A stretch of DNA of 24,255 nucleotides. It comes from a virus (taxonomy: Duplodnaviria; Caudoviricetes). The position numbers were made by a program, and so were the translations under genes. The notes beneath the pieces were generated by a model. That model had not been told where the DNA came from. It saw only the letters and a program-made list of their open reading frames with translations, and did not search any database. The DNA lies in the IMG/VR virus record IMGVR_UViG_3300030095_003304, positions 1 to 24,255 of that record, one strand, 5' to 3'. How positions within the stretch are numbered: the first letter of the stretch is position 1; the number at the start of each line of letters is the position of its first letter. Of the stretch, positions 1 to 24,255 are shown piece after piece.

Positions 1-25
1 CATTTATATTAATTGGCACTGTTTA

Positions 26-34
26 TGCTATAAT
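26..34 (+). promoter_or_regulatory. Extended -10 sigma70-type promoter (TGcTATAAT)
   Basis: Perfect TGnTATAAT at 26-34. The predicted start near 41 leads into an ORF-free structured region. Confidence 0.6.
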
Positions 35-40
35 AAGACC

Positions 41-341
41 TTAGTCAACCATCGGAGCAAGCGTGTAAGCCCAAGTCCTATAGTCCCCCACTATGAGTTG
101 TAAAAATACGGGTAGGCATCGAGGAACGAGATAGTCGTAGGAATACGGGTGTCCCTAATGCTTAGAGGTTGGATAGCCCTGATGATGCCATGCAAGCTAG
201 CCATAAAATCTTATTAACGGAGTGTATTGACTTAACTACCTCCACTTTCGTAAACCGTTGATATTAGCCCATGGGGCGAAGCTGTGTCTACGCAACAGGA
301 GCACCCACGTATATAGAAGCCTCGCAGGAATATATTTTTTT
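41..341 (+). ncRNA. Putative structured ncRNA A (unknown class)
   Basis: No credible ORF. Stems: GGCATC 115-120/GATGCC 184-189; TATTAACGG-AGTG 212-224/CACT..CCGTTGATA 243-263 (one U-G pair); several small hairpins. Shares CGGAGCAAG and AGCCCAAGTC with 4361-4393. Ends in T7 at 335-341. Confidence 0.5.
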
Positions 342-510
342 ATAGGGTGGTGGATGTATATACATATCTGAGTAGCAGACGTTTGCTGACCGCCCCCACC
401 CCTGTCGAAAAAATGTTCACTTGCGTGGATCTCATGCGGTTTGCCTGGCAATTGCGGCGCAGCTTCACGCGTGTGGGATTGTTTTTATTCTTTTTGAGTG
501 TGATACATCT

Positions 511-572
511 TGCGACCAGTTTATGTGACTAGGTTCTTGCGACCAGGTTCTGTGGCCAGCTTATGCGGCCTA
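511..572. repeat. Five degenerate direct repeats, consensus TGYGRCYAG, period 13-14 bp
   Basis: TGCGACCAG 511, TGTGACTAG 524, TGCGACCAG 538, TGTGGCCAG 551, TGCGGCCTA 564, followed by an AT-rich tract at 583-611. Confidence 0.75.
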
Positions 573-582
573 TCCTAGGTAG

Positions 583-644
583 ATAAAAAAAGTTAAGATT
601 TATTTAAAAAAGGTGTTGACACGTAGCAATCTACTCAGGTAATG
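583..644 (+). promoter_or_regulatory. Probable early promoter with AT-rich UP element
   Basis: TTGACA at 616-621 preceded by A/T tracts, directly upstream of the first early ORF. The -10 is weak (GGTAAT 638-643). Confidence 0.5.
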
Positions 645-701
645 TTTGTGAATCGCAAGCAAATCAGTTAAGCGAAACCTAAACTAAACAAAGAAAAACA
701 A

Positions 702-860
702 ATGGACAAAGTAACAAAGAAAGACCTCGAAGACATGATAATGGATCTATTGATGGCAAGGGGCTATCTCGACTCGAAAGGCAAGGGATTTAAACAGAAA
801 GGTCTTGAGCGGCTCGACGATCTTTACCTCCAGTTGAATAAGCTAAAGAATAGCCTATAA
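702..860 (+). CDS. Small hypothetical early protein (52 aa, MDKVTKKDLEDMIMDLLMARG...), not in ORF track
   Basis: ATG 702 to TAA 860 read by hand, preceded by the same A/C-rich leader as neighbouring genes. Confidence 0.75.
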   Translation: MDKVTKKDLEDMIMDLLMARGYLDSKGKGFKQKGLERLDDLYLQLNKLKNSL

Positions 861-874
861 AGAGCAAACCCTTC

Positions 875-937
875 AAACCTTGCCCGCCTTGTCTTTGACT
901 CGTGCGGGTTTTGGGGTGCCTAAAGATGGGCACAAAC
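875..937 (+). promoter_or_regulatory. Intergenic double-hairpin RNA element, copy 1
   Basis: ACCTTGC..GCGGGTTTTGGG, then stem GTGCCT-AAAGAT-GGGCAC-AAAC; homologous to 1601-1666. Confidence 0.6.
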
Positions 938-959
938 TTAAACCTAAATATATAAACAA

Positions 960-1148
960 ATGAAAATTGAAGTAACTAAAGAAGCCGCTGTAAAATTAAT
1001 CGGTGACGATTCAAAGACTTGGCGCGATTTTACGCAAACTGAGCTTGCAGAAACGACACTTTACCACGGGCACGGGGTGAACATTACAGTAATTCACAAT
1101 TACATAGGTGAAATTACTCAGTATTACATTACAGACATTAACGCATAA
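960..1148 (+). CDS. Hypothetical early protein (62 aa)
   Basis: ATG with A/C leader; compact gene array. Confidence 0.8.
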   Translation: MKIEVTKEAAVKLIGDDSKTWRDFTQTELAETTLYHGHGVNITVIHNYIGEITQYYITDINA

Positions 1149-1170
1149 ACCATAAACTAAATATATAAAC

Positions 1171-1362
1171 ATGAAAACAGGCGACGAACTCAACGAAATG
1201 TATGACGAAATGATAGAACGCGGCTTATGCACGTTCAAAGAAATTGAACTTGTAACGAGCATTAACGGCTATAACGAGGGCGCATTAAATGACATTGTCT
1301 ATGTGCGCACGGGATACGTGACGCTCGATCAGTATATTGAATACGACGACATTCAAAAATAA
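1171..1362 (+). CDS. Hypothetical early protein (63 aa)
   Basis: ATG with AACCATAAAC-type leader; protein-like acidic composition. Confidence 0.8.
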   Translation: MKTGDELNEMYDEMIERGLCTFKEIELVTSINGYNEGALNDIVYVRTGYVTLDQYIEYDDIQK

Positions 1363-1382
1363 TTACAAACCATAAACGAAAC

Positions 1383-1586
1383 ATGAAAATAGAAAAAGCA
1401 TATCAAATAATAAACGACCTGGGCGCAGCAGTAACGAAAGCAAGCGGCATAGAGGAAAGCGCGGTCTTTGTTGGCCTAGCAACCGTAATTAAATGCAAGG
1501 CAGAGACACCTCGCGAGGTGATCGAAGCCTCGGAAATAGTAAAGGCAGATATGTTAAATTACATGCTTGCCTTGCCTAAAGCCTAG
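1383..1586 (+). CDS. Hypothetical early protein (67 aa)
   Basis: ATG with AACCATAAAC-type leader. Confidence 0.8.
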   Translation: MKIEKAYQIINDLGAAVTKASGIEESAVFVGLATVIKCKAETPREVIEASEIVKADMLNYMLALPKA

Positions 1587-1600
1587 CAAAGCAAAGAAGC

Positions 1601-1666
1601 GACCTTGCGCCCTGCGTTCCCTATACGGGGCGCGGGGTTTCGGGGTAGGTAAAGACACCTACAAAC
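1601..1666 (+). promoter_or_regulatory. Intergenic double-hairpin RNA element, copy 2
   Basis: GACCTTGCGCCC..GGGCGCGGGGTT long stem, then GTAGGT-AAAGAC-ACCTAC-AAAC. Confidence 0.6.
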
Positions 1667-1730
1667 AAACAAAACGCCCTTAAGGGGCAATTACACGCCA
1701 TTAAACGGCATTCAAACCAATAAACAAAAC

Positions 1731-1913
1731 ATGAAAAAGAGCATCCAATATTATATTGCACAGGCCGACATTGCGCACGACCTTTACAGCAAAGCTAAGG
1801 GTTCTTATGAATCCACCTGGATGGGAGCCGCCAAGGGCTTTCAAACTCAAATAGCAGACGCAGCTCTATTTGCTAAATGTAAAGAGAAGGCGGCGGCAAT
1901 CCTTGCAAAGTAA
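1731..1913 (+). CDS. Hypothetical early protein (60 aa)
   Basis: ATG with A/C leader. Confidence 0.75.
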   Translation: MKKSIQYYIAQADIAHDLYSKAKGSYESTWMGAAKGFQTQIADAALFAKCKEKAAAILAK

Positions 1914-1935
1914 CCATCAAACCAATAAACAAACC

Positions 1936-2154
1936 ATGAAAATAACAACAGAACGAAAAGGAACTAGCCTCACGAATGTTTACCACATAAGCGCAACTTG
2001 CTTGCTGCGGCACACCGTGGGCAAACCAATAGCAACGCTAATCAGCAAGGGCATTGCATGGGAAGTGCGCGAGCCTTGCCTTGCCTTTCATCTATTAAGA
2101 ATGGGAAGGCTATTGCCGGCTCGCTTGTTTCCTCATATGGATGCAACGAAATAG
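1936..2154 (+). CDS. Hypothetical early protein (72 aa; start revised from 1870)
   Basis: ATG 1936 follows AACCAATAAACAAACC; the upstream extension overlaps the previous gene. Confidence 0.7.
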   Translation: MKITTERKGTSLTNVYHISATCLLRHTVGKPIATLISKGIAWEVREPCLAFHLLRMGRLLPARLFPHMDATK

Positions 2155-2183
2155 AAACTTAACTGCAAACCAACAAACAAACT

Positions 2184-2603
2184 ATGAAAACAAAAAAACT
2201 ATTATTCGCCCTAGCAATGGGCTTAGTCTCGCACCTGTCCGTCAATGCGTCTGAGATAGTCGCAGCAACCTTAATCCTGGAGGCGGGGGGAGAGTATACA
2301 ACGGGCTCAATGGAGGCCGTAAACGAAGTAATACGCAACCGTGCTGCAAAGCGCAAGCTTACGACCAGGCAAGTGTGCTTACAGCGAAAGCAATTTAGCT
2401 GCTGGGATAGCGGAAAGATCGACCAGTTACTTGCCAAAGCAAAGAGGCATCCGCGCTTTAGCGAGGCCTTAGCCATTGTAAACGGGGCTTTGACCAATTA
2501 TACGGGCGGGGCTGATCACTATCACGCAGACTATTGTAATCCTTACTGGGCAAGCTCATTAAAAAAGACTTGCACTATCGGAAAGCATCTCTTTTATAAG
2601 TAA
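2184..2603 (+). CDS. SleB/Hydrolase_2-like cell wall hydrolase (lytic transglycosylase) with N-terminal signal peptide
   Basis: Motifs TLILEAGGE (catalytic Glu), AVNEVIRNR, QFSCW, GADHYH, PYWA, IGKHLFY; N-terminus MKTKKLLFALAMGLVSHLSVNA. Confidence 0.88.
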   Translation: MKTKKLLFALAMGLVSHLSVNASEIVAATLILEAGGEYTTGSMEAVNEVIRNRAAKRKLTTRQVCLQRKQFSCWDSGKIDQLLAKAKRHPRFSEALAIVNGALTNYTGGADHYHADYCNPYWASSLKKTCTIGKHLFYK

Positions 2604-2633
2604 ATCTAACCATAAACAAACCATAAACAAACC

Positions 2634-2945
2634 ATGAATAAACTAACAAAACAATTCTTTGACGCTAACAGAAGCGCAATGTTTCACGGGCATCCGCAAG
2701 TTATGACAATAGCTTACACGAAACAAAACAAGGCGGGGGAACGCAAGGCGTTGCGCTACCTTTCAAGGTGTTTTCGTATTGATGCGAGCAGGGTTGCCGA
2801 TTGGGTAGATGTATCCAGCGATCAAATTGAACGGCTTAAGGCGGCAACTAAGCGTTTAAAAAGCGTTCAAGGCTTTGCCGTTCTAACCAACCCAACGGGA
2901 AATTTTGAAGATTGGAGTGTCGAGCTTATCGACGGGCGAATCTAA
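2634..2945 (+). CDS. Hypothetical protein (103 aa)
   Basis: ATG after a tandemly duplicated AACCATAAACA leader. Confidence 0.8.
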   Translation: MNKLTKQFFDANRSAMFHGHPQVMTIAYTKQNKAGERKALRYLSRCFRIDASRVADWVDVSSDQIERLKAATKRLKSVQGFAVLTNPTGNFEDWSVELIDGRI

Positions 2946-2967
2946 CCACACAAACCATAAACAAACC

Positions 2968-3186
2968 ATGAAAACAAAACACTATATGTCTACCGTTACA
3001 ATCCGCAACGGGGAATACGAAACACTAACTAATTACTGCTTCAAATCAGCCGACCGAAAGTCAGCAGAAAAGGAAGTAACGGAAGCCTTTGACATAGGGG
3101 GCGATGACTGGGAGCAACAAGCAGAGTTGTATAGCTTGGTAGAAGTAACCGAAGAGGAGTATGCCGTCCTAAGCAAATTTATTTAA
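2968..3186 (+). CDS. Hypothetical protein (72 aa; start revised from 2905)
   Basis: ATG 2968 after AACCATAAACAAACC. Confidence 0.8.
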   Translation: MKTKHYMSTVTIRNGEYETLTNYCFKSADRKSAEKEVTEAFDIGGDDWEQQAELYSLVEVTEEEYAVLSKFI

Positions 3187-3196
3187 CCTACAAACC

Positions 3197-3325
3197 ATGA
3201 AAATACATAAACCTAACAAGCTAGTCAAGACAGAGAAGCAAGAGGAGAGCGCGTTTATCGTAGCCGCTTGCATCGCCATAGCATCCATACTGCTAATTGT
3301 AACCGTAATTGTAGAGAACCTATAA
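3197..3325 (+). CDS. Small membrane protein (42 aa), not in ORF track
   Basis: MKIHKPNKLVKTEKQEESAFIVAACIAIASILLIVTVIVENL; one hydrophobic helix; fills the gap between two genes. Confidence 0.7.
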   Translation: MKIHKPNKLVKTEKQEESAFIVAACIAIASILLIVTVIVENL

Positions 3326-3328
3326 CCC

Positions 3329-3520
3329 ATGTATAAAATAATAATAAGTTATATAATCGCTTCGGCCTTTGCGCTGGGCTTGCTAAATCACGCCGTAAAC
3401 AAAGCACAAGACAACATTGAGACGCTTGCGGAGGTGCTAGTGCATCACGCGGACACGTTAGAAGACCACAGGGGTGTCTTGCTGCAAATGATTGACGATC
3501 TAACCATTACGCCCATGTAA
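3329..3520 (+). CDS. Small protein with N-terminal membrane anchor and coiled-coil-like tail (63 aa)
   Basis: Hydrophobic IIISYIIASAFALGLL followed by an amphipathic helix. Confidence 0.75.
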   Translation: MYKIIISYIIASAFALGLLNHAVNKAQDNIETLAEVLVHHADTLEDHRGVLLQMIDDLTITPM

Positions 3521-3524
3521 GCAA

Positions 3525-3707
3525 ATGAGAGCAATAGACACAGCAGGAACGCAAAGCAAAGTTTCAAGTTGCATGGGCTTCATAGCCTCTGGAGCAGCAC
3601 GAGACGCATACCGTAGGCTTTTAACAGCAAGCACGGTAGGAGAGAGCAAGGGAGAGCAACGCAAGTCTCCTTTTAGTAAAACAACAAAAGAGAAAGTAAA
3701 GAAGTAA
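3525..3707 (+). CDS. Hypothetical protein (60 aa)
   Basis: Tightly packed; its stop overlaps the next start (TAATG). Confidence 0.65.
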   Translation: MRAIDTAGTQSKVSSCMGFIASGAARDAYRRLLTASTVGESKGEQRKSPFSKTTKEKVKK

Positions 3708-3976
3708 TGACAGGAAGTATGATAGCAAGCGCAGTCCGATACATGGAAAGCATAAAAGACAAAGTGCCGCCAGCAGAAGAAGAGGTTATTACTGTAAAGC
3801 AGAAAAGACCTGGCACGCCACATCTCAAGACCTTAGGTCTCGACCCGCACAAGATGGTCAAGGCTGTGGATAAGCTCAAGGCAAAGGGGCTAGAGGTAAA
3901 TGATGCTTGCGAGCAAGTCGGCATGACTAGGTCTCAATACTATAAAACCAAAAAAGGAATAACAAACAGAAAATGA
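3707..3976 (+). CDS. Putative helix-turn-helix DNA-binding protein (89 aa)
   Basis: C-terminal GLEVNDACEQVGMTRSQYYK matches the HTH pattern (A-x3-G-x-T/S-x3-Y). Confidence 0.65.
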   Translation: MTGSMIASAVRYMESIKDKVPPAEEEVITVKQKRPGTPHLKTLGLDPHKMVKAVDKLKAKGLEVNDACEQVGMTRSQYYKTKKGITNRK

Positions 3977-4167
3977 GAACAATACAACAATACCAAAAAG
4001 ACCATCCGCAACTATCAGAGGAGCAAGTTCACTCTGCCTATCATATAACAGAGATTGATGCGCCAGAGTTTAGCGTGAGCGGCTTCATGCTCATTGCCCC
4101 AGGTCGGTGTCTCGCCATCCATGAAAACGGCAATATCTTCCCTTTACGGCTCAAGGAGAGCTACTAG
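3973..4167 (+). CDS. Hypothetical protein (64 aa)
   Basis: ATGA overlap with the previous stop. Confidence 0.7.
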   Translation: MRTIQQYQKDHPQLSEEQVHSAYHITEIDAPEFSVSGFMLIAPGRCLAIHENGNIFPLRLKESY

Positions 4168-4201
4168 AGAAGGGGAGTAAGGGGCTGTGATATAATACCG
4201 C

Positions 4202-4230
4202 TTGACAAGTTTCCAAAACTTGTTTACTAA
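4202..4230 (+). promoter_or_regulatory. Sigma70-type promoter with overlapping operator-like inverted repeat
   Basis: TTGACA 4202-4207, 17 bp, TACTAA 4225-4230; ACAAGTTT-cca-AAACTTGT at 4205-4223. Confidence 0.6.
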
Positions 4231-4239
4231 ATTAAATCA

Positions 4240-4343
4240 TAGCAGAAATGCTACCGTGTAGTGACGGATCAGATCCTTTCCCCGCTTGTCCTCAAGCAAC
4301 TTTAAGCCTCTCTTCTAGCACTACATGGAAGAGGGGCTTTTTT
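4240..4343 (+). ncRNA. Structured leader or small RNA ending in an intrinsic terminator (attenuator-like)
   Basis: Hairpins TAGCA-GAAA-TGCTA, CCGT-GTAGTG-ACGG and GCTTG-TCCT-CAAGC precede a terminator whose loop is complementary to hairpin 2. Confidence 0.6.
4304..4343 (+). terminator. Rho-independent terminator
   Basis: 14-bp stem AAGCCTCTCTTCTA/TGGAAGAGGGGCTT, 8-nt loop, T run to 4343. Confidence 0.8.
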
Positions 4344-4349
4344 ATGCCC

Positions 4350-4672
4350 ATACAGTCTAGCGGAGCAAGTGGCCTCACAGGTTAGCCCAAGTCTGCACAA
4401 CGGAACCCGAAGCGTAGCTTCTAGGTTCTAGTGGTTGCTAGGTTTGACAGAGATACCGACCTGGCGTAACAGGTGGCTCCTAACGGAGCGTGAACACCGT
4501 CCCGTAGCTTATACAGCACTTACCACAGCCAAGCGGGACGACATGAAAGAGCGTCAGACTCATACGATTTGAGACAAGACAGCAGGATATGGTTCATTCG
4601 TAATGGGTGAACCATGTCCAAACGCCAAGAGCTACACCGATTTGATTGAGACCAAGGAACCAAAGTTTTTTT
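4350..4672 (+). ncRNA. Putative structured ncRNA B (paralog of 41-341)
   Basis: ORF-free. Stems: GAACC-GAAGC/GCTTC-GGTTC 4403-4428; ACCTG/CAGGT 4459-4474; GCTCC/GGAGC 4476-4489; CGTCCCG 4498-4504/CGGGACG 4534-4540; 15-bp stem 4585-4619 whose three non-Watson-Crick pairs are all U-G on the + strand. Ends in T7 at 4666-4672. Confidence 0.65.
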
Positions 4673-4692
4673 AGAAACAAGGACGATTCTTC

Positions 4693-4721
4693 TTGACCAT
4701 CCAAATACCTTTCCCTACATC
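4693..4721 (+). promoter_or_regulatory. Possible promoter for the replication module
   Basis: TTGACC, 17 bp, TACATC upstream of ATG 4750. Confidence 0.35.
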
Positions 4722-4749
4722 TTACCAATACCGTAACCAAAACAAAACT

Positions 4750-5511
4750 ATGAACCTAAAAACAAATACTAAAACTGCCCTCATTGATCTTGAACTGATC
4801 TCTTACTCTCATGCAGCTAAGGCTGAATCAACTGGCACAGGTCTAAAAAGCCTTGTCGAGATGGTAGAGTTTACCATACACAGTGTGGTCTCTGCTTGCC
4901 GCGCACAAGAGCATTACCTAGTGGTGTCTGGACGCAACAACTTCCGTAAGGTTCTGTATCCAGACTACAAAGCAGGGAGACGCGAGAAGCCACCTCTTTA
5001 TGTTCCATTGATGGACAAGCTTGAGGAGTTAAATAATCACAGGTGGTGCAAGCACGACCAGTTAGAAGCGGATGATTTACTTGGCATCATGCTGACGAAC
5101 GGAAGGGTTAAAAACCCAATCCTTTGTAGCATAGATAAAGACTTACTTGGTGTCCCAGGTTGGCACTACAACTGGAACAAAGATGACTGGCCTCGTGGTG
5201 TTACACAAGCGGAGGCAGACTTTCATTGGTTGGTTCAACTTCTCATGGGAGATTCAACCGACAACATTGAGGGGATGAAGGGGATTGGTATTGCCAAGGC
5301 TCAGAAGTTAGCCTCTGCCTATTGTGAAAGGATGGGAACACCACCTGCACCAATCCCTGCCGCAAAAGAAATTTACGAATCGGAAGGTTTTGCCCTTGAC
5401 GCATATATAAAGTGTCTCATGCTCATCTCTATCTGGAGGTCACCGATGCCACCAGAGCTTTTAGAAAACGAACTTATCTTGGAGGTGTCAAAGACCATCC
5501 CAAGTTTATAA
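4750..5511 (+). CDS. 5'-3' exonuclease, T7 gp6/FEN-like (253 aa; start revised from 4693)
   Basis: ALID, NFRKVLYPDYKAGR, EADDLLG, SIDKDL and H3TH motif GDSTDNIEGMKGIGIAKA. Confidence 0.92.
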   Translation: MNLKTNTKTALIDLELISYSHAAKAESTGTGLKSLVEMVEFTIHSVVSACRAQEHYLVVSGRNNFRKVLYPDYKAGRREKPPLYVPLMDKLEELNNHRWCKHDQLEADDLLGIMLTNGRVKNPILCSIDKDLLGVPGWHYNWNKDDWPRGVTQAEADFHWLVQLLMGDSTDNIEGMKGIGIAKAQKLASAYCERMGTPPAPIPAAKEIYESEGFALDAYIKCLMLISIWRSPMPPELLENELILEVSKTIPSL

Positions 5512-5531
5512 ACCATAAACCAAACATAAAC

Positions 5532-5756
5532 ATGAGATCAGAAAAACAAAAAGATAGCACAACAAAATACAAGGCTTCACGCAAGAGGTTTAAAGACCTA
5601 ACATTTGATGAGAAAGTTAAATGTAAGGATTTTTGGAATAGACCAGTTGACCCAGATGTTTCCAGAGCCTACAGTTTTCTTAGCCGTCAGAAGCAGAAGA
5701 GAGAGAAGGCTAAAAACAAAGCCGTTGCCGCCATCATGCAAATGCGTGGCATTTAA
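5532..5756 (+). CDS. Basic hypothetical protein (74 aa; start revised from 5412)
   Basis: ATG after AACCATAAACCAAACATAAAC; K/R-rich. Confidence 0.75.
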   Translation: MRSEKQKDSTTKYKASRKRFKDLTFDEKVKCKDFWNRPVDPDVSRAYSFLSRQKQKREKAKNKAVAAIMQMRGI

Positions 5757-5786
5757 TAATAAACCAAACCAAACATAAAACTAAAC

Positions 5787-6101
5787 ATGAAACAAGACAC
5801 ACACAGAACACCAAAGCACGAACGCACAGAACTGGAGCAAGGCTTCAGAGACAAAGCTGCAAACAACTTCCACATCTCTAGGAAGTGCGACAACACTTAC
5901 TCCGAAGCTTTATACTTCGGTCAGTATATAGCCAACAAATACGCGGCAATGAGCGTTCGCACCTCACACCGATATGGCTTTATGCACAACATGACCAAGG
6001 AGCATGACGAATTTATGCCTGAGCTAAAGGACGAAAGCTACGCCAATAAACTTCTTAGGGGCTATAAAGCTCTTGAAGAGATGAGTAAAGATTCACTATA
6101 A
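5787..6101 (+). CDS. Hypothetical protein (104 aa)
   Basis: ATG with A/C leader. Confidence 0.8.
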   Translation: MKQDTHRTPKHERTELEQGFRDKAANNFHISRKCDNTYSEALYFGQYIANKYAAMSVRTSHRYGFMHNMTKEHDEFMPELKDESYANKLLRGYKALEEMSKDSL

Positions 6102-6124
6102 CCAAACCATAAACTAAACAGAAC

Positions 6125-6505
6125 ATGATTATTAAAACAGCAACCTACCCTTACGGCCCCGCCAAACACTTGGACGGGGACACACTTGTCCAACGCCTAC
6201 AAGTTGTCGCAGGACAGCAACGCTTCGTCGATGACTACGTTGGCGCACTATGTGACGGAGATGAATACTGGATTTCAGAGCGCGTCCCAGACAAACCCAA
6301 GAAGCGCACAGGGGATCAAATCCTTACGTGGATGGAGGAGAGTGGCATTGACATGGAGTTTGATTATGACGTAGATATGGCCTTTGGTTCTATCGTTTTA
6401 TACAACAAACACGGTCAATCCCTAGTGACTTACCCTTACGGTAAAGATTGCTTCCGTGAGGCGGCAGAGTTCGTGATGGATCAAGAGGAACGCGAAGACA
6501 GCTAG
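6125..6505 (+). CDS. Hypothetical protein (126 aa) abutting the helicase
   Basis: ATG with A/C leader; stop 1 nt before the dnaB start. Confidence 0.8.
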   Translation: MIIKTATYPYGPAKHLDGDTLVQRLQVVAGQQRFVDDYVGALCDGDEYWISERVPDKPKKRTGDQILTWMEESGIDMEFDYDVDMAFGSIVLYNKHGQSLVTYPYGKDCFREAAEFVMDQEEREDS

Positions 6506-6506
6506 T

Positions 6507-7844
6507 ATGCCTACCGTTAAAAATTCACATCCGCACTCACAAGAGTCGGAGACCGTTGTTCTTGCGTCCTGTCTTCTGTCTGAAGATGGTTCCATTTACG
6601 ACGAGGTGTCACAGGTTGTTCAACCTTCTGACTTCTATGTAGCTCGCAACTCCACAATCTTCTCTACTATGGGGCAGATTGTGGGGAAGGGGTTGGAGTT
6701 ATCAGACATCACACTACTGGAACAGCTACGCTCCGATGGCAACGAGAAGGAGATTGGTGGTATCAGCACCATCTATACAATTCAAGAAGCCTGTGAGACA
6801 GCAACCCACGCCAAGTATGCCGCCAACATAGTTAAGGAGAAGTCTAAGCTTCGCCAGACCATCCGTCATTGTAGGCTTGCCATTGAGGAAGCAGAGGAAG
6901 GAGAGGAAGAAGCCGACTCCGTTACGTCTAGGCTAGAAGCCTCCTTACAGTCCCTACAGGACGTTGATGATGGTAAGGGGGACGGGAGTATCAGAACTGC
7001 TGCCGAAGCTCTCAGAGAGGACTACAAGGCTATGGTGAACGGAACCTATGAGGTGTCTGCCATGCCCACTCGCATCGCACAAGTAGATGAGAAACTTAGC
7101 TGTGGTGGCGTAGCCAACGGAGAGGTGATGGTGATTGCCGCGCCTACGTCCTGTGGTAAGACTGCCCTTGCTCTGAACATTGTCTTGCAGAACGCGGTGA
7201 CGCACCACATACCAGGTCTTTACTTCTCCTTTGAGATGCAAGCTAAGTCTTTGGCTAACCGTATGATTCAAACCTGTGCCGCTATACCACTTAAGCGGTT
7301 GCAAGATGGGATGATGAAACCAGAACACCAGAAGCGTGTATGGGAAGCAACGGACAAGATGGCAGAGGCTCCCATCTTCACCAACCACTACGTCAAGAGT
7401 GTGGATGAGTTACGTGCCAAGGCTCGTATGTATAAGCGTAAGCACAAGATTGAGTGGATTGTCATAGACTACCTTCAGCTTGTGCCTTGGGATCGTAAGA
7501 TGAAAAAGAACGACGGCATAGCTGAGGTCTCACACCAAGTGAAACTTATGGCGATGGAGTTGGACGTTCCCGTCTTCCTGCTAGCACAAGTCAATCGTGA
7601 GGGAGCCAAGCGTGAGTCTGGTCTTACATTGTATGACCTCAAGGATTCTGGTGACATTGAAAATGACTCCGACATCATCTTACTTCTGTGGCCTGACGGC
7701 AAGGATGTAGACGAGGCTAGGAGAGCAGACGCAGAGCATGGGTCTTACGTTTCATTGAAGTATAACATAGCCAAGCAGCGTGAAGGTTCGCGTGATGTGA
7801 AAGGTAAGTTCATCTTTAAGAACCACATAGGACGTTTCCATTGA
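6507..7844 (+). CDS. dnaB: Replicative DnaB-family helicase with N-terminal domain
   Basis: PHSQESETVVLASCL N-domain, Walker A APTSCGKT, FSFEM, IVIDYLQL, LAQVNR, DLKDSGDIENDSD, AKQREG. Confidence 0.96.
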   Translation: MPTVKNSHPHSQESETVVLASCLLSEDGSIYDEVSQVVQPSDFYVARNSTIFSTMGQIVGKGLELSDITLLEQLRSDGNEKEIGGISTIYTIQEACETATHAKYAANIVKEKSKLRQTIRHCRLAIEEAEEGEEEADSVTSRLEASLQSLQDVDDGKGDGSIRTAAEALREDYKAMVNGTYEVSAMPTRIAQVDEKLSCGGVANGEVMVIAAPTSCGKTALALNIVLQNAVTHHIPGLYFSFEMQAKSLANRMIQTCAAIPLKRLQDGMMKPEHQKRVWEATDKMAEAPIFTNHYVKSVDELRAKARMYKRKHKIEWIVIDYLQLVPWDRKMKKNDGIAEVSHQVKLMAMELDVPVFLLAQVNREGAKRESGLTLYDLKDSGDIENDSDIILLLWPDGKDVDEARRADAEHGSYVSLKYNIAKQREGSRDVKGKFIFKNHIGRFH

Positions 7845-8026
7845 TGCCGTGTTACAGAATTACATACACTCGTCGAGATATGCCCTCACCCTGTGGTTCT
7901 ATCAAAACAGCACACACCCAAGAAGAAGCAATTAAATGCTTGACTAATGGTAGCAAGACTAAAGGATACAAACTAAAGAAAACGAACGTTCCAATCACAA
8001 TTACTAAGATAACAGAACTAAACTAA
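7844..8026 (+). CDS. Small hypothetical protein (60 aa)
   Basis: TGATG stop/start overlap with dnaB. Confidence 0.7.
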   Translation: MPCYRITYTRRDMPSPCGSIKTAHTQEEAIKCLTNGSKTKGYKLKKTNVPITITKITELN

Positions 8027-8034
8027 AACGACAG

Positions 8035-9180
8035 ATGACATGGCATCACAATCAAACAAACATAAGCTCAACACCTTCCACCTCTTCGCAGGAGCAGGAG
8101 GTGGCATTCTCGCTGACCTCTTACTTGGACACAATCCAATCGGAGCGTGTGAAATTGAACCCTACCCAAGAGATGTTCTCCTCGCCAGACAACGAGACGG
8201 ACACTTGCCAAACTTCCCAATCTGGGACGATGTATGCACCCTCAACGGAACACCCTGGAGAGGATCAGTTGATGTTCTTTGCGGAGGATTCCCCTGCCAA
8301 GACATCAGTGCGGCGGGTAAAGGAGCAGGAATTACTGGAGAGCGTTCAAAGCTATGGAAGGAATATGCGAGACTCATTGGCGAAATGCAACCTAGATTTG
8401 TCTTTGCCGAAAACTCACCTTTGCTTCGCACTAGGGGACTTGGAGTTGTCCTCGAAGACTTGGCCTCGTTGGGGTATAATGCTCGATGGGGAATTATCGG
8501 AGCTAGGTCTGTCGGTGCGCCCCATAAAAGAGACAGGATGTGGGTTCTTGCTTCCGACTCCAGATGCAAGCGAGCGAGGCCCATGCAAGACGTTCAACCC
8601 AAAGGCAAAGAGTCAGTCTGGGAGGACGTTACAAACACTAGCGAGTTGCGATCCGATGGGGAAGATATGGCCTACACCAACTTGCCAAGAGACGGAGCAT
8701 CCAGATGCGACACTGACTCAGACTGGTCGGAGATTATCAAAGAACGGCAGGACGAGTCACAGCTTGAATCTAGCGGATACAGTGAAGAGATGGCCTACGC
8801 CAAGGAGTTGCAGTGCAATGGCAGCAACGATCACACCAGAGTCAGCGCACAATCCCAAGAGATTTCCAAATCTGGAAACGGTGGTAGGTCAAGCAACCTG
8901 GCCTGCTCCTTCTGGCACACAGACCCCGCAAGTATATCTTACACCACAAGCCAACGAAGACGCTGCGGGAACACCAGCAGGGAAGATGCAGAAGATGTTG
9001 GGGAACTCAGAGGTGGTGAGAGGGAAGACCCCAGAGGAATGGAAGAAGGGGACTTTGAACCCCTCGTGGGTCGAGTGGCTAATGGGGTGGCCAATAAGGT
9101 GGACAGACTTAAAGCCATTGGTAACGGACAAGTTCCGCAATGTGCAGCCGTGGCATTCAACATTCTCTCAGAAGGACTAA
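8035..9180 (+). CDS. C5 methyltransferase beta-like chain in an overlapping frame (TRD-like PTP repeats and motif IX); true start may be internal
   Basis: 381 codons open over the other frame; LPTP/WPTP/WPTP/WPAP/LTP repeats; LNPSWVEWLMGWPIRWT resembles motif IX (L-x-P-x-E-x3-L-[QM]-G-F-P-x2-[WY]). Confidence 0.8.
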   Translation: MTWHHNQTNISSTPSTSSQEQEVAFSLTSYLDTIQSERVKLNPTQEMFSSPDNETDTCQTSQSGTMYAPSTEHPGEDQLMFFAEDSPAKTSVRRVKEQELLESVQSYGRNMRDSLAKCNLDLSLPKTHLCFALGDLELSSKTWPRWGIMLDGELSELGLSVRPIKETGCGFLLPTPDASERGPCKTFNPKAKSQSGRTLQTLASCDPMGKIWPTPTCQETEHPDATLTQTGRRLSKNGRTSHSLNLADTVKRWPTPRSCSAMAATITPESAHNPKRFPNLETVVGQATWPAPSGTQTPQVYLTPQANEDAAGTPAGKMQKMLGNSEVVRGKTPEEWKKGTLNPSWVEWLMGWPIRWTDLKPLVTDKFRNVQPWHSTFSQKD

Positions 9181-9185
9181 TCTAA
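8040..9185 (+). CDS. C5 cytosine DNA methyltransferase, alpha-like chain (motifs I-VIII and X)
   Basis: HLFAGAGG (I), CEIEP (II), WDDV (III), GGFPCQDIS (IV), FAENS (VI), PHKRDRMW (VIII), RLKAIGNGQVP (X); motif IX not seen in this frame. Confidence 0.92.
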   Translation: MASQSNKHKLNTFHLFAGAGGGILADLLLGHNPIGACEIEPYPRDVLLARQRDGHLPNFPIWDDVCTLNGTPWRGSVDVLCGGFPCQDISAAGKGAGITGERSKLWKEYARLIGEMQPRFVFAENSPLLRTRGLGVVLEDLASLGYNARWGIIGARSVGAPHKRDRMWVLASDSRCKRARPMQDVQPKGKESVWEDVTNTSELRSDGEDMAYTNLPRDGASRCDTDSDWSEIIKERQDESQLESSGYSEEMAYAKELQCNGSNDHTRVSAQSQEISKSGNGGRSSNLACSFWHTDPASISYTTSQRRRCGNTSREDAEDVGELRGGEREDPRGMEEGDFEPLVGRVANGVANKVDRLKAIGNGQVPQCAAVAFNILSEGLI

Positions 9186-9199
9186 TCACTAAAAGAACT

Positions 9200-9445
9200 A
9201 TGACAACAGACCTAGACGAAGCACGACAATATGCAGACACAATGCTTGAAGCCTTGGACGTAATGGGGAGGGCAATGTATTTTTGCTTGAACCATCCCAA
9301 CTCTTCAGAGTTCAAAGCACACCGCAAACTTCTCATCGGAGCGCACGAACGTATGGGTAAGGACACCACCCACTTTCTAGCACAGATAGACGAGCCAGAC
9401 CTTCCCTACGAGCCAACCGAAGAAGAGTTATCACAGCATGGCTAG
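9200..9445 (+). CDS. Hypothetical protein (81 aa; start revised from 9140)
   Basis: ATG 9200 after an A-rich leader just downstream of the MTase stops. Confidence 0.75.
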   Translation: MTTDLDEARQYADTMLEALDVMGRAMYFCLNHPNSSEFKAHRKLLIGAHERMGKDTTHFLAQIDEPDLPYEPTEEELSQHG

Positions 9446-9890
9446 GGGGGAAATCAATCCAGTCTTAGGCATGACGGAAGGTAAGTTCCGCACCATGATT
9501 AAGTCTGCCCTCAGACCTTGCTGGCGCAACTCGTCCCGCAAGACCTTCATCCAGTCCGTTCGTAAGCGCGGCATCAACCCAGCTACAGGTAGAGAACGCT
9601 TCGTAGTAGTCTGCGTAGACTGCGGCAAGGAGATGGGTATATCAGAGAAGGAGAGGCGCACAAAGATTGACGGAACCCTGGAGAAGCGAGCCAAGAGTGT
9701 GTATGAGATTGACCACGTAGATGGCATCACACCCTTCACAGATGTTCAAACCCTAGAAACTTTAACCCCACACTTCAGAGATATGATCTACGGCAAACAA
9801 GAGGTTGTGTGTGTGGCCTGTCACAAGGTTCGCACAGCCAATCAAAGAAAGACAAAGATAACCCTTGACACACCTAACCAACATCCATAA
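9438..9890 (+). CDS. HNH-like Zn-binding endonuclease
   Basis: CVDC ... EIDHVDG ... VCVACHKVRT pattern. Confidence 0.75.
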   Translation: MARGEINPVLGMTEGKFRTMIKSALRPCWRNSSRKTFIQSVRKRGINPATGRERFVVVCVDCGKEMGISEKERRTKIDGTLEKRAKSVYEIDHVDGITPFTDVQTLETLTPHFRDMIYGKQEVVCVACHKVRTANQRKTKITLDTPNQHP

Positions 9891-9893
9891 AAC
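9865..9893 (+). promoter_or_regulatory. Possible internal promoter for the SSB-like gene
   Basis: TTGACA 9865-9870, 17 bp, TAAAAC. Confidence 0.4.
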
Positions 9894-9924
9894 CTTAACT
9901 AACATCAATAACCAATACAATATT

Positions 9925-10647
9925 ATGAGTAGAACAAGAAACACATCAACTGGGGGTGGCTCGTCCAACCCTGCCACTAAATTCTTAGAGTGGGACACGC
10001 AGTCTGGCGACTGGAAATACTGGGACAAAGAAGCAAGCACAGAGAAGCACCTGCCCATCTCGACAGCTTTCATTGTCTTAGATCAACTCAACACAGTTAA
10101 AGGTTTCTCTGAGGCCAAACAAACTGGTCTATGGTCTAACGAAGTTCGTGGAATCGGTGACAAGCTAACCGTTCGTAACAAGGACGGCATGGTTGCTACT
10201 GGCACATGGTCAGACGTTAAGGCTACGCAAGGAGCCAAGTTCACCAAGTCTATCTATGCTATGGCTAAGACAGGCTCAGAGGACTACGAGCTAATCAACT
10301 TCCAAGTTAAGGGTGCTGCTCTTACAGCCTGGATTGAGTTTGTTGATGGCGTAGGTGGTGACGGCGGTCTATACAACGACACAGTTGTTTCTATCAAGGA
10401 AGCAACAGACGAGAAGAAGGGTGCTGTGAAGTTCAAGAAGCCTCTCTTCGCTGTGGTTAGCAACGCCCTGTCCGACGAAGCTGCCGCACGTGCAGACCAC
10501 TACGACAACGTCCTACAGGACTACCTCGACGACTACCTTGGCTACGCCAAAGAGCCAGACTCAACGGAAGCTGGTAACAGCGGTTCGGATGACTTCGCAT
10601 CTGAGGCAGTTGCACCAGAGCCAGAGTTAGTTGAAGCCCCGTTTTAA
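9925..10647 (+). CDS. Putative single-stranded DNA-binding protein (240 aa; start revised from 9865)
   Basis: Aromatic, beta-rich body and acidic flexible tail ending ELVEAPF; located in the replication module. Confidence 0.65.
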   Translation: MSRTRNTSTGGGSSNPATKFLEWDTQSGDWKYWDKEASTEKHLPISTAFIVLDQLNTVKGFSEAKQTGLWSNEVRGIGDKLTVRNKDGMVATGTWSDVKATQGAKFTKSIYAMAKTGSEDYELINFQVKGAALTAWIEFVDGVGGDGGLYNDTVVSIKEATDEKKGAVKFKKPLFAVVSNALSDEAAARADHYDNVLQDYLDDYLGYAKEPDSTEAGNSGSDDFASEAVAPEPELVEAPF

Positions 10648-10726
10648 TATAGCCAACCCTTGTCCTAACTAAACCCCAAGACGCATGGCGGGGGAGACGC
10701 AACTCTCCCCTGCTTGCCACAATGAT

Positions 10727-11119
10727 ATGACAGAGATCAAAGACACTAATCCAAAAGACAGAGTTGGCATACGCAAAGCCCCAATGTCTGGTCTACCAGC
10801 ACCAGTTCTTATGGAATGTGGCTTGGTTAAATTACACGGAGACTTGAAGTATGGTGCTTACAACTGGCGTGAAGCTGGCGTTAGGGTATCAGTTTATTAC
10901 GACGCTGTATGGCGGCATTTGACCGCTTGGTATGAGGGCGAAGACTTAGACCCAGACTCTGGAGAGCATCACATAGCTCACGCTATGACAGGGCTAGCAG
11001 TCCTTCGTGACTCTCAAATGTTTGGTAACTGCGTTGATGACAGACCAATCTCACATAAACCAGGATGGGTGCAAGACATGAACAAACGTGCCTCCGCAAT
11101 GATTGATAAATCTAAATAA
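10727..11119 (+). CDS. DUF5664-like dATP/dGTP diphosphohydrolase domain protein (start revised from 10685)
   Basis: TNPKDRVG-K-PM, G-x2-KYG-x-YNWR, YYDA-x2-RH, GEDLDPDSGEHHIAHA signature. Confidence 0.82.
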   Translation: MTEIKDTNPKDRVGIRKAPMSGLPAPVLMECGLVKLHGDLKYGAYNWREAGVRVSVYYDAVWRHLTAWYEGEDLDPDSGEHHIAHAMTGLAVLRDSQMFGNCVDDRPISHKPGWVQDMNKRASAMIDKSK

Positions 11120-11121
11120 CT

Positions 11122-11379
11122 ATGAACGACAAAGCACTAACTAAATACCGCCAGGTGACGGGAGCTTGCACCAGATTCATCGAACGCCACCAAGACAAAG
11201 AGCTACTGGAAGACGAAGCCCAGACCCTCATCAATGACAACAAGGTTAGCAGATCGGAAAGCGACTGGCAAGTAATCAAAGACTTTCAAGACGAGTGCCG
11301 CCGCACCGTCTACAAATGCACCAAGAAAGGTTTAATCGAACCAGCCACAGAATACGTTCCAACCCACCCAACACTATGA
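11122..11379 (+). CDS. Hypothetical protein (85 aa)
   Basis: Starts 2 nt after the previous stop. Confidence 0.75.
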   Translation: MNDKALTKYRQVTGACTRFIERHQDKELLEDEAQTLINDNKVSRSESDWQVIKDFQDECRRTVYKCTKKGLIEPATEYVPTHPTL

Positions 11380-11606
11380 ACTACACCTATATGCTCAATA
11401 TGGACAACGAGAAGGCTGAGTCCTGCGATGTTGTCGTCAAGTTTACTGCCAATGATTCATCAGAGTTTGAGGGGTTTACCTCCATCATCTCTGAGCCACC
11501 CCTATACTCCGACGACCTAGCCTACCTAGAAGAGTGGGTGATACAGGGCAGGGAGAGATGGGAACCTACGGGAACCTTTAGCCAGACAAACCGCGAGCGT
11601 ATGTAG
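11376..11606 (+). CDS. Acidic hypothetical protein (76 aa; start revised from 11295)
   Basis: ATGA overlap with the previous stop at 11376-11379. Confidence 0.72.
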   Translation: MNYTYMLNMDNEKAESCDVVVKFTANDSSEFEGFTSIISEPPLYSDDLAYLEEWVIQGRERWEPTGTFSQTNRERM

Positions 11607-11634
11607 CTCACAAACCCAAACCAATACTACTAAT

Positions 11635-12318
11635 ATGCCTAAGAAAAACACAGTCCTTATTATCGGTGACACGCATTGCCCAGCGATGCACAAAGACTAC
11701 ATCAAGTTCTTAAAAAAGATAGAGAAGAAGCACACGTGTAACAGGGTTGTTCACATTGGTGACTTAGTAGATTGGAACTCCATCTCCTACCACGAGAAAG
11801 ACCCATCCATGCCCAGTGCAGAGGATGAGTTTGCGGAGGCATTTAAGCAGGTTAGGAAGCTACACAAAGCCTTTCCATCCGTAGACTACCTAAAGGGTAA
11901 CCATAGTGACCTGCCGTCCCGTAAGGCTAAGACCATTGGCATACCAGAGCATTTGATGAAAGACTTCAAGTCTCTGTGGCAACTAGAAGGTTGGACTATC
12001 CACCCTCGCTACCACGATCTTCTCATTGATGATGTCATCTACCGTCACGGAGACAAGGGTAAGGGTGGACAACAAGCTGCATATAAGAATGCCGTAGCTG
12101 AGTTCAACTCTCTCGTCCAAGGACACCTACACGCACAGGCTGGCCTCGTATATCACGCCAACCAACATGAGTGTGTCTTCGGTATGCAAGTAGGATGTGG
12201 CGTAGAACATGACCACCCGTCTATGAACTACGGAAGAGTGTATGCCGCCAAACCAATCGTTGGCTGTGGTGTTGTCTACAGTTCCAAGGTTGCTTTCTTT
12301 GAACCAATGTTTCTATAA
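11635..12318 (+). CDS. Calcineurin-like metallophosphoesterase
   Basis: All five motifs: GDTH, GDLVD, GNH, HGD, GHLH. Confidence 0.92.
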   Translation: MPKKNTVLIIGDTHCPAMHKDYIKFLKKIEKKHTCNRVVHIGDLVDWNSISYHEKDPSMPSAEDEFAEAFKQVRKLHKAFPSVDYLKGNHSDLPSRKAKTIGIPEHLMKDFKSLWQLEGWTIHPRYHDLLIDDVIYRHGDKGKGGQQAAYKNAVAEFNSLVQGHLHAQAGLVYHANQHECVFGMQVGCGVEHDHPSMNYGRVYAAKPIVGCGVVYSSKVAFFEPMFL

Positions 12319-12320
12319 CT

Positions 12321-12515
12321 ATGATTAAACTTACATACACCAACACAATACCAACCCTCGACACCATTGAACACGCAGAGATTGAGTTTCAATTACCACA
12401 CATGGCAAACTTCACGGAGGCTTGTCGTGGTCTAGCCTACTGCGCTGGGTTTGCACCAGACTCTATCGACGAATACATGATCGACCCACATAAAACAGCC
12501 TACAGGGACGAGTAA
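12321..12515 (+). CDS. Hypothetical protein (64 aa)
   Basis: Tightly packed after the phosphoesterase. Confidence 0.7.
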   Translation: MIKLTYTNTIPTLDTIEHAEIEFQLPHMANFTEACRGLAYCAGFAPDSIDEYMIDPHKTAYRDE

Positions 12516-12596
12516 ATGGAATACCTACCAGAGCCGCACGTCGTAGTAATCTTCATTATGGCGGTAATATTCTTATTAGTTGCAGTAGAACGGTAA
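12516..12596 (+). CDS. Putative 26-aa single-pass membrane microprotein, not in ORF track
   Basis: ATG immediately after the previous TAA; MEYLPEPHVVVIFIMAVIFLLVAVER. Confidence 0.5.
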   Translation: MEYLPEPHVVVIFIMAVIFLLVAVER

Positions 12597-12621
12597 ATAC
12601 CCTCAGTTTTTACTACGTTGC

Positions 12622-12657
12622 GAGCCTCTCAGATGCCCCTGAGGGGCTTTTCTTTTG
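12622..12657 (+). terminator. Rho-independent terminator of the rightward arm
   Basis: GAGCCTCTCAG-atgccc-CTGAGGGGCTT followed by TTCTTTT, in the convergent intergenic gap. Confidence 0.8.
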
Positions 12658-12752
12658 TTCCGAGGGGTAGGGGTAGGGTCTGGGATAGTAAGCCCTTCTA
12701 GGGGGCTTCAGGGCTGATTCCTGGGTCACTCTAATTGAAGTCACAGACCTTC

Positions 12753-15700
12753 TTATTTGCCAAAGAAAGACTTGAAGGCTTGCATACTACCCATTGTCTC
12801 CTCAACCTTTGGTGTAAGGACGCGTCGGTTAATCTGCTCCTGCAAATACCTAGCTGCTTCTTGCCTGTCCATACCTTCAATTCTTTCGATGAAGTATTGC
12901 GCTCTACCAGCTACCGATAATGACTTAACCCTTTTGTCGGCAGCTGTGATTCCAGCCGCCTCATCCTTTAGGAATGTTTCAACACGACGAACAACCGACT
13001 CATTTGCATCAGGGTCAATCAACATATCTTGAAGGACACGAGATCGCTCTTGCGGACTGCCTGCTTGTTGTATCTTGGTCTTGTATCCACTAGCGATCCT
13101 ACTTGCCTTTGCACGGCTAGTGTTCTCCTGCTTGTCTATGTTATCAATCAGTTGCTGGTTACCAGTCCGTAGCTCAAAGGTTTTGGCATACGTTTCACCA
13201 AAGAATCTGCGGAGAAGTGGGACATCTGCACGAGTGACCTTTTCTCCGTTCATCATTTTTGATGTAACATTAAACAATCTTTGAACCGTTGTGCCTGGAC
13301 CACCCGTGTAGTTGCGGTAAAGATAGAGTAGGTTCTCTGGAGATACCTCATATCCCATATCTTCTAGTTGTTCAGATAAGTTAAGAGCTAGCTCGCCTCC
13401 TTGGGTTCTGGCCGTCCACGGATGAATTTTCTCAACCTCGGAAATGTTTTCATTTTCCAACCAAGATGGTCGTATGTCTCGCCCTAGTCCGTCCTTGTTG
13501 CTTGCTAGTTCTGCTATTGGTCGAAGCACCGTTGGGACAGGCGAACCACCCATGGGGTTGTAAGAATCAATTATATTTTTACCCATGTCCTTGGCAACCG
13601 CAGAGGCATCAAGATTCTCCTCACCTCCGAACATGATTCTTTGACCGTAGTCAGCGGCAATCTTGAAGGGAACCATAGAGTAACCAATGGGAATAGAAAT
13701 ATAATCAAGGCTACCATCTGGCTTTTGACCACGAACAATTGTCATGTGCTTGTTTACCTTGAAGTCAGGAATCTTTTCACGCCAATTCTCATCAATGGTT
13801 TTGTTATACTTGTCCAGGGTGTAGGCTGTAGCCGTCAATCCCCCCATTACCGATGCGGCTAACCTTGGGTTCTTTACTGGGTTCATGCTACGCAAGAAAT
13901 TCTTAGCACCTTGAATGGCTGGGTTACTGAACAGATACAACGCTCTTAGTGTGTCGCCCTGCGCGCCCTGTAGCTGTGGGTCAAACGAACTGTTACGTGC
14001 CGCAAGTGCAGCCTGATCCATTGTCATTCCGTCTGCTCGTCCACGACGGTAAGTGGCAAATCTAGTTGCATTCTCAAACACCTCATTGATTCCGTTCACT
14101 ACCTTGTTGAACTGTCTAGCCTTAGACTTAGTGGGAGCATTTAGTTTTTTGCCCAGTTCAGCTATGTTCTTTTCAACGTCATCTAGTGTAGATAATCCAA
14201 GACCACCTGTCCTCGCACCTGATGATACAAACTCATCATAGAGTTTATCCATATCAGCCGCACGACCACCACTAGCCTTTTGTCCACGCAGGTTACGGGT
14301 AATGGTTCGCATATCATCACGAACGGTAGAAATTGGGTCAAGGGTTTTGAACGCCTGACCAAGTGACATCTTCTGCATATTGTTTACAAATGCTTCCGAA
14401 CGGTCACGAATCAAATTGGGAACCATGAACTCAGGATTGAATCGTGTATATAGACCACCAATGAATCTGTTGAATCCTTGAGCCGCCTTTATAATGCCAG
14501 TGGCAACCTCACGGTTAGTCCCCTTCATTGCCGAAGCAAGCCTTGGGTCTTTAAATTCTACGAACAATGGCTTGCCATTTTCAAATACAGTAAGCACATT
14601 CTTGTCTGCGTTTTCATACACAGGAACTTTCTTGGACGGAACCTTCTTACCCTGTGCGCGAAGTGTATTGGCTGACTCAGAGGTGTCCTTGACCAGTTTT
14701 GTGCTAACAACCTTGGGCTTACGGACGACAGCAATATCACCAGCAGTGGTAGGATTGTCCTTGACCAGCTTTACAAACGCTTGGTTAGCCTTGTTGACCT
14801 GCGCCCTACGGGTAGCACCAATAAGATTGTCTACAATGTTCTGCGATATATCGTTAACCTCAAGGTCAGAACCCTTGGCTCTGCGTATGCCAGATGCTAA
14901 TGTCTCGTAACGTCCAGAACGTCCAGCAATCGTTGAAGCTACATCTGCTAGTTCGTCAGTTTCCAATATGCGATTTAATGGAACGTAGTTAGGAAATTCT
15001 TTACGAAGCTTGTTGGCATCCACCTTACTGATTAACCCACCTTCTTCGATGGTATTGAGGATTCTTTTTGACAAGTCTTGACGTAAATCGATGGATTCTT
15101 GCAACTGCTTGTTTAACCCTCTGGCTTCAAAGTCACGCACCGTTTCTTGAAACTCTTTAGTTGTGCGACCAGCTGCCCCGTCACCACCAAACTTAGATTT
15201 GTTTGCCTTGTTGTAAGCAACTCCATGCTTGGCATATAGGTAATCATTAACCGAACGGGACAAGGTGCTTGCTTCAGAACCTAGTTCATTTGCTTTAGAT
15301 AAAAGGAACGCACCATCAACATCAACTAGTTTCTGTAACTCTTCGTTCTTGGCAGTTATCTTACCCTCGGCTAGTCTGCGCTGTAGATAGAAGTCACTTT
15401 CGTCAGACTTAACCTTCAACACTCCATCCTTTTGTTTAATCTGACCAGCAGCAACTTCGTTTTGTAAAACCCTAGCCCTTATCAAGTCATCACTGTATGC
15501 TTCACTGATTCCTAGTTTTACGTCACGGAAGTTTTTGGGAAGCATTTCACCGTATTCTTTACCTGTGCGCTCCACGCCATCAACGAGTATTTTGGCATCA
15601 GGGTCACCAATCTTAAACGCCTCACTAAGACGACGCGTAGGCATACCAGCAAACTTACTGTAAGCCTTACTAAAGGCTTCGCCACTTACCCCTAGACCTG

Positions 15701-16241
15701 CACCTAACGCGGCTCCTGTTAGACCCGCTGAAGCCAACTCGTCCATTGAGGGAAGTTCTCCTTCGTCTATGGCTGTCTCTGCAACTCTAGCTCCAGCAGA
15801 AATACCAGCACCTGCCGCAGCCTGTCTAGCTACTGCACTAGCACCAAACTTAGCTCCCTTGGCTCCAGGTATTAAATTGATAAATGCGTCAGCAACAATC
15901 TGTCCATAACTCAGATCACCATCTGGATCAAGGATTCGTTGGCGAGCTATCGAACCAGCGGCTCCAGCTCCCATACCACCAACTACATAACCAATGGCGG
16001 TTCCTATACCTGGAAGGGCAACTGTGCCAGCAGCAGCACCACCCAATCTACCTGCCTCGGAGATAGCTATATCTGCGGCAAATGCAGCAGCGTAATCAGC
16101 CGCACCAGGGCTTTCTTCCTCGTCAAAACCAGACAAGTCTATAGCCTCAGGTTGCACCGAGTCGACAGCATCAAAGCCAGAAAGGTCTAATGCCTTTGGC
16201 TCATCGACAACTTCGTCAAATCCAGATAGGTCAATAGCCAT
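12753..16241 (-). CDS. Large virion/DNA-ejection protein with LPD38-like C-terminal region (1162 aa)
   Basis: Acidic N-terminal DLSGFD repeats; Gly/Ala hydrophobic stretches; YVPLNR, TRFNPEF-x3-NLIRD, FENATR, LYLFSNPAIQG, IPIGY and ELASNKD-x2-GR-x-I segments recalled as typical of LPD38-containing proteins; last gene of the virion arm. Confidence 0.7.
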   Translation of the reverse strand: MAIDLSGFDEVVDEPKALDLSGFDAVDSVQPEAIDLSGFDEEESPGAADYAAAFAADIAISEAGRLGGAAAGTVALPGIGTAIGYVVGGMGAGAAGSIARQRILDPDGDLSYGQIVADAFINLIPGAKGAKFGASAVARQAAAGAGISAGARVAETAIDEGELPSMDELASAGLTGAALGAGLGVSGEAFSKAYSKFAGMPTRRLSEAFKIGDPDAKILVDGVERTGKEYGEMLPKNFRDVKLGISEAYSDDLIRARVLQNEVAAGQIKQKDGVLKVKSDESDFYLQRRLAEGKITAKNEELQKLVDVDGAFLLSKANELGSEASTLSRSVNDYLYAKHGVAYNKANKSKFGGDGAAGRTTKEFQETVRDFEARGLNKQLQESIDLRQDLSKRILNTIEEGGLISKVDANKLRKEFPNYVPLNRILETDELADVASTIAGRSGRYETLASGIRRAKGSDLEVNDISQNIVDNLIGATRRAQVNKANQAFVKLVKDNPTTAGDIAVVRKPKVVSTKLVKDTSESANTLRAQGKKVPSKKVPVYENADKNVLTVFENGKPLFVEFKDPRLASAMKGTNREVATGIIKAAQGFNRFIGGLYTRFNPEFMVPNLIRDRSEAFVNNMQKMSLGQAFKTLDPISTVRDDMRTITRNLRGQKASGGRAADMDKLYDEFVSSGARTGGLGLSTLDDVEKNIAELGKKLNAPTKSKARQFNKVVNGINEVFENATRFATYRRGRADGMTMDQAALAARNSSFDPQLQGAQGDTLRALYLFSNPAIQGAKNFLRSMNPVKNPRLAASVMGGLTATAYTLDKYNKTIDENWREKIPDFKVNKHMTIVRGQKPDGSLDYISIPIGYSMVPFKIAADYGQRIMFGGEENLDASAVAKDMGKNIIDSYNPMGGSPVPTVLRPIAELASNKDGLGRDIRPSWLENENISEVEKIHPWTARTQGGELALNLSEQLEDMGYEVSPENLLYLYRNYTGGPGTTVQRLFNVTSKMMNGEKVTRADVPLLRRFFGETYAKTFELRTGNQQLIDNIDKQENTSRAKASRIASGYKTKIQQAGSPQERSRVLQDMLIDPDANESVVRRVETFLKDEAAGITAADKRVKSLSVAGRAQYFIERIEGMDRQEAARYLQEQINRRVLTPKVEETMGSMQAFKSFFGK

Positions 16242-16244
16242 ATT

Positions 16245-18200
16245 TTATTTTAGTTTACCAGCTTTTCTTAGTTCTTCGATGGCTTTTCCTCGTGTAATTT
16301 CATTGTCAGCCATAACTTTTTGAATACCAAGTTCTTGTTGTGGTGTAAATTCATCGCCCGTTGCAACCTCTGGTGTGTCTACGGTTGGAGCAGGTGTTGC
16401 TGTTGCTACTTCTCCACCTCCAGCAGCAATCGCGTCGGCAATAGCTGAAGAAACTTCGCCCGCCGCACCTCCAGCTTTCGTAGAAGGTTGACGCTCGAAC
16501 TCATTAAGTTTCCTTTCAAAGTAAATAAAACCATTGTGCTCTAGGATTCTTGGCTCAAATGGTTCACCTTCTTTGGGCTCAGGACGAATCGGCTGATAGT
16601 ATTCAGGTGCAAGTTGTATAAGTCTCTGATCACCTATTTCCACTATTTGTGGCTTGAAGTCTTTTTTTGCTTCTGCATCCCTAAGTTTAATAGCATCCAA
16701 AGCCCTCTTAGTTTCTAGTTCTGCTAGGCGTTCTGGCTCTGCCGCCTGTATTGATCTAGCTAAAGCATTAACCTGAGATGCAGATGGATTTCTTACTCCT
16801 CTTGCGGCTAGTTGACCTTCCGCTCTACGCCTTGCGTCGTCAAAGGACAGACCTGCTGTTTGTCCACCAGTGATTTTACTTTGTGCTACACGAGTATCCC
16901 TGTCCGCTTGGCTTTCGCCTGGCCGCCTTTCATTTTCTCTAAGTCTAGCCTCACGTGCCTCGCTGTCGCCCTCGAAACTTCCCGTGCCACCGATGCGTTG
17001 TTGTCTAGCTAGGCTGTCTTGTTCAAATGATGATAGGGCATCAACGGGAGGTTGTGAGCTAGCAGGGATTCGATTAACAGGTTGTTGTGTTTCTGGTGAT
17101 CTTACTTCATTTCCTTGAGCATCGTATCCTATAAGTTCACCTGGTCTAAATATACCTTGTTCTCTGTCCTCTATTCCGTCTCTGTTTCCGTCCCTAAACT
17201 CCGCCGTCTGCCCCGAAGGTCTAGCTACTTGGGACATTATTTTATCGGGAACTTTTACAGGTCCAGTTGAGGGTTGTGTAGTAGCAGCAGGAACGGCACT
17301 ATCAACAGGAGGCTGTGCAACTTCGCCTTGTGCTTGTAACCGTAAAGCTTCTTGTGTAGGTCTAAAGCGCAGACGACCTTGAGCATCTACGAACTGCTCC
17401 GTGCGTTGTTCTGGAGCATCCTCATAACGCATAAACTGGGATAAGGTTTGAGTTGGCGGTGTAACGGTTGCTTCTCCTTGTGTTGCCTCTAGACTCTGCG
17501 CTTCCATTATTGGATTAACCTGTCCTGCATTTTCTGTAGAAAAAGCATTCACCGATGGAACCTGACCAACTGTTTCTGAAGGAAAGGTCAAAGAGTTAGG
17601 TGACGTAAACTGAGTTTCTCCAAGGGCTGACTCCACTGAAGGGGCTCGTGTTCCCCTTCTTGTTTCACCATAATCAGTGCTCGACAAAAAATCTAATACA
17701 ACATTTTGACTACTTTCTCCAGTACGAGGTCGTCTAAAACGAGCAAGACGAACTGATTCTTCAGGACTGTCAATGTTTGGCGACCCAACAGCTACCTCTT
17801 GATTCAGCGCAGTATTAACCGCACTAGTAGAAGTCGTTTCTGGTGATGGTGTAATAGCATTTACATCTACGTTAGGTTTAACCTCACCACCTGGAGTAAA
17901 CACAGAGAGCGCACTTGCCCTAGGGGTAGAAACATCGTCAGCATAGGGAAGAAATGTTACTGGATTAGGTGCAGATGCAGGAGCCTCAAGGCTTTGTGGT
18001 TGCATCATTGGGTTCACCTGCCCAGCCGCCTCCATAGAGAAGGGGGATACCGCTGGTGCTTGTCCAAACGCAGACGCAGGAACGTTCCCTGCCCCCATCA
18101 TTGCACCCTGTGCCGCAAGTTCTGCCTTCCTTCTCTCCTCTTCTTCGGCGTTATAATTTGTTCCGAAAAGGTTTTGGTTTGGTGTATCTCCTATTGCCAT
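16245..18200 (-). CDS. Pro/Gln/Ser-rich, largely disordered protein; probable internal virion/ejection protein (651 aa)
   Basis: Long ORF of low-complexity composition adjacent to the LPD38-like gene; function inferred from position. Confidence 0.6.
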   Translation of the reverse strand: MAIGDTPNQNLFGTNYNAEEEERRKAELAAQGAMMGAGNVPASAFGQAPAVSPFSMEAAGQVNPMMQPQSLEAPASAPNPVTFLPYADDVSTPRASALSVFTPGGEVKPNVDVNAITPSPETTSTSAVNTALNQEVAVGSPNIDSPEESVRLARFRRPRTGESSQNVVLDFLSSTDYGETRRGTRAPSVESALGETQFTSPNSLTFPSETVGQVPSVNAFSTENAGQVNPIMEAQSLEATQGEATVTPPTQTLSQFMRYEDAPEQRTEQFVDAQGRLRFRPTQEALRLQAQGEVAQPPVDSAVPAATTQPSTGPVKVPDKIMSQVARPSGQTAEFRDGNRDGIEDREQGIFRPGELIGYDAQGNEVRSPETQQPVNRIPASSQPPVDALSSFEQDSLARQQRIGGTGSFEGDSEAREARLRENERRPGESQADRDTRVAQSKITGGQTAGLSFDDARRRAEGQLAARGVRNPSASQVNALARSIQAAEPERLAELETKRALDAIKLRDAEAKKDFKPQIVEIGDQRLIQLAPEYYQPIRPEPKEGEPFEPRILEHNGFIYFERKLNEFERQPSTKAGGAAGEVSSAIADAIAAGGGEVATATPAPTVDTPEVATGDEFTPQQELGIQKVMADNEITRGKAIEELRKAGKLK

Positions 18201-18226
18201 AGCTGTATTATATCATAAAGGGTTAG

Positions 18227-19012
18227 TTAGTAAGTGTAAAAGTCTATAGAATCTATGGTAGCCTCTTTGGTAGGCTCAGGTGAAGAACCCTGAAAATAAT
18301 CAAAAGTTGCACGAACAAAAGTAATTCCAGAAATAGTTGCATAACTATAAGTCCAATCGGTGTCCTCTTCTTCGACTACAGAGCCAATGCAGTCATAAGC
18401 TCCAGCACTATTCCCAATGACATCGTCTTCGTCTGTATATCTTGCGCTTGCAGTAAAATTCATAAAACTATCATTGCCACTAACCGCATCTGAACGATCT
18501 GGGTCTCCCAAAAAACTTTCAAGTCCATAACCAATAAAATTATTCTCATCTGTTGTTTCGCCATTGTAAAATCGCATAAACTCAAAATCAATTCCTATAA
18601 CTAGTTGAGCGTCCGCTTGAAACTGACCGCCCAAGGATGATTTAAAGTCAAGCTCAAAGTCTTCAGTACCAGGGACTCCAGTAATGCAAACTCTTTCGTT
18701 TGGTTTTGAATGCTTTACTCCATCGTGATCTTTAAAATCAGCAACCACTTCATCAACCGAAGAACTTATAGTTACTCCGTCAGCATCAGTTCCACTTACA
18801 GAACAAGTCCCTTTTAATGAATACAAGTTCCAATATAACTTCATTGCATTAACTAAAGATGTTGATATCTTAGCATCTGTTGGGCTTGGACTTTCCTTTG
18901 ATACACCGCCTAGCGTAGTCCATCGGTCATATCCAGACACATCAACCTTTTCTAAACACAACGGAAACCCGTTGCCCCTTCCTAGTGCTGTAAATGAAGT
19001 TGCGGTTGGCAT
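18227..19012 (-). CDS. Hypothetical acidic virion-associated protein (261 aa)
   Basis: Long ORF in the structural arm; beta-rich composition; ends IDFYTY. Confidence 0.7.
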   Translation of the reverse strand: MPTATSFTALGRGNGFPLCLEKVDVSGYDRWTTLGGVSKESPSPTDAKISTSLVNAMKLYWNLYSLKGTCSVSGTDADGVTISSSVDEVVADFKDHDGVKHSKPNERVCITGVPGTEDFELDFKSSLGGQFQADAQLVIGIDFEFMRFYNGETTDENNFIGYGLESFLGDPDRSDAVSGNDSFMNFTASARYTDEDDVIGNSAGAYDCIGSVVEEEDTDWTYSYATISGITFVRATFDYFQGSSPEPTKEATIDSIDFYTY

Positions 19013-19014
19013 TA

Positions 19015-19440
19015 CTATGCAGAAGTTATTGGGAAGTTAGCTCCGTCACTTGATGGATACACGCCAGTATCAGAGTCATAAGGAATGTCTATGTAAAACG
19101 GAGAACCGTTAATACATATTAAAACCGAACCATTAAATTCTACACTGCTTGCGCTTTCCCCATCATCATCATCTGCTCCGAACTGGTCAATCCCGTCATT
19201 TGATATCGTTTCATCCGTTCCCTCTTTGTTAAACCCAGGGTCATATTCACCCGTTTCTACGTCGTAGATGTTGCCCTCTTGGGCTTCAAGTAATTGAGAA
19301 CCCTCTCCATACGTTTCCGTATCAGCGGCACGTTGCCGTCTATTGGACTCCTGTAACCGACTTTTTTTGTCAGCTGCTCGCTGTGCGGCCTGTTTGTTGC
19401 GTTCTTCACGAGCCTGTTCTGCCTTGGTCATCTCTTCCAT
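19015..19440 (-). CDS. Hypothetical protein (141 aa; charged N-terminal helix, acidic linker)
   Basis: TAATG overlap with the upstream gene. Confidence 0.75.
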   Translation of the reverse strand: MEEMTKAEQAREERNKQAAQRAADKKSRLQESNRRQRAADTETYGEGSQLLEAQEGNIYDVETGEYDPGFNKEGTDETISNDGIDQFGADDDDGESASSVEFNGSVLICINGSPFYIDIPYDSDTGVYPSSDGANFPITSA

Positions 19441-22169
19441 TAATCGTATGGTCCTCCAACTGAACTTTCTTGTGCGGGTATAGCTTCTGTAACAATGATG
19501 GTTTTTTTGTAGTAAGTTGTTCCATCTACATCATCAAAAGCTGCCGCTATTTTTACGTCCAGAACCCACTTTGACCCCACGGGATTAGAAGGTCCTTTAT
19601 TTATAGTTGCAATAAAACCAATAGAAGGCGTAGCCGTTACTTTTAGACTTCCTTGGAAAAGAAACTGAGCAAAATTACCAAATGAGGCGGGTATAAGCCC
19701 ATTAAAAGTGTCAACGTCTGTTCTGTATCCTCTAAGGGCTTTCGAGGTATTGAACACCTCTGTACCGCCTGCAGCAGTTACCGATACTGCTCCCCAATCG
19801 TTTGGTGACCACAACCCAACTGCGGAGCCATACTTGTAGTCACTGGATTCAATGGTGCTAGTTTTTGTAAAAAATACATAGACTGTAGATCTGACCTTTG
19901 ATTGAGCAGGAGCTTTTGTAAGTTCAATCTGAAGATTTCCAATTTGCCCACCAACAGAACTTGAGGGTACAAATAAACCAGGATAAGTAAAATTAGAAAA
20001 TACCTCAAAGCTGTGAACGGGAATAGTGCCAGCTGTGCCTAACGCATTACCACTCTTGTCCTGCATTGTCGTAACGGAAATGGTCTTTAGACCTTGAAAG
20101 TTACTTGTGCTACGTGCAGTTACGGGACCAACTGTAGAACCTTCTGTTACAAGGAATACTGTTGTTACTTGCTTTACGCCTTCGGCTAAGTTTTTAGTAG
20201 ATACACTTAGAGTTCCAGACTGTAGCCAAACGGACTCCCGAGTTTTAATTGCTCCTCCGTTATCAATAACCTGTGAACCAAGGAACAGTCCTGACGTAGG
20301 TGCAGTTGAGGAGACAGCACCAATGGTTTGTGCAGTAAAGTCCGAAGCACTAAGTTCAAGTAACCTAATTCGATTCAATCCATTTAACTCACGGTCCTGT
20401 ATGGATGACTCATCAAGCTGATACTCAAACGTAGATGTTTTTATGCCAGCAAAATCACTCTCTCGTTGAGAGATTAACTTGTGCTCCGATGTAACTTCAC
20501 TCAACGCGCTAGTTACTTCTGAAGATGTTTTGTTAAACGCTTGAACGGAGACACGCTTTTGACCATCATTAAAATCCTGAGTAACAGAAAGTATGTTGGG
20601 TTTCAGGAATGTAAACCTCTTAGTAGAAATACCACCTACATTGGATTCTTGTTCATTAGCTGTTGAATAACCAGAGGGCGGGGACGGAGTTCCGTTAAAC
20701 ACTTCTTTAACAACAGCTAGCTGACCCCCTACCTTATCCTGTGTCTCTGACAGGACTACGTTGTTTTTTAAGAATCTATATCTTAAAGTAGGTATTCCCT
20801 GAAAGTTTGATTTTTCTCTGCTCGCTTCGGAGTAACCACTTAGCGCAACCCCAGAAATATTTTTACCCCCGAACGCATCATCGTCTGGTTTGAATACTTC
20901 ATTTGTTATGGCAAGTTGACTGCCTACCCTGTCCTCCGATACGGAAAGAACTACATTATCTTTTAGGAAAGTATATCGTTCCGTAGGTATGCCTTGGACA
21001 TTTGATTCATCTTTACGGGCTAAGGAGTAATTGGTCTTAGTTTTTCTTGATGCAGACGGCTTGAACCACTCTTCGGTAATGCTGTTCTGACTTCCTACTT
21101 CGTCCTCGGACTGAGACAGTTGAACGTCTTCCTTGAGGAATCGGTATTCAATGGTCTTAATACCTTCAAAGTCCGACGTGTTCTGACTTGCTAGGCTGTA
21201 TCCCGATACGGTCTTATCCTCGGAAGGATTGAACCATTGCTGAGAAATTGCAAGCTGGCTTCCTACCTTGTCTTCTGATTGAGATAGTTGAACATTATTT
21301 TTAAGAAAAGTAAACTGCTTGGTTGGAATGCCATCTACGTTGGACTCCCGTTCGTTAGCTATTGAGTAACCAGATATTGCAGATGGAGTGCCGTTAAACA
21401 CCTCTTTAACAATGGACAGTTGGCTTCCCACCTTATCTTCAGTTTTGGACAAGGTTACGTTATTTTTTAAAAAACGAAACTGCCTGGTGGGGATACCATT
21501 GAAGTTAGATACCCGCTCGTCAGCGATTGAGTAACCAGAGATTGCAGATGGAGTGCTGGCAAAGGTTTCTTTTACAATAGATAGCTGACTTCCTACTTTA
21601 TCTTTTGTTTCGGACAGAGTTCCTGCTTCTATATAGACTTCGGTTACCTCCCTGTAGCTATCTGTATCATCAACTTCATAGTTAGCCAAGACACAGGTAA
21701 CTTCTGTTTCAGTATCAATCTGTGACGTAATAGAAGTTGTTCCAACGGTTTTTTGAAAATCAGTTCCAGCTTTTGCAATGCTCTTTCTTGTTACACGACG
21801 CAATCCGTTCTCTATGTAATTAACATTATCATCCTTTACCTGGACAAAGCTGTCGCCTAGAGTTTCATAAGTAAGAACTACAATGTAATCTGAGCCATCA
21901 CGCGGAGAACGATTGCCAGACTGGACTTCAGTCAAGCGCATATCCGTGTATGCTTCTCCCGTGCGTGGAGCCAAGCCATCTATGGACATCTCTGCGGATT
22001 CCAACGATCCGAAGTCAGGGAAGATGCGAGCCTTGTTAGAACTATACCAGTCCTCACGACTGTTTATCGAACTACAAGTTATGGTTAGTTTGTAACGACC
22101 ATTTTGTAACTGCTCGACGGATGGAGTTCCGATGAGCTTTAGTCTATTTGTTCTGTGAGAGATTGCCAT
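19440..22169 (-). CDS. Repeat-containing structural/tail protein (909 aa)
   Basis: S/T-rich, with six clear and about two degenerate ~55-aa repeats; translationally coupled to the tail fibre gene. Confidence 0.75.
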   Translation of the reverse strand: MAISHRTNRLKLIGTPSVEQLQNGRYKLTITCSSINSREDWYSSNKARIFPDFGSLESAEMSIDGLAPRTGEAYTDMRLTEVQSGNRSPRDGSDYIVVLTYETLGDSFVQVKDDNVNYIENGLRRVTRKSIAKAGTDFQKTVGTTSITSQIDTETEVTCVLANYEVDDTDSYREVTEVYIEAGTLSETKDKVGSQLSIVKETFASTPSAISGYSIADERVSNFNGIPTRQFRFLKNNVTLSKTEDKVGSQLSIVKEVFNGTPSAISGYSIANERESNVDGIPTKQFTFLKNNVQLSQSEDKVGSQLAISQQWFNPSEDKTVSGYSLASQNTSDFEGIKTIEYRFLKEDVQLSQSEDEVGSQNSITEEWFKPSASRKTKTNYSLARKDESNVQGIPTERYTFLKDNVVLSVSEDRVGSQLAITNEVFKPDDDAFGGKNISGVALSGYSEASREKSNFQGIPTLRYRFLKNNVVLSETQDKVGGQLAVVKEVFNGTPSPPSGYSTANEQESNVGGISTKRFTFLKPNILSVTQDFNDGQKRVSVQAFNKTSSEVTSALSEVTSEHKLISQRESDFAGIKTSTFEYQLDESSIQDRELNGLNRIRLLELSASDFTAQTIGAVSSTAPTSGLFLGSQVIDNGGAIKTRESVWLQSGTLSVSTKNLAEGVKQVTTVFLVTEGSTVGPVTARSTSNFQGLKTISVTTMQDKSGNALGTAGTIPVHSFEVFSNFTYPGLFVPSSSVGGQIGNLQIELTKAPAQSKVRSTVYVFFTKTSTIESSDYKYGSAVGLWSPNDWGAVSVTAAGGTEVFNTSKALRGYRTDVDTFNGLIPASFGNFAQFLFQGSLKVTATPSIGFIATINKGPSNPVGSKWVLDVKIAAAFDDVDGTTYYKKTIIVTEAIPAQESSVGGPYD
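20595..21623 (-). repeat. Six tandem ~55-65 aa coding repeats (LS-x3-D-x-VG-x-Q...Y-S...S[ND]-x2-GI-x-T-x2-[FY]-x-FLK)
   Basis: Visible in the translation and partly at DNA level (e.g. ATTGAGTAACCAGA-x-ATTGCAGATGGAGTGC twice). Confidence 0.9.
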
Positions 22170-24253
22170 TATTGAGCCAGTAAACCTTGAGCTTTGAGTG
22201 CCTTGACAATGTCGCCAGTCGTGTAAGCTGTGCCTGAGCCTCCTGTAAATGTAGAATCATCTTTTGCCGCTGTACCGCTTCCCGCTGTAAATCCAGTTGT
22301 TGTTCCAGTTGTGCTTTGTTGAACTATTCTGGATTCGTTAAATATAATTGTTCCATTAGTAGTAACAGCAAGCCCATTAGTGCCTACATCAGTAAAGGTA
22401 TTAGTTGCCTTACGCAGGTCTACCATTAAGGTAGGTGCTACAGCAGTTAGAGCCGCATCTGCTGAGAAATATATTTGACTTGCTTGAGAGGCAGTAAGAA
22501 CGGCCTTGTGCAAAGCAACATAATTACCAAGGGCAATGCCATCTCCAGCATTAGAACCACCATCAGAACCAATCTGGAACTGACCGCTGTTAGATAACGT
22601 TCCCGCTACCGAGGCGGTAACGCCTGTTTGAGCAACATTATCAACATAAGCTATTACATTACCATTGCGGTCAACAGTAACTACATAAGTATGCCATTTG
22701 TTATCATTAAGACCAGTTGCTAGCGTGAAGTCAGCAGAACCAGCTGAGTCCTGCATTGTTAATATAAGACTACCACCTACAAATTTTAATCTATACCCCG
22801 TTCCTGATAGTTTAGTAAGGACGGGTTCTGTTCCGCTACTGTCTAACCTTGCCCAGAAAGATAAACTAAAATCTCCTGCATCAACATCTAATGCGGCATT
22901 ATCAGCTAGGCTAAGGAACGCAGATGTGTTAGTAAAGGTAATGCTACGTGGAACAAAGTTTGCTTCATTGTTTAACTTTGTATGATCCGCATCGGTAAAA
23001 ACATTTGAATCAGTTGCTGCTTCTACGGCTGCCCTTATTTCCGCATTACTTTGATCCGCCGTTGCCCCATCTTCAACATTTAAATCACTTCGTACTTCAG
23101 CTGCAGTTCTACCCTCTACAGATGTTCCATCAATTTTTAAAAAGTCGTTATCGGAACAGGCCGCATTAGCAAGCAAAACATTACCATTTGAAATGCCGCC
23201 TGTTAGGGTTTTTACAAACGCAAGGTTTGTTACCTCTGAATCCATTAAAGCTCCAGCGGTTGTAACATTTGTTTCATTAGTTTTATCAGCTTCGTTTTCA
23301 ACATTCAGTGCCGTTCGCACTTCGGCTGCCGTTAAGCCCTCTACTTCTGTACCATTAATTCTTAGGAAGTCATCGTCTGCCACTGCGCTGTTAGCTGCTA
23401 AAACATTTCCGTTTGAAATACCTTTGTTTAAAGCATCTAACTTGGAATGATCTGCTGTTGTAAAATTTTCATCTGTTTGAGAATCTACAACAAAATCCAT
23501 ATTGTTATTAGTATCATCATACGTTACAGTAATTCCTGATTTGTTCCCGCCAGATGCTACTAATGGTCCAGCTATATCTTGTATTTCTTCTGTTGTGCTT
23601 CCTGCAATAGTATTTAACTTTGTGAGTTGAGCAGCACTTATAAATTGTTTATCACCGCTACCTGTTAGGTTGGTGGTGGGTGCAGTCAGGGTAGAAAATG
23701 TTCCAACCGCTAAGGAGTTAGCACCGATTACTACTCCATCAATAGCACCACCATCAATGTCAACCGATCCAGATGCTTGAGTAGCTATAGTTCCTAAGCC
23801 AAGGCTTGTTCTGGCGGTTGCCCCTGACTCGTAGTTAAAGGCTCCTGCTCCTGTTGCAACAATGATTTGACCATCGGATGCGGGTGCAGACAAAGCTCCT
23901 AAATCGTCAAGAACGTCTTTCTGTTCCTGTGCCCCTAAACTTGTTCTAGCTGCCGAAGCAGAGGAGGCATTTGTACCACCATTTGCTACGGCTAATGTCC
24001 CCGTAATTGAACCATTTGGTAAGCTGTCCAAGCTTAAGCTACCAGTATGATTGGCTCGTTTAATTGCTTCAGCATAAACGGAACTTTGTTGCGTATCAGA
24101 ACCACCTGGAACGTGGTCAACTAGAAGATCGGATAAATGTATGGATGAAGTTCCAGCAGGTATAAGAAACTTAGCCTTCTCCCTATTTGGAAAAATAACT
24201 TCAAATATGCTATTAATATCTGAGTCACCATTGTTAAATAGAGCTACGCTTCC
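22169..24253 (-). CDS. Tail fibre/receptor-binding protein with LamG (concanavalin A-like) domain; 5' end outside the window
   Basis: Frame stays open from 24031 to the window edge (GSVALFNNGD...RANHTGSLSLDSLP). Fibre motifs LAVANGGT, ARTSLGLGTIATQ, IDGGAIDG; LamG-like FSLSFWAR..LNDNKWHTYVVTVDR..AYVDN. Confidence 0.85.
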   Translation of the reverse strand, partial: GSVALFNNGDSDINSIFEVIFPNREKAKFLIPAGTSSIHLSDLLVDHVPGGSDTQQSSVYAEAIKRANHTGSLSLDSLPNGSITGTLAVANGGTNASSASAARTSLGAQEQKDVLDDLGALSAPASDGQIIVATGAGAFNYESGATARTSLGLGTIATQASGSVDIDGGAIDGVVIGANSLAVGTFSTLTAPTTNLTGSGDKQFISAAQLTKLNTIAGSTTEEIQDIAGPLVASGGNKSGITVTYDDTNNNMDFVVDSQTDENFTTADHSKLDALNKGISNGNVLAANSAVADDDFLRINGTEVEGLTAAEVRTALNVENEADKTNETNVTTAGALMDSEVTNLAFVKTLTGGISNGNVLLANAACSDNDFLKIDGTSVEGRTAAEVRSDLNVEDGATADQSNAEIRAAVEAATDSNVFTDADHTKLNNEANFVPRSITFTNTSAFLSLADNAALDVDAGDFSLSFWARLDSSGTEPVLTKLSGTGYRLKFVGGSLILTMQDSAGSADFTLATGLNDNKWHTYVVTVDRNGNVIAYVDNVAQTGVTASVAGTLSNSGQFQIGSDGGSNAGDGIALGNYVALHKAVLTASQASQIYFSADAALTAVAPTLMVDLRKATNTFTDVGTNGLAVTTNGTIIFNESRIVQQSTTGTTTGFTAGSGTAAKDDSTFTGGSGTAYTTGDIVKALKAQGLLAQ

Positions 24254-24255
24254 CG

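Follow-up and report, generated by a model that had tools for sequence, protein, structure and literature searches.

A likely new family of pseudoknotted RNAs, present twice in a marine podovirus-like phage sequence

Can two phage regions that share little more than a short motif encode the same kind of structured RNA? The question arises from a 24,255-nucleotide phage sequence, here called the window, in which an initial annotation proposed two paralogous + strand RNAs of unrecognised class. The motif CGGAGCAAG is found at positions 53-61 (RNA A) and 4361-4369 (RNA B), and AGCCCAAGTC at 68-77 and 4384-4393, exactly where the annotation had placed them. The motif pair has 2 matches in the window and 0 in 100 dinucleotide shuffles. 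Outside the motif, A and B are unrelated in primary sequence, as had been said; the best BLAST alignment is 12/13 nt with a non-significant E of 0.13. A motif search gave 118 loci, about half of which are chance matches, as are most of the loci from further searches of this kind. A sequence descriptor derived from the family members themselves gave 255 matches in 2.1 Mb and 24 in one shuffle, and 38 of its 112 distinct matches, having neither independent motif, were regarded as chance. The family comprises 105 distinct core sequences in 12 clusters and members of 250-370 nt, with A and B each about 300 nt. It was found on phage contigs and was absent from the chromosomes searched. From these sequence comparisons, A and B are likely to be two paralogues within a single family of structured RNAs from marine podovirus-like phages, so that the central proposal of the annotation was borne out. 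The predicted common fold consists of a 5′ hairpin that contains the internal loop GCAA/CCAAG, a 5-bp pseudoknot NNGGU/ACCNN, and a stem with YUGA in its loop followed by an A-rich linker and a closing stem; the 3′ element is of the GAA(G)CUGUGUC type. Sequence comparison indicates that the 5′ and 3′ domains are exchangeable between members.

RNA A is predicted to occupy positions 41-334 of the + strand. A perfect extended -10 element, TGCTATAAT, lies just upstream at 26-34, as previously noticed, and suggests a start at about 41, while the 3′ end is uncertain (290-334). The RNA is recognized by the covariance model R2 (see below) and by a descriptor match at 165. In its 5′ domain (51-81), P1 (51-56/76-81) is followed by the internal loop, GCAA at 57-60 and CCAAG at 71-75, and by P2 (61-62/69-70) with a bulged A68. 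Of 22 representatives, 18 show the anchored pairing of the 5′ domain, and compensatory changes occur in it. The 5′ strand of the pseudoknot, GAGGU (165-169), pairs with 238-242, as indicated by covariation. The P4 stem (170-177/196-203) has a CUGA..CAA loop and is joined by an A-rich linker (204-208) to P6 (212-224/243-263, within 212-263), whose loop holds the 3′ strand ACCUC (238-242). A GCCC/GGGC hairpin plus GAAGCUGUGUC form the 3′ element at 267-288, in which GCGAAGCTGTGT is invariant in alignment A2. The folding energy of A is no better than that of shuffles (z +1.2), so its structure is argued for by comparative evidence alone. Both regions had been described as full of hairpins; this holds for B, which folds better than shuffles (z -4.4 on the + strand, -1.3 on the - strand), and not for A.

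RNA B is predicted at 4352-4652 of the + strand and starts at ACAGU right behind the U-run of a terminator. Its 5′ domain (4360-4396) has P1 (4360-4364/4392-4396), the same GCAA/CCAAG loop, and a P2 with a bulged A4384. A variable P3 hairpin (4402-4429; alignment A3) is missing from the largest B cluster. The pseudoknot strand GUGGU (4431-4435) pairs with 4522-4526, again with covariation. P4 (4436-4444/4458-4466) has a UUGA loop and is followed by the linker UAACA (4467-4471); both sides have changed at 7 of 8 of its pairs in alignment A4. Then come P5 (4472-4498), a hairpin found only in B-type members and having a GAA bulge on its 3′ side, and P6 (4499-4539), whose 17-nt loop holds ACCAC (4522-4526). 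A small CUCA/UGAG hairpin (4559-4575) is the first copy of an internal direct repeat. A 15-bp hairpin (4585-4619) ending in GAACCAUGUCC is the counterpart of the 3′ element of A. The second repeat copy, UGA-NN-GAG (4638-4652), marks the 3′ end; its pattern was found in 8 of 10 B-slot representatives, plus L447 by eye.

Are the ends of the RNAs paired or marked in a common way? AGTC (43-46 and 4354-4357), TTGACT (227-232) and AGACT (4556-4560) are all present, and helices between them had been suggested. The comparison did not sustain these helices. AGTCT/AGACT of B is complete in 6 of 15 aligned homologs (54/74 cells paired), the A version fails in L011, L295, L308, and L427, and the two GACT sites are not at equivalent positions in A and B. 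The 5′ leader/ACU pairing and the AAG/CUU pairing are each complete in 9 of 15 aligned homologs, and a leader-to-3′ pairing of 5-8 bp was seen by eye in some members, without covariation. The AGGAA-N4-6-T7 pattern, proposed as a shared 3′ signal, exists at 326-341 and 4655-4672. It is not a family trait, since AGGAA-N4-6-T6 lies behind 21/26 A-type tails and 12/64 B-type tails. At 335-405 lies a conserved DNA motif (T-run, AGGG, TATATA, C-run) that includes the T run at 335-341, bounds the A cassette outside the RNA, and is assigned to neither strand. This motif also occurs where the RNA is missing, as in 42 of 80 related loci and phage C75C1, and is likely to be a late promoter or a genome-end signal.

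The pseudoknot ties the two RNAs together. NNGGU/ACCNN is paired in 105/105 distinct cores and in 12/12 clusters with six dinucleotide combinations, a count that is not blind because the anchor rules were set by hand. Automatic anchoring of 112 cores had placed 9 on a second GGT and taken a wrong ACC in 10, hence the hand-set rules. None of 100000 permutations gave pairing as good. When 7 A-type and 8 B-type cores are aligned by MAFFT only, the pseudoknot cells are 100% paired, and the covariation score is 0.52, compared with 0.17 after shuffling and at most 0.18 after sliding. A pattern ignoring the pseudoknot still recovers members with UGGGU/ACCCA, a G-U intermediate, and UAGGU/ACCUA. Many G-U pairs occur in the helices of the family, and GNRA/UNCG/UAAC tetraloops number 16 on the + strand versus 2 on the - strand of 18 representatives. 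Such sequence patterns suggest that the conserved element works as RNA rather than DNA. A joint covariance model of A and B, on which the initial annotation had staked its claim, was obtainable. This model, R2, found the held-out members L447 and L301 at 27 bits (E about 0.001; background at most 16), and it scores A at 52.5 bits (164-245) and B at 78 bits (4430-4529), both being training members. R1, a model made from B-type members only, missed the A-type members (best E 3.5). P6 was left out of all models because MAFFT misaligns the P4/P6 registers and the 5′ domains are divergent.

Is this a known RNA? With a cut-off of E 5, the Rfam 15 covariance models had 0 matches in the window, in agreement with the annotation, and they had 0 matches to the RNA in two sets of related loci, 12 at E up to 10 and 13 at E up to 3. 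A and B had 0 BLAST matches among GenBank phages, and literature searches listed no description of the family. In the readable supplements of PMC10690425 (part of the files) and PMC10085705, the motif search had 0 matches; some of the anonymous candidates of 29-151 nt in PMC10690425 may be fragments of the family. The fold and the family, set apart from Rfam families by covariance-model searches, are thus likely to be new.

Several individual candidates were rejected. An RNase P RNA type A (RF00010) fragment was found in 0/5 records at E up to 10 with positive controls, and the CR-I and CR-V patterns, as generally known, are absent from A and B. Group I introns (RF00028) were found in 0/5 records at E up to 10, and a permuted one was rejected too; the RNA is not inside a gene, the generally known J8/7 pattern is absent, and the AAG/CUU pairing is complete in only the 9/15 mentioned above. 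ARAGORN found 0 tRNA or tmRNA genes in the window. A single-stranded DNA hairpin element was rejected as the identity of A and B. Hammerheads, permuted ones included, were rejected as well: block C (CUGAnGA) occurs in 23/105 cores and GAAA after CUGA in 7/105, the loop is closed by one stem, and the third helix and the cleavage-site block are absent. A-type P4 nevertheless has a CUGAnG..GAA-like loop resembling the hammerhead (PMC10085705).

A raiA relative (RF03072) was found in 0/5 records at E up to 10, a weak test in which no control genome passed the cut-off, and cmscan gave no match. According to PMC12968392, raiA resembles the present family in its similar size, compact pseudoknot core, optional peripheral stems, A-rich asymmetric loop in the 5′ hairpin, and likely action in trans. 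It differs in having a conserved P1 joining the ends and two pseudoknots, whereas the A/B family has one supported pseudoknot, which is internal, and end-pairing that appears weak. GOLLD and ROOL (more than 500 nt, versus about 300 nt here) were rejected by length and by 0 matches in cmscan. According to PMC12286853 and PMC5737381, they are likewise phage-borne, pseudoknotted, orphan in function, and near tRNA-like RNAs in some relatives, and GOLLD shares a conserved 3′ part with a variable 5′ part, but they measure about 580 and 800+ nt, in contrast to 250-370 nt.

Are A and B genes of their own or leaders of the next gene? The spacing from the -10 hexamer to the NNAGU leader is 6 nt in 17 of 37 distinct upstream regions. 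B-type copies start right behind the terminator of another RNA in 56/94 upstream regions. A -35-like TTGAC occurs after 61/64 B-type tails, ahead of the next gene. The promoter spacing, the TTGAC element, and the variable downstream gene (see below) make A and B likely to be stand-alone RNA genes. Metatranscriptome contigs, from which ends, strand, and level are not readable, were placed for 4 of 22 listed runs, the runs having been selected with 4327-4652. In two of them the contigs span the entire 9 kb as DNA would, and in the two others there are just 1-2 short contigs, which lie inside 4327-4652.

HK022 put RNAs are two paralogous sites at the head of co-directional operons. Might A and B be cis-acting antitermination RNAs of this kind, modifying RNA polymerase at the heads of early or middle operons? 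By analogy they too are two + strand paralogues ahead of long co-directional gene runs, and two copies are also present in G007 and one more contig. However, they are much larger (about four times the generally known size of put), pseudoknotted, and accessory, and separate promoter-like elements follow them, the downstream genes mostly having their own -35-like element (61/64). Most relatives lack the A copy yet keep the gene order, and G006 has one copy (this contig carries terminal repeats, yet its completeness is put at only 48%). Antitermination is therefore improbable. A riboswitch or another cis element for the next gene would fit the pseudoknot core, the conserved joining regions, and the position of B about 100 nt ahead of an exonuclease gene. 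However, the gene downstream varies (exonuclease, Sak-like annealing protein, HNH, or none), these genes being unrelated, and a new promoter-like element usually intervenes, which makes this reading highly improbable.

How are the RNAs distributed? The RNA is accessory, with 0-2 copies per phage. The A slot is filled in 23 and empty in 42 of 80 related loci, and is also empty in C75C1. The 5′ motif lies within 2 kb in 30 of 38 exonuclease loci. Next to the A slot are the conserved end motif and the gene that opens the late operon; this gene would be terminase-small-subunit-like by position alone, and PHROG and Pfam give no support. This location is what a phi29 pRNA-like packaging RNA, with GGU/ACC pairing between molecules, would predict. 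B, however, sits among replication genes, and a pRNA is expected to be essential and to occur in all members. A packaging or replication role, listed in the initial annotation, is disfavoured because most relatives have no RNA at the A slot, and packaging is the least probable of the readings considered here. Patchy occurrence at several sites and a variable 5′ domain could also point to a selfish or mobile RNA partnered with an HNH nuclease, as with HEARO or omega RNA, and in the L292 group an 85-aa HNH gene lies directly behind the RNA. In the window and in most clusters the RNA has no HNH gene beside it, its 5′ domain forms a hairpin that covaries and is not a free guide, and no HEARO match was found; such a partnership is very unlikely. 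For a host, the exonuclease alignment found 3 distant loci and no host in a GTDB scan, helicase homologues gave none with host names, and R2 had 0 matches in 41 genomes of one unrelated phylum, an uninformative result. Marine Verrucomicrobiota and Planctomycetota would be a first guess.

What, then, might the RNAs do? Scaffold/decoy and ribozyme, both listed in the initial annotation, are left standing. I tentatively favour a trans-acting decoy or scaffold binding a host protein or ribonucleoprotein. A and B would be separate genes whose RNAs fold around the five-pair pseudoknot, presumably transcribed by the sigma-70 polymerase of the host. Transcription of A would begin at its extended -10 promoter; B would arise by read-through from the small RNA ahead of it or by processing, and in some relatives it may have a promoter. 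The nucleotides that are unpaired and invariant (GCAA/CCAAG, YUGA, the A-rich linker, UACC) may form a compact tertiary surface that would bind a putative host factor early in infection, with counter-defence or translation take-over as the putative benefit. Invariant nucleotides around a pseudoknot would fit a catalytic core equally well, which counts against the decoy.

A new ribozyme class is possible but rather unlikely. The pseudoknot core of approximately 100 nt would be its active site and would cleave or process RNA, for example to release the 5′ end of the molecule from the small RNA that precedes it, or to cut an RNA of the host or the phage in trans. A version in which the swappable 5′ and 3′ domains set the substrate or partner, in an accessory cassette beside tRNA/tmRNA mimics, is about as doubtful. 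The invariant GGU/ACC, YUGA, and A-rich linker around the pseudoknot speak for catalysis, as do the 56/94 B-type starts behind a terminator and one relative with hammerhead, twister, and RAGATH-24 RNAs close to the same genome-end region. Against it, CUGAnGA is limited to 23/105 cores, a third hammerhead helix is absent, group I and RNase P have no match, and A-type members start at a promoter, so 5′ cleavage is unneeded. Ten similar candidate motifs were assayed without cleavage, according to PMC10085705.

Large pseudoknotted RNAs are rare in bacteria and phages, and those known act as catalysts or sensors or assemble themselves into cages. The A/B family would add another class, which has a distinct fold, a small core that covaries, and peripheral domains that have been swapped in nature, so that the minimal construct needed for probing, cleavage assays, and cryo-EM is at hand. 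In relatives, a tRNA with an anticodon loop of 54 nt, a tmRNA-like RNA of 64 nt, tRNA-Met, or DUF3800-IX occupies these slots or cassettes close by. That the RNA occurs 0, 1, or 2 times, in cassettes where relatives have tRNA-like RNAs instead, suggests that phages and hosts in the ocean are also in conflict at the level of RNA.

A and B had been taken as the only ORF-free elements, but a third structured RNA was found upstream of B. In this separate small RNA of about 105 nt (4240-4345, + strand, z -4.8), the loop of a hairpin (4255-4264) and that of the intrinsic terminator (4304-4345) are complementary. Covarying loop-loop complementarity of 4-11 bp occurs in 56 terminator-type upstream regions.

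It was found that a class of structured phage RNAs, about 250-370 nt long and built on a covarying pseudoknot core, is real and previously unnamed. The window carries two copies on the + strand, A (41..334) and B (4352..4652). The initial annotation had described them as paralogous RNAs of about 300 nt sharing two motifs, and these motifs do lie at 53-61 and 68-77 in A and at 4361-4369 and 4384-4393 in B, with two occurrences in the window and none in 100 shuffles. A collection of homologues from IMG/VR by the motif pattern gave 118 loci, of which the true members amount to 17 distinct sequences of the A-like and 34 of the B-like type (the window's own copies included), the others being chance matches. 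Scans anchored on proteins or run with looser patterns brought in divergent members, and the collected loci together contain 105 distinct cores in 12 clusters (single-linkage, 80% identity). Both copies are present in many close relatives, in the related contig G007, and in one distant contig (L616/L617), while a single copy was seen in G006 and in G005. A B-only model misses the A types (best E 3.5). The proposed joint covariance model for A and B was obtained; it scores the window copies, both training members, at 78 and 52.5 bits, and recovers two loci outside the training set, L447 and L301, with scores of 27 bits (E about 0.001), against a background that does not exceed 16 bits. Furthermore, a descriptor blind to the two motifs matches the window at exactly 165 and 4431, and in L447 the P4 loop is A-type and the flanks are B-type. 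Judging by these sequence comparisons, A and B are distant subfamilies of one real family.

The core consists, in order, of NNGGU-U, the P4 stem, an A-rich linker, an optional hairpin (in B types), and the P6 stem with YACCNN in its loop. YUGA starts the P4 loop in 99 of the 105 cores, although the counting script itself required the core anchors. The pseudoknot NNGGU/ACCNN is paired in 24/24 representatives (taking the better ACC where there were two candidates) and in all 105 cores and 12 clusters, under anchor rules tuned after an earlier pass over the cores; none of 100000 permutations was as good. Its variants are GU/AC, GU/AU, UA/UA, GA/UC, UC/GA, UU/AA, UG/CA, and UG/UA. In an independent check, a plain MAFFT alignment of seven A-type and eight B-type cores, the pseudoknot cells are 100% paired with two-sided change at both variable pairs, and their covariation is 0.52 versus 0.17 for shuffled and at most 0.18 for slid cells. 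Members collected by a pseudoknot-blind pattern show the double change from UAGGU/ACCUA to UGGGU/ACCCA plus a G-U intermediate. The P6 sequence varies, with pairing kept in every cluster inspected. B-type RNAs also have an internal direct repeat (4565-4575 and 4638-4652 in the window), whose copies co-vary within each RNA as AUUUGA, AAAUGA, UUUUGA, and UCUUGA variants.

It was revealed that the two motifs are the opposite strands of one 5′ hairpin, in which an internal loop GCAA/CCAAG separates P1 (NNNGA/UCNNN) from P2, and P2 has a bulged A. Such a hairpin fits 18 of 22 representatives; P2 occurs as GC/GC, GU/GC, GG/CC, and GA/UC, and both sides change in three of five P1 pairs in one homologue alignment (A3). 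The remaining four representatives and the related locus L153 have distinct 5′ domains. Thus, the 5′ domain is exchangeable. In L616, a window-type 5′ domain is joined to the next domain of L153. The AGUCU/AGACU helix that the initial annotation proposed for B is complete in only 6 of 15 B homologues. The RNAs had also been called hairpin-filled, which holds for B (z -4.4 against shuffles on the + strand, -1.3 on the - strand) and not for A (+1.2 and +1.1). Among 18 representatives, GNRA/UNCG/UAAC tetraloops number 16 on the + strand versus 2 on the - strand.

The 94 distinct upstream regions end in a terminator in 56 cases and in a -10 element in 36. In promoter-type members, an NNAGU leader lies 6 nt downstream of the -10 hexamer in 17 of 37 upstream variants, a spacing which suggests that NNAGU is the transcription start site. 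Part of 4200-4750 was found in ten runs recorded as RNA. In the four runs examined, contigs of X1 and X3 span most of 9 kb, while two short contigs of X4 and one of X6 all lie within 4327-4652. Since these data are contigs from runs picked by the same region, the pattern is at most a weak hint of expression. The window also has a second unnamed structured RNA family at 4240-4345, without a match to Rfam. The hairpin and the terminator of this RNA have complementary loops; in most of the 56 upstream regions, the complementarity spans 6-11 bp and covaries.

An ending of AGGAA-N4-6-T7 had been proposed for both copies. Of the 64 B-type tails, AGGAA-N4-6-T6 comes after only 12, and TTGAC after 61. 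The T run at 335-341, which the initial annotation took as the end of A, belongs to a motif that is present in 25 of 26 A-type tails and also at loci without the RNA. At the A slot, the cassette position beside the first late gene, 23 of 80 related loci have the RNA, 8 contain a different insert, and 7 do not extend far enough for a decision; in 42 loci and in phage C75C1 there is no RNA, and the T-run motif directly adjoins the late gene. The whole motif (335-405; T-run, AGGG, TATATA, C-run) is conserved there throughout the phage group and is likely a late promoter or genome-end signal. Among the exonuclease loci, 38 have 2 kb of upstream sequence, and 30 of these contain the 5′ motif; another 19 were too short to be counted. 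The gene 3′ of the RNA may encode an exonuclease, a Sak-like annealing protein, an HNH nuclease, or a small unknown protein, or may be absent.

In relatives, these or nearby cassettes are occupied by other RNAs: a tRNA-like RNA whose anticodon loop measures 54 nt, immediately 5′ of the exonuclease gene (L141, 2204-2322, + strand), a 64-nt RNA whose match to tmRNA is confined to the tRNA-like domain, with a CCA end and then a terminator (L517, 5621-5684, + strand), and a tandem array of RAGATH-24, twister-P1-like, and hammerhead type II RNAs within the early region (L578, 1339-1587, - strand). tRNA-Met with DUF3800-IX is another cargo. Other hairpin-rich ORF-free inserts, 5′ of the exonuclease gene (L155/L156) or in the A slot (L572/L575/L577, L578, L600), match neither Rfam nor the joint model.

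On these comparative grounds, the family, the fold, and the accessory status of the RNA can be taken as established. A leader, an antiterminator, or a packaging RNA each fits less well than an accessory trans-acting RNA because of the patchy presence, the varying neighbours, the separate downstream promoters, and the exchange with tRNA-like RNAs. I tentatively propose that the RNA would work in trans as an accessory decoy or scaffold, its transcription, tertiary packing, and binding of a host factor all being presumed. The main rival, a new ribozyme with putative catalysis, seems rather unlikely.

The window gives no match to Rfam at E up to 5. ARAGORN detected no genes in it. Models of RNase P, group I intron, and raiA give no matches at E up to 10, and the hammerhead blocks are not conserved. 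As far as their published accounts go, GOLLD, ROOL, and raiA are alike in kind only, being orphan, pseudoknotted, and modular (PMC12286853, PMC5737381, PMC12968392). No description of this phage RNA came up in literature searches. Mining of IMG/VR 3.0 yielded 8495 anonymous candidates of 29-151 nt (PMC10690425); a fragment of this RNA may be among these unnamed candidates.

The virus record that forms the window is linear and has a completeness rating of 73%. Its + strand gene run (702-12515) encodes a cell-wall hydrolase, exonuclease, DnaB helicase, DNA methyltransferase, HNH nuclease, and metallophosphoesterase among its products, and the large virion genes are on the - strand; no reverse transcriptase is among the annotations. 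Relatives, whose major capsid protein is of the SU10 type, come from marine metagenomes and viromes, and the nearest GenBank record is C75C1 (helicase identity 47%). Two fully overlapping 381-aa frames (8035-9180 and 8040-9185) each match DNA methyltransferase PHROGs, and the overlap is preserved in L153 and L146. I take them to resemble two-subunit C5 methyltransferases with an alternative frame. Small early ORFs at 960-3330 have repeated AAACCATAAACAAAC-like A-rich leaders 5′ and lack a Shine-Dalgarno sequence; contig joints located between these leader repeats suggest gene shuffling.

Follow-up and report, generated by a model that had tools for sequence, protein, structure and literature searches.

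The question raised by this locus is whether a single stretch of phage DNA, read in two frames from end to end, encodes two chains of one C5 cytosine methyltransferase. The window, meaning the whole stretch of 24,255 nucleotides analysed here, is a single 24-kb phage contig. Its translation verified what the preliminary description had read from the letters: two frames of 381 codons each, both free of stops, start at 8035 and 8040 and stop at 9180 and 9185. The frame that starts at 8035 (beta) is the +1 frame relative to the one that starts at 8040 (alpha), and TAATCTAA at 9178–9185 supplies the stops ending at 9180 and 9185. The overall layout is as follows.

8040–9185, plus strand: alpha chain open reading frame, 381 aa, predicted catalytic body of a C5 cytosine methyltransferase (motifs I–VIII, linker, motif X); PF00145, E 1e-30; M.HhaI, E 9e-13
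8035–9180, plus strand: beta chain open reading frame, 381 aa, +1 frame relative to alpha; PHROG 1008, E 7e-26, and open-frame tests
8035–8043, plus strand: paired starts ATGACATGG, giving M-T-W in beta and the alpha ATG 5 nt later; they lie 8 nt after the stop (8026) of an upstream 61-codon gene

A second frame of this length could be a by-product of codon usage or an artefact of assembly, and +1 frames do generally contain fewer stops than +2 frames. In the chance test, one protein was held fixed and synonymous codons were redrawn by phage codon usage in 5000 draws. With the alpha protein fixed, 8.4 stops were expected in the beta frame over alpha 1–172, and with the beta protein fixed, 13.1 were expected in the middle part of the alpha frame; in neither case was any of the 5000 draws stop-free. 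The +1 frames of ten other genes of the window hold between 9 and 63 stops each. The openness of both frames is far beyond chance. Nor is the two-frame layout an assembly slip, as contigs from two public marine runs match the region without insertions or deletions. The contig of run X5 equals 7951–9127 with zero differences and that of run X1 equals 7900–9000 with three, all upstream of the methylase gene; either run could be the source of the window.

The alpha chain comprises three parts, for which the standard C5-methyltransferase motif numbers were assigned from alignments together with the general consensus.

8070–8555, plus strand: alpha motifs I–VIII, with FAGAGG at 8085, the catalytic PC at 8292–8297, ENS at 8409 and HKRDR at 8523; confident Rossmann-type model
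8556–9053, plus strand: alpha linker, an unconserved read-through of the beta modules, free of stops; pLDDT mostly below 50
9054–9182, plus strand: conserved C-terminal part of alpha with motif X (GNGQV at 9120–9134), from alignment and model

Besides PF00145, alpha matches PHROG 363 and, over residues 12–171, M.HhaI; the matches to M.HhaI and PF00145 are confined to motifs I–VIII. Motifs I, IV (PC), VI (ENS for ENV), VIII (Q/HxRxR) and X are invariant in 64 alphas. The structure model, for which 64 sequences were used, has high confidence over motifs I–VIII and the motif X helix and a pLDDT below 50 for most of 198–360, and it aligns to M.HhaI over 172 columns (E 1e-12), which shows that the HhaI-like large-domain fold is present. 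Between motifs VIII and X the linker is unconserved and varies from 58 to 267 codons across 65 non-redundant relatives. The earlier picture of frame 8040 as motifs I–VIII and X around a featureless middle was therefore upheld by profile matches, model and linker alike. Alignment and model show neither a motif IX nor a conserved recognition region in alpha, so that the canonical single-chain form is not what this frame encodes. The enzyme to which alpha would belong is predicted to make 5-methylcytosine in DNA.

The beta chain starts with an extension and a core, and ends, after a run of modules, in a short conserved segment.

8035–8349, plus strand: beta N-terminal extension, approximately residues 1–105, open throughout the clade, with weak amino-acid constraint
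8350–8544, plus strand: beta conserved core, residues 106–170, with WPRWG at 8461–8475, common to relatives with a nested beta
9055–9093, plus strand: beta motif-IX-like segment LNPSWVEWLMGWP, in frame 8035

In the alignment the beta chains begin with M-S/T-W, which is followed by a core that closes with WPRWG (143–147), PTP-headed modules and a near-invariant LNPxWVEWLMGWP segment. The protein collection contains 2262 relatives of beta, and PHROG 1008 also matches it. Sequence and profile searches gave no Pfam, NCBIfam or PDB match; the PF00145 profile check of the two frames thus separated them clearly, with alpha alone matching. Modelled alone, beta folds poorly (mean pLDDT 52.9), and its model had no fold match in PDB or BFVD, a search that carries no meaning at such low model confidence; in the ESM Atlas it matched unnamed viral clusters only. 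When six single-chain relatives were compared by HHalign, the LNPxWVEWLMGWP segment aligned weakly, and in register, with their in-frame motif IX (E 0.005, probability 7%), and the beta motif-IX profile matches the in-frame motif IX of locus L109 (E 9e-5). Moreover, of the 72 loci in which the distance from the beta segment to alpha motif X could be scored, 71 have a spacing of 62 nt; this set was picked by beta and includes some duplicates. Frame 8035 had been credited with repeats resembling target-recognition domains (TRDs) and with motif IX from 9055: the repeats, the position and the register held up, and the identity of motif IX is weak by profile.

Whether the second frame is maintained by selection was determined in its relatives. 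Beta had partly guided the choice of the first 88 loci, which are hence biased and include some duplicates; motif IX lay in the +1 frame in 76 of the 77 that could be scored (11 could not). Because of this bias, an unbiased set was picked by the catalytic motif alone and gave 121 loci, 80 of them with full flanks. In 60 of these 80 viral loci the +1 frame contains a motif IX of beta type; the one in L114 resembles a canonical motif IX that is out of frame. Loci that lacked motif I, had a broken alpha or were more than 90% alike were then removed, and the remaining 105 of the 121 were scored for stops between motif I and a point 28 codons beyond motif IV. In the clade whose motif I reads LFAGAGGG, 38 of 39 non-redundant viral loci had no +1 stop over this interval, and a single stop was seen against 107 expected. 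The other 66 loci showed 168 stops against 288 expected and 13 of them were stop-free, which indicates that the null over-predicts stops somewhat, a point in favour of the codon-usage explanation. Several viral loci have single beta stops or a G-run frameshift. In a further set of 80 loci from bacterial genomes, picked by alpha alignment, the +1 frame was open for at least 209 codons in 72 of 75 scorable loci; beta breaks early in the other three, with one stop each in L262 and L289 and several in L264, which has an internal start like a nested beta. Interruption of frame 8035 by stops in close homologues, a result that would have spoken against the second frame, is thus not what the clade shows.

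The start of beta is conserved as well. A start of the type M/V-small-aromatic was found in the beta frame of 177 of 185 distinct clade loci, and in 169 of these 177 the alpha start lies at −4 (the common ATGAATGAG type) or at +5 (the type of the window). In 31 loci the start has shifted to a position ahead of motif I, where alpha imposes nothing on it, and 19 of the 31 still read MxWxxSxA; the subgroup of the window keeps only M-T-W of this motif. The 5-nt offset described for both ends is correct for the window, and tight pairing of the 5′ starts is a family trait. The offset of the 3′ ends is −5 in the closest relatives and, in other loci, anything from about −140 to +52 nt; equal length is therefore incidental and not a trait of the family.

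The constraint is unevenly distributed along the overlap. At the beta core, the wobble bases of alpha are fixed: alpha Gly145 is GGG in 65 of 65 sequences and the third base of alpha Ala142 is C in 53 of 53, so that P144 and G147 of beta are fixed; the wobble bases under motif IX are likewise fixed. The proposed test of synonymous-site constraint thus gave a clear signal at the core. Over motifs I–VIII it did not: in three close pairs, fourfold-site divergence was 30/235 in this part of alpha and 156/966 in the flanking genes, a decrease that was not significant (p 0.23). Therefore, beta residues 1–105 must stay open and yet are weakly constrained, and the sequences indicate that over motifs I–VIII the constraint on alpha dominates. 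Within the modules the picture is the reverse. Module 3, compared with 12 relatives, shows 85, 50 and 237 differences at beta codon positions 1, 2 and 3, with 15% of beta residues changed against 65% of alpha residues, and in two other modules, with three relatives each, the corresponding values are 25% against 71% and 10% against 28%. Such a distribution of changes indicates that selection inside the modules acts on beta and not on alpha. This codon-position pattern by itself refutes the view of beta as a by-product or artefact, against which the stop-redraw test, the run contigs, the fixed wobble bases and the clade-wide openness also speak; its probability is practically nil. The second frame is real, selected and widespread.

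In a quick tree of 80 alpha cores, all two-frame loci except L114 fall into one strongly supported clade. The LFAGAGGG group (35 rows including the window) forms a strongly supported end-to-end subclade among nested forms, and nested betas, which account for 21 of the 80 rows, are common in the sister clades. Scans put the family at about 1900 viral and 1700 bacterial-genome stretches. By these comparisons the end-to-end overlap, initially presented as striking, is borne out but is not unique: it is the rule in a large and widespread phage clade. Among the best bacterial-genome matches of alpha, several (L215, L230, L231, L234, L235, L242) come from Verrucomicrobiota assemblies, but the matches as a whole span many phyla.

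The distribution of nested forms bears on where beta translation begins. The enzyme may consist of two chains, with translation of the true beta beginning at an internal start as it does in M.EcoHK31I; the open 5′ part would then be either an optional leader or a relic. This would be consistent with the frequency of nested betas in the sister clades, with the reversion of L264 to an internal start, with the weak constraint on beta residues 1–105 and with the internal methionines that support activity in M.EcoHK31I. The single stop seen in place of 107 in the 5′ part, together with an M-x-W start that is not only conserved but relocated when the start moves, makes such an arrangement very unlikely; an internal start may be used in addition to that at 8035.

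The region between the beta core and the motif-IX-like segment is composed of tandem exchangeable units, which are situated between motifs VIII and IX and are carried on beta.

8551–8667, plus strand: beta module 1, LPTP..., 39 aa, shared with L148
8668–8790, plus strand: beta module 2, WPTPTCQE..., 41 aa, common to three close relatives
8791–8898, plus strand: beta module 3, WPTPRSCS..., 36 aa, the largest module cluster (15 members), found on distant alpha backgrounds
8899–8934, plus strand: module remnant, 12 aa, WPAP...
8935–9054, plus strand: last beta module, YLTPQANE..., 40 aa, common to three distant loci

The beta of the window thus has four modules and one remnant; across 68 betas the number varies from 0 to 5, with about 25–44 residues per module, and 157 longer modules fall into 70 clusters, 46 of which are singletons. 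Three of the four modules of the window also occur in loci whose alphas are just 59–67% identical to its own, and six relatives with alphas 85–95% identical all carry different module strings. Contigs from the marine runs join at or near the module borders 8545, 8783 and 9055, although joints of low likeness may belong to other phages. Judged from these sequences, the modules are shuffled between lineages. By eye, they match the published TL consensus of phage recognition domains in part, W-P-T-P corresponding to P(STCA)PT(ILV) with PT followed by P and not by I, L or V. From their position, exchange and mode of selection, it is rather likely that the modules set specificity. That a four-module beta has several specificities at once is conceivable, with the balance slightly against it.

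Other arrangements were noted at the 3′ side of the overlap and around it. In L131 the beta core and one module are in the +1 frame, and the later modules, motif IX and motif X are in the alpha frame. In L098, L113, L144, L147 and L153 (the LFSGYGGL clade) alpha terminates directly behind motif VIII and is followed in the +1 frame, in an AquI-like manner, by a long beta with many modules. An HNH endonuclease open reading frame (L106:483–851, minus strand; PF01844, E 2e-5) is inserted in another frame between motifs IX and X; such an insertion is also present in L222 and in proteins P0021, P0047 and P0064, and the beta frame continues across it as far as motif X, which creates a third layer of overlap. 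A common run of ten G just past motif IV in L020 and L106 comes with a frameshift that swaps the two frames and may reflect phase variation or an assembly error. Joins of 8009 to 9190 or of 8020 to 9176 in contigs from runs X5 and X15 (short sides, low likeness) suggest relatives in which the whole methylase cassette is missing or replaced.

Taken together, the best explanation of the locus is considered probable with good confidence: two chains from overlapping frames, with modules predicted to read the target. Both open reading frames would be translated from one shared initiation region, in roughly matched amounts. Alpha would supply SAM binding, catalysis and motif X, and the beta core with its motif-IX-like helix would pack on alpha and rebuild the small domain. 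The alpha linker would exist only to carry the alpha frame through to motif X, and each PTP-headed beta module, 30–45 residues long, would serve as a target-recognition unit. Such a four-module beta would likely mark several sequences and so shield phage DNA from host restriction enzymes.

The functional parts follow one another along the DNA in canonical order (I–VIII, modules, IX, X), which would also agree with a single polypeptide made by programmed frameshifting, translated in alpha over motifs I–VIII, shifted by +1 into the modules and motif IX and shifted back for motif X; the occurrence of modules and motif IX in the alpha frame of some loci, such as L131, points in the same direction. 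This mechanism, however, would work without an open beta over motifs I–IV, a conserved start of beta or a stop-free alpha linker, all three of which are kept, and the characterised precedent consists of two chains; it is quite unlikely. The same low probability is assigned to alpha being the whole enzyme, with relaxed specificity, and beta a different protein, such as a regulator, an inhibitor or a DNA-binding protein, with no more than the DNA in common with it. Beta indeed has no recognised fold, but alpha lacks motif IX and a conserved recognition region, and the invariant segment of beta sits at the position of motif IX at a fixed distance from motif X. Furthermore, motif X itself lies in the beta frame in the natural variants L126, L222 and L280, as is expected if the parts complement each other.

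The two-chain reading can be extended, tentatively and at somewhat below an even chance, to a general proposal built on the sequences of the clade: its C5 methyltransferase would consist of a catalytic chain and an overprinted full-length specificity chain, whose modules are traded as a kit with one target each, both chains being made from one 9-nt double start, and a passive alpha linker would let modules come and go without breaking either frame. Long overlaps on the same strand whose two products both work in a single enzyme are rare and known from textbook cases. If true, one dual-coded gene, overlapping from end to end over a kilobase, would encode two subunits of the same enzyme, the clade would hold a natural library of programmable methylases, and the TRD of EcoHK31I-like enzymes would move to beta. 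If the modules set specificity, they also amount to a testable code in which each module points to a methylated motif, which would bear on phage anti-restriction, viral methylomes and the engineering of split methylases. In practice, cloning or annotating alpha alone, or recoding its codons, would likely lose activity and miss the determinant of specificity.

The methylase gene sits among replication genes (exonuclease, DnaB helicase, HNH nuclease), and DNA of its region occurs in marine metagenomes. Downstream there are a dATP/dGTP pyrophosphohydrolase-like gene at 10685–11119 and a metallophosphoesterase gene at 11635–12318, and L005 has about 590 extra bases (2297–2898) between the HNH gene and the next gene when compared with the window. 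No partner restriction endonuclease was recognised, the nearby HNH gene (9438–9890) matching ordinary phage HNH families. A scan for promoters and terminators stayed at chance level, inspection by eye found no Shine-Dalgarno motif before 8035, and RNA run X15 contained only diverged pieces of the region as contigs, which say nothing about the expression of this gene. On both strands of the window, CCGG occurs 2 times against 90 expected and GTAC 16 times against 148, and GGWCC, GGCC, GATC, CATG and several 6-mers are also avoided. This avoidance of palindromes shows restriction pressure and not the target of the methylase, the purpose of which is probably protection from host restriction.

The expectation that gene callers would miss the second frame was half right: callers often choose one of the two frames, as reflected in the 2262 beta-like proteins and in PHROG 1008. 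In the records of three cultured phages, alpha is the only one of the two frames to be annotated; Salmonella phage S9-5 and Vibrio phage ZQ26 are end-to-end cases in which beta carries no annotation. In Paenibacillus phage Shelly, gp56 (YP_009598579.1, RefSeq) is a nested beta annotated as 'g55 internal gene'. A literature search, thin on subscription journals and REBASE, turned up no paper describing a family of phage methyltransferases with two frames overlapping end to end; PMC8788219 does not mention methyltransferases and the mentions in PMC3711429 are unrelated. Shelly gp56 and PHROG 1008 are database entries for a nested-type beta and serve as annotation only, and the beta of phages Shelly and Xenia does not reach the 5′ end, unlike that of the window.

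Bacillus phages SPR, phi3T, rho11 and H2 encode orphan multispecific C5 methyltransferases. The locus resembles these enzymes in being an orphan phage enzyme with several swappable units between motifs VIII and IX; theirs, however, are single chains in one frame, whereas the units of the window lie on a predicted second chain, and the likeness is one of layout with the TL consensus matched in part. Passages of PMC2413257 describe multispecific phage enzymes with swappable TRDs that carry a TL motif, titles cited in PMC8936443 concern multispecific phage C5 methyltransferases, and the general roles of the C5 motifs are treated in part of PMC5944983. In M.AquI (CYCGRG), according to the section on it in PMC3404938, two chains are split in the variable region and beta, which follows alpha, carries motifs IX and X. 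The preliminary description was therefore right to cite M.AquI as another split enzyme, and in the window the split also falls in the variable region; it differs in that motif X stays on alpha (frame 8040). The relatives L126, L222 and L280 have the M.AquI-like motif split and retain the overlap.

The closest known system is M.EcoHK31I, the primary account of which is said to be that of Lee, Kam and Shaw from 1995. In this Escherichia coli enzyme (YGGCCR), the relevant passages of PMC2836561 and PMC3404938 assign motifs I–VIII, X and a predicted TRD to alpha and motif IX to a beta encoded wholly within another frame, in agreement with the preliminary description; in PMC2836561 both chains are stated to be needed in vivo and internal methionines to support activity. 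The two systems, likened by description, would have in common two chains from one gene, with a second open reading frame in an alternative frame that is under selection. The division of motifs, with IX on beta and I–VIII and X on alpha, fits in position and register, with a weak profile match. In M.EcoHK31I, however, beta is smaller and nested and the TRD is assigned to alpha, whereas in the window beta spans the full length from a start 5 nt ahead of that of alpha, and the variable region, conserved and modular, lies on beta, the middle of alpha being unconserved. Because it has neither a small nested beta nor a TRD on alpha, the locus is a variant of the M.EcoHK31I type and not a member of it. 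A two-chain methylase is thus known; the locus differs in that its frames overlap end to end and in that the modules likely to serve recognition are carried by beta. Judged from its motifs and their partition between the frames, the locus very probably encodes a two-chain C5 methyltransferase that works like M.EcoHK31I.
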